Below are positions 1 to 64,000 of a DNA stretch of 64,000 bases, piece after piece. Numbering within the stretch: position 1 is the first letter of the stretch; the number at the start of each line of letters is the position of its first letter. The stretch spans positions 666 through 64,665 of the forward strand of contig JAJPIJ010000023.1 of NCBI GenBank assembly GCA_021324815.1, in the 5' to 3' direction. The position numbers and the translations under genes are program-made. Under the pieces are notes generated by a model, which was not told the origin of the DNA, did not search any database, and was given only the letters and a program-made list of their open reading frames with translations. Origin of the DNA: Gammaproteobacteria bacterium (GTDB lineage: Bacteria > Pseudomonadota > Gammaproteobacteria > JAJPIJ01).

Positions 1-1
1 G

Positions 2-334
2 CTGCGGGACTTCGACCATGCCCTCGAGTGGCTGCAAAAAAGCGGGCATACCGAGCGGCAGCTGGAGGAGGCCATCCTGGGCGTGATCCAGATCATCGAC
101 CAGCCCAAGTCGCCGGCCGCCGAAGCCATCCAGGCGTACTTCCTCGCCTTGCAGGGCCGCACGCCCGAATTCCGCCGCCGCTTCCGCCGCCGCGTGCTCA
201 ACGTGACCCTGGCCGACCTGCAACGCGTCGGGCGCGAATATTTAAAGCCGGAGCGCGCCGGCACCGCGGTGATCTGCAACCAGGAGACGCTGAAAGGGCA
301 CCGGCACCTAGACTTTGAGGCGCGCGACCTCTAG
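2..334 (+). CDS. C-terminal part of an insulinase/peptidase M16 (PreP-like) family protein, 5'-truncated by the window edge
   Basis: The frame is open from base 2 (LRDFDHALEWLQKSGHTERQLEEAILGVIQIIDQPKSPAAEA...RVLNVTLADLQRVGREYL). This resembles the C-terminus of M16C/PreP-like peptidases as I recall it. Confidence 0.65.
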   Translation: MRDFDHALEWLQKSGHTERQLEEAILGVIQIIDQPKSPAAEAIQAYFLALQGRTPEFRRRFRRRVLNVTLADLQRVGREYLKPERAGTAVICNQETLKGHRHLDFEARDL

Positions 335-382
335 GAGGTTGCTGAAAAAAGTCCTGGACGGGCTTTTTCAGCATCCTGCCAG
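331..382. repeat. Long imperfect inverted repeat (MITE-like, probable bidirectional terminator) between convergent genes
   Basis: CTAGGAGGTTGCTGAAAAA (331-349) and the reverse complement of the right arm, CTGGCAGGATGCTGAAAAA (364-382), match at 16/19 positions. A/T runs lie within both arms. Confidence 0.7.
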
Positions 383-396
383 GCAAAGCGCCCGCC

Positions 397-927
397 TTAC
401 CGCCGGACGGGTCGCTTCTTGAGCTTGCGCTGCAAGGTGCGGCGGTGCATGCGCAGCCGCCGCGCCGCCTCCGAGATGTTGCCGGCGGAGTCGCTCAGCA
501 CCTTCTGGATGTGCTCCCATTCCAGCCGCTTGATGGACGGCCGGTCGCCGGCCACGGGCGTCAGACTCGATCCCGCTGCGCGCGTCAGGGCGGCGACGAT
601 TTCATCGGCGTCCGCCGGCTTGGCGAGGTAGTGCACCGCGCCGAGCTTGATGGCCTCCACGGCGGTGGCGATGCTGGCGTAGCCGGTCAGCACCACGATG
701 CGGATGCCGGAATGAAGGCAGCGGAGCTGCTCGATCAGCGCCAGACCGCTTGTCCCCGGCAGGCGCAAATCCACAATGGCGTCATCGAAGCGCGTGCCGC
801 GCGCGAGCGCCATGGCGGCCGTCGCATCGGCCGCCGTCTGGACCGCATAACCGCGAGCCGCGAGCGCGCCGGCCAGCACGCCCCGGAAGGTGTCATCGTC
901 ATCGACCAGCAGCAGGGAGCGGCTCAT
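397..927 (-). CDS. regA: RegA/PrrA/ActR-family response regulator
   Basis: Receiver domain (LLVDDD, VDLRLP, LTGYASIATAVEAIKLGAVHYLAKP) plus the diagnostic effector region LEWEHIQKVL...NISEAARRLRMHRRTLQRKL. Confidence 0.93.
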   Translation of the reverse strand: MSRSLLLVDDDDTFRGVLAGALAARGYAVQTAADATAAMALARGTRFDDAIVDLRLPGTSGLALIEQLRCLHSGIRIVVLTGYASIATAVEAIKLGAVHYLAKPADADEIVAALTRAAGSSLTPVAGDRPSIKRLEWEHIQKVLSDSAGNISEAARRLRMHRRTLQRKLKKRPVRR

Positions 928-2144
928 GCAAGCAGGGTCTTGAGCGGCAGGCTGATTTCGGCGACGACGCCGCGGCCGGCGGCGCGCTCACGCAGGACCA
1001 GTCTCCCGCCGAGGCGCTTGAGCGCAAGGTGGGCGAGGGGGAGTCCCATGCCCAATCCGTGCGGCTTGGTGGTGACGAAGGCCCGGCCGACGCGCGCCGC
1101 GATCCCCGGCGGCAGCCCGCCGCCTTCGTCGCGAATCAGCACCTTCAGTTCCGATTCATCCCAGCGGCCCTCGATCTCAACGCGGCCCGGCGAGGCGTCG
1201 GCGGCGTTGTGCAGGACGTTCATGATCGCCTGCGACAGCGTGCGATCGGCGATGATGCAGGGCGGCGGCTGCGGACCGCGCAGTTGCACACTGACTTCGG
1301 GGTCGGGACGCAATATCCGCCATTCGTCGACGAGCTGCGCGAGATAACGGTCCACATCCACCCGCCCGCCGCCCAGGGCCTGGGCCTGCCCCGACTGCGC
1401 GCTCATGCGGGAGAGGATGTCCTTGCAGCGGTCGATTTGCCCGCGCAACACGCGCAGGCCATCGACCAGCCCGGGATCGCCCTGCCGCTCCCGCTGCAGG
1501 TCCTTGGCCAGCACGGCCATCGTTGACAGCGGCGTTCCCAGTTCATGGCAGGTGCCGGCCGCGAGCGACCCCAGCGCCAGCCACTGCCTCGCCTCGGCCA
1601 GCTCGCGGTCATGGGCGCGCAGGGTCGCGCCGATGCGGGCGACGAAGTAGGCGACCACCACGGCGCTCAGCAGGAATCCGAACCACATGCCCCACAGGTG
1701 CGGCGAGTAATGATCGTCCTCGTGCACCCAGTGCAGGGTGTGCTGATGCAGGAACATGAGCGCCGTGTAGCAGGCGGCGGCGCAGGCCACCAGCAGCCAG
1801 GTGTAGGCGGGTCGCAGCGTGGCCGCGGCCACGGTGACGGGCAGCAGGAACAGGGAGACGAAGGGGTTCCAGGAGCCGCCGGTGAAATACAGCAGCGCGG
1901 TGAGCGCGCCGATGTCGAGGAACAACTGGCACAGCACCTCGGCTTCCGGGACCGGCCGGCGCGCCGCGACGCCGCGCCAGGAGAACAGCGTCACCGCCGC
2001 CAGCAGCAGCATCACGCCGATGATCGGCGGCCAGGGCAGCGGCGCGTGCAGGAACATATGCGCGGCGATGAGGGCGGCGATTTGCACGCCCATGGCGAAG
2101 GTCCGCAGCAGCAGCAGGTAACGCAGACAAAGACTGGTCAGCAT
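924..2144 (-). CDS. regB: RegB/PrrB-family redox sensor histidine kinase
   Basis: Several TM helices with the GGxxNPF motif (TGGSWNPF), H-box HELGTPL, the DRCKDIL cysteine motif, and N/G boxes (NVLHNAADA, DEGGG, GLGMGL). Overlaps regA by 4 nt. ATG at 2144 was chosen over the longer ORF. Confidence 0.9.
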   Translation of the reverse strand: MLTSLCLRYLLLLRTFAMGVQIAALIAAHMFLHAPLPWPPIIGVMLLLAAVTLFSWRGVAARRPVPEAEVLCQLFLDIGALTALLYFTGGSWNPFVSLFLLPVTVAAATLRPAYTWLLVACAAACYTALMFLHQHTLHWVHEDDHYSPHLWGMWFGFLLSAVVVAYFVARIGATLRAHDRELAEARQWLALGSLAAGTCHELGTPLSTMAVLAKDLQRERQGDPGLVDGLRVLRGQIDRCKDILSRMSAQSGQAQALGGGRVDVDRYLAQLVDEWRILRPDPEVSVQLRGPQPPPCIIADRTLSQAIMNVLHNAADASPGRVEIEGRWDESELKVLIRDEGGGLPPGIAARVGRAFVTTKPHGLGMGLPLAHLALKRLGGRLVLRERAAGRGVVAEISLPLKTLLA

Positions 2145-2175
2145 GAGGAGCGGCCCGGGATCACCGAGAGATTTG

Positions 2176-2184
2176 ATTATATCA
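2176..2184 (-). promoter_or_regulatory. Extended -10 promoter for regB (TG-A-TATAAT)
   Basis: The minus strand reads TGATATAAT about 30 nt upstream of the regB ATG. Confidence 0.6.
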
Positions 2185-2233
2185 AGCCATTGCCGGCCGT
2201 GAGCGGCCTGAATCCCGGCGGTGGCCGGCAAGG

Positions 2234-2250
2234 TGCGACATTTTGCCGCA
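2234..2250. promoter_or_regulatory. RegA/RegR/PrrA binding box
   Basis: TGCGACATTTTGCCGCA; the reverse complement contains GCGGC-AAAAT-GTCGC, matching the RegR-box consensus GCGGC-N5-GTCGC. It lies in the intergenic region next to regBA. Confidence 0.75.
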
Positions 2251-2272
2251 GTCCGGGGGAGGCTGATTTCGC

Positions 2273-2278
2273 TAGACT
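2273..2278 (+). promoter_or_regulatory. Candidate -10 element (TAGACT) for the copper cassette
   Basis: TAnnnT hexamer about 50 nt before ATG 2328 with no recognisable -35. The RegA box abuts the -35 position. Confidence 0.4.
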
Positions 2279-2327
2279 GCGTTTTCACGATGCGACACGC
2301 GCCATTCAGGAAATACAACGGAAAAAA

Positions 2328-3305
2328 ATGCGGACTTCGACGACGATTCAAGGCCCCTTCAAAAAGCTGCTGTTGGTGGGCACGACAATCTGTTGGGTGT
2401 CATACACCGCGATGGCGCAAGCCCATGGATTCGCGGGCAGGCGCTTCTTTCCGGCCACGATAGCCACGGATGATCCGTTCATGAACGATGAAGCCGGGCT
2501 GGTGTTTGGTAACACTTGGGAACCGGACATTGACACCCATACCGACACGACGATCTCAGGCGAATGGGCCAAGACCATCACCCCAACCTTTGGGTTCTCG
2601 ATAGGCAACGCATTTCACCACATCAATCCTAAGGAAGGAAAAGACATAAACGGCTTCGAGAATCTCGATGTCGGAGCCAAGTGGCAGTTTTACACCAACG
2701 ACCCCAACGAGACCATCTTGTCCATCGGCTTGAATGCCGAGGTTGGAGGTACGGGGAGCGCGCATCTCGGTGTTGACCCCTTTTCCACGGTCTCACCCAC
2801 CTTCTTCTTCGGCCAGGGGATGGGATTCCTGCCGGAATCGATGAAAATGTTGAGGCCTTTTGCGGTGACCGGGACCTTGAGCGCCGACATTCCCACGGTG
2901 TCGACGATTGAGAGCACAGGGAAGAAACCGGCCACGAACTTGAGCTGGGGGATCTCGCTGCAATACAATCTCCAGTACCTGCAATCCTTTGTTCGCGACA
3001 TGGGACTGCCGGCGCCCTTCAACCGAATGATCCCGTTGGTCGAATTCCCAATGACGACATGCGTGAATCGAGATTGTGACGGACAAACGACCGGCTTTGT
3101 CGCACCGGGCGTCATTTGGTTTGGGAAGCACACGCAATTCGGTCTGGAGGCCCAGATACCCATCGATGACCGCAGTGGCCATGACGCCGGCATCATGGCC
3201 CAAGTACATTTCTTCATTGACGACATTTTCCCGGATTCCCTGGGCCGACCCTTGATCGGCGCGAAGAAGGCCTATCCAGCGTGGTGGGGCGGCTCCCGCG
3301 AGTAA
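2328..3305 (+). CDS. Uncharacterised secreted protein, predicted outer-membrane beta-barrel with mature N-terminal His
   Basis: Signal peptide ending AQA followed by HGFAGRRFFPATIATDDP. Alternating hydrophobic/aromatic strand-like segments (NLDVGAKWQFY, ILSIGLNAEVG, LSWGISLQYNL, TQFGLEAQIP, MAQVHFFIDD). First gene of the copC-copD operon. Confidence 0.7.
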   Translation: MRTSTTIQGPFKKLLLVGTTICWVSYTAMAQAHGFAGRRFFPATIATDDPFMNDEAGLVFGNTWEPDIDTHTDTTISGEWAKTITPTFGFSIGNAFHHINPKEGKDINGFENLDVGAKWQFYTNDPNETILSIGLNAEVGGTGSAHLGVDPFSTVSPTFFFGQGMGFLPESMKMLRPFAVTGTLSADIPTVSTIESTGKKPATNLSWGISLQYNLQYLQSFVRDMGLPAPFNRMIPLVEFPMTTCVNRDCDGQTTGFVAPGVIWFGKHTQFGLEAQIPIDDRSGHDAGIMAQVHFFIDDIFPDSLGRPLIGAKKAYPAWWGGSRE

Positions 3306-3652
3306 TCACGCTGGCGATCGCGCTGGCTTCGGCGGCCTGGCAACCGAAGACATGGGGCCATGCCTTTCTGGATCATGGCGAACCCAGGGTGGGCGCTGAA
3401 CTGGCGGCATCGCCACAACAAATAGTGCTGTACTTCGATAGCGAACTGGAACCCGCCTTTTCGGGATTGGTCCTGGAAGACGCGGACGGTCATGAGATCA
3501 AGCGAAGCGGGACGCAAAATGATGCCGGCGATCCCACGAGGCTTTCCATGCCGTGTCCTCCGCTCGGTTCCGGTACCTACCGGGTGCGCTGGAGCGTCGT
3601 CGCACGGGACGGGCACCGCACGGAGGGAGATTACACCTTCTCCGTCCACTAG
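3281..3652 (+). CDS. copC: Periplasmic copper-binding protein CopC
   Basis: Signal peptide, then mature N-terminal HAFL, the FDSELEPAFS segment, and C-terminal YRVRWSVVARDGHRTEGDYTFSV with the DGH Cu(II) motif. Confidence 0.92.
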   Translation: MVGRLPRVITLAIALASAAWQPKTWGHAFLDHGEPRVGAELAASPQQIVLYFDSELEPAFSGLVLEDADGHEIKRSGTQNDAGDPTRLSMPCPPLGSGTYRVRWSVVARDGHRTEGDYTFSVH

Positions 3653-3662
3653 GAACCCACAC

Positions 3663-4676
3663 TTGCTCGGTTCGCCTCTCCACCTTCTCCCTTCGTTTTT
3701 TGATCTACTGGCGTTGGGTACGATTTTGGGGGCGTTAAGCATCCGGCTTTGGGTGTTCCCCCGCGCCGGTCGTACGGAAGAGACGGTCGTCTTTGCGAGC
3801 ATCGGCGGCAGATTCACAAGCCTGCTTACGTGGTCGCTCCTTCTTCTCACCGCCACCAGCGTGGCGGTTCTGGTGGTGCGCGCCGCGGAAATAAGCGGTC
3901 AGCCTTATGGCGCCGTATCGCGGGTATTGCCCGCGGTACTGTTCAAAACTCACTATGGGACAATCTGGTTCCTGCGGCTTGCGGCCCTGTTTGTGCTGTG
4001 GGCGGGCGTGTTGGCGATGCGCCGAACCGGCGGCGCCGCCGCGCCCGCGGCAGCCTTTGTCGCCGCCGCGGCCATTGCCTGGACTTACAGCGCAACGGGT
4101 CACGCCAGCGATCAAGGCGACTTCACGATTATTCAAACCATGGACTGGCTGCACCTACTCGCCATCTCGGCATGGGGCGGCGGCCTGCTTGCCGTGACCC
4201 TTGTCATTCGGCCTGCATTGGCGGAAAAGATGAATGAACACCAGGTGAAAAATCTCAGCGGGATTTGCCGGCGGCTGTCCCGGCTCGCCGGCTGCTCGCT
4301 CCTTGTGGTCATCGTTACCGGAAGCTACGGCGCCTGGCGCCATGTTCCCGGCCTTGCCGCGCTTGGGGACACGATTTACGGGCGGGCGCTGAGCGTGAAG
4401 TTGTTTTTCGTTCTCACGATGGTTCTGCTGGGGGCAATCAACCGTTACCTGGTCCTGCCGAAATTGCCTGCATCCGGAGGCGCATCTGCCACCGGTGGCG
4501 GGCAATCAGGCGCGGACCTCTTGCGGCAATTCTTCCGAAGGGTCGGTCAGGAAGCCTTCCTCATGATCCTCGTGCTGGGTTGTGTCACGTTCCTGATTCA
4601 CAGCCCGCCGCCAGGTCCGTTCATGGATATGACGCGTCATCACCCTGCACACATACGGGACGCGGAAGGGCCCTGA
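3663..4676 (+). CDS. copD: Inner-membrane copper transport protein CopD
   Basis: Multi-TM protein with TGHA, DWLHLLAISAWGGGL, SRLAGCSLLVVIVTGSY and YGRALSVKLFFVLTMVLLGAINRY. TTG start at 3663 follows AGGAA, directly after copC. Confidence 0.88.
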   Translation: MLGSPLHLLPSFFDLLALGTILGALSIRLWVFPRAGRTEETVVFASIGGRFTSLLTWSLLLLTATSVAVLVVRAAEISGQPYGAVSRVLPAVLFKTHYGTIWFLRLAALFVLWAGVLAMRRTGGAAAPAAAFVAAAAIAWTYSATGHASDQGDFTIIQTMDWLHLLAISAWGGGLLAVTLVIRPALAEKMNEHQVKNLSGICRRLSRLAGCSLLVVIVTGSYGAWRHVPGLAALGDTIYGRALSVKLFFVLTMVLLGAINRYLVLPKLPASGGASATGGGQSGADLLRQFFRRVGQEAFLMILVLGCVTFLIHSPPPGPFMDMTRHHPAHIRDAEGP

Positions 4677-4689
4677 CCGGCGGCCTGCG

Positions 4690-5253
4690 TTATTTCGGCG
4701 GCGAAGTCGCGATGCGAAGGAGACGGACGGATTTTTTGAACAGCTCGGATTGATGCTTGGCGACGAACGCGGCGATCGTTTTGGCGTCAGCGGCAAGATG
4801 GACCTCCGGCGCGTAGCTGCTGTCATCGGCCCTGCCCGCGATCTCGCCACGCCGCACCGCCGCGCGCGCGGCTTCAGGATCAAGCAGGCTCAATTCAACC
4901 GCGTCGCCCCCGGCCGAGTACCGCAACAAAAGATAACCCTCGCCGGAATCCCCGCCGTGCAGATTCAGATAGCGCACACCCTTCAAAATGGAAGTATGGC
5001 CCTGGTAGTGGGAAACGCGGGTTTGTCCATCGGCGGAGGGCTCGGTCACCGTGATGTTCAGGCTGTGCCGGTCCCGCGCCTCGACGACCACCGTCATGGT
5101 CCGCTCCTCGTCGCGCCAGGTGCCGGGCAGGGCCTTGTCGATCTTCGCCGACGCCACCGGCGTGAGTGGCTGCGGCAGTGTCGCCACGCAACCCGCGAGA
5201 CCAAGAACCGCGAGGAGGGACAGCAGCCGGTTTGTCGTTCGTCGCCGCATCAC
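4690..5253 (-). CDS. Hypothetical lipoprotein
   Basis: Basic N-terminus, hydrophobic stretch and lipobox LAGC; typical codon usage; no recognised domain. Confidence 0.7.
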   Translation of the reverse strand: MMRRRTTNRLLSLLAVLGLAGCVATLPQPLTPVASAKIDKALPGTWRDEERTMTVVVEARDRHSLNITVTEPSADGQTRVSHYQGHTSILKGVRYLNLHGGDSGEGYLLLRYSAGGDAVELSLLDPEAARAAVRRGEIAGRADDSSYAPEVHLAADAKTIAAFVAKHQSELFKKSVRLLRIATSPPK

Positions 5254-5327
5254 GCGTATAATAAACGCAATTCACGGAAATGCGGCAAACATGCTCTGAT
5301 GTTTGCCCGCGGGTGGGAAGAAAACGC

Positions 5328-6533
5328 ATGTCCTTCAGCCTCTCGCAGTTCTACCAGCTCAACCGGCGCATCATCATCTGGATACTGCTGTTCGCCCTCT
5401 TGTGGCTGGGGCGCGATTTCTTCGGCCTCATCTTCATGACCTTCGTGCTGGCCTTCATCGCCGAGCCGCTGGCCGAGCTGGGCCGGCGGCGCCTGCGCCT
5501 GCCGCATGGTCTGTCGCTGTCGGCGGTCTATGTGATGTTCGTCGCGGTCCTGGTGGGGTTCACGCACTTCGTGGTGCCCGAGGTGGTCAGCGAGGCGAAC
5601 CGGCTGGTCGGCAACTTAAGCCAGATCGAGCAGCGTGTCATCCAGACCAAGAACAACCTCGTGCGCGAATACCCGGTGCTGCGCGATTCGCTCTCGGTGT
5701 TCGCCCGCAGCGCCATGGACGAGGAGGCCGCCGCCGCGCTGGATGTGGAGTTGCAACGCGAAAAGGAAAAGCTCGGCGTGACCGAGGCTGATCTCGCCGC
5801 CGACTCCGCCGATCACGCCGGGCCGCCGCCGGGGAGTCCCCTGGCCCGCTACTACGAAAAGAAGGACCGCCTGCTCGTGGACGCCATCATGTCCGAGCAG
5901 ATCAAGCGCATCGGCAACGAGGCGCCGCGCGCCATCCACGCGCTCTACAGCGTCACCGCCACCCTGCTGCTGGCGCTCTTGTTCAGTTTCCTTATCCTGG
6001 TGGACATCGCGCGCCTGCGCCGGCAGGTGCAGGACCTCGGCGTCTCGCGCGTGAAGGACATCTACGCGGAGGCGGCGCAGCCGGTGGTGCGGTTCGCCTA
6101 TCTGCTGGGCCGCGCCATCCAGGCGCAGACCGCCATCGCCGCGGTGTACACGGTGCTCACGCTCGCGGGCCTGCTGCTGCTCAAGATTCCGTCGGTGACC
6201 ATGCTGTCGCTGGTGGTGTTTGTGACCAGCTTCATCCCGGTGCTCGGCGTGTTCATCTCCGCGGTGCCGATCATCCTCGTGGCGCTGAACGCGGGCGGGC
6301 TCACCCTGGCGCTGGCCTCGGTGGGCCTCATCATCGTCATCCACATCCTCGGCACCTACCTCATCAATCCCTGGATCTACGGCCGCCACCTGAATTTGAA
6401 TCCGGTGCTGACGCTCATCATCCTGTTCGTGGCCTATCACGCCTTCGGCCTGTGGGGCATGATCCTGGCCGTGCCGGTGGCGCGCTATTTCATCTACGAC
6501 GTGCTGGGCCTGCCGTTGCGCGACAGCGCGTGA
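5328..6533 (+). CDS. AI-2E (PerM/UPF0118) family transporter
   Basis: N-terminal TM block, then the C-terminal family pattern FIPVLGVFIS...YLINPWIYGRHLNLNPVLTLIILFVAYHAFGLWGMILAVP. Confidence 0.85.
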   Translation: MSFSLSQFYQLNRRIIIWILLFALLWLGRDFFGLIFMTFVLAFIAEPLAELGRRRLRLPHGLSLSAVYVMFVAVLVGFTHFVVPEVVSEANRLVGNLSQIEQRVIQTKNNLVREYPVLRDSLSVFARSAMDEEAAAALDVELQREKEKLGVTEADLAADSADHAGPPPGSPLARYYEKKDRLLVDAIMSEQIKRIGNEAPRAIHALYSVTATLLLALLFSFLILVDIARLRRQVQDLGVSRVKDIYAEAAQPVVRFAYLLGRAIQAQTAIAAVYTVLTLAGLLLLKIPSVTMLSLVVFVTSFIPVLGVFISAVPIILVALNAGGLTLALASVGLIIVIHILGTYLINPWIYGRHLNLNPVLTLIILFVAYHAFGLWGMILAVPVARYFIYDVLGLPLRDSA

Positions 6534-6582
6534 AGGATCTGGTGGAGCGGCGGCAGGATCAACGCCGGGCGCGGCGGGGCAG

Positions 6583-6670
6583 TGGTGCCGGGAGTGGGGG
6601 TCGAACCCACATGAGGGGTAACCTCACTGGATTTTGAGTCCAGCGCGTCTGCCAATTCCGCCATCCCGGC
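6583..6670 (-). tRNA. tRNA-Leu (CAA)
   Basis: The minus strand reads GCCGGGA...CTGGA-CTCAAAA-TCCAG...GTGGGTTCGACCCCCAC-TCCCGGC-A-CCA, with a long variable arm and encoded CCA. Confidence 0.95.
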
Positions 6671-6768
6671 CCGGAAAAATCGACGGGCCGCCAGTATAAG
6701 GAACACCCACGCGGTGTCAAAGCCCGCGGTCCTGCCCGCGGGCGCGCGGAGTTTGTTACCATCGCCGC

Positions 6769-8918
<2,150 letters not shown>

Positions 8919-8944
8919 AGGCGGCGAGAATATCCGGGCGGAAG

Positions 8945-8958
8945 TTGACATGGGTCAA
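8945..8958. promoter_or_regulatory. FNR/CRP-family binding box (TTGAC-N4-GTCAA) upstream of the CBS gene
   Basis: Perfect palindrome TTGAC-ATGG-GTCAA. A candidate -10, TAAAGT, at 8980-8985 puts the box centre near -41. Confidence 0.65.
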
Positions 8959-9068
8959 AATCTTCGCCGGCGGGCGCGCTAAAGTGAGAATGGAGTCATA
9001 GTTTCGGCATCGGGCGCGTCGGGCGATGAACCCCTGCGCCGTCCCCGTCACACGAAAGGAGAGCCAAC

Positions 9069-9518
9069 ATGCCCGTCGGCGAGATTTGCAATCGAGAGGT
9101 GGTTTTCACGCCACGCAACACCCCCGTCATCGACGCCGCGAAGCTGATGCGGCGTCGTCACGTGGGCACCCTCGTGGTGGTGGATCAGGCCGATGGCAGG
9201 CCCGCACCGGCGGGAATCGTGACGGACCGGGACCTGGCCATAGGCGTCCTCGCCGCGGAGGTGGATCCCTCCACCTTGTCCGTGGGCGACGTCATGGGTG
9301 GCGAATTGATCACGGCGGGCGAAACCATGGGGATCTTCGAGGTCATCCAGTTGATGCGCTACAAGGGCGTGCGCCGCATCCCGGTGGTGGACGGCAAGGG
9401 GGGTCTGGTGGGCATCGTCGCCAGCGACGATCTGCTGCGAATCCTGGGCGAGGAAATCACCGAACTCGCCAAGGTGATTTCCCGCGAGCAGCAACGTGAA
9501 CGGCGCATCCGGCGGTGA
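9069..9518 (+). CDS. Stand-alone CBS-pair domain protein
   Basis: Two CBS repeats (AAKLMRRRHVGTLVVV...GIVTDRDL; LMRYKGVRRIPVVD...GIVASDDL). RBS AGGAG upstream. Confidence 0.9.
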   Translation: MPVGEICNREVVFTPRNTPVIDAAKLMRRRHVGTLVVVDQADGRPAPAGIVTDRDLAIGVLAAEVDPSTLSVGDVMGGELITAGETMGIFEVIQLMRYKGVRRIPVVDGKGGLVGIVASDDLLRILGEEITELAKVISREQQRERRIRR

Positions 9519-9765
9519 CGGCGCCGCAAGCCGGAAAAAACACCGATGACCGCACGCCGGGATTATCGCAATCCAATGTCAGTGTAAGACGAAAAGCGAC
9601 GCCGGGTTTCCGGGTGTTGCGATAACGCGGCCGGGGGCCCCGCAGGGGCTGATGGCCGCGCGATGTGTCCCCCGGGCATTGAACGCCGTCACCCGCCTCC
9701 CGTGCTTTTGGCGTGCCCCGTGGTGCCGGCGTTCGCACCGCTCATGCCGCAAATAGTGCGGCCTG

Positions 9766-9774
9766 TGGCATAAT
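9766..9774 (+). promoter_or_regulatory. Candidate extended -10 promoter for yajC-secDF
   Basis: TG-G-CATAAT about 30 nt upstream of yajC. Confidence 0.4.
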
Positions 9775-9805
9775 AACGCCCCTTTTTTTCATGGGGCAGG
9801 GCCAG

Positions 9806-10135
9806 ATGGGTTTTTTCATCGACGAGGCTTACGCGCAAGCCGCGCCGGCGCCGGGCGGCGTGAGCCTGTCGGATTTCGCCTTTCCGCTGCTGCTCTTCGG
9901 CCTCATGTTCGTGCTGCTGATCTGGCCGCAGATGAAGCGGCAGCGCGAACACAAGCAGATGCTGGAATCGCTGGCCAAGGGCGATGAAGTGGCGACCAGC
10001 GGCGGCCTGATTGGCCGCATCACCGAGATCGGCCCGAATTTCGTGGTGATCGAGGCGGCCAAGGGCGTGGAGGTCAGGGTGCAGCGGCACGCCATCGCCG
10101 CCGTGCTGCCCAGGGGTTCCATGAAAACCTTGTAA
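9806..10135 (+). CDS. yajC: Preprotein translocase subunit YajC
   Basis: FISxAYA-like N-terminus, one TM helix, then IWPQMKRQREHKQMLESLAKGDEVATSGGLIGRI. Precedes secD. Confidence 0.95.
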   Translation: MGFFIDEAYAQAAPAPGGVSLSDFAFPLLLFGLMFVLLIWPQMKRQREHKQMLESLAKGDEVATSGGLIGRITEIGPNFVVIEAAKGVEVRVQRHAIAAVLPRGSMKTL

Positions 10136-10155
10136 TTGCCGCCGAAAGCATTTCA

Positions 10156-12030
10156 ATGAATCGCACGCCGTTGTGGAAATGGATCCTCATCGGGATCACG
10201 GTGATCCTCGGTGCCGTCTATTCGGCCCCCAATCTCTTCGGCGAGGACCCGGCGGTGCAGATATCCGCCAAGAGCGGCCAGCCGCCCGACATCGTGCTGG
10301 AGGCCAAGGTCGAGCAGGCGCTGAAAAACGAGAAGCTCGGAGCCAAGGCACAGGAGCGCACGCCGCAGAACCTGCTGGTGCGCTTCGGCGACGGCGAGAC
10401 GCAGCTCAAGGCGTACGACGCCCTGAACAAGGCGCTGGGGGATGAATACGTCGTGGCGCTTAATCTGGCGCCGGCGACGCCGAAATGGCTGGCCTGGCTC
10501 GGCGCCAAGCCCATGTACCTCGGCCTCGATCTGCGCGGCGGCGTGCATTTCCTGCTCGCCGTGGACACGGCGGCGGCCGTCGTGCAGGCCGAGGAGCGCT
10601 TCGTCACCGATCTGCGTTCCTCCTTCCGCGAGCAGAACATCCGCTACAAGAACATCGCCCGCCTCGAACAGGGGGGGATCACGGTGACGTTCAACGAGCC
10701 CGAGGACAGGCAGAAGGCGGAGAAGATCCTGTCGCGGGAATTCTCCGCGCTGCAGACCACGACCACGAACGCCGGCGGCAACACCGTCGAACTCAAGATC
10801 AGCGACGCCTATCTCCGCGAGGCCAAGAAGACCGCCCTGCAACAGAACCTGACGACGCTGCGCAACCGCGTCAACGAACTGGGCGTGGCCGAGCCGGTCA
10901 TCCAGCAGCAGGGCGAGGACAACATCGTGGTGGAACTGCCGGGCGTGCAGGACACCGCGCGCGCCAAAGAGATCCTCGGCGCCACCGCGACGCTGGAGTT
11001 TCACATGGTGGATTTCGAACATGACCTGGCCGAGGCGCTGGCGGGCAGGGTGCCGCCCGGCTCCAAGCTCTACAAGAACCGCCAGGGCCATCCGGTGCTG
11101 CTTAAGAAGGAGGTCATGCTGACCGGCGAGTACATCATCGACGCCGCCTCCGGCTTCGATCAACAGAGCAACACGCCCAACGTCAGCATCCGCCTGAACG
11201 GCAAGGGCGGCGCGCTGTTCAGCCGCGCCACGCGCGACAACGTCGGCAAGCCGATGGCGGTGGTGTTCATCGAGAACAAGGTCAAGACGGTCAAGGAGGA
11301 CGGGGAGACCAAAAAGGTGGCGACGCGGACCGAGGAGGTGATCAACGTCGCCACCATCCGCGAGGAGCTGGGCCGCAGCTTCCAGATCACGGGACTCGAG
11401 AGCACGCACGAGGCGCGCAATCTGGCGCTGCTGCTGCGCGCCGGCTCGCTGGCGACGCCGATCGAGATCGTCGAGGAGCGCACCATCGGCCCGAGCCTCG
11501 GCGCCGAGAACATCAAGCGCGGCTTCCATTCCACCTGGGTCGGCTTCGTCGCCATCGCCGCATTCATGATCGTGTATTACCTCGTGTTCGGCGTGACCGC
11601 GGTGATCGCGCTCGCCGTCAACGTCATGCTGCTGGTGGCGCTCCTGTCGATCCTGCAGGCCACGCTGACGCTGCCCGGCATGGCCGGCATCGCGCTGACG
11701 GTGGGCATGGCCATCGACGCCAACGTGCTCATCAACGAGCGCATCCGCGAGGAGCTGCGCAACGGCGTGAGCCCGCAGGCCAGCATCACGGCGGGTTACG
11801 AGCGGGCGTTTGCCACCATTCTCGATACCAACATCACCACCCTCATCGCCGGCATCGCGCTGTACGCCTGCGGCACCGGCCCGGTGCGCGGCTTCGCCGT
11901 GGTGCTGTGCCTGGGGATCCTCACCTCGATGTTCAGCGCCATCATGGTGTCGCGCAGCCTCGTCAATTTGATCTACGGCTACCGCCGGCGGCTCGCCCGC
12001 ATCGCCATCGGCAACACGGCGTGGAAGTAG
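10156..12030 (+). CDS. secD: Protein translocase subunit SecD
   Basis: LGLDLRGGVHF, RNRVNELGVAEP, IVVELPGVQD, ERTIGPSLG and GMAIDANVLINERIREE motifs. Confidence 0.97.
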   Translation: MNRTPLWKWILIGITVILGAVYSAPNLFGEDPAVQISAKSGQPPDIVLEAKVEQALKNEKLGAKAQERTPQNLLVRFGDGETQLKAYDALNKALGDEYVVALNLAPATPKWLAWLGAKPMYLGLDLRGGVHFLLAVDTAAAVVQAEERFVTDLRSSFREQNIRYKNIARLEQGGITVTFNEPEDRQKAEKILSREFSALQTTTTNAGGNTVELKISDAYLREAKKTALQQNLTTLRNRVNELGVAEPVIQQQGEDNIVVELPGVQDTARAKEILGATATLEFHMVDFEHDLAEALAGRVPPGSKLYKNRQGHPVLLKKEVMLTGEYIIDAASGFDQQSNTPNVSIRLNGKGGALFSRATRDNVGKPMAVVFIENKVKTVKEDGETKKVATRTEEVINVATIREELGRSFQITGLESTHEARNLALLLRAGSLATPIEIVEERTIGPSLGAENIKRGFHSTWVGFVAIAAFMIVYYLVFGVTAVIALAVNVMLLVALLSILQATLTLPGMAGIALTVGMAIDANVLINERIREELRNGVSPQASITAGYERAFATILDTNITTLIAGIALYACGTGPVRGFAVVLCLGILTSMFSAIMVSRSLVNLIYGYRRRLARIAIGNTAWK

Positions 12031-12054
12031 GCCGCCAGGTCACCGGAGACGCCC

Positions 12055-12993
12055 ATGGAATTCTTCAAGATCCGCAAAGACATCCCGTTCATGCGCCACG
12101 CGCTCACGTTCAACGTGATCTCGGCGGTGACGTTCCTGCTGGCGGTGATTTTCCTCAGCGTGCGGGGCCTGAATCTGGGCGTCGATTTCACCGGCGGCAC
12201 GGTGATGGAGGTGAACTATCCCGCGGCGGCGGATCTCGGAAAAATCCGCGACGCGCTCGCCGGCATCGGCTACCGCGACGTCCCGGTGCAGAATTTCGGC
12301 ACCACGACCGATGTGTTGATCCGCCTGCCGACGCGCAAGGGCCTGCCGCAGGCCCACATCTCCGATGACGTCATGGCGGCGCTGCGCGCCGCCGATCCCG
12401 GCGCCCAGCTGCGGCGCGTGGAATTCGTCGGGCCGCAGGTGGGCGAGGAGCTGCTGGAGAACGGCGGGCTGGCATTGCTGTTCGTGTCGATCGGGATCAT
12501 GGTCTATCTGTGGGCGCGGTTCGAATGGAAATTCGGGCTGGCCACCATCATCGCCAACCTGCACGACGTCGTGATCATCCTGGGCTTCTTCGCCTTCTTC
12601 CAGTGGGACTTCTCGCTCTCGGTGCTGGCGGCGGTGCTGGCGGTGCTGGGCTACTCGGTCAACGAATCGGTGGTGGTGTTCGACCGCGTGCGCGAGAACT
12701 TCCACAAGCTGCGCACCGCCACGGTCCCGCAAATCATCGACAACGCCATCACCCGCACCCTGTCGCGCACCATCATCACCCACGGCTGCACCCAGCTCGC
12801 CGTGCTGTCCATGCTGTTTTTCGGCGGCGAGACGCTGCATTACTTCGCCCTGGCGCTGACCATCGGCATCTGCTTCGGGATTTATTCCTCGGCGCTGGTG
12901 GCCAGCCCCATCGTGATGTGGCTGGGGGTGTCGCGCGGCGACCTGGTGCGGCCGCCGGTCGTCAAGGAGGGAGCCGAATACAACCGGCCCTGA
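12055..12993 (+). CDS. secF: Protein translocase subunit SecF
   Basis: GVDFTGGT, VEFVGPQVG, GYSVNESVVVFDRVRENF and SRTIIT motifs. Confidence 0.97.
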   Translation: MEFFKIRKDIPFMRHALTFNVISAVTFLLAVIFLSVRGLNLGVDFTGGTVMEVNYPAAADLGKIRDALAGIGYRDVPVQNFGTTTDVLIRLPTRKGLPQAHISDDVMAALRAADPGAQLRRVEFVGPQVGEELLENGGLALLFVSIGIMVYLWARFEWKFGLATIIANLHDVVIILGFFAFFQWDFSLSVLAAVLAVLGYSVNESVVVFDRVRENFHKLRTATVPQIIDNAITRTLSRTIITHGCTQLAVLSMLFFGGETLHYFALALTIGICFGIYSSALVASPIVMWLGVSRGDLVRPPVVKEGAEYNRP

Positions 12994-13037
12994 TCTGAGG
13001 CGCGGCCGACGCGTTGCGTTCGTGTCGCGGTGGAATC

Positions 13038-14165
13038 GTGGCGTCGGGGCGTCCGTTGAACATCGTCGCTGATCAAAACATCACCCAGGTCGATCGAGCC
13101 TTTCAGGGCTGGGGCAGGGTCCGGCTGGTCGCCGGCCGCGGGCTGCGGGCGGCGGACATCGGCGGCGCCGATCTGTTGCTGGTGCGATCCGTCACCCGCG
13201 TCGATGCGGCCCTGCTCGAGGGCGGCCGCGTGCGTTTCATCGGCTCGGCCACGAGCGGCGTCGACCACGTCGATCTGCCGTACTTGCAGGAACGCGGCAT
13301 CGCCTTTGCCCATGCCCCCGGCAGCAACGCCGTTGCAGTGGCCGAATACGTGCTGGCGGCCATCTGCCACTGGGCCGGACGCAAGGACAGGGGGCTGGCC
13401 GGGCTGCGAGCGGCCGTGATTGGCTGCGGCCGGGTCGGCGGCCGCATCGCGGCTTTTCTGGAGGCGATGGGCGTCATCTGCCTGCGCAACGACCCGCCGC
13501 TCAGGGAGACCACGGGCGATCCGCGCTATCTGGAACTCGACGCGGTGCTCGACGCCGACATCGTCACCCTGCACGTGCCGCTGACGCGGGACGGGCCTCA
13601 TCCCACCTGGCGGCTGCTCCATGCCGGCAATCTGCCGCGGCTCAAGGACGACGCGCTGCTCATCAACACCGCGCGCGGCGGCGTGATCGACGAGGCGGCG
13701 TTGCTGTCCCTGCTGGCCCGGCGGCGGGGCATGGAGGCGGTGATCGACTGCTGGGAGGGGGAGCCGGACATCGACACGGCCCTGGTCTCCCGCGCCCTGA
13801 TCGCGACGCCGCATATCGCCGGCTACAGCCACGACGGCAAGCTGCGCGCCACGCAGCAGGTGTACGAGGCGGCGTGCCGGCATTTCAACCGCCCCCGGCT
13901 GTGGCGGCCGGCGCTGCCGCCGCCGCCGGCCCTGACGGCGGGCGCGACGGTGAGTGAAACGGTGTTGAACTGTTATGATCCGGCGCATGACAGCGCGGCG
14001 TTGAAACGGATGCTGGAACTGCCGGCTTCGGTGCGGGCGGCATGTTTCGATCGGTTGCGGCGCGACTACCCGGTGCGGCGCGAATTCCCGGCGCACCGGT
14101 TCACGCCGCCCGGCCCGGCCGCCGGCACCGCGCCCGCGCTGCGCGCCCTGGGATTCCGATGCTGA
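13038..14165 (+). CDS. pdxB: Erythronate-4-phosphate dehydrogenase
   Basis: LNIVADQN, LLVRSVTRVD, GSATSGVDHVD, APGSNAVAVAEYV, TLHVPL and TPHIAGYSHDGK motifs. Start codon uncertain (13038 or 13056). Confidence 0.92.
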   Translation: MASGRPLNIVADQNITQVDRAFQGWGRVRLVAGRGLRAADIGGADLLLVRSVTRVDAALLEGGRVRFIGSATSGVDHVDLPYLQERGIAFAHAPGSNAVAVAEYVLAAICHWAGRKDRGLAGLRAAVIGCGRVGGRIAAFLEAMGVICLRNDPPLRETTGDPRYLELDAVLDADIVTLHVPLTRDGPHPTWRLLHAGNLPRLKDDALLINTARGGVIDEAALLSLLARRRGMEAVIDCWEGEPDIDTALVSRALIATPHIAGYSHDGKLRATQQVYEAACRHFNRPRLWRPALPPPPALTAGATVSETVLNCYDPAHDSAALKRMLELPASVRAACFDRLRRDYPVRREFPAHRFTPPGPAAGTAPALRALGFRC

Positions 14166-14174
14166 GACGAATCA

Positions 14175-15368
14175 ATGGCTGATCAAACCGTCATCCTCGG
14201 CACGCCGCTTACGGCCGGCGCCACGCGGCTGCTGCTGCTGGGCTCGGGCGAGCTCGGCAAGGAGGTCGCCATCGAGGCGCAGCGATACGGCGTCGAGGTC
14301 ATCGCCGTGGATCGCTACGCCAACGCCCCCGCCATGCAGGTCGCGCACCGCGCCCACGTCGTCAACATGCTGGACGGCGCTGCGCTGCGGCGGATCATCG
14401 AACGTGAAAAGCCGCACTACATCGTCCCGGAGATCGAGGCCATCGCCACCGACACGCTGGTGGAACTGGAACGGCAGGGATGCACCGTGATCCCCACCGC
14501 GCGCGCGACGCAGTTGACCATGGACCGGGAGGGCATACGGCGGCTGGCCGCCGAGGAGTTGAAACTCAAGACCTCGCCGTACCGCTTCGCCGGCAGCCCC
14601 GAGGAATACCGCGCCGCGGTGGCGGCGATCGGCCTGCCGTGCGTGGTGAAACCGGTGATGAGCTCCTCCGGCAAGGGCCAGTCCACGGTGAAGACGCCGG
14701 CGGAGATCACGCCGGCGTGGGAGTATGCGCAGAAAGGCGGCCGCGTGGCGGGGGGGCGGGTGATCGTGGAGGGCTTCATCCGGTTCGATTATGAAATCAC
14801 CCAGCTGACCGTGCGCCACCGCGGCGGCACCTCCTTCTGCGCGCCGATCGGGCATCTACAGATCGACGGCGACTACCGCGAATCCTGGCAGCCGCAGCCG
14901 ATGTCGGCGGCGGCGCTCGAGGAAGGCCGGCGCATCGCCCGCGCCATCACCGACGCGCTGGGCGGCCGCGGCATCTTCGGCGTGGAGCTGTTCGTGCGCG
15001 GGGACGAGGTGTGGTTCAGCGAGGTGTCACCGCGCCCGCACGACACCGGCCTCGTGACCCTGATCTCGCAGGACCTCTCCGAGTTCGCCCTGCACGTGCG
15101 GGCGGTGCTGGGGCTGCCGATCCCGGCCATCCGCCAGCACGGGCCGGCGGCCTCCTGCGCGCTGCTGGTCGAGGGACATTCCAAAAATGTACGATTTGGG
15201 AACGTCGAACGGGCGCTGACGGCACCGGACACCGCGCTGCGCCTGTTCGGCAAGCCGGAGGTTGCCGGCCACCGCCGCATGGGCGTCACCCTGGCCCTGG
15301 GCGCCGATGTCGAAGCCGCGCGCGCCAGGGCGCGCGCAGCGGCGGCGGCGATCGCCGTTGAGTTGTAA
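14175..15368 (+). CDS. purT: Formate-dependent phosphoribosylglycinamide formyltransferase
   Basis: [31 protein letters not shown] and [10 protein letters not shown] motifs. Confidence 0.97.
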
Positions 15369-15412
15369 AACGGCGGATTGATCCTGGCGGTCATGACAAA
15401 GAGGGGGGAACC

Positions 15413-15802
15413 ATGCGCATCCTGCACACGATGTTGAGGGTCGGAAACCTGGACCGTTCGATCGACTTTTACACCCATGTGCTCGGCATGAAGGTGCTGC
15501 GCCGCAAGGACTATCCCGACGGCAAGTTCACGCTGGCCTTCGTCGGCTACGGCGAGGAGAAGGACACGGCGGTGCTGGAGCTGACCTACAACTGGGGCGT
15601 GGAGAAATACGAGCTGGGAAACGCCTACGGCCACGTCGCCATCGAGGTGGACAACGCCGCGCAGGCCTGTGAAAAGGTGCGCGCCATGGGCGGCAGGGTG
15701 GTGCGCGAGGCGGGCCCCATGAAGCACGGCAGCACCGTGATTGCCTTCGTCGAGGACCCCGACGGCTACAAGATCGAGTTCATCGAGAAGGGCAGCGGGT
15801 AG
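15413..15802 (+). CDS. gloA: Lactoylglutathione lyase (glyoxalase I)
   Basis: [27 protein letters not shown] and [11 protein letters not shown] motifs. Confidence 0.96.
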
Positions 15803-15902
15803 ACCGCAATTCCTGCCGTTCCGGCCGCTCACAGACGGCCGGTTGACGGTGATGGGCGGCTACCGCAGAATCAGCGCCCCCGACCAGCCCCGATCCGCGC
15901 GG

Positions 15903-16718
15903 ATGCAAAACAACAATAAAAACAGCAGTGAGCCGCTGGTCAGGATCCGCGGGCTGATCTTCAAGCGCGGCCAGCGCGCCATCTTCGACAACGTCGACAT
16001 CGACATCCGCCGCGGCGGCATCACCGCCATCATGGGACCGTCCGGCTGCGGCAAGACCACGCTGCTGCGCCTGATCGGCGGCCAGTTGAAGCCGCTGTCG
16101 GGCAGCGTACGGGTCGACGGCATCGAGGTCCCCAGGCTCTCGCGGCGGGCGCTGATGAACCTGCGCAAGCGCATGGGCATGCTGTTCCAGAGCGGCGCCC
16201 TGCTGACCGATCTGAACGTGTTTGAGAACGTCGCCTTCCCGCTGCGCGAGCACACGCCGCTGCCGGAGGCCGTCATCCGCGATCTGGTGCTGATGAAGCT
16301 GGAGGCGGTCGGCCTGCGCGGCGCCCGCGGCCTCATGGCGGCGCAACTGTCGGGCGGCATGGCCCGGCGGGTGGCGCTGGCGCGCGCCATCGCGCTCGAG
16401 CCCATGATGATCATGTACGACGAGCCCTTCACCGGCCAGGACCCGATCTCGATGGGCGTGCTCGTGCGCCTGATCAAGTCCCTGAACGAGGCCCTGGGGA
16501 TCACCAGCGTCATCGTGTCCCACGACATCCAGGAAACCGTGTCCATCGCCGATTACGTTTACATCCTGTCGGCGGGCAAGATCGTGGGGCAGGGCACGCC
16601 CGCGGAGCTGGCCGGCACGAATTCGCAATGGGTGCGACAGTTCATGCAGGCGCTGTCCGACGGACCGGTGCGGTTCCACTATCCCGCCCCCTCCATCACC
16701 GAGGATCTGCAACTGTGA
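15903..16718 (+). CDS. mlaF: Phospholipid ABC transporter ATP-binding protein MlaF
   Basis: Walker A GPSGCGKT, signature [14 protein letters not shown], and [11 protein letters not shown]. Heads the mla operon. Confidence 0.93.
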
Positions 16719-17506
16719 CCGCGGCCTTTCTGGGCATGCTGCAGCGGCTGGGCCGGTGGGGATTGTCGGCCCTGGAACGGCTGGGACGGGGGACCGTCTT
16801 CTTTGTCTATGTGATCGGCGGGTTCCCGGAAATCCTGCGTCGGGGGCGGTTGATCGTGGCGCAGATCTACGCCGTGGGCGCGCTGTCGCTGGTCATCATC
16901 GTGGTGTCGGGCATCTTCGTCGGCATGGTGCTGGGCTTGCAGGGCTATAATACGCTGGTCGATTTCGGCGCGTCCGAATCGCTCGGCGAACTGGTGGCCC
17001 TGTCGCTGGTCCGCGAGCTGGGGCCGGTGGTGACGGCGCTGCTGTACGCCGGTCGCGCCGGGTCGGCGCTCACCGCCGAAATCGGCCTGATGAAAACCAC
17101 CGAGCAATTGTCGGCGATGGAGATGATGGCCGTGGATCCGCTGCACCGGGTCATCGCGCCGCGGCTGCTGGCGGGAATCATTTCCATGCCGCTCCTGGCC
17201 GCGATTTTCAGCATCCTGGGCGTGTACGGCGGCCACTTTGTCGGCGTCACCCTGTTGGGGGTGGACGACGGCGCCTACTGGTCGCAGATGCAGGCGACGG
17301 TGGACTGGTACGACGACATTTTGAACGGCGTCATCAAGAGCTTCGTGTTCGGCATCGTGGTGACGTGGATCGCCCTGTTCGAGGGTTACGACACGGCGCC
17401 CACCTCGGAGGGGATCAGCCGCGCGACGACGCGGACGGTGGTGAACTCGAGCCTCGCCGTGCTGGGGCTGGATTTTGTGTTGACGGCTTTGATGTTCAAC
17501 AAGTAG
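16715..17506 (+). CDS. mlaE: Phospholipid ABC transporter permease MlaE
   Basis: [31 protein letters not shown] and [10 protein letters not shown] motifs. GTG start overlaps the mlaF stop. Confidence 0.95.
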
Positions 17507-17610
17507 CGGGGAGCGCCGTGATATCCCCCGCCGATGAGCTGATGCCGCGCTGCGGCCGGCTGCGGATCTTTTTGGCGTTCTGCGGATGGACGTGATAGAG
17601 GAGCGGGAAG

Positions 17611-18084
17611 ATGACTGAGTCAAGAACTCTCGAAATCGTGGTGGGCGGGTTCATCTTCGCCGGGCTGCTGGCGCTGCTCATGCTGTCGATGAAGGTCAGC
17701 AACCTGACGGATATCGGCGGCACGGACGGCTACGAAATCAAGGCCAAATTCGACAACATCGGCGGTCTTAAGGTCCGCTCGCCGGTCAAGATGGCGGGGG
17801 TGAAAATCGGCCAGGTGTCGGCGATCGATTTCGACCCCACCAGCTACCGGGCGGAGGTCACGCTCAAAATCGACCGCCGTTACGACAAGATCCCGACGGA
17901 TACCTCGGCCAAGATCTTCACGGCGGGTCTCCTGGGCGAGCAATACATCAGTCTCGAGGCCGGCGGCGACGACCACTACCTGAAACCCGGGGGGGAAATC
18001 ACGCTGGTGTCCAATGCCGTGGTGCTGGAGCAAGTCATCGGCCAATTCCTTTATAATAAGGCCGCCGGGAACGACAAGAAGTGA
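17611..18084 (+). CDS. mlaD: MCE-domain protein MlaD
   Basis: FDNIGGLKVRSPVKMAGVKIG and TAGLLGEQYI motifs. Confidence 0.95.
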   Translation: MTESRTLEIVVGGFIFAGLLALLMLSMKVSNLTDIGGTDGYEIKAKFDNIGGLKVRSPVKMAGVKIGQVSAIDFDPTSYRAEVTLKIDRRYDKIPTDTSAKIFTAGLLGEQYISLEAGGDDHYLKPGGEITLVSNAVVLEQVIGQFLYNKAAGNDKK

Positions 18085-18156
18085 TGGCGGCCCCGGGGGT
18101 CCTGGTGAGGGTTAAAAGACGGTGTCAAGAAAGCCATAACGGGCGGAGAAGAGATT

Positions 18157-18789
18157 ATGAAACGCGGGCAATGGTGGGCGGCGGTATTGAGCGGGTTGAT
18201 GGCGGTGGCGGTCGGGGCGTCCGTCGGCCCGGAGGAAGTGGTCAAGAACACCACGGACCTGGTGTTCCAGCGCATCAAGACCGATGAGACGTCGCTGAAG
18301 GAGGACACCAGCAAGCTGTATCAGCTGGTGAACGAGTTGATCATTCCGCATTTTGATTTCCAGCGGGCCTCGCAGCTGGTGCTGGGCAAGAACTGGCGCG
18401 GTGCCAGCGACGATCAGCGCCAGCGATTCGCCGAGGCCTTCAAGGAGCTCATGGTGCGCACCTATGCGAACGCGTTGCTGCAGTACGTCGACAATAAAAT
18501 CACCTACAAGGCGGTGCAGGCGGATCAGGATGGAAAGATCATAACCGTGCGCACGGAGGTCGAACAGCCCGGGGCGGAACCGGTGGCGGTCAATTACCGC
18601 ATGCACGAGGTCAACGGCGAGTGGAAGGTCTATGACGTCATCGTCGGCGGCATCAGCCTGCTGGTGACCTACCGGGATTCATTCGCCTCGGAGATCAACC
18701 AGTCCGGCATCGACAGCTTGATTGCGCATCTGCAGAGCCACAATCAGGAACTGGCGGCCAAGAACACACCCCATCCCGCCGCGCAATGA
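18157..18789 (+). CDS. mlaC: Periplasmic phospholipid-binding protein MlaC
   Basis: Signal peptide; PHFDFQRASQLVLGKNW and WKVYDVIVGGISLLVTYR motifs. Confidence 0.93.
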   Translation: MKRGQWWAAVLSGLMAVAVGASVGPEEVVKNTTDLVFQRIKTDETSLKEDTSKLYQLVNELIIPHFDFQRASQLVLGKNWRGASDDQRQRFAEAFKELMVRTYANALLQYVDNKITYKAVQADQDGKIITVRTEVEQPGAEPVAVNYRMHEVNGEWKVYDVIVGGISLLVTYRDSFASEINQSGIDSLIAHLQSHNQELAAKNTPHPAAQ

Positions 18790-19100
18790 ACGTGGCCGTG
18801 GCCCGCATCGAACCTGTCGGCGATCACGCCTGGCGCGTCGCGGGGGAGCTGACGCTGCAAAACCTGCCGGCGCTGCTGGCCGAGTCGGAGGGGCTGCGCG
18901 CCGCCGCCGGTCCCGGCCGGGGATTTGAACTGGACCTCTCCGGGGTGACGCGCATCGACAGCTCCGCCATCGCGCTGCTGCTTGCCTGGATGCGCGCGGC
19001 CCGGCAGGCCGGCGCCTCCGTGAGGTTTTTCCGGGCGCCGGGCCAGTTGCTTTCGATTGCGGAAGTCAGCGGCGTCCGCTCCCTGCTGCCTTTGGGTTGA
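18786..19100 (+). CDS. mlaB: STAS-domain protein MlaB
   Basis: LDLSGVTRIDSSAIALLL STAS motif and operon position. Confidence 0.88.
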   Translation: MNVAVARIEPVGDHAWRVAGELTLQNLPALLAESEGLRAAAGPGRGFELDLSGVTRIDSSAIALLLAWMRAARQAGASVRFFRAPGQLLSIAEVSGVRSLLPLG

Positions 19101-19116
19101 GTAGAGGGGCGCGGCG

Positions 19117-20630
<1,514 letters not shown>

Positions 20631-20662
20631 GCGTTTGCCCCCGCGCCGCCGGAGAAACGAAC

Positions 20663-21316
20663 ATGAACCGCCTGCACGATGGCAAGACGCTCACGCTGGC
20701 CGTGTCCAAGGGCCGCATTCTTGACGAGGCGCTGCCGCTGCTGGCGCGCATCGGCGTGCGCCCGCTGCAGGACCCGGCGCGCTCGCGCAAGTTGATCCTG
20801 GACACCAGCCGCCCCGAGTTGCGGCTGGTGATCATCCGCGCGCAGGACGTGCCGACCTACGTCGAACACGGCGCCGCCGAGGCGGGCATCGCCGGCCGCG
20901 ACGTGTTGATGGAATACGAAAGCGGGGAGCTGTACGAGCCGCTGGATCTGGGCATCGCCCGCTGCCGGCTGGTGGTGGCCGGCCGCGACCACGCGCCGGC
21001 CGCGCGCCCGCGGGTGGCGACCAAGTATCCCAACGTCACCCGCGCCTATTACGCCGCCCGCGGCGAGCAGCCCGAGATCATCAAGCTCTACGGCTCGATG
21101 GAGCTCGCGCCGCTCGCCGGGCTCGCCGATCGCATCGTCGATCTGGTGGACACGGGACGCACCCTGCGTGAAAACGGGCTGGTGGAGATCGCCACCATCG
21201 CCGACATCAGCGCGCGCCTCATCGTCAACAAGGCGGCGATGAAGGTCAAGCATGCCGCCGTGCGGAGGCTGATCGCGCAATTGAGGGGCGCCGTCCGCCC
21301 GCGCGCCCGGGATTGA
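20663..21316 (+). CDS. hisG: ATP phosphoribosyltransferase, short (HisZ-dependent) form
   Basis: [31 protein letters not shown] and [16 protein letters not shown] motifs. About 217 aa, lacking the C-terminal regulatory domain. Confidence 0.95.
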
Positions 21317-21318
21317 AC

Positions 21319-22641
21319 ATGCCTGCGACGGGGACATTGACGCTGCGCCGCCTGCGCACCCGCGACGCCGGTTTCCAGCCGGCGCTGGCGGCGCTGCTCG
21401 AGCGGGGGACGCCCGCGGATGACGCCGTCGACGCCGCCGTTCGCGACATCATCCAGCAGGTGCGCGCCCGCGGCGATGAGGCCCTGATCGAATACACCAA
21501 TCGTTTTGATCGACGCCGGCTGAAGGAGGCGGCGGCGCTGGAGATCCCCGGGCCGCGGCTGGCGCAGGCGCGCACGACGCTCAATCCGGATTTGAGAACG
21601 GCGCTGGAATCCGCCGCCGCGCGCATCCGCGCCTACCACGAGCGTCAGCGGCAGGAATCATGGACCTACACCGAGGCCGACGGCACGGTGCTGGGCCAGC
21701 AGGTGACGCCGCTCGATCGCGTGGGCGTGTACGTGCCGGGCGGCCGCGCCGCCTATCCCTCCTCGGTGCTGATGAACGTCATACCGGCGAAGGTGGCCGG
21801 TGTGGGCGAAATCATCATGACGGTGCCGGCGCCCGATGACGCGCTGGAGCCGGTGGTGCTGGCCGCCGCCGCGATCGCCGGCGTGGATCGCGCCTTTACC
21901 GCCGGCGGGGCGCAGGCCATCGCCGCCCTGGCCTATGGCACGGAGACGATACCGCGCGTGGACAAGATCGTGGGGCCGGGCAACGCGTATGTCGCGCGCG
22001 CCAAGGCCATGGTCTTCGGCGACGTCGGCATCGACATGATTGCCGGCCCCTCCGAGATCCTGGTGATCTGTGACGGCAGAACGGACGCCGGCTGGATCGC
22101 GATGGATTTGTTCTCGCAGGCCGAGCACGACGAGGAGGCGCAGGCCATCCTGCTGTCACCGGATGCCGCCTTTCTCGACGCGGTCGAGGCCGGCATCCAC
22201 CGGCTGCTGCCGGACCAGCCGCGCGCCGCCATCATCCGGCAATCGCTTGCGCAACGCGGCGCCCTCATCGAGGTCCGTGATCTTGATGAGGCCGTGGAGA
22301 TTGCCAATGTCATCGCGCCGGAACACCTGGAGCTGTCCGTGGAGGATCCGGCGCCGCTGGCGGGGAGGATCCGCCACGCCGGCGCAATCTTTCTGGGCCG
22401 CCACGTGTCGGAGGCGCTGGGTGACTACTGCGCCGGGCCGAATCACGTGCTGCCGACGTCGCGCACCGCGCGCTTCTCATCGCCCCTCGGCGTTTATGAT
22501 TTCCAGAAGCGCACCTCGCTGATCCAGTGCACGCCGGCGGGCGCCGGGCGGCTGGGCAGGCTTGCCGCCGCGCTGGCGCGCGCGGAGGGCCTGCCCGCGC
22601 ACGCCGCCTCCGCCGAGTATCGTTTTAAATCCTCTGAATAA
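21319..22641 (+). CDS. hisD: Histidinol dehydrogenase
   Basis: [43 protein letters not shown] and [13 protein letters not shown] motifs. Confidence 0.97.
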
Positions 22642-22755
22642 ATCCATCCTGGATTTATCAGGGCCGGGAAACAGAAATGCGCGGATTTTTGCTTCCCCTC
22701 CGTTTCCCGGCGGCGCACACCCTGCCGGCAAACGCCGGCGCCCCCCGCACCGGGG
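22638..22755. repeat. Cluster of four short inverted repeats in the hisD-hisC spacer
   Basis: ATAAATCCA/TGGATTTAT (22638-22658), GCCGGGAAAC/GTTTCCCGGC (22663-22711), GCCGGC/GCCGGC (22724-22739) and CCCCG/CGGGG (22743-22755). Confidence 0.65.
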
Positions 22756-22783
22756 AGTCCTGCCTGTCATGAAGGGGTGAACA

Positions 22784-23866
22784 ATGATCGATGCGCTGAT
22801 CAAGCGCTGGGTCAACGCGCGGGTGCGCGCGCTCTCGGCCTACAGCGTTCCCGACGCCACGGGGCTCATCAAGCTCGACGCCATGGAAAATCCCTACGGC
22901 TGGCCGGCGGCACTGCGCGCCGAATGGCTGGAACGCATGCGGCACGCGCAGATCAATCGCTACCCCGATCCCGCGGCGCGCCAGCTGGCGGAGAAGCTGC
23001 GCCGTCATCTGGCGCTGGACGCGAACGTCGGATTGCTGCTCGGCAACGGCTCCGATGAATTGATCCAAATCATCGCGCTGGCCCTGCGTGACGAGGGCCG
23101 GACCCTGCTGGCGCCCGAGCCCACCTTCGTGATGTACCGCCTGGTGGCGGAGGTGCTGGGCCAGCGCTTCGCCGGCGTGCCGCTGAAGGCCGCGGATTTC
23201 AGCCTCGATCTGCCGGCGATGCTCGCCGCCATCAGGACGCACTCGCCGGCCGTGATCTTTCTGGCCTGCCCGAACAATCCCACCGGCAATCTGTTCGCCC
23301 GCCATGAAATTGAGGCAATCCTCAAGGCCGCGCCGGGGCTGGTGGTGATCGATGAGGCGTATTTCCCCTTCGCGCGCGAAACCTGGTTGCACGACATTTT
23401 GCAACATCCCAATCTGGTCGTTTTGCAAACGCTGTCCAAGATGGGGCTGGCCGGCCTGCGCGTGGGCGTGCTGGCGGGCGCGCCGGCATGGCTCGATGAA
23501 TTCAACAAAATCCGGCTGCCATACAACGTCAATACACTCTCGCAGGTGAGCGCGGCGTTCATCCTCGAACACGCGGAGTTGCTGGAGGAGCAGGCGGCGC
23601 AGATTGTCCGCGATCGGGAAGAATTGACGGCGCGATTGCGCGTTCTCCCCGGCCTCACGGTATGGGACAGCCGCGCCAATTTCGTGCTCTTTCGCGTGGC
23701 GCACGCAGGCGCGGTCCATGAATCATTGAAGCAACGTGGTGTATTGACAAAGTGTCTGGATGGCGCGCATCCGCTGCTCAAGGACTGCCTGCGCGTTTCC
23801 GTGGGCACGCCGGATGAAAACGGCGCCTTTCTGGGCGCCCTGCAAGCGACGCTGGAAGGCGGCTGA
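22784..23866 (+). CDS. hisC: Histidinol-phosphate aminotransferase
   Basis: KLDAMENPY, NRYPD, GNGSDELI, PNNPTG, DEAY and TLSKMGLAGLRVG (PLP Lys) motifs. Confidence 0.96.
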   Translation: MIDALIKRWVNARVRALSAYSVPDATGLIKLDAMENPYGWPAALRAEWLERMRHAQINRYPDPAARQLAEKLRRHLALDANVGLLLGNGSDELIQIIALALRDEGRTLLAPEPTFVMYRLVAEVLGQRFAGVPLKAADFSLDLPAMLAAIRTHSPAVIFLACPNNPTGNLFARHEIEAILKAAPGLVVIDEAYFPFARETWLHDILQHPNLVVLQTLSKMGLAGLRVGVLAGAPAWLDEFNKIRLPYNVNTLSQVSAAFILEHAELLEEQAAQIVRDREELTARLRVLPGLTVWDSRANFVLFRVAHAGAVHESLKQRGVLTKCLDGAHPLLKDCLRVSVGTPDENGAFLGALQATLEGG

Positions 23867-23897
23867 ATGGCCGCGCGCCGGGCGGGCGGGGCTTTTT

Positions 23898-23906
23898 TGG
23901 TATAAT
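23898..23906 (+). promoter_or_regulatory. Consensus extended -10 promoter for petABC
   Basis: TG-G-TATAAT about 70 nt upstream of petA. Confidence 0.6.
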
Positions 23907-23974
23907 GCCCGCGGTTTGTCGCCACCATCGAGCGAAGCCGTTGCCGCGGCTTGCCGCCTTGTTTCGAGGGGAAC

Positions 23975-24571
23975 ATGAGTGAAGAGGACATAGACAAGAA
24001 TCGCCGCCGCTTTCTGACCGCGGCCACGACGGTTGTCGGCGGCACGGGGGCGGTCCTGGCGGCCGTGCCGTTCGTGTCATACCTCCAGCCCAGTGCGCGC
24101 ACCAAGGCCATCGGCGGGCCGGTGGAGGCGGACATCAGCAAATTGAAACCCGGCGAGCGCGCCATCTTCAAATGGCGCGGCCAGCCGGTGTGGGTCGTGC
24201 GCCGCACGGAGCAGTCCGTGCAGGAACTGAAGGACATGGACAGCAAGGTCCGCGATCCGAACTCCGACGAGCCCCAGCAGCCGGCCTACGCCAAAAATGA
24301 AGAACGCTCCCGCAAGCCCGAGTATCTGGTGGTGGTGGGCATATGCACGCACCTCGGCTGCTCGCCGAATTACATCCCGGAGGGTTCACCCGACGCACCC
24401 GAGCCGGACTGGAAGGGCGGCTTTCTGTGCCCCTGCCATGGCTCGCGCTTCGATCTCGCCGGCCGGGTGTTCAAGGGCGTGCCGGCACCCACCAATCTCC
24501 TGGTGCCGCCGTACAAATTTCTGAGCGACACCAGGCTCCTCATCGGCGCCGACGAGGAGAACAAGGGATGA
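23975..24571 (+). CDS. petA: Ubiquinol-cytochrome c reductase Rieske Fe-S subunit
   Basis: Tat motif RRRFL; Rieske boxes CTHLGC and CPCHGS. Confidence 0.97.
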   Translation: MSEEDIDKNRRRFLTAATTVVGGTGAVLAAVPFVSYLQPSARTKAIGGPVEADISKLKPGERAIFKWRGQPVWVVRRTEQSVQELKDMDSKVRDPNSDEPQQPAYAKNEERSRKPEYLVVVGICTHLGCSPNYIPEGSPDAPEPDWKGGFLCPCHGSRFDLAGRVFKGVPAPTNLLVPPYKFLSDTRLLIGADEENKG

Positions 24572-25815
24572 ACGGCGTCTCCGCCGCCTGCTGCCGCGCC
24601 TGGGACGGGCTGATCGGCTGGATCGATGCGCGCTTCCCGTTGCTCAAGCTGTGGAACGAGCACCTCGCCCGCTATTATGCGCCGAAGAATTTCAATTTCC
24701 GGTACTACTTCGGCTCGCTTGCGATGCTGGTGCTGGCCCTCCAGATCCTGACCGGCATCTGGCTCACCATGAATTACAAGCCGGACGCCGATCTGGCCTT
24801 CGGTTCCGTCGAATACATCATGCGCGACGTCGACTGGGGCTGGCTCATCCGCTACATGCACTCGACCGGCGCCTCGGCGTTCTTCATCGTCATCTACCTG
24901 CACATGTTCCGCGGGCTCATGTACGGCTCCTACAAGAAGCCGCGCGAGCTGCTGTGGATCATCGGCATGCTGATCTATCTCACGCTCATGGGCGAGGCCT
25001 TCTTCGGTTACCTCCTGCCGTGGGGGCAGATGTCGTACTGGGGCGCCAAGGTCATCGTCTCGCTCTACGGCGCCATTCCCGTCATCGGCCCCGATCTGGC
25101 GCAGTGGATCCGCGGCGACTACGGCATCTCCGACGTGACGCTGAACCGCTTCTTCGCCTTTCACGTGATCGCCATGCCGCTCATCCTCTGCGGCCTGGTG
25201 GTCGTGCACATCATGGCGCTGCACGAGGTCGGCTCCAACAATCCCGACGGCATTGAGATCAAAAAGAAGAAGGACGCCAATGGCGTGCCGCTGGACGGCA
25301 TCCCCTTCCATCCGTACTACACCGTCAAAGACATCGTCGGCGTGGCGGTATTCCTGATCCTGTTCGCGGGCGTGATCTTCTTCGCGCCGGAAATGGGCGG
25401 ATATTTTCTCGAGGACAACAATTTCATCCCCGCCGATCCGTTCAAGACGCCGCCGCACATCGCGCCGGTGTGGTATTTCACGCCGTTCTATTCCATCCTG
25501 CGCGCGGTGCCCAACCCGTTCGGCGGCGTGGTGGCGATGGGCTGCGCCGTGGTGCTGTTCTTCTTCCTGCCGTGGCTGGATCAGAGCCCGGTCAAATCCA
25601 TCCGCTATCGCGGCCTGTCGAGCCGGATCGCGCTCGCCGTGTTCACCTTGAGCTTCCTCATCCTGGGCTATCTCGGCACCCAGCCGCCGAACCCGGTGAC
25701 CGCCAATCTGGCGCGCATTTTCTCCGTGATCTATTTCCTGTATTTCCTGCTGATGCCCGTCTACACGCGCGTGGAGAAGACCCTCCCGGAACCGGAGCGG
25801 GTGCATTACCCATGA
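24568..25815 (+). CDS. petB: Cytochrome b of the bc1 complex
   Basis: RYMHSTGAS, HMFRG, LPWGQMSYWGA, RFFAFH, HIMALH and PVWY Qo motif. Confidence 0.97.
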   Translation: MNGVSAACCRAWDGLIGWIDARFPLLKLWNEHLARYYAPKNFNFRYYFGSLAMLVLALQILTGIWLTMNYKPDADLAFGSVEYIMRDVDWGWLIRYMHSTGASAFFIVIYLHMFRGLMYGSYKKPRELLWIIGMLIYLTLMGEAFFGYLLPWGQMSYWGAKVIVSLYGAIPVIGPDLAQWIRGDYGISDVTLNRFFAFHVIAMPLILCGLVVVHIMALHEVGSNNPDGIEIKKKKDANGVPLDGIPFHPYYTVKDIVGVAVFLILFAGVIFFAPEMGGYFLEDNNFIPADPFKTPPHIAPVWYFTPFYSILRAVPNPFGGVVAMGCAVVLFFFLPWLDQSPVKSIRYRGLSSRIALAVFTLSFLILGYLGTQPPNPVTANLARIFSVIYFLYFLLMPVYTRVEKTLPEPERVHYP

Positions 25816-26564
25816 ACCGGATTGCCCTCGCCATCGCACTCGGCGGAGCGCTGCTGTGCTGGACGATCGCGGCGCCGGCCATGACGGAAGGTCCGCCGCT
25901 GTATCAGGCGCGCGTGGATTTGAAGAACAAGGCCTCGCTGCAACGCGGACTGCGGCTGTTCACCAATTACTGCCTGAGCTGTCACTCGGCGGCCTACTCG
26001 CGCTACAGCCGCGTGGCCCGCGATCTGGGCCTGACGGAGGACGAGGTCGCGAACAATCTCATGTTCGCCACCGACAAGATCGGCAACACCATGACCGTGG
26101 CCATGCGCCGCGCCGACGCCGAGGCCTGGTTCGGGACCCCGCCGCCGGATTTGTCGGTCATCGCGCGCGCGCGCGGCGCCGACTGGCTCTACACCTATCT
26201 GCTGACGTTCTACGAGGATCCCTCGCGTCCCACCGGCGTCAACAATCTGGTGTTCAAGGACACCGCCATGCCGCACGTGCTGTGGGAGTTGCAGGGCTAT
26301 CAGAAGCCCGTTTACGTGACCGAAAAGGACGCCGAGGGCCGGGAGGTGCAGCGCATCGGGAAGCTCGAGCCCTCGACACCGGGGCTGCTCGACGCGACGC
26401 AGTACCAAAACGCGGTGCGCGACCTGGTGAATTTCCTGGTTTACATGGGCGAGCCGGCCAAGATGATGCGCCTGGAAATGGGACCGTGGGTGATCCTGTT
26501 CCTGGTGGTGTTCTGGCTCGTGGCCCGCCAGTTGAAGAAGGAATACTGGAAAGATGTGCGCTGA
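25812..26564 (+). CDS. petC: Cytochrome c1
   Basis: Signal peptide, heme motif CLSCH, PPDLS, MPHVL and C-terminal TM anchor ...LKKEYWKDV. Confidence 0.96.
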   Translation: MNRIALAIALGGALLCWTIAAPAMTEGPPLYQARVDLKNKASLQRGLRLFTNYCLSCHSAAYSRYSRVARDLGLTEDEVANNLMFATDKIGNTMTVAMRRADAEAWFGTPPPDLSVIARARGADWLYTYLLTFYEDPSRPTGVNNLVFKDTAMPHVLWELQGYQKPVYVTEKDAEGREVQRIGKLEPSTPGLLDATQYQNAVRDLVNFLVYMGEPAKMMRLEMGPWVILFLVVFWLVARQLKKEYWKDVR

Positions 26565-26595
26565 CGTCCGCAATCCGCCGCCCAGGGATGCGCCG

Positions 26596-27231
26596 CTGAG
26601 CCTGCTCGCCAACCGTCACTCGATCATGACGTTGTTCTGCGATCCGGACGATCCGCTCGGCCACGGCGTGCGCATCGTGCTGGCGGAGAAGGACGTCAAC
26701 GTCGATGTGAGCTACGTCACCGAGGACACCAAGCCGGAGGATCTGAACGATCTCAATCCCTACGGCGCGGTGCTGACGCTCATCGATCGCGATCTGGTCA
26801 TCTACGAGCCGCAGGTCATGATGGAATATCTCGACGAGCGCTATCCGCATCCGCCGCTGATGCCGGTGGATCCCGTCTCACGCGCCCACAACCGCCAGGT
26901 ACGCTTCCGGCTGGCGCGCGATCTCTATCACCTGCTGTCCGTCATGCACGGCCGCAATGAGGTCGCGGCCGCCAATGCCCGCAAGGCGTTCCGCGATCAC
27001 CTGACCGCCATCGCCCCGGCCTTCAGCCAGCAGCCGTTTTTCCTGTCGGTGGAGCTGTCGTTGATCGATTGCTGCCTGGCGCCGCTGCTCTGGCGCCTGC
27101 CCGTCTACGGCATCAAGCTGCCGGCGCAGACCCGGGCGCTCTCGCAGTACGCCGAACGGCTGTTTGCGCGCCCCGCGTTTCAGGCCAGCCTGTCGCCGCG
27201 GGAGCGCGAAATGCGCGACGGGAAGAAATAA
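26596..27231 (+). CDS. sspA: Stringent starvation protein A (GST-like)
   Basis: VRIVLAEK, LNPYG, YLDERYPHPPLMPVDP and DCCLAPLLWRL motifs. The start is either CTG 26596 or ATG 26626. Confidence 0.93.
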   Translation: MSLLANRHSIMTLFCDPDDPLGHGVRIVLAEKDVNVDVSYVTEDTKPEDLNDLNPYGAVLTLIDRDLVIYEPQVMMEYLDERYPHPPLMPVDPVSRAHNRQVRFRLARDLYHLLSVMHGRNEVAAANARKAFRDHLTAIAPAFSQQPFFLSVELSLIDCCLAPLLWRLPVYGIKLPAQTRALSQYAERLFARPAFQASLSPREREMRDGKK

Positions 27232-27271
27232 TTCCGACCGACGCCACCCGCGGCGCCGTCCGCGCCTGACC

Positions 27272-27682
27272 ATGACCTCTCCGAAACCCTACCTGCTGCG
27301 GGCCTTTTACGACTGGATCGTCGACAACGGCATGACGCCCTACGTGCTGGTGGACGCGCGGCGGCGGGGCGTGGATGTGCCGGCGGAATACGTGCAGGAC
27401 GGCAGGATCATCCTGAACATCGCGCCGGATGCGGTCCACGCCCTGTGCATGGACCCCCAGGGACTGCGCTTCAGCGCGCGCTTCCGGGGCATCGCCCAGG
27501 ACATCCGCGTGCCGATGTCGGCCATCAAGGCGGTGTACGCGAGGGAGAACGGCCGCGGCATGGTGTTTCCGGAGGAGGAGACCGCCGCGGAGGTGGCGCC
27601 GGCCGCTCCCAGGGCGCCGGGACCGCAGAAGCCGGATCCGAAAAAACCGCGCAAGGGACCGTCCCTGCGCGTCGTCAAATAA
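27272..27682 (+). CDS. sspB: ClpXP adaptor SspB
   Basis: PYLLRAFYDWIVDN, IILNIAP, FSARFRG, YARENGRGMVF and C-terminal PSLRVVK motifs. Confidence 0.96.
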   Translation: MTSPKPYLLRAFYDWIVDNGMTPYVLVDARRRGVDVPAEYVQDGRIILNIAPDAVHALCMDPQGLRFSARFRGIAQDIRVPMSAIKAVYARENGRGMVFPEEETAAEVAPAAPRAPGPQKPDPKKPRKGPSLRVVK

Positions 27683-27687
27683 CGTCG

Positions 27688-28906
<1,219 letters not shown>

Positions 28907-28918
28907 TCAAGGATTGGA

Positions 28919-29287
28919 TTATGCCTGAAAAGCATTTTTGATCCACTCCACCCGCAGCACGGGCGCCACCCCGCTCAGGGTGACGACGTCGAAACGACAG
29001 GGCCGGCGGTCTTGCGGCGCGTGGGTGAGCAGATAATGTTGCGCGCTGTGCAGCAGGCGCCGCCTTTTCACGGTGTGCACGGATTCGGCCGCCGTGCCGT
29101 GGCGTTCATCGCGGCGGTAGCGCACCTCGATGAACACCAGCACGTCGCCATCCTCCATGATGAGATCGATCTCACCGCCCGTGCATCGATAATTCCGCGC
29201 GACGATGCGCAGGCCGGCGGCGGCGAGGTAGCGCGCGGCGTGCTGTTCCGCCCACGCCCCGCGGGCCGTCGGCGGCCCGGACTTCAA
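28919..29287 (-). CDS. yraN: YraN (UPF0102) family nuclease-like protein
   Basis: RNYRCTGGEIDLIM, VFIEVRYR and CRFDVV motifs. Confidence 0.93.
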   Translation of the reverse strand: MKSGPPTARGAWAEQHAARYLAAAGLRIVARNYRCTGGEIDLIMEDGDVLVFIEVRYRRDERHGTAAESVHTVKRRRLLHSAQHYLLTHAPQDRRPCRFDVVTLSGVAPVLRVEWIKNAFQA

Positions 29288-31242
29288 GGCGGAGGCACCG
29301 CGGCCGTGGCGGCCGCGGCCGGCGGCGCGGCGCCGTCAAGGAGTGCGGGCAGGCCGTTGCTGAATCTGGCCCAGGTGAGGCCGCGCTGAATCACGCCATC
29401 CGCCTCCAGCGACAGCGTGCCGGTGGCGCCTTCCAGCCGCGCCGCGGGCTGCGACGCCAGCGCCGGCAGATGCATGAGCAGGCGGTAGGCGTCCACTCCC
29501 AGCGCGTAGAGCCGATCCTGGGCGGGCGTGATTTCGGGCCAGGCGCCGTGCAGCGCCGCCCTGATGGGAAATGCGCCGTCCTCCCGGAGCATCCACGGCA
29601 TGTCGCCGAACTGGACGCCGTTAAGATCACGATCCTGGGTGGGGCTGGGCGCGCCGGCGTAGACGTGCGAGGTGGCGTACACCGGCAGGTCGGCGGCGCG
29701 GAAAAACTGCAGTTGCGGATAAAGCTGGCGCGCGGCACCCGCATAGGCGGCAAGAAAAATTACATCGACGTCCTGGCGCCGCCGCGGTTCGCTCATGATT
29801 TTACGCCCCAGGATTTTTTTGAGCTCGTCGATGCGGGCCTCGCTTTGATCAATCTGCAACAGCCTTTTGACCGGCGTGACGTAGTCACGGCTCTCGGGGG
29901 CGTAGGTTTGATAATCCACCAGGGCGCCGCCCAGCGACTCCCATTGCGATTTGAACGCCTGCAGCAGCCGCTGGCCCCAGTTGTCGGCGGGCGCAAGCGC
30001 CAGTGCGCGCACGTGACCGTCAAACCAGGCCCGCTGCGCCGCCTGCCGCGCCTCCATCTCCGGCGACAGGCCGAATTGATAGAGATTGGACACGCCGGCG
30101 ACGGCGGGCTTGCCTTCCGCCGCGGGTGGAATGATTTGGTTGAGCGCCAGCGTGGGCACGGCCAGGCGGCCGCGCGCAATCAACGCCTCCACCGCCCCCT
30201 TCTCCAGCGGTCCAACGACGAATTCCGCGCCGGCGCCCACGGCCGCATCGTAAGCCTGTGAAACGTTGCCGGTGGACGCGTTGTAAACGGTGATGATCGG
30301 CTTCGTGCCGCCGGCATCCTCATACCAGGCCGCCATGAAGCCGTCGCGAATGGCGTCCCCCGCGTCGGCGAACGGTCCCTCCAGCGGCAGCAGCAGCGCC
30401 ACCTGCCGCGGCGGCGCCCCCGGCGCCGGCGCGGCGGCGGCCGGCGCCGTGATGAAGGCGGCGGCGGGATGATCGGGATGCGCGATCCGCCAGCGCTGCG
30501 CCTGCGCCGCGTAGGCCGCGGCGTTGCCGGCGGTGGCCTGCGTCAGCTGCGCCAGTTCCAGCCACGGTCGCAGATTGGGCGGGGCGGTGGCGAGCGACTG
30601 CGCGATCCTCTCCGACGGCATGGCGTTGACGTCCTTCCACAGCGCCTCGTGGTTCTGCTGCTGGTCGGGTTCGTTTTGCAACAAGGCCTCGCGCTGCAAC
30701 CGCACGACGGCCGCCTCCTCCGGCCGTCCCAGTGTCTCCAGAAGATCGGCGCGCAACGCCAGCACCTGATCGTGGATGTCGTCCTGCAACCTCTCCACCG
30801 GCAGCGCCGCCAGCGCCTTCAAGGCGGCCCCGGTCTGTCCCTGGGCGCGCAGCAGCCGCGCCTCCAGAATCTGCCGCCACGGCCACTCGGCCTGTTCCGG
30901 TTGCACTGGAATTTGATCGAGCAACGCCTGCGCCGATTTGGCATCGCCGGCGTCAAGATAGGATTGCACCGCCTGGAGGCGGTAATTCCGGCCCGCCGTG
31001 GTCGGGCCGCTGCGGGCGGCCAGTTGCAGGAAGGCCGCCGCCGCGGCGGCGTGATCGCCGCGTTCGCGCAGCGTCCAGGCATCCGCACCTGCCTGCGTCT
31101 GCGCCGGCGCGGCCCCCGGGCGCACGGAGGGTTGTGGCGCGCATGCCGTCAGCCCGATAATGGCCGCCAGCACGGCCACGGACTTTGCGGCGTGGATGAT
31201 CTTTTGATGCGCGCGACGGCGCCGGGGCGATGTGAGCCTCAT
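29284..31242 (-). CDS. lpoA: Penicillin-binding protein activator LpoA (LppC family lipoprotein)
   Basis: Lipobox LTAC, VALLLPLEG, IRDGF, VGPLEK, QFGLSPE, RLYALGVDAY and GATGTLSL motifs. ATG 31242 chosen. Confidence 0.92.
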   Translation of the reverse strand: MRLTSPRRRRAHQKIIHAAKSVAVLAAIIGLTACAPQPSVRPGAAPAQTQAGADAWTLRERGDHAAAAAAFLQLAARSGPTTAGRNYRLQAVQSYLDAGDAKSAQALLDQIPVQPEQAEWPWRQILEARLLRAQGQTGAALKALAALPVERLQDDIHDQVLALRADLLETLGRPEEAAVVRLQREALLQNEPDQQQNHEALWKDVNAMPSERIAQSLATAPPNLRPWLELAQLTQATAGNAAAYAAQAQRWRIAHPDHPAAAFITAPAAAAPAPGAPPRQVALLLPLEGPFADAGDAIRDGFMAAWYEDAGGTKPIITVYNASTGNVSQAYDAAVGAGAEFVVGPLEKGAVEALIARGRLAVPTLALNQIIPPAAEGKPAVAGVSNLYQFGLSPEMEARQAAQRAWFDGHVRALALAPADNWGQRLLQAFKSQWESLGGALVDYQTYAPESRDYVTPVKRLLQIDQSEARIDELKKILGRKIMSEPRRRQDVDVIFLAAYAGAARQLYPQLQFFRAADLPVYATSHVYAGAPSPTQDRDLNGVQFGDMPWMLREDGAFPIRAALHGAWPEITPAQDRLYALGVDAYRLLMHLPALASQPAARLEGATGTLSLEADGVIQRGLTWARFSNGLPALLDGAAPPAAAATAAVPPP

Positions 31243-31271
31243 CGTCACAGTATCGACAGGCCGAATTCGAA

Positions 31272-32150
31272 ATGTCAATCAAGACCGAAAATCCCCGGAC
31301 CGGCTGTCTGTACGTCGTGGCCACGCCGATCGGCAACCTGGAGGACATCTCCGCGCGGGCGCTGCGCACTCTGCGCGAAGTGGAATTGATTCTCGCCGAG
31401 GACACCCGCGTCAGCGCGCGGCTGCTGGCGCATTACGGCATCGCAACCCCGCTGCACTCTTTCCACGATTACAACGAACGCGCCGCCGCCGCGGGCTGGC
31501 TCGCGCGCCTGCGCGACGGGGCGCGGATCGCCCTCATCAGCGACGCCGGCACGCCGCTCATCAACGATCCCGGCTTCCTGTTGGTGCGCGAGGCGCTGGC
31601 GCGCGGGATCCGGGTGATGGCCGTGCCGGGGCCCAGCGCCGTCATCGCGGCGCTCAGCGTGGCGGGCGTGCCGGTGGATCGCTTCGCCTACGAGGGATTT
31701 CTACCCGCCGCCGGCGGCCCCAGACAGGCGCGCCTGCGCGCGCTCGCCGGCGAACCACGCACGATGATATTTCTGGAGGCGCCGCACCGCCTGCGCGCCA
31801 CGCTTGCGGACATGCGGGATGTATTCGGAGCCGCGCGGCGAATGACGCTGGCGAGGGAATTGACCAAAAAGCACGAGACCCTGCTTCACGGCACGATCGC
31901 CGAGGTGCAGGCGCGGCTGGAGGCTGATCCCAAGCAGAATCTTGGCGAAATGGTGTTGTGCGTGGAAGGCGCGCCGGGGGAAAAGATCGAGCGGGAGCGC
32001 GCCGTGGCGATGGCGCACACGCTGGCGAAGTACCTGCCGCCGGGACAGGCCGCCGCCGCCGCCAGCGCGTTGACCGGCGTGCCGCGCCGGGAACTCTACG
32101 CGCAATTCACGAAGGCGCGCCGCGACGAATCAAATGACGAAATGTCTTGA
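31272..32150 (+). CDS. rsmI: 16S rRNA (cytidine1402-2'-O)-methyltransferase
   Basis: LYVVATPIGNLEDIS, AEDTR, ALISDAGTPLINDPG, FAYEGFLP and ARELTKKHE motifs. Confidence 0.96.
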   Translation: MSIKTENPRTGCLYVVATPIGNLEDISARALRTLREVELILAEDTRVSARLLAHYGIATPLHSFHDYNERAAAAGWLARLRDGARIALISDAGTPLINDPGFLLVREALARGIRVMAVPGPSAVIAALSVAGVPVDRFAYEGFLPAAGGPRQARLRALAGEPRTMIFLEAPHRLRATLADMRDVFGAARRMTLARELTKKHETLLHGTIAEVQARLEADPKQNLGEMVLCVEGAPGEKIERERAVAMAHTLAKYLPPGQAAAAASALTGVPRRELYAQFTKARRDESNDEMS

Positions 32151-32181
32151 AACTAAAGAAAGCAGGCGCCACACTAAGTCA

Positions 32182-32576
32182 GGGGAGTCGGCCGGGCAGT
32201 CGCTGTGCGCGTCAGGCGCGCAGAGGAAAGTCCGGGCTCCGGAGGGCAGGGCGCCAGGTAACGCCTGGGGGACGCGAGTCCACGGACAGTGCCACAGAGA
32301 ACAGACCGCCAACCTTCGTCTTCATCGACGAAGCGGCAAGGGTGAAACGGTGCGGTAAGAGCGCACCGCGCCGGCCAACGCCGGCGGCACGGAAAACCCC
32401 GCCTGGAGCAAGACCAAATAGGGGGACGCATCTCCTTTGACAGGAGAAATCAACGCGGCCCGCGTCAGTCCCCGGGTAGGTCGCTGGAGGCGCGCGGTGA
32501 CGCGCGCCCAAGAGGAATGATTGCCGCCCGGTGCGTACGCGCCGGGGACAGAACCCGGCTTACAGGCCGACTCCCC
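32182..32576 (+). ncRNA. rnpB: RNase P RNA, type A
   Basis: GAGGAAAGTCCGGGCTCC, CAGTGCCACAGA, GGGTGAAACGGTGCGGTAAGAGC and ACAGAACCCGGCTTAC. P1 helix GGGGAGTCGGCC/GGCCGACTCCCC. Confidence 0.97.
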
Positions 32577-32745
32577 CCTTCAGTTTTGTCATTCCCTGCC
32601 CATTGCAATGCCCAACCATATCTATAATTAACATTAAGAATAAATTTTAACTAGATGATAAAAAAGCTCATTAATTGCTTTTAAAAACAAGCGCAGTTTA
32701 CACGGCCAGTTTGTCTGTAAGTCCCTGTTCACTAAATAATTTTTC

Positions 32746-32775
32746 TTGACATGGGAAAGCCTCGATCCGTATAGT
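32746..32775 (+). promoter_or_regulatory. sigma70 promoter of the dcw cluster
   Basis: TTGACA (32746-32751), 18-nt spacer, TATAGT (32770-32775). Confidence 0.75.
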
Positions 32776-32781
32776 TGTGCG

Positions 32782-32806
32782 GTGGGAAAAAGTGGTAATA
32801 AGTGGA
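32782..32806 (+). promoter_or_regulatory. MraZ-binding direct repeats
   Basis: GTGG(G/T/A) at 32782, 32792 and 32802, an exact 10-bp period just downstream of the promoter, as established for MraZ boxes. Confidence 0.8.
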
Positions 32807-32831
32807 TCAAACGACCCATGGGGAGAGCGGC

Positions 32832-33290
32832 ATGTTTCGGGGATTCAACGCGGTCAGCATCGATGCCAAAGGGCGGCTCGCTTTGCCGAGCCGCTACCGG
32901 CAGGCGGTCGCGGCGATCTCCGGCAATCAGTTGGTGATCACCTTAAATCCGCTCGATCGCTGCTTGTGGCTTTACCCGCTGCCGGCCTGGCAGGTCATTG
33001 AAGAGAAGCTCTCGCAACTTTCCGATTTCGACAAACAAAGCCGCCGCACCAAGCAGATGATGCGCGGCCACGCGACGGAGTGTGAACTGGACGGCCACGG
33101 CCGCGTGCTGCTGCCGGGCAAATTGCGCGAGTTCGCCGGCCTGAAGCGCGACGGCGTGTTGCTGGGGCAGAGCAACAAGTTTGAATTATGGGACGAGGCC
33201 GCCTGGAACAAGCAGCGCGACGAGTGGCTGGGACAACTGGACGAGGACCGGGAGGCGGTATCATCGGCCCTGCGGGATCTCGCGCTGTGA
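32832..33290 (+). CDS. mraZ: Transcriptional regulator MraZ
   Basis: MFRG...DAKGRLALP and DGHGRVLLP SpoVT/AbrB repeats; FELWDE motif. Confidence 0.96.
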   Translation: MFRGFNAVSIDAKGRLALPSRYRQAVAAISGNQLVITLNPLDRCLWLYPLPAWQVIEEKLSQLSDFDKQSRRTKQMMRGHATECELDGHGRVLLPGKLREFAGLKRDGVLLGQSNKFELWDEAAWNKQRDEWLGQLDEDREAVSSALRDLAL

Positions 33291-33308
33291 AGCGGGGCCG
33301 TGCGCCGC

Positions 33309-34235
33309 ATGTTGACAGAACACATTCCGGTGCTGAAAGACGAGGTGCTGGAAGCCTTGAACATATGCGAAGACGGCCGCTACGTGGATTGCACCTATGG
33401 GCGGGGCGGGCACGCGCGCGCCATCGCAGAGCGTCTGGGGCCGCAGGGTCGCGTGCTGGCGATGGATCGGGATCCCGAGGCGGTGCAGGCGGCGCGGGAA
33501 CAGTGGCATGACCCGCGCGTGGAGGTGGTGCACGCGCCCTTCAGCATGCTGGAGAAGTGCGTGACGGCCCGCGGCTGGGCGGCGCAGGTGAACGGGGTGC
33601 TGTTCGATCTCGGCGTGTCCTCGCCGCAGCTGGAAACCGCCGATCGTGGATTCAGTTTCATGCGTGACGGACCGCTCGACATGCGCATGGATCCGACGCA
33701 GGGTCTGACCGCCGCCGAATGGCTGGCGCACGCCGGCGAGGAGGAGATCGCCGAATGCCTGCAACGCTACGGCGAGGAACGACACGCGCGCCGGCTGGCG
33801 CGCGCCCTGGTGGCGGCGCGCAAACAGCGGCCCATCAGCCGCACCGCGCAACTGGCCGCGATCATCGCCCGGGCGCATCCCGCCTGGGAGCGGGGCCGGC
33901 ATCCCGCCACCCGCGCGTTCCAGGCGATCCGCATCCAGGTCAACAACGAACTGGAGGAGTTGAAGCAGGGGCTGCATCAGGCGGCCGACATGCTGGCGCG
34001 CGGCGGCCGGCTGGTGGTCATCAGCTTTCACTCGCTGGAGGATCGCATCGTGAAGCGCCTGTTGCGCGTTGAAGCCGGCGTTTCCGATTTGCCGCCCGGG
34101 CTGCCGGCGCGCGGCGGGGCCCGCCAGCCGCGGCTGCGGCTGATCGGGCGGGCGCGGCGGCCGGGCGAGGACGAGGTGGTGAAAAATCCGCGCGCTCGCA
34201 GCGCTACCCTGCGCGTGGCGGAGCGGTTGAATTGA
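33309..34235 (+). CDS. rsmH: 16S rRNA (cytosine1402-N4)-methyltransferase
   Basis: HIPVL, GRGGH, DLGVSSPQL, RGFSF, GPLDMRMD, FHSLEDR and NPRARSA motifs. Confidence 0.97.
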   Translation: MLTEHIPVLKDEVLEALNICEDGRYVDCTYGRGGHARAIAERLGPQGRVLAMDRDPEAVQAAREQWHDPRVEVVHAPFSMLEKCVTARGWAAQVNGVLFDLGVSSPQLETADRGFSFMRDGPLDMRMDPTQGLTAAEWLAHAGEEEIAECLQRYGEERHARRLARALVAARKQRPISRTAQLAAIIARAHPAWERGRHPATRAFQAIRIQVNNELEELKQGLHQAADMLARGGRLVVISFHSLEDRIVKRLLRVEAGVSDLPPGLPARGGARQPRLRLIGRARRPGEDEVVKNPRARSATLRVAERLN

Positions 34236-34498
34236 AGCGCCAGATGTCGGTGGTGTTGTTGATCATCGCGGTGCTGGCCTCGGCGCTGGGCGTGGTGGCG
34301 GGGCGCCATGAGAGCCGCAAGGCCTTTGTGGAATTGCAGGCGCTGGAGCGTGAACGCGACGCCATGAATGAGGAGTGGGGACAATTGCAGCTGGAACAGG
34401 CCACATGGGGCACGCATGCGCGCGTCGAGGAGCTGGCGCGCCAGCGGCTGGACATGTGGCCGCCGCCGCCCGAATCCACGCTGTTGGTGGTGCCCTGA
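34232..34498 (+). CDS. ftsL: Cell division protein FtsL
   Basis: Single TM helix, then EEWGQLQLEQATW...RVEELARQRLDM; position between rsmH and ftsI. Confidence 0.93.
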   Translation: MKRQMSVVLLIIAVLASALGVVAGRHESRKAFVELQALERERDAMNEEWGQLQLEQATWGTHARVEELARQRLDMWPPPPESTLLVVP

Positions 34499-36249
34499 TG
34501 GCCGTCGCGCTGCCCGCACTGTATCGAGGCCGCCGCTACAGCGTGCAGCTTTTGTTCACGGCCATCGCCGTGCTGATGTCGTTGCGCGCGGTGGATCTGC
34601 AGCTCAGGGATCACGAATTCCTGCAGAACCATGGCGACGCGCGCTACCTGCGGGTGGTGGAGATACCGGCCCACCGCGGCGTGATCAGCGATCGCAATGG
34701 CGAGCCGCTGGCGATCAGCACGCCGGTCAGCTCGGTGTGGGCCAATCCGCGCCGACTGGCGCTGGCTGAGGGACAATGGCGGCAACTGGCCCAGTGGCTA
34801 TCCATCGGGGTGGACAACCTGAAGGAGCTGGTGGCGGCGCGGCAGGGGCGCGACTTCGTCTATCTCCGCCGCCAGGTGGAGCCGGCGCAGGCGGCCATAA
34901 TCGCCGCCGCCCGCCTGCCCGGCGTTTACGTGGATCGCGAGTATCACCGTTATTATCCGGCCGGCGAGGTGACCGCCCATGTGGTGGGATTCACCAATGT
35001 GGATGACAGCGGACAGGAAGGCATGGAACTCGCATACAACGGCGTGTTGCAGGGGACGCCGGGCAGCAAGCAGGTCATCAAGGATCGCCTCGGCCGCGTG
35101 GTCGAAAACGTCGAGAGTCTGCGCGCCGCCGTGCCGGGCGAGGACCTGACGCTCACCATCGACAAACGCCTGCAATACATCGCCTACCGGGAATTGAAGG
35201 CCGCGGTGATCAATCACCGGGCGCAGGCGGGCTCCATGGTGATCCTCGATGCCCGCAGCGGCGAAGTGCTGGCGATGGTCAATCAGCCCTCCTACAACCC
35301 CAACAATCGCACCAGCCTGCAGGGCGAACTGTACCGCAACCGCGCCGTGACCGACGTGTATGAACCCGGCTCCACGCTCAAGGCGTTCACCATCGCCGCC
35401 GCGCTGGACGCCGGCGAGGTGACCCCCACCACGCCGATCGACACGGGCAACGGGGTATTCGAAATCGGCCCCTACAAGGTGCGCGACACCCACCCCTTCG
35501 GCAGGCTGGACGTGACCGGCGTGGTCGTGAAGTCCAGCAACGTCGGCGCCGCGAAGATCGCGCTCTCCCTGGAGCCGGAAACCTTCTGGCGCATGTTGAG
35601 CAAGGTGGGATTTGGCGCGCCCACGGCCACCGGATTTCCCGGCGAGGCGGCGGGCAGGCTGCCCGATTATCACCATTGGCGGGAGATCGAACAGGCGACA
35701 CTCGCTTTCGGCTACGGCCTGTCGGTGACCACGCTGCAACTCGCCCAGGCCTACACGGCGGTGGCCAACGACGGCGTCTGGGTGCCCGCGAGCCTGGTGC
35801 GAAACGGCCGGCCCCCGGACGGCGACACCGTCATGTCGGCGGCCACGGCCGAACAGGTGCGCGCCATGCTCGAAGGCGTGGTGCGGTCGGGCACCGGCCG
35901 GCTGGCGCGCATCCCGGGCTACCGCGTGGCCGGCAAGACCGGCACGGTGCACAAGGTCAACACCCAGGGTTACGAGGAGGACCGCTACGTCGCGCTGTTT
36001 GCCGGCATGGTGCCGGCCAGCCGGCCGCGGCTGGTGGCGGCGGTGATCATCGATGATCCGGGCGATGGCGAATACTTCGGCGGCCAGATCGCCGCGCCGG
36101 TGTTCAGCAACGTCATGCGGGAGGCGCTGCGGCTGCTCAACATCCCGCCGGATGATCCACCCGGCCGGAACGAACAGCCCCTGTATACCTATATCTCGAC
36201 CAACTCCCCGGAGATGTTTGATGATCGGGGTGGACAACCGGAACGATGA
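34498..36249 (+). CDS. ftsI: Peptidoglycan D,D-transpeptidase FtsI (PBP3)
   Basis: RGVISDRNG, EPGSTLK (SxxK), KSSN (SxN) and AGKTGT motifs. Confidence 0.96.
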   Translation: MAVALPALYRGRRYSVQLLFTAIAVLMSLRAVDLQLRDHEFLQNHGDARYLRVVEIPAHRGVISDRNGEPLAISTPVSSVWANPRRLALAEGQWRQLAQWLSIGVDNLKELVAARQGRDFVYLRRQVEPAQAAIIAAARLPGVYVDREYHRYYPAGEVTAHVVGFTNVDDSGQEGMELAYNGVLQGTPGSKQVIKDRLGRVVENVESLRAAVPGEDLTLTIDKRLQYIAYRELKAAVINHRAQAGSMVILDARSGEVLAMVNQPSYNPNNRTSLQGELYRNRAVTDVYEPGSTLKAFTIAAALDAGEVTPTTPIDTGNGVFEIGPYKVRDTHPFGRLDVTGVVVKSSNVGAAKIALSLEPETFWRMLSKVGFGAPTATGFPGEAAGRLPDYHHWREIEQATLAFGYGLSVTTLQLAQAYTAVANDGVWVPASLVRNGRPPDGDTVMSAATAEQVRAMLEGVVRSGTGRLARIPGYRVAGKTGTVHKVNTQGYEEDRYVALFAGMVPASRPRLVAAVIIDDPGDGEYFGGQIAAPVFSNVMREALRLLNIPPDDPPGRNEQPLYTYISTNSPEMFDDRGGQPER

Positions 36250-37751
36250 TGACGGCACACCCACTCCCTCCGAACAGCCTGCATGAATTGCTGGCGGGCC
36301 TTGTCGCGTTGCCACCGGCGGCGGATCGGCGGCTGGCGGGGCTGGCGCTGGACAGCCGCACGCTGCGCGCCGGCGAGGTGTTCGTCGCCCTGCGCGGCCA
36401 CCGGCGTCAGGGCGGGGATTTCATCAACGACGCCATCGCCCGCGGCGCCGTCGCCGTGCTGGTGGAGGCGGAGGGTCCCATCAGTTTTCGAGGGACGGTG
36501 CCGCTGATCCCGGTGCCAAAATTGCGCTGGCAGCTGGGGGAGATCGCCGCGCGTTTCCACCAGCGTCCCGCGCGCGCGCTCAAGGTGATCGGCGTCACCG
36601 GCACCAACGGCAAGACCACCGTCACGCATCTCATCGCCCAGGCGTTGAACCGCCGGCGGAACTCATGCGCGCTCATGGGCACCCTGGGCGGGGGTCTGCC
36701 GGGCCGCTTGACGGCGCTGCCCAACACCACGCCTGATGCGATCACCGTGCAGGCCAGCCTGGCCCGCTGGCGGGATGAGGGGTTGGACAGCGTGGCCATG
36801 GAGGTGTCTTCTCACGGACTGGATCAAGGACGGGTGCAGGGCGTGCGTTTCGCCGCCGCCGTGCTGACCAACCTGACGCGCGACCATCTGGAATATCACG
36901 GCGACATGGAAAGTTACGCGCGGGCCAAGCAGCGTCTGTTCGCCATGCCGGATCTCGGCGCCGCGGTGCTGAATGGCGACGATCCCTTCGGCATGGCGCT
37001 GCTGAAAGTGGTCGGCGCGGGCGTGCAACGCCATGTTTACGCCCTGGACCGAATTGCGGCGCCGCCCGGCGTCGAGTTCATCACCGCCTCGGCGATCGAC
37101 TTGCGCGGCGGAATCGCGATGGATATCCACTGGCGGGGGCGACGATGCCGCCTGCGCAGTCCGCTGCTCGGGAGATTCAACGCCGCCAACCTGCTGGCCG
37201 CGGCCGCCGCCCTGCTTGCGCTCGGCGCGCCGATGGAGCAGGTGGCGGAGGATCTGGCACAGGCGCCCGGCGCCGAGGGGCGCATGCAGCGCCTCGGTGG
37301 CGGTCCCGGCGAGCCGCTGGTGGTGGTCGATTACGCCCACACGCCGGATGCCCTGCAAAAAGTGTTGCAGGCCGCCCGCGAACTGACCGGCGGCGCACTC
37401 TGGTGCGTGTTCGGCTGCGGCGGCGAGCGCGATCCCGGCAAGCGGCCGCTGATGGGCGGGATCGCGGCCGCGCTGGCGGACCAGGTCGTCTTCACCAGCG
37501 ACAATCCCCGCGGCGAGCCGCCGCAGGCCATCATGGACCAAATCATCTCGGGCATGGCGGATCAGACCCCGGCGCTGGTGGAGGCCGACCGGCGGCGGGC
37601 CATTCAGTACGCCATCGCTAGGGCGGCGCCGGGCGCGGTGGTGGTGATCGCCGGCAAGGGCCATGAGAGCCATCAGGAAATCGCCGGCCGGCGCTGGCCG
37701 TTCAACGACCGGGCCGTGGCCGAGGCCGCACTGCGGGAACGGGCGGGATGA
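36246..37751 (+). CDS. murE: UDP-MurNAc-L-Ala-D-Glu--meso-DAP ligase
   Basis: GVTGTNGKTT, MEVSSH, TNLTRDHL, DYAHTPDAL and DNPR (DAP-specific) motifs. Confidence 0.96.
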   Translation: MMTAHPLPPNSLHELLAGLVALPPAADRRLAGLALDSRTLRAGEVFVALRGHRRQGGDFINDAIARGAVAVLVEAEGPISFRGTVPLIPVPKLRWQLGEIAARFHQRPARALKVIGVTGTNGKTTVTHLIAQALNRRRNSCALMGTLGGGLPGRLTALPNTTPDAITVQASLARWRDEGLDSVAMEVSSHGLDQGRVQGVRFAAAVLTNLTRDHLEYHGDMESYARAKQRLFAMPDLGAAVLNGDDPFGMALLKVVGAGVQRHVYALDRIAAPPGVEFITASAIDLRGGIAMDIHWRGRRCRLRSPLLGRFNAANLLAAAAALLALGAPMEQVAEDLAQAPGAEGRMQRLGGGPGEPLVVVDYAHTPDALQKVLQAARELTGGALWCVFGCGGERDPGKRPLMGGIAAALADQVVFTSDNPRGEPPQAIMDQIISGMADQTPALVEADRRRAIQYAIARAAPGAVVVIAGKGHESHQEIAGRRWPFNDRAVAEAALRERAG

Positions 37752-39127
37752 TTGCCATGACGCTCGCCGCCGCCAGCCGCGCCATGAAGGGAGTCTTGCA
37801 CGCCCCGGCGGGAGCGGCCGCCGCCGGCCGCAGAAAATTTCGCGGCGTCAGCACCGACACGCGTCAGTTGCATGCGGGTGAGCTGTTCGTCGCCCTGCGC
37901 GGCCCGCGGTTCGACGCGCACACGTTGATTGAGGAGGCCAGGCGGCGCGGCGCGGTGGCCGCGGTCGTTGAGCGCGGCGTGGCGACCGCCCTGCCGCTGA
38001 TCAAGGTGGATCACACCCGCGCCGCGCTGGGCCGGCTGGCGGCGGCCTGGCGCGAGCGCCACGATGTGCCCATCGTCGCGGTCACGGGCAGCAACGGCAA
38101 AACCACCGTCAAGAATATGCTGGCCGCCATCTTCGAACGCGCCGGACCGGTGCTGGCCACCCGCGGCAATCTGAACAACGACATCGGCGTGCCGCTGACG
38201 CTGTTTGAACTCAAGCCGGAGCACCGCTGCGCGGTGATCGAAATGGGCGCCAATCATGCCGGCGAAATCGCGGGCCTCTGTCATATTGCGAAACCGACGG
38301 CCGCCATCATCACGCTGTGCGCGCCGGCGCATCTGGAGGGCTTCGGCAGCATCGAGGGCGTGGCGCGCGCCAAGGGGGAAATCATTGACGGCACGTCGGC
38401 GGAGGGCGTGATTGTGTTGAACGCCGACGATGCCTATTTCCCCTTGTGGAAGGATCTGGCGCGGGGACGCCGGATCGTGCGATTCGGATTGCAGGCCCCG
38501 GCGGAGGTGACCGCGGAGCTGCGCGAAGAGGAGATGGGCGGCGCCGGTTCGCGCTTTGAATTGCGCCTGCCCGGGGCGGCGATCGCAGTGAATCTCCCCC
38601 TGCCCGGGCGCCACAACGTCATGAACGCGCTGGCCGCCGCCGCCTGCGCCTGGGCGCTGGGCCGGGACGCCCCGGCCATCCGCGCCGGCCTGGAAGGCAT
38701 GCGGCCGGCGCACGGGCGGCTCGAAATCGTGCCGGGGCTTTCCGGCAGCAGGGTGATCGACGACAGCTACAACGCCAACCCGGCCTCGCTCAAGGCCGCG
38801 CTGGAGGTGCTGCGTCGCGAGCCCGGCGAGCACTGGCTGGTGCTGGGCGACATGGGTGAACTGGGAGAAGACGCGGAAGCCCATCACCGCGAGGCCGGCC
38901 GCATGGCGCGCGCGGCAGGCGTCTTGCGACTGTACGGCATCGGGCCGCTGACCCGCCTGGCGGTGGAGGCGTTTGGTTCCGGCGCACGGCACTTCGATGA
39001 TTACGATGAATTGATCGCCGCCTTGCGCGCCGGCGTGGGTGGAGGCACGACCGTGCTGATCAAGGGCTCGCGCGCCATGCACATGGAAACCATCGTGCAG
39101 GCGATCACGACGGCGCCGGTGGGATAG
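37748..39127 (+). CDS. murF: UDP-MurNAc-tripeptide--D-Ala-D-Ala ligase
   Basis: VTGSNGKTT, NNDIGVP, EMGANH, DDSYNANP and GDMGELG motifs. Confidence 0.96.
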   Translation: MIAMTLAAASRAMKGVLHAPAGAAAAGRRKFRGVSTDTRQLHAGELFVALRGPRFDAHTLIEEARRRGAVAAVVERGVATALPLIKVDHTRAALGRLAAAWRERHDVPIVAVTGSNGKTTVKNMLAAIFERAGPVLATRGNLNNDIGVPLTLFELKPEHRCAVIEMGANHAGEIAGLCHIAKPTAAIITLCAPAHLEGFGSIEGVARAKGEIIDGTSAEGVIVLNADDAYFPLWKDLARGRRIVRFGLQAPAEVTAELREEEMGGAGSRFELRLPGAAIAVNLPLPGRHNVMNALAAAACAWALGRDAPAIRAGLEGMRPAHGRLEIVPGLSGSRVIDDSYNANPASLKAALEVLRREPGEHWLVLGDMGELGEDAEAHHREAGRMARAAGVLRLYGIGPLTRLAVEAFGSGARHFDDYDELIAALRAGVGGGTTVLIKGSRAMHMETIVQAITTAPVG

Positions 39128-39130
39128 GCC

Positions 39131-40213
39131 GTGCTCCTGCTCCTCAGCGAATGGTTGAGCCGCTGGTACAGCGGCTTTCACGTGTTTCAATACATCACGC
39201 TGCGCGTCATACTGGGCGTGCTGACGGCGCTCGGGATCGCGCTGCTCGCCGGGCCGCTGATGATCCGCAGCCTGAGCCGCAGCCAGATCGGCCAGAGCGT
39301 GCGCGACGACGGGCCGCGCTCGCACCTGAGCAAGGCGGGAACGCCGACGATGGGCGGCGCGCTCATTCTGGTGTCGGTGACGTTGAGCACGTTGTTGTGG
39401 GGGGAATTACGCAATCGTTACCTCTGGATCGCGCTCCTGGTGACGCTGGCCTTCGGCGCCATCGGCTGGATCGACGATTACCGCAAGGTCAGCCGCCGCG
39501 ACCCCCGGGGCATGCCCGCGCGGCAGAAATATTTCTGGCAGTCGATCTGCGGCCTGGCCGCCGCCATCCTGCTGTACGCGCAGGCCGACACGCCGGCGCA
39601 GACGCAGTTGATCGTGCCGTTCGTCAAGGCCGCGGTGTTCAACCTGGGCTGGGGATTCCCGGTGCTCGCCTATCTCGTGGTCGTGGGCACCAGCAATGCG
39701 GTGAACCTGACCGACGGCCTGGACGGGCTGGCGATACTGCCGGCGGTGATGATCGCCGGCGCCTTGGTGGTGTTCGCCTATGTCGCCGGCCATGTCAACT
39801 TCTCCCACTACCTGGGGCTGCCCTATATCGCCGGCGTCGGCGAGCTGGGCGTGTTCTGCGCGGCGCTTTCCGGCGCCGGACTGGGGTTTCTGTGGTTCAA
39901 CACCTACCCGGCGCAGGTGTTCATGGGCGACATGGGGGCGCTGGCCATCGGCGCCGCGCTCGGCATCGTCGCGGTGATGGTGCGCCAGGAAATCGTGCTG
40001 TTCATCATGGGGGGCGTGTTCGTGGTGGAGACGCTCTCGGTGATGTTGCAGGTGGTCTCCTTCAAACTCACCGGCCGGCGCATCTTCCGCATGGCGCCGC
40101 TGCACCATCACTTCGAGCTCAAGGGCTGGCCGGAGCCGCGCGTCATCGTGCGCTTCTGGATCATCACGGTGATCCTGGTGTTGATCGGCCTGTCGAGTCT
40201 GAAGATCCGGTGA
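39131..40213 (+). CDS. mraY: Phospho-N-acetylmuramoyl-pentapeptide transferase
   Basis: [28 protein letters not shown] and MAPLHHHFE motifs. Confidence 0.97.
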
Positions 40214-40220
40214 TCGCGCG

Positions 40221-41624
40221 ATGAATACGGCCATGACCGCGAGCAAAATTTCCCTGCCCATGCCGACCGTCATCGTCGGCATGGGCAGGACCGGCCTGTC
40301 CTGCGCGCGGTTCCTGGGCCGCTGTGGCGAGCCCTTTGCCATCGTCGACAGCCGCGAAAACCCGCCCGGACTGGCCGCCGTTCAGCGGGAATTTCCGCGG
40401 GCGCCGCGCCACGCCGGCGGATTGCGCGCCGACTGGCTGCACGGCGCGCGGCGGGTGCTGCTGAGCCCCGGCGTGTCGCCGCGGGAGCCGGCGCTGCGGG
40501 CCGCACGCGATCAAGGCGTGGAGATCATCGGTGACATCGAATTGTTTGCGCGCCATGCGCGCGCGCCGGTGGTGGCGATCACCGGCGTCAACGGCAAGAG
40601 CACGGTCACCACGCTGGTCGGCGAGATGGCGCGGACGGCGGGCGTCCGCGCCGGCGTGGGCGGCAATCTCGGCACGCCGGCGCTGGATTTGCTGGATGAA
40701 AAGATTTCCCTGTACGTGCTGGAACTGTCCAGCTTCCAGCTGGAAACGGTGTCGAGCCTGAACGCCTGCGCCGCGACGGTGCTGAACATGAGCCCCGATC
40801 ACATGGATCGCTACCACAGCCTGACCGAATACGCCGCCGCCAAGCAGCGCATCTTCCGCGGCGACGGCGTCATGGTGCTGAACGCCGATGATCCGCTGGT
40901 CATGGCCATGCGCGAACGGGGTCGCAAGGTGCGGCGGTTCACATTGGGCGCGCCGGCGGGAGGCGATTACGGCCTGACCCGGGAGGGACGCGGCGAAACC
41001 TGGCTTGCCTGCGGCGGGGAGCGGTTGCTGCCCGCGGCGGCGTTGAAGATCAAGGGCGCGCACAACATCGCCAACGCGCTCGCGGCGTGGGCGCTGGCGG
41101 AGGCGGCGGGACTGCCGCGCGCGGCGGCGCGGGAGGTCTTGAGCACCTTCACGGGCCTGCCGCATCGCTGCCAGTGGGTGGCGGAAATCGACGGCGTGCG
41201 ATGGTACGACGACTCCAAGGGCACCAACGTCGGCGCCGCCTGCGCCGCCATCGCCGGACTGGCGCAGGACCTGGCCACCGGCCGGAGGCTCGTCATCATC
41301 GTGGGCGGCCTGGCTAAGGGCGCGGATTTCAGCGCCATGGCGGCGGCGGTCCGGGAGCGGGTGCGGGCGGCGGTGATCATCGGCCGCGACGGCCCGCAAA
41401 TCGAAAAGGTGCTGGCGGACGTCGTGCCCTGCGTGCGGGCGGTGGACATGCAGGACGCCGTGGCGCGCGCGGCGGCGCTCGCCGAAGGCGGTGACGCGGT
41501 GCTGCTGTCGCCGGCCTGCGCCAGCTTCGACATGTTCCGCGACTATGTCCACCGCGGCGAGACCTACGCCGCCGCCGTGCGTGCCAGGGCGCCTGCCGCC
41601 AGGCCGGAGGAAAGAAGGCCGTGA
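40221..41624 (+). CDS. murD: UDP-MurNAc-L-Ala--D-Glu ligase
   Basis: GMGRTG, SPG, NGKST, ELSSFQL, DHMDRY, DSKGTN and SPACASFDMF motifs. Confidence 0.96.
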   Translation: MNTAMTASKISLPMPTVIVGMGRTGLSCARFLGRCGEPFAIVDSRENPPGLAAVQREFPRAPRHAGGLRADWLHGARRVLLSPGVSPREPALRAARDQGVEIIGDIELFARHARAPVVAITGVNGKSTVTTLVGEMARTAGVRAGVGGNLGTPALDLLDEKISLYVLELSSFQLETVSSLNACAATVLNMSPDHMDRYHSLTEYAAAKQRIFRGDGVMVLNADDPLVMAMRERGRKVRRFTLGAPAGGDYGLTREGRGETWLACGGERLLPAAALKIKGAHNIANALAAWALAEAAGLPRAAAREVLSTFTGLPHRCQWVAEIDGVRWYDDSKGTNVGAACAAIAGLAQDLATGRRLVIIVGGLAKGADFSAMAAAVRERVRAAVIIGRDGPQIEKVLADVVPCVRAVDMQDAVARAAALAEGGDAVLLSPACASFDMFRDYVHRGETYAAAVRARAPAARPEERRP

Positions 41625-42847
41625 CCGCCGCACTGGCGATGGACAGGGTCGCGCCGCCGCCGGCGCGCTGGCTGGCGTATCGCGATCATGATCCGTGGAT
41701 CCTGGGCGCGGCCGTGGTGCTGGCGTGCCTGGGCGTGGTGATGATGACGTCGGCCTCCATCACCCTGGCGGATAAAAATTACGGCGATCCGTTTTACTTT
41801 CTATGGCGGCAACTGACCGCGCTTGGCATCGGCGCGGCACTGGCGCTGTGGGCGATGCACGTGCCGCTGCATTTCCTGCAGCGGATGAGCTCCGCCTTCC
41901 TGCTGCTGGGAATCCTGGCCCTGATCCTGGTGTTGATCCCCGGCATCGGTCGCGAGGTGAACGGCAGCCTGCGCTGGCTGCAACTGGGGCCGCTGTCATT
42001 GCAGGCCTCGGAAGTGGCCAAGCCCTGCGTCGTGCTGTATCTGGCCGGCTATCTGGTGCGGCACAGCGACCAGGTGCGGGAAAAGTTCATCGGCTTCATC
42101 AAGCCCATTGGCGTGCTGACCCTCATCGCCGGCCTGCTGCTGCTGGAACCGGATTACGGCGCGGCGGCGGTGCTGTTCGCGACCTGCCTGGGCATGCTGT
42201 TCCTAGCCGGCGTGTCGCTCCCGCGTTTCATTTCCTGGGGCCTGGTGGCGCTCTCCGCGCTGGCGGCGCTGGCCCTGCTGGCGCCCTACCGGCTGGCGCG
42301 CCTGATGGCCTTCGTCGATCCATGGTCTGATCCCTATGACAGCGGCTTTCAGTTGACGCAATCGCTCATCGCATTCGGCCGCGGCGAACTCACCGGCGTG
42401 GGCCTTGGCGCCGGCATCCAGAAGCTTTTTTACCTGCCGGAGGTGCACACCGATTTCGTGTTTGCGGTGATCGGCGAGGAGCTGGGGCTGGCGGGCACGC
42501 TCACCGTGATTGCCCTGTTTCTGTTCTTGATGTGGCGGATTCTGCTGTTGGGCGGCGAGGCGCTCAAGGCGGGGGCGGCGTTTCACGCCCACGCCGCCAA
42601 CGGCGTGGCGCTGCTGCTGGGCCTGCAGGCCTTCATCAACATCGGCGTCAACATCGGCGTGCTGCCGACGAAGGGGCTGACCCTGCCGTTCATCAGCTAT
42701 GGCGCCAACAGCATGGTCATCACCTGTGCGATGCTGGGCCTGGTGTTGCGCATCGCGCATGAAATCCGCCGGCCGGTTCATCTGCCGGCGACGGGGCGGC
42801 CCGTATCCGCGCCGGCCATCAAGATCGCGGAGGATCCCACGCCATGA
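41621..42847 (+). CDS. ftsW: SEDS peptidoglycan polymerase FtsW
   Basis: LQASEVAK, EPDYG, GYQL-like GFQLTQS, YLPEVHTDF and TKGLTLPFISYG motifs. Confidence 0.96.
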   Translation: MTAALAMDRVAPPPARWLAYRDHDPWILGAAVVLACLGVVMMTSASITLADKNYGDPFYFLWRQLTALGIGAALALWAMHVPLHFLQRMSSAFLLLGILALILVLIPGIGREVNGSLRWLQLGPLSLQASEVAKPCVVLYLAGYLVRHSDQVREKFIGFIKPIGVLTLIAGLLLLEPDYGAAAVLFATCLGMLFLAGVSLPRFISWGLVALSALAALALLAPYRLARLMAFVDPWSDPYDSGFQLTQSLIAFGRGELTGVGLGAGIQKLFYLPEVHTDFVFAVIGEELGLAGTLTVIALFLFLMWRILLLGGEALKAGAAFHAHAANGVALLLGLQAFINIGVNIGVLPTKGLTLPFISYGANSMVITCAMLGLVLRIAHEIRRPVHLPATGRPVSAPAIKIAEDPTP

Positions 42848-43929
42848 ACCGGGCCATAGTGATCATGGCGGGCGGCACGGGCGGCCATATCTACCCGGCG
42901 CTGGCGGTGGCGGAGGAATTGCGGCGCCGGCAAGTGGTGGTGCACTGGCTGGGCACGCGCCGCGGATTGGAATCCCGGCTGGTGCCGCAGGCCGGCCTCA
43001 AGTTGCACACCGTGGCCGTGACCGGGCTGCGCCGCCACGGTCTGCGGGCCTGGCTGCTGGCACCGCCGGCGCTGATCCTGGCCCTGCTGCAATCGTTGTG
43101 GCACTTGCTGGTGTTGCGGCCGGCCGCGGTGCTGGGCATGGGCGGTTTCGCGAGTGGTCCCGGCGGGGTGGCGGCCTGGCTGTTGCGGATACCGTTGCTG
43201 TTGCACGAGCAGAACGCCCTGCCCGGCACCACCAACCGGCTGCTGGCGCCGCTGGCGTGGCGCCTGCTCGAGGCATTCCCGGGCGCGTTTGCGCCGCGCC
43301 CGGCCATCTGCACCGGCAATCCCGTGCGTGAGGCCATCGCCCGGCTGCCGGCGCGGCCGGCGGGCGCGAGCCCGGAGGAACAGACCGTGCGCCTACTGGT
43401 GGTGGGCGGCAGCCAGGGAGCGGCGGTCTTGAATCGCGTCGTGCCGGCGGCGCTGGCCTTGCTGGCCGGGCAGCCCAATCCCCCGCGCCTTGAAGTATGG
43501 CATCAAACGGGCGCGGGGCGGGACACCGAGACGGCGAAACGCTATCAGCAACATGGCGTCGCCGCGCGCGTGGAGCCGTACCTGCACGCCATCGAACAGG
43601 CTTACGCCTGGGCGGATCTGGTGATCTGCCGCGCCGGCGCGATGACCATCGCCGAACTCGCCGTCGCCGGTCTCCCGGCGCTCTTGGTGCCGTACCCCTT
43701 TGCCGTGGACGATCACCAGACGGCCAACGCCGAGTATCTGGCCAAACGCGGCGCGGCGCTGCTGGTGCCGGAGCGCGACTTGACGCCGCCGCATCTGGCG
43801 GAACTGGTGCGCGGCTTGATCGACCAGCCGCGGCGGCGCGCGGAGATGGCGCGCCAGGCCCGCGCGCTGGGCCGTCCGGACGCCGCCCTGCGCGTGGCGG
43901 AACTGTGCCTGGAGGCGGCGCATGGTTGA
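42844..43929 (+). CDS. murG: Lipid II GlcNAc transferase MurG
   Basis: [30 protein letters not shown] and DDHQTANA motifs. Confidence 0.96.
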
Positions 43930-45388
43930 GCGGAATCAAGACACGGGTCAGGCGCCGGGCCATGTCATGGGCAGGGTCAGGCGCGTTCATTTCATCGGCA
44001 TCGGCGGCGCGGGCATGGGCGGCATCGCCGAGGTGCTGCACAATCTGGGCTACGAAATCAGCGGCTCGGATGCGCAGCAGAACGCCATGACGCGTCATCT
44101 GGCGGACTGCGGCGTCCGGGTGCACATCGGCCATGACGCGGCGCAGGTTCGGGACGCCGACGTGGTCGTGTATTCGAGCGCCGTGCCCGCCGGAAATCCG
44201 GAGATGGTGGAGGCGCGGCGGCTGCGCCTGCCGGTGGTGCCGAGGGCGCAGATGCTGGCCGAGTTGATGCGCTTCCGCCATGGCATCGCCGTCGCCGGCA
44301 CGCACGGCAAGACCACCACCACCAGCCTGATTGCGGCGCTGCTCGCCGAGGGCGGGCTCGATCCCACATTCGTGGTCGGCGGGCGGGTCATCAGCAGCGG
44401 CACGCATGCGAGGCTGGGCGAGGGCCGGTACTTGGTGGCCGAGGCCGATGAAAGCGACGCCTCGTTTCTGCATTTAAGCCCGGTGATGGCGGTGGTCACC
44501 AACATTGATCAGGACCACATGGAGACCTACGGCGGCGATCCGAGGAAATTACGCGCCGCCTTCCTCGAATTTCTGCACCGCCTGCCGTTCTACGGCCTGG
44601 CCGTGCTTTGCACGGACGATGCGGTGGTGCGCGGGCTGCTCGATGAGGTGGGCCGGCCGGTGGTGACCTATGGCACGGATCCCCGCGCCGATCTGCGCGC
44701 CCATGACGTCAGGCAGCAGGACATGGTGACCCATTTCCGGGTGACGCGGCCCGGGGCCGTGCCGCTGGCCGTCACGCTCAACCTGCCGGGCCGTCACAAC
44801 GTGTTGAATGCGCTCGCCGCCATCGCCGTGGCGGGGGAATTGAATGTGGGCGACGCGGCCCTGCTCAAGGGGTTGCGCGAATTTCAGGGCATCGCCCGGC
44901 GCCTGCAGGACGTCGGCGAACTCCGCATTGACGGCGCGCGGGTGACGCTGCTTGACGACTACGGGCACCATCCGACCGAACTCGCGGCCACGCTCGCGGC
45001 GCTCCGTGCCGGCTGGCCGGGGCGCCGCGTGGTGATGGTGTTCCAGCCGCACCGCTACACCCGCACGCGCGATCTGCTGGACGATTTTGCCCGCGTGCTT
45101 TCGGAGGTGGATCAACTGTTGCTGCTGGATGTCTATGCCGCCGGCGAGGCGCCGCTGCCGGGCGCGGACAGCCGGGCGCTGGCGCGCGCGCTGCGCGCGC
45201 GCGGCAGGGTCGATCCCATTCTGGCGGCGGCGCCGGGCGAGGTCCCGGCGCTCCTGCCCGGCATCGTGCGCGACGGCGACGTGCTCCTGGTGCAGGGGGC
45301 CGGCAACGTGGGCAGCCTCATCGCCCGCCTGCAGGAACGGTTTGCCTTTGCGCCGCTCAAGGTGGTGCCGGCGAAGACGAAGACATGA
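43922..45388 (+). CDS. murC: UDP-MurNAc--L-alanine ligase
   Basis: [36 protein letters not shown] and FQPHRYTR motifs. The start may be the later ATG at 43967. Confidence 0.96.
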
Positions 45389-46305
45389 TGGCGGCCATGA
45401 ACCGACGCGACTCCTCCCGGCCCTGGCGCGGCCGGCTGAATCTCAACGAAAGCCTGGCGCAGCACAACACCTGGCGCGTCGGCGGCCCGGCGGCGCGCTA
45501 TTACCAGCCGCTTGACGTTGATGATCTGGCCGCCTTTCTCGCCACGCTGGACGATAGCGAGCCGTTATTGTGGCTGGGACTGGGCAGCAACGTGCTGGTG
45601 CGCGACGGCGGCTTTCCCGGGACGGTGATTGCCACCCATCCCGCCCTGGATCACTGCGGCCGCGTGGAGCATGAACTGCTGCGCGCCGGGGCGGGCACGC
45701 CCTGCGCCAAGGTGGCCCGCCAGCTGGTGCGCGACGGCGCCACCGGTCTGGAATTTTTCGCCGGCATTCCCGGGACCATCGGCGGGGCGCTGGCGATGAA
45801 CGCCGGCGCCTTCGGCGGCGAGACCTGGCGGCAGGTGGACGGCGTGGAGACGGTGGATCGGCGGGGGCGGCTGCATCGCCGCCCGGCGTCGGATTACCGC
45901 GTGGCCTACCGGGAAGTCCACGCGCCGGCCGGCGATGAATGGTTCGTCGCCGCGACCTTCCGGGTGCGGCCCGATCCGGAGCGGAGCGGCGAGGCTCGCA
46001 TCCGGGCGCTGCTCGCCAGCCGCGCGCAAAGCCAGCCGATGGGGGAACCCAGCTGCGGCTCCGTGTTCCGCAATCCGGCCGGTGATTACGCCGGGCGGCT
46101 CATCGAAGCATGCGGGTTGAAAGGCGCGACGCTGGGCGGCGCGCAGGTGTCCCGCAAGCACGCCAATTTCATCGTCAACCTGGGCTCCGCCACGGCGGCG
46201 GACATCGAGGGCCTGATCCGGCGCATCCAGGAAACGGTGCGGGGCCGGTGCGGCGTGGAACTCGTCCCGGAGGTGCGCATCGTGGGCGAGGGGAAGAAAC
46301 CATGA
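45385..46305 (+). CDS. murB: UDP-N-acetylmuramate dehydrogenase
   Basis: [38 protein letters not shown] and KHANFIVN motifs. Confidence 0.96.
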
Positions 46306-47252
46306 ACGCCACGGCGAAGGCATTCGGACGGGTGGCGGTGCTGATGGGCGGGCGTTCCGCGGAGCGGGAGATCTCGCTCATGAGCGGCAAGGCCGTGCTT
46401 GAGGCATTGTGTCGGGCGGGCATCGACGCCCAGGCGTTTGATCCGGCGGCGCGCGATTTCGCCGAGATCGAAAAGTTCGACCGTGCCTTCATCGTGCTGC
46501 ACGGCCGCGGCGGCGAGGACGGCACCGTGCAGGGGGCGCTTGAGACCCTCGGCGTGCCTTACACGGGCAGCGGCGTCATGGCCTCGGCGCTGTGCCTGGA
46601 CAAGTGGCGGACCAAGCTGGTGTGGCAGTCGAGCGGTATCCCCACCCCGCGCCACCTGCTGGTGGAGGAGGATATGGATCTGAATTCACTGATCGCGATC
46701 CTGGGGTTGCCGCTCATCATCAAGCCGGTCCACGAGGGCTCGACCATCGGCCTGACGCGCGTGGACCGCCGCCAGGACCTGGACGCGGCCATCGCCGGCG
46801 CCCGCCGGCACGATCCGATGGTGCTGGCCGAGGAATACATCGCCGGCCAGGAGCTGACCGCGGCGATCCTGGGCGTTCGCGCCCTGCCGCTGGTGCGCAT
46901 CGAGGCGCCGGCGGGCAACTATGACTATCACGCCAAGTATTTCTCCGAGGAAACCCGGTACCACTGCCCGGCCGGCGTCGAGGCGCGCGTCGAGGCGGAA
47001 ATCCAGGCGGCGGCGCTCAAGGCCTTCCACGTGCTCGGGTGCCGCGGCTGGGGCCGCGCCGACGTGATGCTGCGCCCCGACGGCGGATTTTTCTTCCTGG
47101 AAATGAACACCGTTCCCGGCATGACCGGCCACAGCCTGGTGCCGATGGCGGCGCGGGCGGCGGGGATGAGCTTCGACGATCTGGTATTGACGATCCTGCG
47201 GTTCACGCTGCCGATCGCGGGGCGGGCCCGCGTGGAGAAGGTCTCATGCTGA
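46302..47252 (+). CDS. ddl: D-alanine--D-alanine ligase
   Basis: GGRSAEREIS, LHGRGGEDG, YDYHAKY and EMNTVPGMT motifs. Confidence 0.96.
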   Translation: MNATAKAFGRVAVLMGGRSAEREISLMSGKAVLEALCRAGIDAQAFDPAARDFAEIEKFDRAFIVLHGRGGEDGTVQGALETLGVPYTGSGVMASALCLDKWRTKLVWQSSGIPTPRHLLVEEDMDLNSLIAILGLPLIIKPVHEGSTIGLTRVDRRQDLDAAIAGARRHDPMVLAEEYIAGQELTAAILGVRALPLVRIEAPAGNYDYHAKYFSEETRYHCPAGVEARVEAEIQAAALKAFHVLGCRGWGRADVMLRPDGGFFFLEMNTVPGMTGHSLVPMAARAAGMSFDDLVLTILRFTLPIAGRARVEKVSC

Positions 47253-48031
47253 GCTTGCGCCGCCCGCAAAATCGCCGCCTCGGCACCCCTTCGATGTGGC
47301 GGCGGCGGGGGCTGATCTGGCTGGCGACGGCGGGTGTGGTCGCGGCGATGACGGGCACGTTCGCCGCCGTGCGCTGGCTTGATGACCCGAAGCATCTGCC
47401 CATCCGCGAGGTGCGCATCAACGGCGAGTTGCGGCACCTGTCGCCCGCGCACGTGCAGCAGGCGGTGCTGGCGGAGGCCACCGGCGGTTTTTTCAGCGTC
47501 GATGTCGATCGCATCCGCACCGCCGTGCTGGCGAACCCGTGGGTGCGGGAGGTGTCGGTGCGCCGGGTCTGGCCGGATACGCTGGTGGTGACGGTGAGCG
47601 AGCAGCATCCGCTGGCTTATTGGGGTGCCGCCGCCCTCATCAGCGCCGGGGGCGTGGTGTTTCGCCCGACGCCGGAGCAATTTCCTCCCGGTCTGCCGCT
47701 GCTGAACGGGCCGGAGGGCGCGCAGGTGTCCCTGCTTAATCGTTACCGGCAGTTGCAGGCGTGGTTCGCGCCGCTGGGCTTGCGCGTGCAACAGGTGGAC
47801 CTGAATTCACGGCGGTCCTGGCGCTTTACGGTGGTGAATGACCAGGGCGGCGGCGGCAAGGCGGGCATCGAAATCGTCGTGGGGCGCACGGATTTCGACG
47901 CCCGGGTGCAGCGCTTGATCACGGCCTGGCCGCGCACCGTGGGGGCGCGCGAGGGCGAAATCGCCGGCGTGGATTTGCGCTACACGAACGGTTTTGCCGT
48001 CCGTCCGCGGCGCGCCCCGCCGCTCGGCTGA
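47246..48031 (+). CDS. ftsQ: Cell division protein FtsQ
   Basis: Single TM helix, POTRA region (PWVREVSVRRVWPDTL) and C-terminal VDLRYTNGFAV. Confidence 0.93.
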   Translation: MLSLRRPQNRRLGTPSMWRRRGLIWLATAGVVAAMTGTFAAVRWLDDPKHLPIREVRINGELRHLSPAHVQQAVLAEATGGFFSVDVDRIRTAVLANPWVREVSVRRVWPDTLVVTVSEQHPLAYWGAAALISAGGVVFRPTPEQFPPGLPLLNGPEGAQVSLLNRYRQLQAWFAPLGLRVQQVDLNSRRSWRFTVVNDQGGGGKAGIEIVVGRTDFDARVQRLITAWPRTVGAREGEIAGVDLRYTNGFAVRPRRAPPLG

Positions 48032-48045
48032 CAGGAGGGGATGGC

Positions 48046-49278
48046 ATGAAGAAACCGGACAAGAACCTGGTCGTGGGCCTGGACATCGGCACCTCGAAGG
48101 TGGTGGCGATGGTCGGCGAGGTCGGCCCCGACGGCCAGATGGAGGTCATCGGCATGGGGTCGCATCCCTCGCGCGGCCTGAAGAAGGGCGTGGTGGTGAA
48201 CATCGAGTCGACCGTGCAATCCATCCAGCGCGCCATCGAGGAGGCCGAATTGATGGCGGGCTGCGAGATCCGCTCGGTCTACGCCGGCATCGCCGGCAGC
48301 CACATCAGGAGCCTCAATTCCCACGGCATCGTCGCCATCCGCGACAACGAGGTGACGCCGCACGATGTCGAGCGCGTCATCGACGCCGCCCGCGCGGTGG
48401 CCATCCCCGCCGATCAGAAAATCCTCCACGTCCTGCCGCAGGAGTTCGTCATCGACAACCAGGAGGGCATTCGCGATCCCATCGGCATGTCGGGGGTGCG
48501 GCTGGAGGCCAGGGTGCACATGGTGACCGGGGCGGTGTCGGCGGCGCAGAACATCGTCAAGTGCGTGCGCCGCTGCGGGCTGGAGGTGGACGACGTCATC
48601 CTGCAGCAGCTGGCCTCGGCGCAGGCGGTGTTGACGGATGACGAGAAGGAACTAGGCATCTGTCTGGCCGACATCGGCGGCGGCACCAGCGACATCGCCG
48701 TGTTCGTCAACGGCGCCATCCATCACACCGCCGCCATCCCCATCGCCGGCGATCAGGTGACCAACGACATCGCCGTGGCCTTGCGCACGCCCACGCACCA
48801 CGCCGAGGACATCAAGATCAAGTACGCCTGTGCGCTGACCCAGCTGGCCAACCCGGAGGAAACCATCGAGGTGCCGAGCGTCGGCGACCGGGCGCCGCGG
48901 CGGCTGCTGCGCCAGACCCTGGCCGAGGTGGTCGAGCCGCGCTACGAGGAGCTGTTTTCGCTGATTCACGCCGAGCTCAAGCGCAGCGGCTTTGAGGAAC
49001 TGGTCGCCGCCGGCGTGGTGCTGACCGGCGGCGGCGCCAAGATGGAGGGCGTCATCGAGCTGGCCGAGGAGGTCTTCCACATGCCGGTGCGGCTGGGCAC
49101 GCCGCAATACGTCACCGGGCTCGCCGACGTGGTGCGCAATCCGGTGTATTCCACGGCCGTGGGGCTTTTGCTGTTCAGTCAGAAGATGGTGCATTCACAG
49201 CCGCACCCGCAGCGCATGGAGGGCGGCGTGCGGCAGATGTGGGAACGGATGAAGAACTGGTTTCATGGACATTTCTGA
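48046..49278 (+). CDS. ftsA: Cell division protein FtsA
   Basis: GLDIGTSK, GLKKGVVV, DIGGGTSD, VLTGGG and C-terminal amphipathic WERMKNWF. Confidence 0.97.
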   Translation: MKKPDKNLVVGLDIGTSKVVAMVGEVGPDGQMEVIGMGSHPSRGLKKGVVVNIESTVQSIQRAIEEAELMAGCEIRSVYAGIAGSHIRSLNSHGIVAIRDNEVTPHDVERVIDAARAVAIPADQKILHVLPQEFVIDNQEGIRDPIGMSGVRLEARVHMVTGAVSAAQNIVKCVRRCGLEVDDVILQQLASAQAVLTDDEKELGICLADIGGGTSDIAVFVNGAIHHTAAIPIAGDQVTNDIAVALRTPTHHAEDIKIKYACALTQLANPEETIEVPSVGDRAPRRLLRQTLAEVVEPRYEELFSLIHAELKRSGFEELVAAGVVLTGGGAKMEGVIELAEEVFHMPVRLGTPQYVTGLADVVRNPVYSTAVGLLLFSQKMVHSQPHPQRMEGGVRQMWERMKNWFHGHF

Positions 49279-49357
49279 CGGGAATCCATCACGCGGATTT
49301 TTTTGAGATGGGTTCGAAAAATTTTTATATACTTTACTTTGCCGATGAGGAGGTCAT

Positions 49358-50554
49358 ATGCCATTTGAATTGATGGATGCCGTAAATCAGAACGCGGTCA
49401 TCAAGGTCATCGGAGTCGGCGGCGGCGGCGGCAACGCCGTGCAGCACATGGTGAGCGCCGGCATCGACGGCGTCGACTTCATCTCCGCCAACACCGACGC
49501 CCAGGCGCTGAAGAATTCATCGGCGCGCATGACGCTGCAACTGGGCAAGGACATCACCAAGGGGCTGGGGGCCGGCGCCGATCCGGAGGTCGGGCGCCAG
49601 GCGGCGCTCGAGGATCGCGAGCGCATCTCCGACGTGCTGGACGGCTCCGACATGGTGTTCATCACCGCCGGCATGGGCGGCGGCACCGGCACCGGCGCGA
49701 CGCCGGTGGTGGCGCAGGTGGCCAAGGACCTTGGCATCCTGACCGTGGCGGTGGTGACCAAGCCCTTTCTCATGGAGGGGCGCAAGCGCATGGAGGCCGC
49801 CAACAAGGGCATCAAGGAACTGTCCCAGTTCGTGGACTCGCTCATCACCATCCCCAATGAGAAGCTGCTGACAGTCCTGGGCCGCGACGTCAGCCTGCTG
49901 GACGCCTTCAAGGCGGCCAACGACGTGCTCCTGGGCGCAGTTCAGGGCATCGCCGAACTCATCACCCGGCCGGGGCTCATCAACGTCGATTTCGCCGATG
50001 TGCGCACGGTGATGCGGGAGATGGGCATGGCCATGATGGGGTCCGGTCGCGGCAAGGGTCCGGATCGCGCCCGGCTGGCCGCCGAGAGCGCCATCGCCAG
50101 CCCGCTCTTGGAAGACATCAACATCTCCGGCGCGCGCGGCATCCTGGTCAACATCACCGCCGGCACGGATTTGCGCATCGGCGAGTTCGACGAGGTGGGC
50201 AACATCATCAAGGGTTTCGCCTCCGAAAACGCCACGGTGGTCATCGGCACCGCGCTCGATCCGGCCATCACCGATGAATTCCGGGTCACCGTGGTGGCCA
50301 CCGGCCTGGGTGGCCACGAGGAAAAAGCGACCGCGGAGTCCCCGACGGCGGTGCCGGCGGGCGCAAAACCCGCGGCAGGCGCCACCGTCATACCCGTATT
50401 GTCACAGCAGCTGGAGGGGGCGAAGGCGCCCCGCCGCGAGAGCGCCGCCGAACCGGATTACAGCCAGTATGACAAGCCGGCCTATGACCGGAAGAAGAAA
50501 GGAACCGCCAATTTTCTGGATATTCCCGCATTTTTGCGGCGCCAGGCCGATTAA
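49358..50554 (+). CDS. ftsZ: Cell division protein FtsZ
   Basis: GVGGGGGNA, NTDAQAL, GGGTGTG, GLINVDFADV and C-terminal LDIPAFLRRQAD. Confidence 0.98.
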   Translation: MPFELMDAVNQNAVIKVIGVGGGGGNAVQHMVSAGIDGVDFISANTDAQALKNSSARMTLQLGKDITKGLGAGADPEVGRQAALEDRERISDVLDGSDMVFITAGMGGGTGTGATPVVAQVAKDLGILTVAVVTKPFLMEGRKRMEAANKGIKELSQFVDSLITIPNEKLLTVLGRDVSLLDAFKAANDVLLGAVQGIAELITRPGLINVDFADVRTVMREMGMAMMGSGRGKGPDRARLAAESAIASPLLEDINISGARGILVNITAGTDLRIGEFDEVGNIIKGFASENATVVIGTALDPAITDEFRVTVVATGLGGHEEKATAESPTAVPAGAKPAAGATVIPVLSQQLEGAKAPRRESAAEPDYSQYDKPAYDRKKKGTANFLDIPAFLRRQAD

Positions 50555-50614
50555 TCACGGAAATGACCCCCAAACGGGAAAGGAGGATAACGGACTAGCG
50601 CATAAGGGTTTTTG

Positions 50615-50623
50615 TGTTATTAT
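50615..50623 (+). promoter_or_regulatory. Candidate extended -10 promoter for lpxC
   Basis: TG-T-TATTAT about 43 nt upstream of lpxC ATG 50666. Confidence 0.45.
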
Positions 50624-50665
50624 CCCGCCCCAGACCCTTCGCCTTGAATGGGGGAGCAAGGGGTA

Positions 50666-51577
50666 ATGATAAAACAGCGCACTCTAAAAAATATCATACG
50701 CGCCACCGGAGTCGGTCTGCATACAGGGAAAAAAGTCTATCTGACCCTGCGACCGGCGCCACCTGACACCGGCATCCTGTTTCGGCGCATCGATCTCAAT
50801 CCGGTGGTGGAGATCGCCGCCCGCGCAGAAAACGTGGGTGACACCCGCCTCTCCACCACGCTCGCCAAGGACGGCACCCGCATCGCCACCGTGGAACACC
50901 TGCTGTCCGCCCTGGCGGGGCTCGGCATCGACAACGCCTATGTCGACGTAAGCGCCGCGGAGGTGCCGATCATGGATGGCAGCGCCGGACCGTTTGTCTT
51001 CCTGATCCAGTCCGCCGGCATCCAGGAGCAGAACGCGGCCAAGAAATTCGTCCGCATCAAGCGCCCGGTCAAGGTGGAGGATGGGGACAAATGGGCAAGA
51101 TTCGAGCCCTTTGAAGGATTCAAGGTAGCCTTCGCCATAGAATTCGACCACCCCTTCTTCCAGCAAACCAGCAAATACGCCGAAATCGATTTTTCCACCA
51201 CCTCCTTCGTCAAGGAGGTCAGTCGCGCCAGAACCTTCGGTTTCATGCGGGAGGTGGAATTGTTGCGGCAGAAGAACCTGGCCCTGGGGGGCAGCCTCGC
51301 GAACGCCGTGGTGGTCGATGACTACCGCGTATTGAATGAAGAAGGCCTGCGTTACGAGGATGAATTCGTCAAACACAAGGTCCTGGATGCCATCGGCGAC
51401 CTCTATCTTCTGGGACACACCCTGATCGGCGCCTTCCATGGCAACAAGTCCGGTCACGAACTGAACAACAAGCTGTTGCGCCTGTTGCTGGCCAACAAGA
51501 AATGCTACGAGGTGGTGACCTACCCCGACGCGCAGGCCGCGCCCATCTCGTTCATGCAACCTGTGCCCGCGACCTGA
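50666..51577 (+). CDS. lpxC: UDP-3-O-acyl-GlcNAc deacetylase
   Basis: [46 protein letters not shown] and KSGH motifs. Confidence 0.97.
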
Positions 51578-51647
51578 CCTCGCTGCGAAGGGAAACCGGC
51601 GGCGCCGCGGGCGGAAAGGGCGGTTTTCTGGGAGAAATGCGATCGCA

Positions 51648-51959
51648 TCAGCCGGGGGCGACCTTGATGCGGATGGTGCGAAGCTGTGCGTTTGCAGGGG
51701 CATCGCCGTTGAGCGCGTCCAGCATGGCGGGAATGAGGCAACGGCCCTGCGTGGCCCAGGCGGCCGAATCCGCCTGCAGTATGAGGGTGTGTCCCTGCAC
51801 GTTGAGCACGCGCAGGTGCGCATTCAGCGGTGCGGGCCACAGGGGGCGCAGGCGGCGTTCGACGCCGTGGAGATACCCGGCGTGCTCCAACAATTGGCGC
51901 AGATGACTGGAACCGTTCAACAGCCGGCGTAGCGGTTGCGGTGGTGAGGAGCGGTTCAT
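51648..51959 (-). CDS. dciA: DciA (DUF721) family replicative helicase loader
   Basis: Small ORF opposite the operon between lpxC and the M23 gene/secA, the conserved position. LILQADSAAWATQ and IRIKV resemble DUF721. Confidence 0.78.
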   Translation of the reverse strand: MNRSSPPQPLRRLLNGSSHLRQLLEHAGYLHGVERRLRPLWPAPLNAHLRVLNVQGHTLILQADSAAWATQGRCLIPAMLDALNGDAPANAQLRTIRIKVAPG

Positions 51960-52003
51960 AACTAATCCAAAAGCGGAGGGGTCGCGGTCTGACCGGAGGC
52001 GCT

Positions 52004-52987
52004 ATGCAACTTATTCTACTCTCCAAATCGCACGGCGGCCTGTGCCAGTTTCAACTCGGGCGCCGCGCACTGCTGATTACGGGCGTGCTGGTGCTGGGGT
52101 TGTCATCGGGCCTGCTGGCGCTGGGGGCGCGCTGGGGCGCGGCCTATGCCCTGGTCCAGGCCAAGGCCGGCCTCCAGGAGCGCCAGGAATTCTGGCGCGG
52201 CCAGATGGAGCAGCAGCGCGAGAAGCTGGCGCAAATGCGCCGGGATACCGAGGCCGATCTGAACGCACTGGCGCTGAAACTCGGTGAAATGCAATCGCAT
52301 GTCACCCGCCTGGACGCCCTCGGCGAGCGACTGACCGTGATGGCCAAGCTGAAGGATGGCGAATTCGACTTTCGCAGTTCACCGCCGTTGGGCGGCCCGG
52401 CGTCCGGCGCGCAGGTCTCCAACACCGCGCAGGACATCGCCCAGGGCATTGAGAAACTGTGGCGGGAACTCGATGATCGGACCGAGCAGTTGACCGCGAT
52501 GGAATCATTGTTGATGAACCGCAAGCTGCAGGACGAGATCTTCCCGGCCGGCGTGCCCCTGATGGGGGGATGGATGTCCTCCGGGTTTGGTCTGCGCGCC
52601 GATCCGGTCACCGGCCGTCAGGAGTTCCACCGTGGCATCGACTATGCCGGAGAGCCGGGCTCCAGCGTCATCGCCATGGCCTCGGGCGTGGTGAGCTGGT
52701 CCGGGTGGCGGGACGAATACGGCAACGTCGTGGAGATCAACCACGGCAATGGTTACGTCACCCGCTACGCGCACAACAAGAAAAATCTCGTGGCCGTCGG
52801 TGATCGAGTCGAGAAGGGACAGGCCATCGCCATCATGGGCGCCACCGGCCGCACCACCGGGCCGCATGTTCACTTCGAGGTGCTGAAGGACGACGCCATC
52901 GTCAACCCGTCCAAGTACATCCACGCGGGCGGGACGGCCGATGTTGAAGTCACGCAGGACGCCCGTTTGCCGCATTCCGTCAATTAA
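52004..52987 (+). CDS. M23 family metallo-endopeptidase with N-terminal TM and coiled coil
   Basis: SSGFGLRADP, FHRGID (HxxxD), YAH and TTGPHVHFEV (HxH) motifs. Confidence 0.92.
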   Translation: MQLILLSKSHGGLCQFQLGRRALLITGVLVLGLSSGLLALGARWGAAYALVQAKAGLQERQEFWRGQMEQQREKLAQMRRDTEADLNALALKLGEMQSHVTRLDALGERLTVMAKLKDGEFDFRSSPPLGGPASGAQVSNTAQDIAQGIEKLWRELDDRTEQLTAMESLLMNRKLQDEIFPAGVPLMGGWMSSGFGLRADPVTGRQEFHRGIDYAGEPGSSVIAMASGVVSWSGWRDEYGNVVEINHGNGYVTRYAHNKKNLVAVGDRVEKGQAIAIMGATGRTTGPHVHFEVLKDDAIVNPSKYIHAGGTADVEVTQDARLPHSVN

Positions 52988-53099
52988 TCTGTCGCTGTTT
53001 CCCGGGCGGCGTCAAAGGGTTAAACTGCGCCTCCGAATCGTTTCGGGATGGCGCCGCGCGTTAGCAGTCTTTTAATATTCCCCTGTTGATACCTGACTC

Positions 53100-55889
53100 A
53101 TGGTGATGAATCCTATTGCCTTGCTCGGCAAGGCGGTGCGCAAGATTATTGGCAGCCGCAACGAACGGATCCTGCGGCGCCTGCAAAGGGTGGTGGCGCG
53201 GATCAATGCGCTGGAGCCGGCCACCGCCGCCCTCGGCGATGACGCCCTGCGCGCCAAGACGGCCGAGTTCCGGGAACGCCTCAACCGCGGCGAGGCCCTG
53301 GATGCGCTGCTGCCGGAGGCGTTTGCGGTCGTGCGCGAGGCCGCCCGGCGCGTGCTCGGCATGCGCCATTTCGACGTCCAGCTCATCGGCGGCATGGTCC
53401 TGCATCAGGGCAAGATCGCCGAGATGCGCACCGGCGAGGGCAAGACGCTGGTGGCGACGCTGGCCGCCTATCTCAATGCGCTGCCCGGCCATGGCGTGCA
53501 CGTGGTGACGGTCAACGATTACCTGGCCAAGCGCGACGCGGAGTGGATGGGACAGGTATATTCATTCCTCGGCATGCGCACGGGCGTCATCCTGTCCACC
53601 ATGCCGCCCGCCGAGCGGCAGGCCGCCTATGCCGCCGACATCACCTACGGCACCAACAACGAGTTTGGATTCGATTATCTGCGCGACAACATGGTGTTCT
53701 CGCGCGCCGGCCGCGTGCAGCGCGGGCTTACCTTCGCCATCGTCGACGAGGTCGACTCCATTTTGATCGACGAGGCGCGCACGCCGCTCATCATTTCCGG
53801 TCCCACCGAGGATCGCACCGATCTGTACCAGCGGGTGAACCGCTTGATCCCGGAACTGAAGCGGCAGGAAAAGGAGGAGGGCCAGGACGGCGATTACTGG
53901 GTCGATGAGAAGGCCCGCCAGGTGCATTTGACGGAGCGCGGCCACGAGCGCGTCGAGAAGCTGCTGGCCCGCGAAGGCATGCTCGGCGGCGACGAAAGCC
54001 TGTACAGCGCCGCGAACATCGGCCTCATGCATCACATCAATGCCGCCCTGCGGGCGCACACGCTGTTCAAACGAGACGTGGACTATGTCGTCAAGGACGG
54101 CACCATCGTCATCGTCGACGAGTTCACCGGCCGCACCATGCCGGGCCGCCGCTGGTCGGAGGGCCTGCATCAGGCGGTGGAGGCCAAGGAGGGCGTGCCG
54201 ATCCAGAACGAGAACCAGACGCTGGCCTCGATCACCTTCCAGAACTACTTCCGCCTTTACGGGAAATTGTCCGGCATGACCGGCACGGCGGATACCGAGG
54301 CCTACGAATTCCAGCAAATCTACGGCCTCGAGGTGGTCGTCATCCCCACGCACCGCAGGATGATCCGGCAGGACCTGGGCGACGTGGTCTATCTCACCCA
54401 GAAGGAGAAATTCAAGGCCATCATCGCCGACATCAAGGATTGCGTGCGGCGCCAGCAGCCGGTGCTGGTGGGAACGACATCGATAGAAACCTCCGAATTT
54501 CTCTCCGGCCTGCTCAAGCGCGAGGGTGTCGAGCACCAGGTGCTGAATGCCAAGTTTCACGAACTGGAGGCCCAGATCGTGGCGCAGGCGGGACGGCCGG
54601 GGAAGGTCACGGTGGCCACCAACATGGCCGGCCGCGGCACCGACATCGTGCTTGGCGGCAACCCCGATCCGGAAATCAACGCGATCCGCGCCGATGCCGC
54701 CCTCACGGAGGAGGAGAAAAAGCGGCGCATTGACGCCATCCGCGCCGACTGGCAGCGCCTGCACAACGCCGTGGTGGCCGCCGGCGGCCTGCACATCGTC
54801 GGCACCGAGCGCCACGAATCCCGCCGCGTCGACAACCAGCTGCGCGGCCGCTCCGGCCGTCAGGGCGATCCGGGTTCCAGCCGCTTTTACCTGTCGCTGG
54901 AGGACAGCCTGATGCGCATCTTCGCCTCCGACCGCGTCGCGGCGATCATGCAGAAGCTGGGCATGCAGGAGGGCGAGGCCATCGAGCATCCGTGGGTGAC
55001 CCGCGCCATTGAAAACGCCCAACGCAAGGTGGAGGCCCGCAATTTCGACATCCGCAAGCAGTTGCTGGAGTATGACGACGTCGCCAACGATCAGCGCAAG
55101 ATCATCTACGAACAGCGCAATGACCTGATGGATGCCGAGGACATCGGCGCCGCCATCACCGACATCCGCCACGAGGTCCTGGAAAATCTCGTCCTGCAGT
55201 TCATTCCGCCGCAGAGTTTCGAGGAGCACTGGAACATTGCGGGGCTGACGGAGGTTCTGAGCCAGGAGATGGGGCTGAAGCTGCCGATCGCGGAATGGCT
55301 CAAGCAAGACGGCAACCTGCATGAGCAGGCACTGCGCGAGCGGATAGTGGCCGCCGCCGATGCGGCCTACCGGGAAAAGGAGAAGGCGATCGGCGCGGCG
55401 GGCATGCGGCAGGTGGAGAAGGAGGTCATGCTGAGGGTGCTGGATCAGCACTGGAAGGAGCATCTGGCGGCCATGGATTATCTGCGTCAGGGCATCCATC
55501 TGCGCGGCTACGCGCAACGGAATCCCAAGCAGGAGTACAAACGCGAGGCCTTCGAAATGTTCCAGCAACTGCTGGAGAACATCAAGCGCGACACGGTGGG
55601 ACTGCTCTCGCGCATCCAGATCCGCAATGAGGCGGAAATCCGCGCCATGGAGGAGCAGCGCCGGCGGATGGCGCCCGTGCAGTACACGCACGCGGAGGCC
55701 GCAAGCCCGCTGGCCGCCCCGGAGGTTTCAGCGGCGGCCACCGCCGCCGCGGCGGCCGCGCCGCCGGCCGCATCGTCAGCCCCCGCTGTCGCGCCGTTCG
55801 TGCGCGGGGGCCGCAAGGTGGGGCGCAATGAACCCTGTCCCTGCGGTTCCGGCAAAAAATACAAGCATTGCCACGGACGCCTGACTTGA
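53100..55889 (+). CDS. secA: Protein translocase ATPase SecA
   Basis: [43 protein letters not shown] and C-terminal SEC-C motif [13 protein letters not shown]. Confidence 0.98.
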
Positions 55890-55898
55890 GGCGCGACC

Positions 55899-57116
55899 AT
55901 GGTGGCCGGCGTCATCCCCCAAACACCCCTGCTGCCGGTCCCCGGCGTGCTGATCGGCGTCGGTGCCGCGGGGATCAAGCACGCCGATCGCAACGATTTG
56001 ACGCTGTTCCAACTCGCGGCCGGCACCGAGGTCGCCGCGGTGTTCACCCGCAACGCCTTTTGTGCCGCGCCGGTGCAGCTGGCAAGGAAACACCTGGCCG
56101 CCGGCCCCGTCGGACATCTGTTGGTCAATTCCGGAAACGCGAATGCCGGCACCGGCCCGGCGGGTCTGGAGGACGCGCAGGCGACCTGTGCCGCGGTGGC
56201 GGCGCTGGCCGGAGGCGAGGCCCGGGCCGTGCTGCCGTTTTCCACCGGCGTCATCGGCCAGCGCCTCCCGGTGGACAAGATCCGCCGCGCCCTGCCGCAG
56301 GCCGTGGCGTCACTGTCGCCCGCGGGTTGGGGTGATGCCGCGCGCGCGATCATGACCACCGCCACGACGCCCAAGGCCACCTCGCGCACGTGCGCCATTG
56401 CCGGCCGCACCGTCACCGTGACCGGCATCGCCAAGGGCGCCGGCATGATCCGTCCGGATCTCGCCACCCTGCTGTCGTTCATCGCCACGGATGCGCCGGT
56501 GGCGCGGGAGTTCCTGCAGACCGCGCTGGAGCGCGCCATGGCGCGAAGCTTCAATTGCATCACCGTGGACGGCGACACCTCGACCAATGACGCCTGCGTG
56601 CTCATGGCCACGGGCCGGGCGGGCGGCGCGTCGATCACCGCCGGGTCGCCCGAGGCCGCGGCATTTCAGGACACGTTGAACGCCGTCTGCCGGTTTCTGG
56701 CCGAGGCCGTGGTGCGCGACGGCGAGGGCGCCACGAAATTCATCCGCGTTCTCGTGGAGCAGGGCGGCAGCGTCGACGAATGCCGCCAGGTGGCCTACGC
56801 CGTGGCCGAGTCACCGCTGGTGAAAACGGCGTGCTACGCCTCCGACGCCAACTGGGGCCGCATCCTCGCCGCCGTGGGCCGCGCCGGCGTGCGGGACCTG
56901 AGCATCGACAGGGTGGACATCTCATTGAACGGCGTCGCCATCGTGACCGGCGGCGGCGTGGCGCCCGCCTACACCGAGACCGAGGGCCAGCAAGCCATGC
57001 GGGCGACCGATCTGGAAATCCACATCACCCTTGGACGCGGCGCGGCGCGGTCGGAGGTCATGACCTGCGACCTCTCGCTCGACTATGTCCGCATCAACGC
57101 CGAATACCGCACCTGA
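55899..57116 (+). CDS. argJ: Ornithine acetyltransferase / N-acetylglutamate synthase ArgJ
   Basis: GIAKGAGMI, TVDGDTSTND, RDGEGATK, SPLVKTA, NWGR and YVRINAEYRT motifs. Confidence 0.95.
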   Translation: MVAGVIPQTPLLPVPGVLIGVGAAGIKHADRNDLTLFQLAAGTEVAAVFTRNAFCAAPVQLARKHLAAGPVGHLLVNSGNANAGTGPAGLEDAQATCAAVAALAGGEARAVLPFSTGVIGQRLPVDKIRRALPQAVASLSPAGWGDAARAIMTTATTPKATSRTCAIAGRTVTVTGIAKGAGMIRPDLATLLSFIATDAPVAREFLQTALERAMARSFNCITVDGDTSTNDACVLMATGRAGGASITAGSPEAAAFQDTLNAVCRFLAEAVVRDGEGATKFIRVLVEQGGSVDECRQVAYAVAESPLVKTACYASDANWGRILAAVGRAGVRDLSIDRVDISLNGVAIVTGGGVAPAYTETEGQQAMRATDLEIHITLGRGAARSEVMTCDLSLDYVRINAEYRT

Positions 57117-57171
57117 CCTGACGGCACGCCGGCGGCGGTTTTTGGACGCGTCGTCGCACCCTCACAGGGAG

Positions 57172-58149
57172 GTGCCGCCGGACGCGGTGCACGTGGTGGC
57201 GGCCGTGATTGCGAATTCCGCCGGTCACGTGCTCATCAGCCGCCGCCATGCCGGCGCCCATCAAGGCGGCTTGTGGGAATTTCCTGGCGGCAAGGTCGAG
57301 AGGGGCGAGACCGCGCCGGAGGCGCTGCGGCGTGAACTCAGGGAGGAACTGGGGCTGGTGGCGCGGCGCCTGCGCCCGCTGATCCAAATCGATCATCAAT
57401 ATCCCGGCCGGCGGGTGTACTTGGATGTCTGGCGGGTGTCCCGCTGGGAAGGGAGGCCGCGGGGACGCGAGGGCCAGCCGCTAAGATGGGAACCGCCGGA
57501 GGCGCTGAAACAGGCCGACTTTCCGGCGGCGAACTGGCCGATCATCCAGGCCGCAAGGCTGCCGCCGCTCTACGTCATCACCCCTGATCCGGCGGTGGAT
57601 GATCGCTGGCGGGATCGGCTGGAGCCGGCGCTCGACGCCGGCGTGCGCTTGTTGCAATACCGCAGTCTCTCACCCCCGGATGAGGCTCATGTCCGCGCCG
57701 TCATCGAGATCTGTCATCGCCGCCTCTGCCGCGTCCTGGTGAACGCCGCGCCGGACGTGGCCGCGCGCCTCGGCGCGGATGGCGCGCATCTGAAGAGCGA
57801 ACGCCTGCAGGGCTTTTCCCGGCGATCATTGCCGGAAAAATTCATTGTCGGCGCTTCCTGTCACACCGCGGAAGAACTGTCGCGGGCCGAGCGCGCCGGC
57901 GCCGATTTTGCGGTGCTGGGTCCCGTGCGCGCCTCGGCCAGCCACCCTACCGCCGCGCCGCTGGGATGGGCCGCCTTTGCAGCCCTGGCGGCGCGGGCGC
58001 GCCTGCCCGTCTACGCGTTGGGGGGCCTTGAACCCGCGGACGCGGCACAGGCGTGGAGCGCGGGCGCGCAGGGACTGGCGATGATCCGCGGCATCTGGTC
58101 GGCCCCGGAGGGCGTGGCCGCGGTGCGGCGCCTGCTCAGTGCGTCGTAG
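57172..58149 (+). CDS. mutT: Nudix hydrolase (MutT) fused to a thiamine-phosphate-synthase-like domain
   Basis: Nudix box GGKVERGETAPEALRRELREELG. C-terminal GASCHTAEEL...ADFAVLGPV...PVYALGG. Start uncertain (57172 or 57187). Confidence 0.88.
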   Translation: MPPDAVHVVAAVIANSAGHVLISRRHAGAHQGGLWEFPGGKVERGETAPEALRRELREELGLVARRLRPLIQIDHQYPGRRVYLDVWRVSRWEGRPRGREGQPLRWEPPEALKQADFPAANWPIIQAARLPPLYVITPDPAVDDRWRDRLEPALDAGVRLLQYRSLSPPDEAHVRAVIEICHRRLCRVLVNAAPDVAARLGADGAHLKSERLQGFSRRSLPEKFIVGASCHTAEELSRAERAGADFAVLGPVRASASHPTAAPLGWAAFAALAARARLPVYALGGLEPADAAQAWSAGAQGLAMIRGIWSAPEGVAAVRRLLSAS

Positions 58150-58336
58150 TGCGCGGCGGTTCCGCGTCCCCGGACGCCGGCGGGTCCGAATCCGGTCCGC
58201 CCGGGATGCGGCGATTCCCGTTCAGCCAGGCGCCGAGATCGATCAACTGGCAGCGTTCACTGCAAAACGGCGAATAGGGATGCCCGGCGGCGGCTTCAAA
58301 CCGCTTCCCACAGGTGGGGCAGCGAATGAGGCTCAT
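58136..58336 (-). CDS. yacG: DNA gyrase inhibitor YacG
   Basis: CPTC...PFCSERCQLIDLGAW zinc-finger motif. Confidence 0.95.
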   Translation of the reverse strand: MSLIRCPTCGKRFEAAAGHPYSPFCSERCQLIDLGAWLNGNRRIPGGPDSDPPASGDAEPPRTTTH

Positions 58337-59154
58337 AAATTGCAGCACTGCAGTTCGAAGGTGACATCCATCTCCGTTTGCGTCGGGCGACCGGCGCTGC
58401 TCGGTTGCTCCAGAAAACGGATGGTGAAACGGTGCCGGCCGCCGCTGATTTCCGGGAAGGCCTGCAGGCTGCCGGGGACCACCACCCGCACCAGCTGGCA
58501 GACCGTGTTGGGGTCCACCGGCTGCTGGTAGAAACCCGCGACGGCGGTCACCGTCTGCGGATGGGCGCTGTCGCGAATCAGACGCAGCACCAGCTCCACG
58601 GCGTCCTTGATGATCCGCAAATCGTTGAACCAGTAGTGCAATTGCTGGACGCGAACGGAGACCGGCCGGGTCAGCCAGTAATGGTAGGCGGGCAGGTCGA
58701 AGTTGCAGGTGCCCCCGGGAATGGGCAGGCGCTGTTTGATGGCGTAAATGAGCTCGTCCTTGCGCAGTATCTGCGCAGGCTGGCAGCTGTTGCTGCGCAT
58801 GGTCACCAGCAGGTCATTGATCTGTTCCAGCACGTCCCGCAGCCGCGCGGGATCAACCCCGGGATTCTGCTGCAATCCCTGCAGGATGCCGGCGTGCCGC
58901 TCCAGTTCCTTGTTGAGTTCCGCCTTGAGGTCAAAGCGTGACAACAGATCAGTGACTTCAATCAGCCCCGTGAGCGCGGCGCGGCTGTCCCATTCATCCG
59001 CGCCGTTGATGCGATGTTCCACGCCGTCAAACAGATGCTCCAGCCGCAGCAGTGCGCGGATGCGTTCATTGAGGGGCTGTTCATAGATGACCGGATCCTC
59101 CGCCGCGGCAAACAGCGAACTCTGCCGGTCCAGCGCCGACGGATCAACGCTCAT
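58333..59154 (-). CDS. zapD: Cell division protein ZapD
   Basis: YEQPLNERIRALLRLE, PGGTCNFDLP, PEISGGRHRFTIRF motifs. Confidence 0.95.
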   Translation of the reverse strand: MSVDPSALDRQSSLFAAAEDPVIYEQPLNERIRALLRLEHLFDGVEHRINGADEWDSRAALTGLIEVTDLLSRFDLKAELNKELERHAGILQGLQQNPGVDPARLRDVLEQINDLLVTMRSNSCQPAQILRKDELIYAIKQRLPIPGGTCNFDLPAYHYWLTRPVSVRVQQLHYWFNDLRIIKDAVELVLRLIRDSAHPQTVTAVAGFYQQPVDPNTVCQLVRVVVPGSLQAFPEISGGRHRFTIRFLEQPSSAGRPTQTEMDVTFELQCCNL

Positions 59155-59789
59155 CGTCCCCGCCGCTCGTGCGCCAATTGCAGGTAACGATGATGCAGGG
59201 CCGCCACCTGCTGCTGCAATCGCGACCGATCACCGTCGTTGACGATGACATCGTCGGCATGGCTCAGTCTTTCCTCTGCTGAGACTTGAACGCGCATGAT
59301 TGCCTCGACTTGGCCGCGTGTCAAACGATCCCGCGTGAGCACGCGTTGAATGCGCAGGTCCTCCGGCGCGTCCACCACCAGGATGCGATCGAAATCGCCT
59401 TGCCACCCGCACTCCACCAGCAGGGGAACGCAGATGACGCAATAGCCGGGGTGGCGGGCCAGACACCCCGCGCGCTCACTCAGCAGGGCGCGAATGCGGG
59501 GGTGGAGAAGCGACTCCAGCGCCCGCCGCAGATCCGGATCGGCGAAAACGCGATCCCTGAGGTAATCCCGCCGGAGCCGCCCCCCTTCGTCCATCGCTTC
59601 ACGGCCGAATTTTTTCACGATCTCCGCAAGCAGCGGACCGCCGGGCGCGACGATTTCCCTGGCCGCCGTATCCGCGTCCAGAACCGGGACGCCCAGCGCG
59701 GCGAATTCTCCGCAGACGAGGGACTTGCCGCTGCCAATGCCGCCGGTCAGCCCCACCTTGATCGGCGGCGTCAGCGCGGCGGCGCCCAT
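59151..59789 (-). CDS. coaE: Dephospho-CoA kinase
   Basis: GLTGGIGSGKS, DAD, LESLLHP and VPLLVE motifs. ATG 59789 chosen. Confidence 0.95.
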   Translation of the reverse strand: MGAAALTPPIKVGLTGGIGSGKSLVCGEFAALGVPVLDADTAAREIVAPGGPLLAEIVKKFGREAMDEGGRLRRDYLRDRVFADPDLRRALESLLHPRIRALLSERAGCLARHPGYCVICVPLLVECGWQGDFDRILVVDAPEDLRIQRVLTRDRLTRGQVEAIMRVQVSAEERLSHADDVIVNDGDRSRLQQQVAALHHRYLQLAHERRGR

Positions 59790-60721
59790 TGCAGATAGGC
59801 GGCGGTCAGTTGCTGGCCATAGAGCAAGGCAATCCAGCCGGCGCAGGCCAGATAGGGTCCGAAGGGTATGGGTTTGCGGCGATCCCGCCGCACCAGCACG
59901 ATGGCCGCGATGCCGAGGATGGCGCCAACGGCGGAGGCCAGCACGATCACCAAGGGCAGCAATTTCCATCCGGTCCAGGCGCCCAGGGCGGCCAGCAGCT
60001 TGAAATCCCCGTAACCCATGCCTTCCTTCCCCGTGACGAGCTTGAACAGCCAGTACACCGACCACAGCGAAACATAACCGGCGATGGCGCCGCCGACGCT
60101 GGCGGGCAAACCGGCCGGCAGCACGCCGACGAAGTTGAGCGCCATCCCCAGCCACAACACCGGCAGCGTGATGTCGTCGGGGAGCAGATAATGGTCCAAA
60201 TCGATGAAGGCGAGCGCGATCAAGGCCCATCCCAGGACCGCCGCGGCCAATGCCGGCAGTCCGAAACCGAAGTGAAACGCGGCAAGCCCGCCCACGACGC
60301 CCGCCAGCAGCTCGACCACCGGATAGCGCCGGGATATGGGCGCATGGCAATGCCGGCAACGCCCCCCCTGGAGAAGGAAACTCAGCAATGGAATGTTTTC
60401 CAACGTACTGATCACATGACCGCATTGCGGGCAGCGCGAGCGCGGCGAAACCAGGTTGCAGGCGGCATCGGCCTGGATTTGATCCGAGAGCAGGGACGCG
60501 CTCCGGAGAAACGCCCACGCCGATGCCCCGTCGAGACCCGGGGCGCCGCCCTCCTCCTCAAGGACATCCCGCGCCATCCGCCGCCAGTCCCGCTTCATCA
60601 TGATCGGCAGGCGGTGGATGACGACATTGAGGAAGCTGCCGATGATGAGGCCCAGCAGCGCCATGGCGGAGAGATGGAACCCCGGCGAGGATTGCAGGGT
60701 TGAAAGGAGTTCGCTCAGCAA
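59771..60721 (-). CDS. pilD: Type IV prepilin peptidase/N-methyltransferase
   Basis: GSFLNVVIHRLP, two CxxC motifs, catalytic DLDHYLLPD and GMGYGDFKL, PFGPYL. Confidence 0.96.
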   Translation of the reverse strand: MLSELLSTLQSSPGFHLSAMALLGLIIGSFLNVVIHRLPIMMKRDWRRMARDVLEEEGGAPGLDGASAWAFLRSASLLSDQIQADAACNLVSPRSRCPQCGHVISTLENIPLLSFLLQGGRCRHCHAPISRRYPVVELLAGVVGGLAAFHFGFGLPALAAAVLGWALIALAFIDLDHYLLPDDITLPVLWLGMALNFVGVLPAGLPASVGGAIAGYVSLWSVYWLFKLVTGKEGMGYGDFKLLAALGAWTGWKLLPLVIVLASAVGAILGIAAIVLVRRDRRKPIPFGPYLACAGWIALLYGQQLTAAYLQWAPPR

Positions 60722-60787
60722 GGGCAGCTTTCAGTTGTCGCTCACCGCCCGTTGTTGAAAACAGCTTGATGGCGGAGCGTGCGGTTC

Positions 60788-62035
60788 CTAAACCACCTGG
60801 CCCATCTTGAAGATGGGCAGATACATGGCGATCACCAAGCCGCCGATCACGACGCCCAGGACGGCCATGATCAGCGGTTCCAGGAGGCTGGTCAGCGCCT
60901 CCACCGCGTCATCCACTTCCTGTTCATACCAGTCGGCGATCTTGTTCAGCATGGAGTCGAGTGCGCCGGACTCCTCACCGATGGCCACCATCTGGATGAC
61001 CATGTTCGGGAAGATGCCGGAGTCGCGCATGGCCACCTGCAGTTGCGTGCCGGTGGCGACCTCGTCGCGCATCTTCATGGTGGCGTCGTAAAAGATGATG
61101 TTGCCGCAGGCGCCGGCGACCGACGTCATCGCCTCGACCAGCGGCGTGCCGGCGGCGAACATGGTGGCCAGTGTGCGGGAGAAGCGGGCGATGGCCGATT
61201 TTTCCAGAATTTCGCCGATGACCGGGATCTTCAACGAGATCCGATCCATGAAATGCGCCACCGCCCGCGATCGATCCTTCGCCTGGATGAGGCCGTACAC
61301 CACGGCAAAGATGCCGCCGAACATGATGTACCAATAGGCTTGGAAAAATTTGGAAATCTTTATGACGATTTGGGTGGGGGCGGGCAGATCGGCGCCGAAG
61401 CCCTTGAACAGGCTTTCGAACTGCGGGATGACGAAGATCATCAATATGGTGGTGATGATGAAGGCCACCACGATCACCGCCGTGGGATAAAACAGCGCGC
61501 CCTTGATCTTGGCCTTCAGCGCCTCGGTTTTCTCGAGATAGGTCGCGAGCTTGTTGAGAATGGATTCCAGGATGCCGGCGTGCTCGCCGGCGGTCACCAG
61601 GTTGACGAACAATTCATTGAAGTACAGCGGATGCTTGCCCAGGGCCTCGGCCAGCGTGCCGCCGGCCTCGACCGAGCCTTTGATGTCCATGATCAGGTCC
61701 TGCATGCTGCGGTTTTCATGGCCGCGTCCGACGATCTCGAAGGACTGCACCAGGGGCACGCCGGAGGACATCATGGTCGCCATCTGTCGCGCGAAGACGC
61801 ATATGTCCTTGGTGGTGATCTTCTTTTTGCCGGCGCCGAACAGGGGCTTGGGTTTTTTCTTGACCGAGGTTGGATTGATGCCCTGGCGCCGCAAGACGGC
61901 CTTGATGAGATTGTCGCTGACGCCGGACATCTCGCCCTTGACCTTTTTGCCGTTTTTGTCCAGGCCCTCCCAGAGGTACATGTCGGACTTCTGGACTCTC
62001 GCCGCCGCCGCGGCCGGTTTGGGTGCCGGGGCCAT
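60788..62035 (-). CDS. pilC: Type IV pilus platform protein PilC
   Basis: RQMATMMSSGVP, GEHAGIL, KIKGALFYP, AIGEESG and MYLPIFKMG motifs. Confidence 0.96.
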   Translation of the reverse strand: MAPAPKPAAAAARVQKSDMYLWEGLDKNGKKVKGEMSGVSDNLIKAVLRRQGINPTSVKKKPKPLFGAGKKKITTKDICVFARQMATMMSSGVPLVQSFEIVGRGHENRSMQDLIMDIKGSVEAGGTLAEALGKHPLYFNELFVNLVTAGEHAGILESILNKLATYLEKTEALKAKIKGALFYPTAVIVVAFIITTILMIFVIPQFESLFKGFGADLPAPTQIVIKISKFFQAYWYIMFGGIFAVVYGLIQAKDRSRAVAHFMDRISLKIPVIGEILEKSAIARFSRTLATMFAAGTPLVEAMTSVAGACGNIIFYDATMKMRDEVATGTQLQVAMRDSGIFPNMVIQMVAIGEESGALDSMLNKIADWYEQEVDDAVEALTSLLEPLIMAVLGVVIGGLVIAMYLPIFKMGQVV

Positions 62036-62038
62036 ACG

Positions 62039-63763
62039 CTACTCCATGGTTACCGCGTTGATCTCTTCGAGGCTGGTGACGCCGTCCATCACCTTCTTGA
62101 GCGCCGACTGGCGAATGTCCGAGATGCCCTCTTTTTTCGCCTGATCCGCGATTTGGATGGCGTTGGCGCCTTCCATGATCAGGCGTTTCATGGCATCCGA
62201 GATCGGCATGACCTGGTAGATGCCGGTGCGGCCCTTGTAGCCGCCGTTGCATGACTCGCACCCCACCGCCTGGTAGACGCGGAAGCCGGTGGCCACCTGC
62301 TGCTCGGTGAAGCCCTCCTTGATCAGCGAGTCGGGCGGGATCTCGACCGGTTTCTTGCAATTGTTGCAAAGCTTGCGCGCCAGCCGCTGCGCGGTGATGA
62401 GATTGATGCTGGTCGCCACCGCGAACGGCGCGATGCCCATGTCCATGAGACGCGTGAGGGTTTGCGGCGCGTCGTTGGTGTGCAGCGTGGACATCACCAT
62501 ATGACCGGTCTGCGCCGCCTTCACCGCGATGCTGGCGGTGCCGAGATCGCGGATTTCGCCAACCAGGATGATGTCCGGGTCCTGGCGCAGGAAGGCCTTG
62601 AGCGCCTTCTCGAAGGTCATGCCGGTTTTTTCGTCCACCTGCACCTGGTTGACGCCGGGCAGGTTGATTTCCACCGGGTCCTCCGCGGTCGAAATGTTGA
62701 CGTCCACGGTATTGATGATGTTGATGCCGGAATAGAGCGACACCGTCTTGCCGGAGCCCGTCGGGCCGGTCACCAGGAACATGCCGTAGGGCTTCTTGAT
62801 GTTTTCCAGGAACAGCTTCTTCTGATCCTCCTCGTAACCCAGCATGTCGATGTTCAGTGCGGAGGCGTCCGAGTTGAGGATGCGCATCACGGCCTTCTCG
62901 CCGAACAGTGTCGGGCAGGTGTTGACGCGGAAATCGATGGCCTTGGTCTTGGAGAGCTTCAGCTTGATGCGGCCGTCCTGCGGGACGCGGCGCTCGGAGA
63001 CATCCAGCCGCGACATGACCTTGATGCGGGCGGCGATATTGCCGGCCAGCGCCAGCGGCGGCTTGGCCACCTCCATCAATTCGCCGTCGATGCGGAAGCG
63101 CACGCGGTAATATTTTTCATAGGGCTCGAAGTGCAGATCGGAGGCGCCCTTCTTGATGGCGTCGAGCAGGCACTTGTTGACGAATTTCACCACCGGCGCA
63201 TCGTCCACCTCGGCCTCGGCGCCCTGCTGCTGGGCCTCCGTGTCCACCGTTTCCAGGCCCTCCAGGTCTTCGAGCCCGTCCTCGGACGTCATGTCCTTCA
63301 GGCTGGTGTCGGCGGCCTCCAGCGCCTGATCGATGGCCTTGTTGAGCTTGTCCTCCTCCACCAGCACCGCCTCGGTGGTGCTGCCGCCGACGCTGAAGCG
63401 GATTTCATCCAGCGCCTTCAAATTGGTCGGATCGGAGACGGCGATGAACAGCCGGTTGCCGCGCTTGAAGATGGGCAGCGCGTGATTGCGCCGGATGATC
63501 TCCTCCTTGACGAGCTTGATCACATCCTGGTCGATTTCCAGCATGCCGATGTCAAGAAGCGGCACCCCGAACTCCACGGACGCGGCCATGGCGATGTCGC
63601 GGGCACTGGCCAGCTTCTGTTCCACCAGATATGACACCAGCGGCACCTTCTTTTCCAGCGAGGTCTGGAAGGCGGTGACCGCCGCCGGCTCGGCAATCAG
63701 GCCATCCAACACCAGCCGCCGCGCCAGGCCCGCCAGTGGAATCTTGGTACTTGGTACAGCCAT
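62039..63763 (-). CDS. pilB: Type IV pilus assembly ATPase PilB
   Basis: ASDLHFEP, RVPQDG, GPTGSGKT, TAEDPVE, RQDPDIILVGEIRD and STLHTN motifs. ATG 63763 chosen. Confidence 0.96.
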   Translation of the reverse strand: MAVPSTKIPLAGLARRLVLDGLIAEPAAVTAFQTSLEKKVPLVSYLVEQKLASARDIAMAASVEFGVPLLDIGMLEIDQDVIKLVKEEIIRRNHALPIFKRGNRLFIAVSDPTNLKALDEIRFSVGGSTTEAVLVEEDKLNKAIDQALEAADTSLKDMTSEDGLEDLEGLETVDTEAQQQGAEAEVDDAPVVKFVNKCLLDAIKKGASDLHFEPYEKYYRVRFRIDGELMEVAKPPLALAGNIAARIKVMSRLDVSERRVPQDGRIKLKLSKTKAIDFRVNTCPTLFGEKAVMRILNSDASALNIDMLGYEEDQKKLFLENIKKPYGMFLVTGPTGSGKTVSLYSGINIINTVDVNISTAEDPVEINLPGVNQVQVDEKTGMTFEKALKAFLRQDPDIILVGEIRDLGTASIAVKAAQTGHMVMSTLHTNDAPQTLTRLMDMGIAPFAVATSINLITAQRLARKLCNNCKKPVEIPPDSLIKEGFTEQQVATGFRVYQAVGCESCNGGYKGRTGIYQVMPISDAMKRLIMEGANAIQIADQAKKEGISDIRQSALKKVMDGVTSLEEINAVTME

Positions 63764-64000
63764 GCTTCCGTCGCCTCCCGCAAGCGCTGTTCGGGGTGGG
63801 GGTCCCGACATTTGTGAATTATAGACAAATCGTAGATGAAATGAAGCTAAATAGCCAATATTCCTCACTATTTCTCAAGCAATGCCGGCCCCGGGATGAC
63901 GCGCCTTTCGATCTCAATGATGAGGAAATGAAGGTCCGGTTTTCATTTTTCTTCGTTATTCAGTGGCATGGGTCAGGGGACTGCTGCACCCCCCTTGGCG

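Follow-up and report, generated by a model that had tools for sequence, protein, structure and literature searches.

Judged by its sequence, the ORF-X-copC-copD operon of this Gammaproteobacteria bacterium appears to be a copper supply route that the respiratory chain, through its state, turns on. The reading favoured here, held with modest confidence, is that phosphorylated RegA (RegA~P) activates a three-compartment ORF-X-CopC-CopD copper acquisition route for respiratory oxidases. In such a route, ORF-X would let Cu(II) through or capture it at the outer membrane and present it at a site formed by its N-terminal His and His294, from which the ion would move to the histidine-brace site of periplasmic CopC. 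CopD would then bring the copper through the inner membrane, so that respiratory heme-copper oxidases and other cuproenzymes can be metallated. RegB would sense a reduced quinone pool or thiol state (low oxygen, or impaired oxidases, including copper shortage) and phosphorylate RegA, which would then activate the operon from a promoter predicted to carry, in place of a -35 element, a RegA-type palindrome centred near -43. The same site, ~70 nt upstream of the regB start, would probably also autoregulate regBA. We infer both the direction of transport (uptake as opposed to resistance) and RegA binding.

The features under study (Table 1) lie in the window, the whole stretch of 64,000 nucleotides that was analysed. 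regA and regB run divergently from ORF-X, copC and copD across a 183-bp spacer (2145-2327). ORF-X and copC overlap by exactly 25 nt, and the copC stop is separated from the copD start by 10 nt. The first-pass annotation had described this layout, and every element of it is present. Translational coupling joins the module genes in the window and in the related locus L086, and the public annotation of contigs from this genome predicts an identical 337-aa CopD.

Table 1. Genes and regulatory elements of the regBA/ORF-X locus (window coordinates)
Feature	Position	Strand	Description
regA	397-927	-	response regulator with receiver domain and Fis-type HTH, of the RegA/PrrA/ActR/RoxR kind, gamma/beta group
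regB	924-2144	-	membrane redox-sensing histidine kinase; 4-nt overlap with regA
TTGATTATATCAA element	2173-2185	-	minus-strand TATAAT at 2181-2176, likely -10 of the regB promoter
RegA-type palindromic box TGCGACATTTTGCCGCA	2234-2250	none	core RegR consensus at 2235-2249
TAGACT hexamer, predicted -10 of the ORF-X operon	2273-2278	+	no recognisable -35
ORF-X	2328-3305	+	ATG start; predicted 12-strand outer-membrane beta-barrel, unnamed family
copC	3281-3652	+	GTG start; periplasmic, predicted Cu(II)-only type
copD	3663-4676	+	TTG start; inner-membrane CopD-family permease

The GC3 of the ORF-X operon is 0.69-0.72, far under the 0.88-0.91 of its neighbours. The operon may be a recent arrival, with regulation inherited from the slot it entered.

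The copper module and its probable direction of transport

The order ORF-X, copC, copD on one strand recurs in ~75 of 80 loci. It is found in Nitrospirota, Verrucomicrobiota, Beta-, Gamma-, Zeta- and Alphaproteobacteria, Thermodesulfovibrionales, Rokubacteria and others, and this shared gene order supports treating the three genes as one conserved module with functional unity, as had been proposed. Linkage of the module to regBA is limited to a few lineages, some of the gamma- and betaproteobacteria. Adjacency of regBA and the module is seen in L050, L086 and L069, the last with only a regB-like N-terminus visible at the contig end. L085, at 65% identity the nearest relative without this adjacency, has TonB and multicopper-oxidase genes beside its module. 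A RegA box and regBA are both absent from most ORF-X modules, including L085 and those of other phyla, and the RegA wiring is accordingly lineage-specific.

CopC matches Pfam CopC (PF04234) at 77.3 bits against a cutoff of 23.3, and also NCBIfam YobA/CopC. Its predicted mature form starts with HAFLDHG (His1 codon at 3359-3361), and a DGH, the D-G-H motif, lies near the C-terminus. The window CopC contains a single Met among its 123 residues and lacks a Met-rich Cu(I) site, which places it by sequence in the Cu(II)-only type. The DxH motif and a Met content under 1% are kept in 73 of the 76 CopCs linked to ORF-X. CopD, a polytopic membrane protein, matches Pfam CopD (PF05425) at 60.4 bits (cutoff 32.1) and NCBIfam copper_CopD at 117 bits, the latter under the equivalog cutoff of 195.

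CopC and CopD take their names from resistance operons, and the module might instead deal with excess copper, through periplasmic sequestration or resistance, the role originally suggested for the CopC and CopD of copABCD operons. This role, which is unlikely, would suit L085, whose module lies near a response regulator as well as the multicopper oxidase, and the extra copCD copies of betaproteobacteria from metal-rich sites (PMC6769254). However, no copA, copB or efflux genes are found beside the module in the window, CopC is without a Met-rich Cu(I) site, and sister cassettes under the same promoter code for SCO1, PCuAC and a TlpA-like protein, which are chaperones of oxidase assembly. In addition, experiments in B. 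subtilis and E. coli give CopC-CopD proteins an import function (PMC13344008, PMC11923076, PMC12362106), such proteins support heme-copper oxidases (PMC13344008, PMC11923076), and Cu(II) is exchanged between the N-terminal-His protein YcnI and the CopC domain (PMC12362106). A copCD deletion in Methylosinus, as cited in a review (PMC7558416), gave no clear uptake phenotype. Copper acquisition is retained here as the preferred role.

The predicted promoter and its variable cargo

The sequence GCGACATTTTGCCGC at 2235-2249 fits the RegR consensus GNGRCRTTNNGNCGC at 15 of 15 positions and also fits GCGNC-N5-GNCGC; the outer GCG/CGC bases are the definers of the RegA/PrrA/RegR consensus. It is the only RegR-consensus match in the 64-kb window, where ~0.87 matches are expected by chance, and the corresponding expectation for the 183-bp spacer is ~0.0025. 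The consensus box claimed upstream of the operon is thus both a complete match and unique. Its centre is at 2242 and the TAGACT hexamer begins 31 nt further on, a spacing from which the position of about -43 given by the first-pass annotation holds for a predicted start site near 2285. A generic sigma-70 scan found no promoter at the ORF-X operon, which fits an activator-dependent promoter lacking a -35 element.

Comparison among relatives points to the box as part of the operon promoter. The palindrome TGCGACA-N3-TGTCGCA is found at nine promoters in seven genomes, always with a TAnnnT -10 element 31-32 nt after the box centre, and the -35 regions of these promoters are poor. Sites with at most one mismatch to the palindrome, searched in 1.14 Mb of loci, occur almost only at these promoters. 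The window box is identical to those of L086 and L088 save for one C/T change. A site overlapping the -35 region can repress as well as activate; activation by RegA is the action favoured here.

The box lies beside regBA in five genomes (the window, L086, L087, L088 and L050), and a regB-like start is also visible in L069, a Burkholderiales MAG in which the box is present and regB is divergent. The TTGATTATATCAA element is kept in the window, L086, L088 and L087, each time 47-48 nt from the box. In L087 the box is retained upstream of regB, 48 nt from the regB -10 element, and no divergent -10 follows it, so at least part of the role of the box would be regBA autoregulation, and the same box probably serves this function in the window.

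The genes that share this promoter vary. In L088 the same promoter and 5'UTR precede a different barrel gene and a TlpA-like gene. L087 has two further boxes, ~800 bp and ~3.7 kb from regB, each 32 nt before a cargo -10 element; one precedes a CxxC barrel gene and the other a cytochrome c-SCO1-PCuAC operon. The nearest relatives therefore carry other copper-trafficking genes (CxxC barrels, TlpA-like, cytochrome c-SCO1-PCuAC) in the same slot and under the same promoter, which strengthens the proposed association of RegBA with copper.

These comparisons also bear on whether the box is used for regBA autoregulation only, with ORF-X-copC-copD merely located beside regB and controlled otherwise, for example by a copper-responsive regulator encoded elsewhere. 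Such an arrangement would explain the L087 box that has no divergent -10, the degenerate box just upstream of regB in L090, where unrelated sorAB-like genes adjoin, and the changing identity of the gene next to regB among relatives. It is nevertheless distinctly unlikely, because L005 and L007, in which regBA is not adjacent, have the box equally far from the ORF-X start, and because in L050 it lies ~85 nt from the ORF-X start versus ~230 nt from the regB start. The two distant boxes of L087, the invariant spacing to the cargo -10 and the poor -35 regions argue in the same direction, and control of the ORF-X operon through the box, in addition to autoregulation, is the reading carried forward.

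The predicted ORF-X barrel family

ORF-X has no Pfam match and no NCBIfam match. Its AF2 model is a 12-strand barrel (pLDDT 81, pTM 0.76), and the best Foldseek matches are FapF (E 2e-10), NanC and the COG4313 channel 4rl8. The match to 4rl8 (E 6e-6, TM 0.5-0.6) scores below that to FapF, and the predicted fold class is shared, though homology between the two is only a possibility. The model and these matches uphold the barrel assignment made from the sequence, at the level of a structure prediction. PF13557 gives a weak match (E 0.004) in 2 of 25 family members and none for the window ORF-X. No match is found to the CopB HMM (PF05275), and the ORF-X sequence contains no Met-rich tract. The family is large: it is represented in at least 566 species genomes from many diderm phyla, and in 2359 clusters at 50% identity. 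All taxa carrying it are diderm.

The predicted signal peptide of ORF-X comprises residues 1-32, which makes His33 (codon 2424-2426) the predicted mature N-terminus. The motif HGxxGxRF comes immediately after small residues, at -1 (A 92, G 9, S 8, P 9) and -3, in 118 of 120 relatives, and the claim of an N-terminal His ('His1') holds as a prediction on this cleavage-site pattern. Of 118 relatives, 109-118 have small residues at -1 and -3 and a His right after the signal peptidase site; Pro, which is unfavourable for signal peptidase at -1, occupies that position in 9 of 118. Conservation is highest in the N-terminal His segment and in the HFFIDD motif at the C-terminus. Of 214 diverse members, 89% retain H33 and 79% retain H294, and the two co-occur with an odds ratio of 9.9 (Fisher p 9e-5, uncorrected for phylogeny). 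H294 is the candidate for a second His that would complete a T-shaped histidine-brace site, and copper binding by ORF-X we infer from this pair. The conserved parts are the His33 segment, a long turn at 213-233 and HFFIDD with His294, all of which standard barrel topology puts on the periplasmic side. In this reading the conserved face of ORF-X would be oriented toward the periplasm, with His33 and His294 perhaps close together.

A general channel for small molecules or hydrophobic substrates, of the COG4313/FapF kind, with a structural N-terminal His and no direct copper role, is very unlikely to account for the family. The closest matches in structure are to channels that take other substrates, the weak PF13557 signal leads the same way, no PcoB-like Met- or His-rich tract is present, and ~11% of members lack His33. 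Set against this are the near-obligate co-occurrence with copC-copD across phyla, in overlapping or closely spaced genes, the conservation peaks at the N-terminal His segment and HFFIDD, and the joint occurrence of H33 and H294, all of which fit a copper-handling barrel better.

RegB, RegA and relation to known systems

The best NCBIfam match of RegB is ActS/PrrB/RegB (NF033792) at 234 bits, under the 350 cutoff, a score that fits a gamma/beta branch far from the alphaproteobacterial seed. RegB-family proteins have six N-terminal TM segments and the quinone-binding heptapeptide GGXXNPF (PMC8191878, PMC3000548), and are further recognised by the H-box and redox box listed in PMC8191878. In the window protein there are six TM-like segments; the heptapeptide reads GGSWNPF (residues 89-95), the H-box is HELGTPL (H200), and the redox box, with its conserved Cys, is RCKDIL (C240). 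Kinases of this group are inhibited by oxidised quinone or by Cys oxidation. RegA contains Pfam Response_reg and HTH_8 and has ActR/PrrA/RegA as its best NCBIfam match (180 bits, under the 250 cutoff). It aligns over its full length with PDB 3rqi (E 4e-46), residues 117-174 match the PrrA DNA-binding domain 1umq, and the recognition helix MHRRTLQRKL is conserved with PrrA. In group-1 (alphaproteobacterial) RegA, Cys156 before the HTH is invariant within the peptide VYELCDR, and senC is cotranscribed (PMC9147068). Cys156 is absent from the window RegA, where a by-eye alignment to that peptide places VLSDSAG, with Ser for Cys; the sole Cys is residue 70, and no senC is found at the regBA locus. 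Because of the Ser and the missing senC, the protein is, judged by these sequence features, one that works like RegA yet is not a group-1 member.

Binding of the palindrome by another regulator, such as a copper-responsive one of the CopR/CusR type whose GACA...TGTC boxes resemble its core GACA-N3-TGTC (the CusR copper box has inverted GACA/TGTC arms), is highly improbable, given an arm spacing that differs by one base from that of the CusR box, the outer GCG/CGC bases conserved at the sites, the full RegR-box match, the position beside regBA or a regB-like start, and one driven operon of the classical RegA-linked sco/senC type.

With RegA as the favoured regulator, the locus can be compared with described systems. 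The YcnK-YcnJ-YcnI system of Bacillus subtilis likewise has a CopC histidine-brace Cu(II) site that feeds a CopD permease (PMC12362106, PMC13344008). In that system YcnJ is a CopC-CopD fusion and YcnI an N-terminal-His Cu(II) protein, and together they serve heme-copper oxidases at copper limitation (PMC12362106, PMC13344008). Both loci co-encode a third protein with an N-terminal His, which in YcnI trades Cu(II) with CopC and here would do likewise. Here, however, CopC and CopD are separate proteins, the third component is an outer-membrane barrel unrelated to YcnI/DUF1775, and control apparently rests with a redox two-component system instead of a copper-sensing repressor such as YcnK or CsoR. 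AZY is also a chromosomal CopC-CopD pair with a small third partner, implicated in copper uptake and not resistance (PMC8689200, PMC11923076). Its partner YebY (DUF2511) is soluble, periplasmic and encoded after copD, whereas the barrel here precedes copC. AZY is not known to have a RegA link.

The senC-regA-regB (prrC-prrA-prrB) clusters of alphaproteobacteria tie the same sensor family genetically to periplasmic copper delivery for oxidases (PMC9147068), and the DNA box matches the RegR/PrrA consensus as in the Bradyrhizobium RegR regulon (PMC9147068, PMC4064962). In those clusters the cargo is a cotranscribed Sco chaperone; here it is a divergent, putative barrel-CopC-CopD import module under a RegA-box promoter, the RegA lacks the group-1 Cys156 and the host is a gammaproteobacterium. 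ORF-X resembles COG4313/Phenol_MetA_deg (PF13557) proteins and FapF in its predicted 12-strand barrel of ~300 residues and its ordered N-terminal segment, but has no significant sequence membership in these families; what sets the ORF-X family apart is its conserved motifs, HGxAGxRFFP and HFFIDD, and its strict copCD context. Established outer-membrane copper routes, according to a review, are porins, TonB-dependent transporters and chalkophores (PMC7558416). ORF-X shares proposed copper passage across the outer membrane with porins, PcoB/CopB and the TonB-dependent OprC/NosA. Unlike OprC/NosA, it lacks both a plug domain and a TonB-dependent architecture, and OprC is a far larger protein; unlike PcoB/CopB, it has no Pfam CopB match and no Met/His-rich tail.

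The first-pass annotation knew of no precedent for such an arrangement. In Bradyrhizobium, however, copCAB expression depends on RegR (PMC4064962), senC is cotranscribed with regBA (PMC9147068), and in Methylomonas RegA activates feo (PMC13274454). These existing ties of the sensor to metal supply make the statement too strong. What appears undescribed is the ORF-X barrel family and the direct wiring of its promoter through a RegA box.

More tentatively, the ORF-X family as a whole may consist of dedicated outer-membrane copper entry proteins, with an N-terminal His site at the periplasmic mouth that passes Cu(II) directly to CopC, and with this relay placed within the RegBA regulon in some gamma- and betaproteobacteria. 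If true, nitrifiers, Verrucomicrobia, iron oxidisers and many Proteobacteria would possess a complete Cu(II) relay from outer membrane through periplasm to inner membrane. The RegBA regulon would also take in interchangeable cassettes of Cys-motif barrels and Sco/PCuAC/TlpA proteins, and the redox state of the respiratory chain would be the cell's indirect gauge of copper sufficiency.

Layout of the locus and identity of its regulators

The window belongs to an uncultured gammaproteobacterial MAG. The re-called genes (table below) bear out the coordinates and gene couplings of the first-pass annotation, which had placed regB and regA divergently from a tightly coupled operon of an unnamed gene (ORF-X), copC and copD. 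These are taken as correct because RegA, RegB, ORF-X and CopD come out as identical products in the gene calls on this genome's public contigs. Pfam and NCBIfam hold no family for the lipoprotein-like ORF that converges on copD. Its homologues adjoin the variable position next to it, here termed the slot, at the same place in three related loci (L086, L087 and L088), and the ORF is therefore assigned to the conserved frame rather than to the cassette.

Features of the locus and of two related loci, with positions in the window unless a relative is named
Feature	Positions	Strand	Remarks
regA	397-927	-	176 aa; response regulator, receiver domain and Fis-type HTH
regB	924-2144	-	406 aa; membrane histidine kinase; 4-nt overlap with regA
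regB/ORF-X spacer	2145-2327		183 bp
ORF-X	2328-3305	+	
copC	3281-3652	+	GTG start; 25-nt overlap with ORF-X
copD	3663-4676	+	TTG start, 10 nt past copC stop
Lipoprotein-like ORF	4690-5253	-	187 aa; lipobox LAGC; convergent with copD
tRNA-Leu (anticodon CAA)	6583-6670	-	Between AI-2E transporter gene and queA; sole tRNA of the window
L087 barrel-like gene	3018-4034	-	338 aa
L088 barrel-like gene	3784-4761	-	325 aa

The top NCBIfam matches of the two regulators are the ActS/PrrB/RegB model for RegB (234 bits) and the ActR/PrrA/RegA model for RegA (180 bits), both below their equivalog cutoffs (350 and 250 bits, respectively). RegB has six TM-like segments, the quinone-site heptapeptide GGSWNPF, the H-box HELGTPL and a redox box, RCKDIL, with its cysteine; six TM segments, heptapeptide, H-box and redox-box cysteine are the diagnostic features of RegB (PMC8191878). 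RegA aligns over its full length to PDB 3rqi (E 4e-46) and, in its DNA-binding domain, to that of PrrA (1umq), keeping the recognition helix MHRRTLQRKL. By-eye alignment to the peptide in PMC9147068 places a serine at Cys156, which is invariant in alphaproteobacterial group-1 RegA. The pair is therefore treated as a gamma/beta-branch (RoxSR-like) RegBA outside group 1, which very probably keeps the DNA specificity of the family.

A predicted outer-membrane barrel that accompanies copC and copD

ORF-X is matched by no model in Pfam or NCBIfam, and its profile finds no match among all PDB chains even at E 10. A homology search returned more than 1400 relatives, every one unnamed or labelled hypothetical at source, and an exhaustive profile search gave 2359 clusters at 50% identity, nearly all of them single-domain proteins of ~300-330 aa. 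The AF2 model is a 12-strand beta-barrel (pLDDT 81, pTM 0.76), and Foldseek pairs it best with 12-strand barrels of the outer membrane, namely FapF (E 2e-10), NanC and the COG4313 channel 4rl8. PF13557 is weakly matched by 2 of 25 relatives. All host taxa are diderm, and cultured carriers include Piscinibacter, Rhizobacter, Mariprofundus and Nitrospira.

The hallmark motif of the family, H-G-x-A-G-x-R-F-F-P-x-T...D-D-P-F..D-E, stands directly past the signal peptide. Of 120 relatives, 118 have small residues just ahead of it, both at -1 (A 92, G 9, S 8, P 9) and at -3, which predicts that the mature protein begins with this histidine. A second conserved block, H-F-F-I-D-D-x-F-P, follows the last strand. 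Conservation across 214 diverse members (identity down to 28%) is 89% for H33 and 79% for H294, and the two co-occur with an odds ratio of 9.9 (Fisher p 9e-5, a statistic that ignores phylogeny). Gln, Asp, Tyr or Phe replaces the N-terminal His in a divergent minority (P0246, P0284, P0331, P0376, P0390 and others); many members that lack His33 also lack His294, and they may form a subfamily with a different ligand set or substrate. The standard topology of outer-membrane barrels places both termini in the periplasm, and the most conserved parts of ORF-X (the N-terminal segment, the C-terminal block and, between them, the long turn at 213-233) would for this reason face the periplasm.

A scan of one genome per species located an ORF-X relative in at least 566 genomes. 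Within the best-scoring subset of 80 loci, tblastn with the window proteins as queries placed copC and copD behind ORF-X, on its strand, in ~75, and the exceptions are mostly contig ends. These loci span Nitrospirota, Verrucomicrobiota, Casimicrobiaceae and other Burkholderiales, and Gamma-, Zeta- and Alphaproteobacteria, with Thermodesulfovibrionales, Rokubacteria, Methylomirabilota and others as further hosts. Since this order is conserved and clustering of all neighbouring ORFs yielded no additional widely shared gene, the comparison indicates that ORF-X, copC and copD are one ancient functional module. The module-linked CopCs are of the Cu(II)-only type, with 73 of 76 both keeping DxH and having less than 1% Met; that of the window starts HAFLDHG and has DGH and one Met.

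Beyond the window, regBA was found beside the module only in L086, its close relative, in L050, a gammaproteobacterial MAG (RegB 48%, RegA 59% and ORF-X 46% identity), and in L069, a Burkholderiales MAG. The first two carry true regBA, and in the third a by-eye reading gives a divergent regB-like N-terminus at position 244, at the contig end. L085 (ORF-X 65% identical) is without regBA; TonB-system genes precede the module there, and an AraC-type response regulator and a multicopper oxidase are encoded after it.

Two other neighbourhoods were observed. In 13 Verrucomicrobia loci (L011, L014, L015, L018, L020, L025, L034, L035, L040, L041, L049, L052 and L073), a membrane protein of ~130 aa, with an HPCSLCQ motif in a representative, is encoded directly upstream of the ORF-X homologue (about 100-600 bp) and may be a lineage-specific fourth component. 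Metal ABC transporter genes for ZnuA-like solute-binding proteins and ZnuC-like ATPases lie near the module in 7-9 loci, including L001, L010, L022, L029, L062, L075 and L078.

The RegA-type promoter and its exchangeable cargo

The sequence GCGACATTTTGCCGC at 2235-2249 in the regB/ORF-X spacer agrees with 15 of 15 positions of the consensus for RegR, the Bradyrhizobium RegA-family regulator. It is the sole match in 64 kb, with chance expectations of ~0.87 per window and ~0.0025 for the 183-bp spacer. With 27 matches versus 18 expected, the loose PrrA pattern GCGNC-N5-GNCGC carries no information in a window so rich in GC. The full site is a 17-bp palindrome, TGCGACA-N3-TGYCGCA (2234-2250), whose centre lies 31 nt ahead of TAGACT (2273-2278), and the ORF-X operon promoter has no recognizable -35 hexamer. 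Thus placed at about -43 and overlapping the -35 position, the box has the predicted geometry of an activator site. A generic sigma-70 scan of the spacer found no promoter, which is read as activator dependence rather than promoter absence, and Rfam gave no RNA element in the 5'UTR.

On the minus strand, TTGATTATATCAA (2173-2185) holds TATAAT, the likely -10 of regB, and the box would therefore lie ~70 nt upstream of the regB start. TTGATTATATCAA resembles an FNR box, but its spacing is N3, not N4, and a regB -10 is the better fit. TGCGACA recurs as a half-site at 2291-2297, past the predicted -10 and ahead of the ORF-X start, but it is not kept in L086 or L088 and is probably due to chance.

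The cassettes in the slot were compared by searching outward from RegB homologues. In the nearest relatives the slot is flanked on the regBA side by LysR, ferritin, PreP, regA and regB, and on the other side by the lipoprotein-like ORF and the AI-2E transporter.

Contents of the slot in the window and related loci
Locus	RegB identity	Cargo
Window, L086		ORF-X-copC-copD
L088	73%	325-aa barrel-like outer-membrane protein, N-terminal CDFCLMH; TlpA/AhpC-like thioredoxin-fold protein
L087	80%	Thioredoxin-like gene; 338-aa barrel-like protein, N-terminal CSSCGC; operon of cytochrome c, SCO1/SenC and PCuAC
L089	66%	sorAB-like genes
L090	62%	sorAB-like genes

The different barrel of L088 is preceded by CTGCGACATTTTGTCGCAG, the same GCTAGACTGC -10 region and a homologous 5'UTR. 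L087 has three boxes: one 32 nt ahead of TAAAAT before its barrel gene, one 32 nt ahead of TAGACT before cytochrome c-SCO1-PCuAC, and one at the orthologous site ahead of regB, with no divergent -10 left there. Upstream of ORF-X in L050, L069, L007 and L005, the box stands 31-32 nt ahead of TAnnnT, and in the latter two regBA is not adjacent. Across 1.14 Mb of fetched loci, the palindrome with no more than one mismatch is almost confined to these promoters. L007, a gammaproteobacterial MAG, also has a second perfect palindrome, TGCGACAGATTGTCGCA, just downstream of copD (3419-3435).

The L087 and L088 barrels were considered as ORF-X homologues and rejected by BLASTP and hhalign (probability 0.3%). 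The two are related (29% identity, E 3e-12), carry their cysteine motifs after the signal peptide, end in aromatic residues and are encoded beside SCO1, PCuAC and TlpA-like genes. By sequence comparison they represent a second uncharacterized barrel-like outer-membrane family under the same putative RegA-type box. In L089 (3477-4823) and L090 (3505-4827), each with an adjacent cytochrome c, regBA is divergent from sulfite-dehydrogenase-like genes (molybdenum oxidoreductase and cytochrome c), and L090 has a degenerate box with 2 mismatches just upstream of regB.

GC3 is 0.69-0.72 (GC 56-63%) for ORF-X, copC and copD (2328-4676) versus 0.88-0.91 for regA, regB, the AI-2E gene, queA and tgt. This foreign composition fits cassette exchange at the slot, and suggests that horizontal transfer brought the operon in behind a promoter that the slot already had.

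Proposed mechanism, alternatives and significance

The best-supported reading, predicted in all its parts, combines three-part copper import, activation by RegA and autoregulation of regBA. CopC-CopD proteins are copper importers that maintain heme-copper oxidases during copper starvation (PMC13344008; for E. coli AZY, PMC11923076). The N-terminal-histidine protein YcnI exchanges Cu(II) with the CopC domain of YcnJ (PMC12362106). By the proposed route, the ORF-X barrel would admit or capture Cu(II) and present it at a periplasm-facing site involving His33 and probably His294; CopC would then take it over, and CopD would import the copper so received. Both the quinone pool and cysteine oxidation act on RegB (PMC3000548, PMC8191878). 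A reduced respiratory chain would generate RegA~P, which would activate the operon from about -43, and the same box would autoregulate regBA. As a corollary, copper shortage would cripple the oxidases, reduce the quinone pool and so induce copper import with no dedicated copper sensor.

Several other readings were weighed. The box could serve regBA autoregulation only, and L087 indicates that it does serve regB, but boxes that are far from regB or lack an adjacent regBA, together with a spacing to the cargo -10 that does not vary, speak for a role at the cargo as well. Repression rather than activation through the box is possible, although the missing -35 favours activation. Copper resistance instead of uptake is a possible role of the module, though disfavoured: copA and copB are absent, the CopC is of the Cu(II)-only type, and the sister cassettes are of oxidase-assembly nature. 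Also disfavoured are ORF-X as a generic channel, given its near-obligate copCD context, and a CopR/CusR-type protein as the binder of the box, given the conserved outer GCG/CGC bases and the regBA context.

The first-pass annotation knew of no such wiring, which is too strong a statement because precedents exist: senC is cotranscribed with regBA in group-1 systems (PMC9147068), copCAB expression in Bradyrhizobium is RegR-dependent, with direct binding not shown (PMC4064962), and Methylomonas RegA directly activates feo (PMC13274454). Literature searches on a barrel partner of CopCD, on COG4313 with copper and on RoxSR with copper returned no description of the ORF-X family or of its wiring; the P. 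putida RoxSR paper concerns cadmium. Within this literature and current Pfam and NCBIfam, the ORF-X family, its strict CopC-CopD partnership, the conserved RegA-box promoter driving it and the interchangeable copper cassettes of the slot appear undescribed. The finding is accordingly rated as a candidate CopCD import system with a new predicted outer-membrane component under putative redox-sensor control.

The route by which copper passes the outer membrane to supply ordinary cuproenzymes is poorly defined. Porins, TonB-dependent transporters (OprC/NosA) and chalkophores are the only routes listed in a 2020 review (PMC7558416), and CopC-CopD importers have only recently been tied by experiment to oxidase metallation (PMC13344008). 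ORF-X encodes a small predicted barrel and almost always stands ahead of copC-copD. If the proposal is true, this family, present in more than 560 species from a wide range of diderm phyla, would be the outer-membrane partner so far missing for copC-copD and a tractable target for structural and metal-transfer work. The RegA-type promoter suggests a copper demand logic in which failing or oxygen-limited respiration is sensed rather than copper itself, and such respiration would then raise copper import and chaperone supply. The different copper cassettes behind one promoter in the nearest relatives would offer a natural experiment on this logic.

What the first reader, a model, noticed from the sequence alone, without database searches (positions are those of the whole stretch)
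2234..2278. Textbook RegA/RegR box at class II activator distance from the copper cassette promoter
Seen: TGCGAC-ATTTT-GCCGCA (reverse complement GCGGC-N5-GTCGC with an AT-rich spacer) ends where a -35 would lie for the -10 TAGACT (2273-2278), which has no consensus -35. Established: this is the consensus recognised by RegR/PrrA-family regulators. It directly links the adjacent regulator to the copper genes and may also feed back on regB, whose predicted start lies about 70 bp away on the other strand.
Basis: partly seen in the sequence, partly recalled or inferred. Interest (0 to 1): 0.65.

Follow-up and report, generated by a model that had tools for sequence, protein, structure and literature searches.

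The report
RegA operator controlling a copper-uptake operon
A 17-base binding site for the redox regulator RegA sits where a promoter's -35 element would be, in front of a three-gene copper-handling operon. The same site-to-promoter spacing recurs in distant bacteria, so respiratory redox state probably switches copper acquisition on directly.

Summary
TGCGAC-ATTTT-GCCGCA is at 2234-2250 and TAGACT at 2273-2278, 22 nt after the box, with no -35 consensus between them.

The box matches all three published RegR, PrrA and RegA consensus strings. It is the only site in the 2.37-Mb genome that meets both the RegR and PrrA patterns. It is also the top hit (25.4 bits, next 19.1) of a matrix built only from relatives' boxes.

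The flanking genes are a single regB-regA pair on the minus strand. RegA's recognition helix is identical to PrrA's. On the plus strand lies an operon of a 12-stranded outer-membrane barrel, CopC and CopD.

The divergent regBA<>barrel-copC-copD module recurs in four other distant lineages, each with the box. A TAnnnT hexamer lies 22-23 nt after the box, pointing away from regB, in 9 of 11 box instances (chance about 1e-15). Two of those instances sit in front of other copper-linked genes (MbnP, or a barrel in a PCuAC/Sco island).

The box is also kept upstream of regB in relatives that lack the cassette, which fits autoregulation.

No RNA data exist, so the start sites, RegA binding and the direction of control are inferred. 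This is a well-supported new target of a known regulator type.

The parts
2234..2250 (.). RegA/PrrA/RegR-type operator TGCGAC-ATTTT-GCCGCA (15-bp core at 2235-2249), an imperfect inverted repeat with an A+T spacer
   Evidence: Sequence read. It matches three published consensus strings and is the unique RegR+PrrA site in the genome. It is the top matrix hit in the genome. It is conserved in relatives.
2273..2278 (+). Predicted -10 hexamer TAGACT of the barrel-copC-copD promoter, 22 nt after the box
   Evidence: The equivalent TAnnnT sits at 22-23 nt in 9 of 11 box instances, against a background of 0.0071 per position.
2250..2255 (+). -35 window (AGTCCG) without consensus, overlapped by the last base of the box
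   Evidence: The consensus promoter scan finds no sigma-70 promoter with a -35 in 1900-2600. The same windows in the orthologous promoters are equally poor.
2285..2285 (+). Inferred transcription start of the cassette (about 7 nt after the -10), which places the box centre near -43
   Evidence: Inference from the -10 position only. No RNA data are available.
2176..2184 (-). Predicted extended -10 (TGATATAAT) of the regBA promoter, 52 nt from the box, so the box centre is about -73
   Evidence: The TGATTATATCAA block is 12/12 identical in the same-genus genome G001. TATAAT is also present on the regB side in L076 and L062.
924..2144 (-). regB-type redox sensor kinase (406 aa)
   Evidence: NF033792 ActS/PrrB/RegB is the best family at 233.8 bits, below the 350-bit equivalog cut-off. 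HisKA and HATPase_c domains are present. The GGSWNPF motif is visible in the translation.
397..927 (-). regA-type response regulator (176 aa) with a receiver domain and a Fis-type HTH
   Evidence: NF033791 ActR/PrrA/RegA is the best family at 180.5 bits, below the 250-bit cut-off. PDB matches are 3RQI at 4e-46 and 1UMQ (PrrA effector domain), with an identical MHRRTLQR helix. It is the only such gene in the genome.
2328..3305 (+). First gene of the cassette: an exported 325-aa outer-membrane beta-barrel with no Pfam or NCBIfam family
   Evidence: No family hits. AlphaFold model has pLDDT 86.4 and pTM 0.80 and is a barrel. The closest solved folds are FapF, NanC and the COG4313 channel 4RL8. 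It lies directly upstream of copC in nearly all of the 51 related loci.
3281..3652 (+). copC (periplasmic copper-binding protein), which overlaps the barrel gene by 25 nt
   Evidence: PF04234 at 1.9e-21. NF007636 and NF033814 also match, but below their cut-offs.
3663..4676 (+). copD (inner-membrane copper protein)
   Evidence: PF05425 at 2.5e-16 and NF033808 at 117 bits.
2290..2295 (+). Extra TGCGAC half-site just after the predicted start of the cassette transcript; function unknown
   Evidence: Not conserved in position in the other loci.

Best explanation
The 17-bp element at 2234-2250 is a genuine operator for the adjacent RegA-family response regulator.

Main job: it acts as the activator site of a -35-less sigma-70 promoter for the outer-membrane-barrel/copC/copD operon. 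The RegB kinase becomes active when the quinone pool is reduced. A RegA~P dimer then binds the inverted repeat centred about 43 nt upstream of the start. It overlaps the position of the missing -35 and recruits RNA polymerase to the TAGACT -10. Copper acquisition across both membranes is thereby switched on together with the need for copper-dependent respiratory enzymes.

Second job: the same site lies about 73 nt upstream of the regBA promoter (TGATATAAT on the other strand) and probably also feeds back on regBA.

What is shown: the sequence, its uniqueness in the genome, its conservation, the fixed spacing to a -10-like hexamer, the identity of the genes, and the conserved RegA recognition helix.

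What is inferred: RegA binding, both start sites, the direction of control (activation), and import as the direction of copper transport.
For: 1. The box is a perfect match to the RegR, PrrA and RegA consensus strings and is the only RegR+PrrA site in 2.37 Mb. With its own sequence left out of the matrix, it is the top genome hit at 25.4 bits against 19.1.

2. The genome has a single regBA pair. The RegA HTH is NISEAARRLRMHRRTLQRKL, against PrrA's NVSETARRLNMHRRTLQRIL.

3. The divergent regA-regB<>barrel-copC-copD arrangement recurs in L029, L056/L059, L062 and L076/L033, where RegB is only 40-51% identical. Every one of these loci has the box.

4. A TAnnnT hexamer lies 22-23 nt after the box, pointing away from regB, in 9 of 11 instances. 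The hexamers are TAGACT (own), TAAAAT, TACAAT, TAGAAT, TAGCCT, TAGTAT, TATACT, TAAGAT and TAAAAT. The background is 0.0071 per position, giving a binomial tail of about 1e-15. None of these promoters has a usable -35.

5. Other genes driven by the same arrangement are also linked to copper or to the outer membrane:
- an MbnP-family copper-binding protein in G009;
- PF13557 barrels in G025 and G039;
- a barrel in G001, in an island that also holds PCuAC and SCO1/SenC.

6. The cassette of G002 is not next to regB, yet TGCGGCATTATGTCGCA lies about 100 bp upstream of it.

7. For regB feedback, the 15-bp core is 15/15 identical upstream of regB in G001. The box is also present upstream of regB in the five g3-genus genomes, and in G009, G018, G025 and G039, where the cassette is absent.

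8. There is published precedent:
- regBA operons are autoregulated (PMC5506826);
- expression of copCAB depends on RegR in B. japonicum (PMC4064962);
- RegA up-regulates an SCO1/SenC gene in B. pseudomallei (PMC8191878);
- RegR activates fixR-nifA P2 from about -67.
Against: - No RNA run holds the locus, so neither start site is mapped. The -10 is assigned from pattern and conservation only.
- A site that overlaps the -35 region can repress as well as activate, and RegA is known to do both.
- Most barrel-copC-copD cassettes that are not next to regBA have no box. This includes Burkholderiales, Casimicrobiaceae, Rhodanobacteraceae and Lysobacteraceae MAGs.
- The G002 cassette box lacks a -10-like hexamer at 22-23 nt.
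- Against G001, similarity ends right after the box. The box therefore belongs to the regB-side conserved block and not to the cassette.
- Both proteins score below NCBIfam's equivalog cut-offs.
- In At. ferrooxidans, the published consensus strings did not predict the sites that RegA actually bound (PMC5506826).
Confidence: 0.6

Rival explanations
1. The box is only the autoregulatory operator of regBA. The cassette landed next to it, and the match of its -10 spacing has no function.
For: The box is kept upstream of regB in genomes without the cassette (G001, the g3 genus, G018, G025, G039). The synteny break between this genome and G001 lies immediately after the box. In the g3 genus the box is 23 nt from a regB-side TAGAAT. 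Autoregulation of regBA is the documented norm (PMC5506826). Cassettes not linked to regBA mostly lack the box.
Against: The 22-23 nt spacing to a -10-like hexamer on the non-regB strand recurs in 9 of 11 instances, whereas the regB-side -10 lies anywhere from 22 to 52 nt away. The cassette promoter has no -35 of its own. G002's cassette has a box without regB beside it. The five-gene module recurs across distant lineages.
Confidence: 0.15
2. RegA bound at the box represses the cassette by occluding the -35 region. Copper uptake would then be shut off under reducing conditions.
For: The box abuts or overlaps the -35 window. RegA-family proteins repress some operons such as hup, dor and cbb3 oxidase, as summarised in PMC5506826 and PMC5359404.
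Against: None of the orthologous promoters has a recognisable -35, which is the mark of activator dependence. A repressor site would not need a fixed 22-23 nt distance from the -10. RegR and RegA act positively on copCAB and SCO1/SenC in the two species tested.
Confidence: 0.15
3. The site is bound by a different regulator, or it is a chance G+C-rich inverted repeat with no function.
For: GCGNC-N5-GNCGC is frequent in this genome, with 1506 matches. The RegR pattern alone is at chance level in the window. The published RegA consensus strings are degenerate and failed in At. ferrooxidans.
Against: The box is the only RegR+PrrA site and the top matrix hit in the genome. It is conserved in position next to regB across genera and families whose intergenic DNA is otherwise unalignable. 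It always travels with regBA.
Confidence: 0.05

Closest known systems
RegR box of Bradyrhizobium japonicum (fixR-nifA upstream activating site; Emmerich et al. 2000, consensus GNGRCRTTNNGNCGC)
   Same: A 15/15 match to the consensus, with an imperfect inverted repeat and an A+T spacer. The regulator is of the same family and has the same recognition helix. RegR also controls copper genes (copCAB) positively.
   Different: The B. japonicum site lies around -67. Here the site is about -43 for the cassette and about -73 for regBA. The host is an uncultured gammaproteobacterium, not an alphaproteobacterium. Binding has not been tested.
[quoted passage not shown]
   Same: Perfect match on the minus strand to the PrrA string, and on both strands to the RegA string. 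The half-sites are 5 nt apart. The regulator gene cluster is autoregulated.
   Different: In Rhodobacter the copper-chaperone gene senC/prrC lies inside the reg cluster. Here the copper genes form a separate divergent operon and encode a barrel, CopC and CopD.
Class II activator-dependent promoters (CRP or FNR at -41.5)
   Same: A dimeric activator site replaces the -35 element. The distance to the -10 is fixed. One palindromic site can serve two back-to-back promoters, as in L056 and L013, where -10-like hexamers lie 22-24 nt away on both sides.
   Different: The regulator is a Fis-type-HTH response regulator, not a CRP/FNR protein. The centre is about -43/-44 rather than -41.5. The mechanism of polymerase contact is unknown.
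RegBA autoregulation (R. capsulatus regB and senC-regA-hvrA promoters; At. ferrooxidans regBA)
   Same: A RegA-type box lies upstream of regB and is conserved where no other target is adjacent. RegA binding to its own operon's control region is reported (PMC5506826).
   Different: In this genome the regB -10 is 52 nt from the box, so any feedback would act from an upstream position rather than from the -35 region.

Membership tests
RegA/PrrA/RegR (ActR, RoxR) binding site | Sequence fits the published consensus strings (RegR GNGRCRTTNNGNCGC; PrrA YSCGGC-N5-GWCRMA; RegA SSGNVRDNHYSNCSS) | tested here: met
   All three are matched perfectly. It is the only genome site that meets RegR and PrrA together. 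The strings are quoted from PMC5506826.
RegA/PrrA/RegR (ActR, RoxR) binding site | A cognate regulator with the family's DNA-recognition helix is encoded in the genome | tested here: met
   The gene at 397-927(-) has NF033791 as its best family at 180.5 bits, below the 250-bit cut-off. Its MHRRTLQR helix is identical to PrrA 1UMQ. It is a single copy.
RegA/PrrA/RegR (ActR, RoxR) binding site | Conservation of the site at orthologous control regions | tested here: met
   The box is present upstream of regB, or between regB and its divergent partner, in 16 of 21 other regB loci examined.
RegA/PrrA/RegR (ActR, RoxR) binding site | Physical binding by the regulator (EMSA or footprint) | not testable with these tools
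   This needs purified protein.
RegA/PrrA/RegR (ActR, RoxR) binding site | Expression of the adjacent genes depends on the regulator | not testable with these tools
   No RNA runs hold the locus and the organism is uncultured.
Class II-type activator-dependent promoter | Activator site abuts or overlaps the -35 position at a fixed distance from the -10 | tested here: met
   22 nt separate the box and TAGACT. The gap is 22-23 nt in 9 of 11 instances, with a binomial tail of about 1e-15. The -10 itself is predicted, not mapped.
Class II-type activator-dependent promoter | No functional -35 hexamer | tested here: met
   The -35 window is AGTCCG. The consensus scan finds no promoter, and the orthologous promoters are equally poor.
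Class II-type activator-dependent promoter | Mapped start site and activator-dependent initiation | not testable with these tools
   No transcript data.
RegB/RegA two-component system (the regulator pair itself) | RegB has a multi-pass membrane domain with the GGxxNPF quinone motif, a conserved cytosolic Cys and a kinase core | tested here: met
   GGSWNPF and RCKDIL are visible in the translation. HisKA and HATPase_c are present. NF033792 is the best family, but at 233.8 bits it is below the 350-bit equivalog cut-off. The motif definitions come from PMC8191878.
CopC/CopD copper system | CopC and CopD domains encoded in tandem | tested here: met
   PF04234 at 77 bits and PF05425 at 60 bits, both above the Pfam cut-offs. 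The NCBIfam equivalog scores are below their cut-offs. Whether transport is import or resistance was not tested.

The most novel reading that the evidence does not exclude
regA-regB, the box, and the barrel-copC-copD operon form an old five-gene module that has spread among Gamma- and Betaproteobacteria (and one MAG labelled Myxococcota). One palindromic RegA site, held 22-23 nt from a -10, couples the redox state of the quinone pool directly to copper import across both membranes. More generally, RegBA in these lineages acts as a dedicated controller of copper acquisition, driving barrel-CopCD, MbnP or barrel/PCuAC/Sco gene sets from the same promoter design. In some genomes the same site also works as a bidirectional class II site for regB.
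Probability: 0.45. Interest if true: 0.6.

Novelty: new member of a known kind. Interest (0 to 1): 0.45.

Why it matters
RegB/RegA is the main redox switch for respiration in many Proteobacteria. Its published binding consensus strings are so degenerate that target prediction usually fails. At. ferrooxidans is a case on record (PMC5506826).

This locus offers an unusually clean, conserved promoter design: box, 22-23 nt, then the -10. That design could be used to find direct RegA targets in uncultured Gamma- and Betaproteobacteria.

It also gives a testable link between respiratory redox sensing and copper supply for copper enzymes. It places a still unnamed outer-membrane barrel family, together with CopC and CopD, under that control.

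A link between RegBA and copper chaperones (SenC/PrrC, copCAB) is already known. This is therefore an extension of known biology and not a surprise.

Tried and rejected
- **Consensus promoter scan of 1900-2600.** It found nothing. This is expected for a promoter without a -35 and says little either way.
- **RNA evidence.** Two searches for sequencing runs found only soil and mine DNA metagenomes, so start sites could not be mapped.
- **Regulon scan in the own genome.**
  - The composite pattern (box, 23-24 nt, TAnnnT) gives only 2 hits, and this one is the only hit with an A+T spacer.
  - The next matrix hits lie inside genes or are unconvincing.
  - The other two A+T-spacer boxes lie inside genes on contig C49.
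  - No wider regulon could be defined.
- **Primary papers.** The Elsen 2004 review, Emmerich 2000 and Eraso 2009 are not held in the library. The consensus strings were therefore taken as quoted in PMC5506826.
- **Cassettes in other phyla and unlinked cassettes.** Cassettes in Nitrospirota, Methylomirabilota and Zetaproteobacteria, and most unlinked proteobacterial cassettes, show no box. I did not check whether those genomes encode RegA at all.
- **Helical phasing on the regB side.** The box-to-(-10) distances are 22-24, 32, 38, 42 and 51-52 nt, which follow no clean 10.5-nt rule.
- **Chance.** Rejected on the grounds of conservation and genome-wide uniqueness.
- **Other regulators.** I considered CopR/CusR, CueR and LysR-type T-N11-A readings from memory. 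None fits the sequence.

Full report
**1. The observation**

TGCGAC is at 2234-2239, ATTTT at 2240-2244 and GCCGCA at 2245-2250. TAGACT is at 2273-2278, 22 nt after the box. The hexamer that would be a -35 at a 17-nt spacer is AGTCCG (2250-2255). A consensus promoter scan finds no sigma-70 promoter with both hexamers anywhere in 1900-2600.

The box lies in the 183-bp gap between two divergent genes. One is a minus-strand kinase gene that starts at 2144. The other is a plus-strand gene that starts at 2328.

**2. Is it more than chance?**

The loose pattern GCGNC-N5-GNCGC is uninformative in this 64% G+C genome. It occurs 27 times in the window against 18 expected, and 1506 times in the genome. 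The RegR pattern alone is at chance level in the window: 1 found, 0.87 expected.

The specific box is nevertheless exceptional.
- The three published consensus strings are quoted in PMC5506826: RegR GNGRCRTTNNGNCGC, PrrA YSCGGC(5)GWCRMA and RegA SSGNVRDNHYSNCSS. All three are matched perfectly.
- The box is the only place in the 2.37-Mb genome that meets the RegR and PrrA strings together.
- GCGNC-W5-GNCGC occurs at three genome sites. The other two lie inside genes on another contig.
- A weight matrix built from the boxes of relatives, with the own box left out, ranks it first in the genome. It scores 25.4 bits against 19.1 for the next hit.

**3. The genes around it**

*Minus strand.*
- 924-2144 encodes a RegB-type kinase. 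NF033792 is the best family at 233.8 bits. HisKA and HATPase_c domains are present, and so are the GGSWNPF quinone motif and a conserved Cys.
- 397-927 encodes a RegA-type regulator. NF033791 is the best family at 180.5 bits. It has a receiver domain and a Fis-type HTH.
- Both scores are below NCBIfam's equivalog cut-offs, so these are divergent members of the family.
- The RegA DNA-binding helix is the family's. The sequence NISEAARRLRMHRRTLQRKL compares with NVSETARRLNMHRRTLQRIL in the solved PrrA effector domain 1UMQ. The closest solved protein is 3RQI.
- The genome has one regBA pair only.

*Plus strand.*
- 2328-3305 encodes an exported 325-aa protein with no Pfam or NCBIfam family.
- 3281-3652 encodes CopC, and 3663-4676 encodes CopD.
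- I modelled the 325-aa protein from 31 homologues. The model has pLDDT 86.4 and pTM 0.80 and is an outer-membrane beta-barrel.
- Its nearest solved folds are 12-stranded channels: FapF, NanC and the COG4313 channel 4RL8.
- The cassette therefore encodes one protein for each envelope layer: outer membrane, periplasm and inner membrane.

**4. Comparative evidence that the box goes with regB**

The box sits upstream of regB in family relatives:
- G001 (same genus): GGCGACATTTTGCCGCG
- four g3-genus genomes: TGCGGCAtTTgGCCGCG, plus a second box 17 bp closer to regB
- G008: TGCGGCAATTCGCCGCA

More distant regB loci also carry it: G009, G018, G025 and G039.

None of these has the cassette next to regB.
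- In g3, G004 and G002 the partner is a molybdenum oxidoreductase.
- In G001 the partner region is an island with a thioredoxin-like protein, an outer-membrane protein, PCuAC, SCO1/SenC and a cytochrome c.

Against G001, the regB-side block is conserved. This block includes TGATTATATCAA and the 15/15 box core. Similarity stops directly after the box. The box is therefore an old feature of the regB control region. This fits the autoregulation reported for regBA operons (PMC5506826).

**5. Comparative evidence that the box also serves the cassette**

The barrel-copC-copD trio is a conserved unit in 51 loci from many phyla.
- In four other lineages it lies divergent from regA-regB exactly as here. 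These are L029, L056/L059, L062 and L076/L033, with RegB only 40-51% identical. All carry the box between the two operons.
- In G002 the cassette is not near regB, yet TGCGGCATTATGTCGCA lies about 100 bp upstream of it.

A TAnnnT hexamer lies 22-23 nt after the 17-bp box, on the strand pointing away from regB, in 9 of 11 instances:

| Locus | Hexamer |
|---|---|
| own | TAGACT |
| L076 | TAAAAT |
| L056 | TACAAT |
| L062 | TAGAAT |
| L029 | TAGCCT |
| G025 | TAGTAT |
| G039 | TATACT |
| G009 | TAAGAT |
| G001 barrel gene | TAAAAT |

- These are nearly the only TAnnnT matches in the 34 nt scanned. With a background of 0.0071 per position, the binomial tail is about 1e-15.
- None of the nine has a usable -35.
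- On the regB side the -10 lies anywhere from 22 to 52 nt from the box. The constrained distance is therefore the one to the partner gene.
- In the g3 genus the partner is not copper-related. There the same 23-nt rule holds towards regB itself (TAGAAT, followed 6 nt later by the GTG start).
- In L056 and L013, -10-like hexamers lie 22-24 nt away on both sides.

**6. What the box-driven partner genes are**

Besides barrel-CopC-CopD, the partners are:
- an MbnP-family copper-binding protein in G009 (TIGR04052, 245 bits, above the cut-off);
- PF13557 outer-membrane barrels in G025 and G039;
- a barrel in G001, inside the PCuAC/SCO1 island.

Copper acquisition is the common theme. There is experimental precedent for RegA-family control of copper genes.
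- RegR-dependent expression of copCAB in B. japonicum was confirmed by qRT-PCR (PMC4064962).
- RegA up-regulates an SCO1/SenC gene in B. pseudomallei (PMC8191878).

**7. The most likely mechanism**

When the quinone pool is reduced, RegB phosphorylates RegA. This is established for the family (PMC5359404). A RegA dimer then binds the inverted repeat centred about 43 nt upstream of an inferred start near 2285. It replaces the missing -35 and activates the barrel-copC-copD operon.

The same bound dimer lies about 73 nt upstream of the regBA start. That start is inferred from the extended -10 TGATATAAT at 2184-2176. From there the dimer can feed back on regBA, much as RegR activates fixR-nifA from about -67.

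- Shown: the sequence, its uniqueness, its conservation, the spacing, the gene identities and the conserved recognition helix.
- Inferred: binding, both start sites, the sign of control, and import as the direction of copper transport.

**8. Rival readings**

- *Autoregulation only.* This is supported by points in section 4 and by the lack of boxes at most unlinked cassettes. It does not explain the fixed spacing on the partner side, or G002.
- *Repression.* This is possible for a site at the -35. It does not fit promoters that lack a -35 throughout, or the positive control seen in the two species tested.
- *Chance, or another regulator.* This is unlikely given the conservation and the constant association with regBA.

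**9. What could not be done**

- No RNA run holds the locus. Only soil and mine DNA metagenomes do.
- A regulon scan found no second site of this design in the genome.
- Three primary papers were not held.

**10. Verdict**

This is a new, well-supported target promoter of a known regulator family. It also yields a useful general rule: box, 22-23 nt, then the -10. Experimental proof is still needed.

Noticed in passing
window 2173-2185: The predicted regB extended -10 (TGATATAAT, minus strand) lies inside the perfect palindrome TTGAT-TAT-ATCAA. Twelve of its 13 bases (TGATTATATCAA) are identical in the same-genus genome G001, so a second regulator may bind there.
   Followed up: partly
window 2290-2295: A second TGCGAC half-site lies just downstream of the inferred cassette start. 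It is not conserved in position in the other loci.
   Followed up: partly
L003 3594-3640 and L019 1-3900 (genome G001): At the place where this genome has the barrel-copCD cassette, the sister genome G001 has a different island: a thioredoxin-like protein, an unclassified outer-membrane protein, PCuAC, SCO1/SenC and a cytochrome c. A second box, TGCGACATTTTGTCACA, lies 23 nt upstream of TAAAAT in front of the outer-membrane gene.
   Followed up: partly
L005-L008 (g3-genus genomes), upstream of regB: There are two tandem RegA-type boxes 17 bp apart. TAGAAT lies 23 nt after the distal box, and the regB GTG start codon lies only 6 nt after that hexamer, which suggests a leaderless regB mRNA. The divergent gene there is a sulfite-oxidase-like molybdenum enzyme.
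   Followed up: partly
L013 2845-3834 (genome G009): The gene divergent from regB is an MbnP-family copper-binding protein (TIGR04052, 245 bits). It is followed by an open frame with a CxxCH haem motif that was not run against any family library. The same box-23 nt-TAAGAT design precedes it.
   Followed up: partly
L012 2951-3952 and L014 2927-4093 (genomes G025, G039): PF13557 outer-membrane barrels with His/Met-rich or Cys-rich N-terminal regions are divergent from regB, again with the box 23 nt from a -10-like hexamer.
   Followed up: partly
window 2200-4800: G+C drops to 54-60% across most of the cassette, against 65-72% in regBA and the downstream genes. The break in similarity with G001 starts right after the box. 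The cassette therefore looks like a replaceable island.
   Followed up: partly
window 3281-3305: The barrel gene and copC overlap by 25 nt, and copD starts 10 nt after copC, which suggests a tightly coupled operon.
   Followed up: no
genome contig C49 about 14473 (L001 6474-6490): The second-best RegA-type box in the genome (TGCGTCAAAATGTCGCG, 19.1 bits) lies inside a long minus-strand open frame whose product I did not identify. It is probably not functional.
   Followed up: partly
genome contig C26 16083-16439: There is a second, distant copC-like gene (30% identity) elsewhere in the genome. There is no second copD or barrel gene.
   Followed up: no

Follow-up and report, generated by a model that had tools for sequence, protein, structure and literature searches.

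The DNA examined here, called the window, is a 64,000-nt stretch of contig JAJPIJ010000023.1 from a Gammaproteobacteria bacterium (GCA_021324815.1). It contains an operon that consists only of a gene for a predicted beta-barrel, copC and copD. The barrel gene comes first (2328..3305, forward strand, stop codon counted in) and encodes a 325-residue precursor, P0001. Its last 25 nt are shared with copC (3281..3652, forward strand), whose product is a Cu(II)-binding protein of the periplasm and has the mature N-terminus HAFLDH and a D-G-H motif (PF04234, 77 bits; NF033814 and NF007636 below cut-off). The third gene, copD (3663..4676, forward strand), encodes an inner-membrane protein (PF05425, 60 bits; NF033808, 116 bits, below cut-off). 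Its start is probably a TTG 11 nt past the copC stop. The barrel gene and a divergent sensor-kinase gene have an intergenic region in common (2145..2327), where the operon promoter presumably lies. In a consensus scan of 2050-4900 this region was free of promoter-like sites. The scan gave one promoter-like and two terminator-like sites in all, each intragenic, and these are no more than chance would produce. There is no CruR upstream ORF at the window operon; a RegB/RegA-like pair is found upstream instead. The sequencing runs that hold this locus are soil and mine metagenome DNA only.

Translation of the barrel gene reads MRTSTTIQGPFKKLLLVGTTICWVSYTAMAQA up to the predicted signal-peptidase cut and HGFAGRRFFPATIATDDPFMNDE... 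after it. The first part is residues 1-32 (2328..2423, forward strand), a signal peptide with typical n, h and c regions that ends in AMAQA and has Ala at -3 and -1. Cleavage between AQA and His would leave H33 as mature residue 1. The position of the cut is taken from the motif and from the conservation of that motif across loci. An AxA-type site followed by His occurs in 86/87 loci, with A, G or S at -1 in 85/85 motif-bearing loci and A, S, V or T at -3 in 83/85. On this point the protein would agree with the histidine-brace and N-terminal-His Cu(II) proteins (CopC C0-1, YcnI, LPMO type), in which mature residue 1 is His. The first-pass annotation had proposed this cleavage site and had likened the exposed His1 to that of the adjacent CopC. 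Both points hold, as CopC likewise reads KTWG and then HAFLDH across its own cut. The annotation had also staked its reading on His1 being conserved in homologues and on the structure being a barrel, and neither stake was lost.

After cleavage the protein would be 293 residues long. In its structural model an ordered arm of 22 residues comes ahead of strand 1. This conserved N-terminal arm, H33-GFAGRRFFPATIATDDPFMND-E55 (2424..2492, forward strand), is modelled with a pLDDT of 85. H33, G34, G37, R39, F40, P42, T44, D49, P50, D54 and E55 are invariant in an alignment of 36 sequences (A1), and His1 is invariant in alignment A2 too. The acidic TDDP..NDE segment that was picked out earlier is real. 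It is T47-D-D-P-F-M-N-D-E55, and its D49, P50, D54 and E55 are among the invariant residues. Positions 34 and 51 covary (GF in 141 sequences, AG in 15 and CC in 6; a Cys at one position without the other never occurs). This puts His1 next to the invariant DDP motif.

Candidates for a further carboxylate or His ligand beside His1 are D299, D298, D49, E55 and, in many members, H294. Three of these lie in H294-FFI-D298-D299 (3207..3224, forward strand) at the predicted periplasmic end of the last strand, and all three are invariant in A1 and A2. D299 is the best candidate, being the column whose loss goes most strongly with that of His1 (kept at 0.85 in divergence-matched His1-bearing members versus 0.11 in His1-less ones). 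The tree-corrected test covered His1 against D299, H294 and other columns. For His1 and D299 it is not significant, with about 2 of 3 supported independent contrasts concordant and none opposite. Significance is out of reach with 3 contrasts, so the test is underpowered and the raw column contrast is suggestive only. H294 was considered as an obligatory second ligand, and this idea is weakened by its being kept in only 55% of divergent His1-bearing members.

Other features that had been singled out carry less weight. The Cys pair is present as C245-VNRD-C250 (3060..3077, forward strand) in the loop that joins strands 9 and 10, but it is not a hallmark of the family. Both Cys occur in 84/203 relatives and a single one in only 2, so this is probably an optional loop disulfide. 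The several Met and His residues are there as well, 8 of each in the mature protein, but that count is unremarkable and H33 and H294 are the only conserved ones among them. It is true that the window protein lacks a C-terminal Phe and ends in WWGGSRE. This is because a 15-residue extension runs over the start of copC. In most relatives the sequence GRP[LI]F is followed by only 0-4 residues before the C-terminus.

AlphaFold2 predicts a 12-stranded beta-barrel for both the precursor (pLDDT 84.7) and the mature form (pLDDT 90.9, pTM 0.86). The twelve predicted transmembrane strands span residues 55-296 (2490..3215, forward strand), as judged from DSSP of both models, Foldseek and the alignment indels, and they agree with the amphipathic pattern that had first suggested a barrel. 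Foldseek gives probability 1.0 against many outer-membrane barrels, among them the 12-stranded FapF (TM up to 0.59), the COG4313 protein 4rl8 (0.54) and NanC (0.51). A signal peptide, an even number of strands and occurrence in diderms make the outer membrane the probable location. The indel-rich variable loops in A1 would then be the extracellular side. The conserved residues and the long conserved turns 165-177 and 214-233 would face the periplasm. The lumen appears to be net acidic, with 8 acidic versus 1 basic residues in a rough estimate from strand parity. As modelled, the size of the protein and its strand count fit a TonB-independent design.

This barrel is a member of a widespread and unnamed family of small, predicted outer-membrane barrels that start with His. 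Neither the single protein nor the family profile has a usable match in Pfam, NCBIfam or the PDB sequences. The search found 1428 homologues, none of them named, and RefSeq labels them 'hypothetical protein'. The family comprises 2377 clusters at 50% identity and occurs in at least 492 species genomes from more than 10 diderm phyla; all of the relatives listed come from diderms. Members include Nitrospirota, methanotrophs, Nitrobacter, Burkholderiaceae and soil Verrucomicrobiota. Of 401 genomes sampled evenly from the phylum, 11 have the gene, and every copy has His1.

The neighborhood of the gene is as conserved as its N-terminus. copC lies immediately 3' of the barrel gene on the same strand in 84/87 loci, a count from a single-sequence phmmer run, and these loci come from more than 10 phyla and have unrelated flanks. 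Overlap between the two genes is common. copD comes next in at least 66/87 loci, and RefSeq isolates show the same copC/copD arrangement. Isolates with the operon include Paraburkholderia atlantica pBC201, a Cupriavidus sp., Nitrobacter hamburgensis X14 and Methylocystis rosea GW6. Among the 11 carriers in the sample of 401 genomes, copC is next in every locus with room for it, with one exception. For the home-made CopC HMM only matches reaching well past the barrel stop were counted. The partner CopCs retain their Cu(II) ligands (His1 in 81/84, Asp in 80/84, His in 80/84). The link to CopC is thus far stronger than the first-pass annotation could know.

His1 itself is coupled to the presence of copC. 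The four informative His1-less relatives, a small sample, are all without copC. The neighbors of His1-less relatives include a spermidine synthase gene, an MFS transporter gene and, in one case, RND and OEP genes. The divergent His1-bearing subtypes HAVVG and HCFVG both retain copC. Two further cases were set aside: the contig of P0138 is too short to show its neighbors, and locus L106 holds only a truncated remnant of a paralogue. It must be noted that one divergent His1-bearing member has no copC and is flanked by two cation-diffusion-facilitator (CDF) genes beside an RND pump. This implies that His1 need not be specific for copper and that the wider family may serve efflux.

We propose that the barrel serves, without TonB, as the outer-membrane stage of a pathway that acquires Cu(II) and runs through CopC and then CopD, a reading we hold to be somewhat better than even. 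CopCD, YcnJ and YebZ are copper importers (PMC11923076, PMC12362106). The way in which copper gets past the outer membrane to CopC and CopD is an acknowledged gap. The N-terminal His and the position before CopC make this barrel the best candidate for the missing step. In the scenario we envisage the protein would be exported by Sec and cut by signal peptidase to leave His first. Cu(II) would enter or be captured at the barrel, where His1, through its free amine and its imidazole, would bind it together with nearby carboxylates. The N-terminal arm would carry this site, either at the mouth on the periplasmic side or in the lower lumen. By ligand exchange Cu(II) would then reach CopC in the periplasm and its His1/Asp/His site, and CopD would move it over the inner membrane. 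There is a precedent for the hand-off, as YcnI, which is a His1 protein, and a CopC domain exchange Cu(II) with each other (PMC12362106). Copper selectivity and an open pore are presumed in this scenario. The earlier reading as a copper channel has fared unevenly. The barrel fold, the conservation of His1 and the link to CopC stand, whereas the function as a copper channel is something we infer.

One can also imagine that the barrel is a mere anchor and has no channel. Tethered to the outer membrane, it would then face the periplasm as a Cu(II) chaperone or buffer in exchange with CopC. As such it would be the diderm counterpart of YcnI and would store copper or limit the supply to CopD. This is unlikely, but it is the alternative to be taken most seriously. 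The arm, the two long turns and the C-terminal tail together form a conserved surface that would be periplasmic. By the fold match to COG4313, whose arm lies in the lumen (PMC4493636), the arm here may fill the lumen too. For YcnI, a His1 site and Cu(II) exchange with a CopC domain are both on record (PMC12362106), and copC rather than copD (66/87) is the tightest partner of the barrel gene. Against this, a 12-stranded barrel is a costly anchor where a lipoprotein would suffice, and the acidic lumen is likelier for a cation path. PcoB, too, has 12 strands and is partly obstructed, and it conducts copper anyway (PMC9210255). Furthermore, no other outer-membrane route of copper entry (CopB) was found in the genome.

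A part in copper resistance is the next scenario to consider. Here the barrel would take the role historically given to CopB, as an outer-membrane exit or a site of sequestration, and together with CopC it would clear copper from the periplasm or retain it there. Some loci do lie in resistance-type islands. The locus on Nitrobacter hamburgensis plasmid 2 is near a Cus-type RND efflux system and copper-binding proteins, multicopper oxidases are found near L002 and L090, and the cassette is frequently carried on plasmids. The member between the CDF genes and the His1-less member that adjoins RND and OEP genes point the same way. However, the operon has no copA multicopper oxidase and no PF05275 match. 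In the 8 loci with precomputed Pfam calls no Cu-oxidase gene adjoins the barrel gene, the nearest being about 3.4 kb downstream in L002. A CruR/DUF2946-like ORF (CxxC...RAPP) heads the operon in 20/115 loci, 59-249 nt upstream. CruR shuts off a copper-acquisition operon in the presence of copper (PMC9426467), so its presence points to acquisition rather than resistance. The partner CopCs are of the His1/Asp/His Cu(II) type, and published work on copCD alone reports copper uptake and hypersensitivity (cited in PMC12362106 and PMC11923076). We consider resistance improbable as the role of this protein.

It is very hard to believe that the barrel is a general channel for small solutes or hydrophobic compounds of the COG4313/FapF/NanC class, with the adjacency of copC meaningless and His1 structural or meant for another metal: those channels are its best fold matches, 2/36 members have faint PF13557 matches and His1-less relatives sit near unrelated genes, but an adjacency and overlap kept across so many phyla and flanks is beyond chance, His1 is lost along with copC, and the profile-profile probability with PF13557 is 1.5%.

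If acquisition is confirmed, copper entry at the outer membrane would have a third class in this barrel, besides PcoB/CopB and the TonB-dependent receptors. The neighborhood surveys of CopD (PMC11923076) and DUF2946 (PMC9426467) dealt with Pfam-labelled partners only, so this family was invisible to them. It would then merit a name and a profile, so that it can be found in genome annotation and in work on how nitrifiers and methanotrophs cope with limiting copper. A larger claim may also be true, though we would not put it at even chances. This would be the first N-terminal-His Cu(II) site in an outer-membrane beta-barrel, and part of a TonB-independent three-tier relay from the His1 of the barrel to the His1 of CopC to CopD. 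The relay would be switched by CruR in some lineages and shared by hundreds of species, among them nitrifiers, methanotrophs and abundant soil Verrucomicrobiota. The tie of the family to copC is near-absolute, and its invariant His1 makes the proposed mechanism directly testable.

It is worth comparing the barrel with the systems it resembles. FapF is an amyloid secretion channel that exports unfolded polypeptide. It is the best fold match (PDB 5o65, 5o67 and 5o68; E 5e-9) and also has 12 strands, but identity is 8-11% and there is no fap operon here. What the two share is barrel geometry and nothing more. The TonB-dependent receptors OprC, PcuB, BfrG and TccA bring copper through the outer membrane and belong to copper-starvation operons, which may hold CopC/CopD-like proteins and PCuAC and are often headed by DUF2946/CruR (PMC9426467; bioRxiv 10.1101/2025.09.05.674415). 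These receptors have 22 strands, about 700 residues and a plug domain, and they draw energy from TonB-ExbBD. The window barrel has 12 strands in 293 mature residues, lacks a plug domain and a TonB box, and has no match to the TonB_dep_Rec Pfam family. PcuB of the Bradyrhizobium pcuABCDE operon was considered as a relative; it is a TonB-dependent receptor and falls outside the family. YcnI (DUF1775) of Bacillus subtilis is extracytoplasmic and membrane-attached, its mature N-terminal His binds Cu(II), and its gene accompanies that of a CopC-CopD importer (PMC12362106). It is nevertheless a soluble beta-sandwich held by one transmembrane helix, its host is a monoderm, and it has no kinship to the barrel in sequence or fold.

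The COG4313 protein Pput2725 (PDB 4rl8; Phenol_MetA_deg, PF13557) is a monomeric 12-stranded barrel. Its first 14 or so residues, ahead of strand 1, enter the lumen from the periplasm and fold there (PMC4493636), and the arm of the window barrel is comparable in length and also precedes strand 1. By this analogy the earlier idea that the N-terminus acts as a plug fits. Homology to COG4313 was rejected. The low probability quoted above comes from hhalign against 9 PF13557 proteins from related genomes. P0001 itself has no PF13557 match, and the 2/36 members that do are sub-threshold (best E 0.004). COG4313 proteins are also associated with the uptake of hydrophobic molecules, lack an N-terminal His and show no link to copC. 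This leaves PcoB/CopB (PF05275; PDB 7PGE). Membership in that family was rejected, as PF05275 does not match the window protein (E <= 0.1), the 36 members (E <= 10) or the genome. 7PGE is not within the top 50 fold matches either. PcoB has a long, disordered N-terminus rich in Met and His in contrast to a short ordered arm that begins with His1, and it accompanies the multicopper oxidase PcoA, which has no equivalent in the window operon. PcoB is nonetheless a copper-permeable barrel, with an electronegative funnel that narrows toward the periplasm and is reported to admit copper (PMC9210255). Both PcoB and the window barrel have 12 strands and share their loci with copC and copD, and the two would hold the same position in the envelope pathway.

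The barrel gene (2328-3305, + strand) encodes a protein of 325 residues and is the first gene of its operon. At the N-terminus is a typical Sec signal peptide, MRTSTTIQGPFKK-LLLVGTTICWVSYTAMA-QA, and cleavage at its A-Q-A|H motif would leave a mature protein beginning H33-GFAGRRFFPATIATDDPFMNDE. This is the site, exposing His1, that the first-pass annotation had picked out, and it was also right that the adjacent CopC has the same N-terminal design (..KTWG|HAFLDH). The copC gene (3281-3652, +; PF04234, 77 bits) has a GTG start at 3281 that overlaps the barrel gene by 25 nt. After a gap of 11 nt comes copD (3663-4676, +; PF05425), with an inferred TTG start at 3663. The barrel protein ends in a 15-residue tail, ..GAKKAYPAWWGGSRE, that is absent from most relatives, in which GRP[LI]F sits 0-4 residues before the end. 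This extension (3261-3305, ..AKKAYPAWWGGSRE) is common to the closest homologues P0002, P0004, P0005 and P0009. Its overlap with the copC start possibly reflects translational coupling. The absence of a C-terminal Phe, remarked on earlier, is true here but only as a local feature that comes from this tail. The Cys pair is present once corrected to C245/C250, and the other sequence details reported for the protein hold.

AlphaFold2 gives 12 long beta-strands in both the precursor-based model (36-sequence alignment, pLDDT 84.7) and the model of the mature protein (92 sequences, pLDDT 90.9, pTM 0.86). The first 20 mature residues have a pLDDT of 85, which suggests that they are ordered. Foldseek against the PDB matches 12-stranded outer-membrane barrels with probability 1.0, so the beta-barrel proposed from the sequence stands. 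The matches are FapF (5o68 and related, E 5e-9, TM up to 0.59), the COG4313 channel Pput2725 (4rl8, E 4e-6, TM 0.54) and NanC (2wjq, E 4.4e-6, TM 0.51), followed by OmpG, autotransporter beta-domains and intimin. Topology was inferred from the 12 strands and the usual periplasmic termini, with conservation taken from the 36-sequence family alignment. It places the variable, indel-rich segments 65-71, 190-203 and 246-253 outside the cell, and the optional disulfide lies in the last of them. Facing the periplasm are the non-strand segments with the highest conservation: the N-terminal arm (33-55), the turns 165-177 and 214-233 (the latter YNLQYLQSFV.D.GL..PFNR) and the tail (H294-FFIDD-IFP..LGRP). 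Outer-membrane proteins do not usually have periplasmic turns that are both long and conserved, and those seen here point to a functional surface on the side where CopC is located. By a crude strand-parity estimate 8 acidic and 1 basic residue face the lumen along with 2 His, which is weak evidence compatible with a cation path.

The link to CopC is seen across the family. Five divergent homologues on long contigs all have the order barrel-copC(-copD) in unrelated flanks. Among 87 barrel loci, 84 have copC as the next gene on the same strand, often with an overlap, and 66 have copD, a lower bound from a single-sequence search. Of the other three, one has no downstream sequence, one has 882 nt of it, and one runs straight to copD. 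The partner CopCs keep His1 in 81 of 84, Asp in 80 of 84 and His in 80 of 84, the residues that bind Cu(II) in the Cu(II)-only CopC class. In the barrel protein itself a His follows the cleavage motif at 86 of 87 loci (-1 is small, and -3 is small in all but two). With distant relatives included, His1 is present in 185 and absent in 18 of 203 full-length proteins, so the expected conservation of His1 is confirmed. An even sample of 401 genomes from the window's phylum has 11 carriers (about 3%). His1 is present in all 11, and of the loci with enough downstream sequence all but one have copC next.

Neighbourhoods were inspected for five relatives that lack His1, of which P0138 lies on a contig too short to judge. 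The other four all lack copC: P0126 is followed by a spermidine synthase, P0154 lies between a sigma-54 two-component pair and RND/OEP genes, P0163 is followed by a 115-aa non-CopC ORF and P0200 by an MFS transporter. Both divergent subtypes that have His1 retain copC, namely P0127 (HAVVGDRVFP, in the order DUF2946-barrel-CopC) and P0128 (HCFVG..DDPC, next ORF starting ..AHA|HAHLDHSSP). At locus L109 (2847-3194) an overlapping 115-aa ORF after a His1-less member ends ..QTRAPPAL, a RAPP-type arrest-like C-terminus without the CxxC motif. Asp299 is the column most strongly lost along with His1 (0.85 in 40 divergence-matched His1 proteins vs 0.11 in those without). V222, D49, D224, D298 and E55 come next, well behind, and H294 is little changed (0.55 vs 0.33). 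On a tree built without His1, D299 and the other tested columns, His1 switches state 8 times or more. Just 3 of the contrasts lie on supported branches, with D299 going the same way as His1 in about 2 and the opposite way in none. Significance is unreachable with that number, which is why we hold Asp299 as the leading, unproven candidate partner of His1.

Positions 34 and 51 covary (G/F 141, A/G 15, C/C 6, and never a lone Cys), so mature residue 2 should contact the residue after the invariant D-P. This covariation suggests an arm folded back with His1 beside the DDP motif. In the H-C / DDP-C subfamily (P0128, P0133, P0134, P0135, P0151, P0191; loci L088 and L101) the Cys at mature positions 2 and 19 always occur together, probably as a disulfide stapling the N-terminal arm. 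The Methylocystis rosea plasmid copy belongs here. A shortened copy at L106 (G256:C13, 1291-1986) has a signal peptide and HGFVGQRFFPATIATDDPFVADELSL followed by unrelated sequence and is probably a pseudogene remnant; its genome also holds two intact barrel-copC-copD loci.

The barrel protein is unannotated in the databases. The protein matches no Pfam-A or NCBIfam model, which is what the proposed family search returned, and no PDB sequence by single-sequence or profile search. Its 1428 homologues among 5.8 billion proteins have no precomputed Pfam domains, and every named one is a "hypothetical protein". Among 1.84 billion cluster representatives, searched exhaustively with a profile, 2377 clusters match at E <= 1e-3, of which 399 reach E <= 1e-30. 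One genome per species from 185,579 species yields at least 492 genomes with a relative. The best 80 of these span Burkholderiales, Casimicrobiaceae, Zetaproteobacteria, Alpha- and Gammaproteobacteria, Nitrospirota, Thermodesulfovibrionales, Verrucomicrobiota (Chthoniobacterales, Udaeobacter), Thermodesulfobacteriota, Myxococcota, Dadabacteria, Ignavibacteriales, Spirochaetia, Methylomirabilota and Rokubacteria. PGAP-annotated isolates (Methylocystis rosea pGW6_1, Nitrobacter hamburgensis X14 plasmid 2, Paraburkholderia atlantica pBC201) show a "hypothetical protein" directly ahead of "CopC family protein" and "CopD family protein". Literature searches found no published description of the family. 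The neighbourhood surveys of CopD (PMC11923076) and DUF2946/CruR (PMC9426467), the two expected to have met it, work from Pfam labels and make no mention of the family.

The cassette is likely to have been acquired by lateral transfer. Its G+C is 0.57 over the barrel gene and copC (2001-3500) vs 0.65-0.70 in the flanks and 0.644 genome-wide, relatives are often plasmid-borne, and the distribution is patchy (the 11 of 401 genomes). Divergent from the operon are a response regulator with a Fis-type HTH (397-927, -) and a sensor kinase with HisKA, HATPase_c and a PilS-like 6TM region (within the 924-2351 ORF, -), a pairing not seen in homologous loci with inspected flanks. A tRNA-Leu(CAA) (6583-6670, -) lies about 2 kb downstream of the cassette, beyond a small lipoprotein-like ORF (4690-5253, -) and a membrane-protein ORF (5280-6533). 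Soil and mine metagenomes are the only places where the genome (2.37 Mb, 98% complete) has been seen. Outside the window it carries another copC-copD pair (C26:16020-18116), with a copC starting HAIVVESTP..., a CopD-like next ORF of about 555 aa and no barrel gene upstream.

The direction of transport can be approached from upstream. Of 115 loci, 20 have a small ORF on the same strand that stops 59-249 nt short of the barrel gene and has a CxxC, 30-65 residues, then a C-terminal R[A/G]PP. Two of eight tested exceed the Pfam DUF2946 cut-off and two are sub-threshold, and PGAP calls the Paraburkholderia one DUF2946. DUF2946/CruR is a copper-sensing ORF that causes Rho-dependent termination when copper is present, and a copper-acquisition operon under it is expressed only under copper scarcity (PMC9426467). 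The presence of such leaders favours uptake. CxxC/R[A/G]PP leaders occur at L001, L003, L008, L024, L029, L036, L037, L044, L065, L075, L085, L088, L090, L101, L102, L104, L110 and L112. Most tested score below the cut-off, and the public annotation of L001 places its gene on the other strand, so the leaders are probably under-annotated. Pfam searches find no multicopper oxidase in the operon and no CopB in the genome, in agreement with uptake. The import roles published for copCD, YcnJ and YebZ (PMC11923076, PMC12362106) and the Cu(II) exchange between the His1 protein YcnI and a CopC domain in B. subtilis (PMC12362106) agree with it as well. Some barrel loci lie in resistance-type islands, which argues for caution on uptake. 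One divergent member with His1 (L117, G283:C9, 4153-7809; HGIAGNRFFPGT) sits between two cation-diffusion-facilitator genes without copC, beside an RND pump and a two-component system, and is possibly a non-copper or efflux-linked branch. Given these islands and this copC-less member, the wider superfamily may deal with other cations or function in export.

Membership in PcoB/CopB, COG4313 or the TonB-dependent receptors is rejected for the barrel protein, and the earlier claim of TonB independence survives. hhalign gives a probability of 1.5% against nine PF13557 proteins, and PF13557 has only sub-threshold matches in 2 of 36 family members, so the likeness to COG4313 is one of architecture without demonstrable homology. 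COG4313 is nevertheless an instructive precedent: the stretch of about 14 residues that precedes its strand 1 folds into the lumen from the periplasm (PMC4493636), and the barrel protein has an invariant 22-residue arm at the same place. The first-pass observation is confirmed and its interpretation, taken as a whole, is partly supported, strongly so as far as a predicted TonB-independent outer-membrane barrel, a conserved mature His1 and a functional tie to CopC. The putative binding of Cu(II) at His1, the arm as a plug, a copper-conducting pore and hand-off to CopC are plausible. The nearest likeness is PcoB by position and YcnI by chemistry. We rate the barrel protein as a putative outer-membrane copper entry component of a CopCD system, which is a known kind of role, and what is new is the unnamed protein family that carries it.
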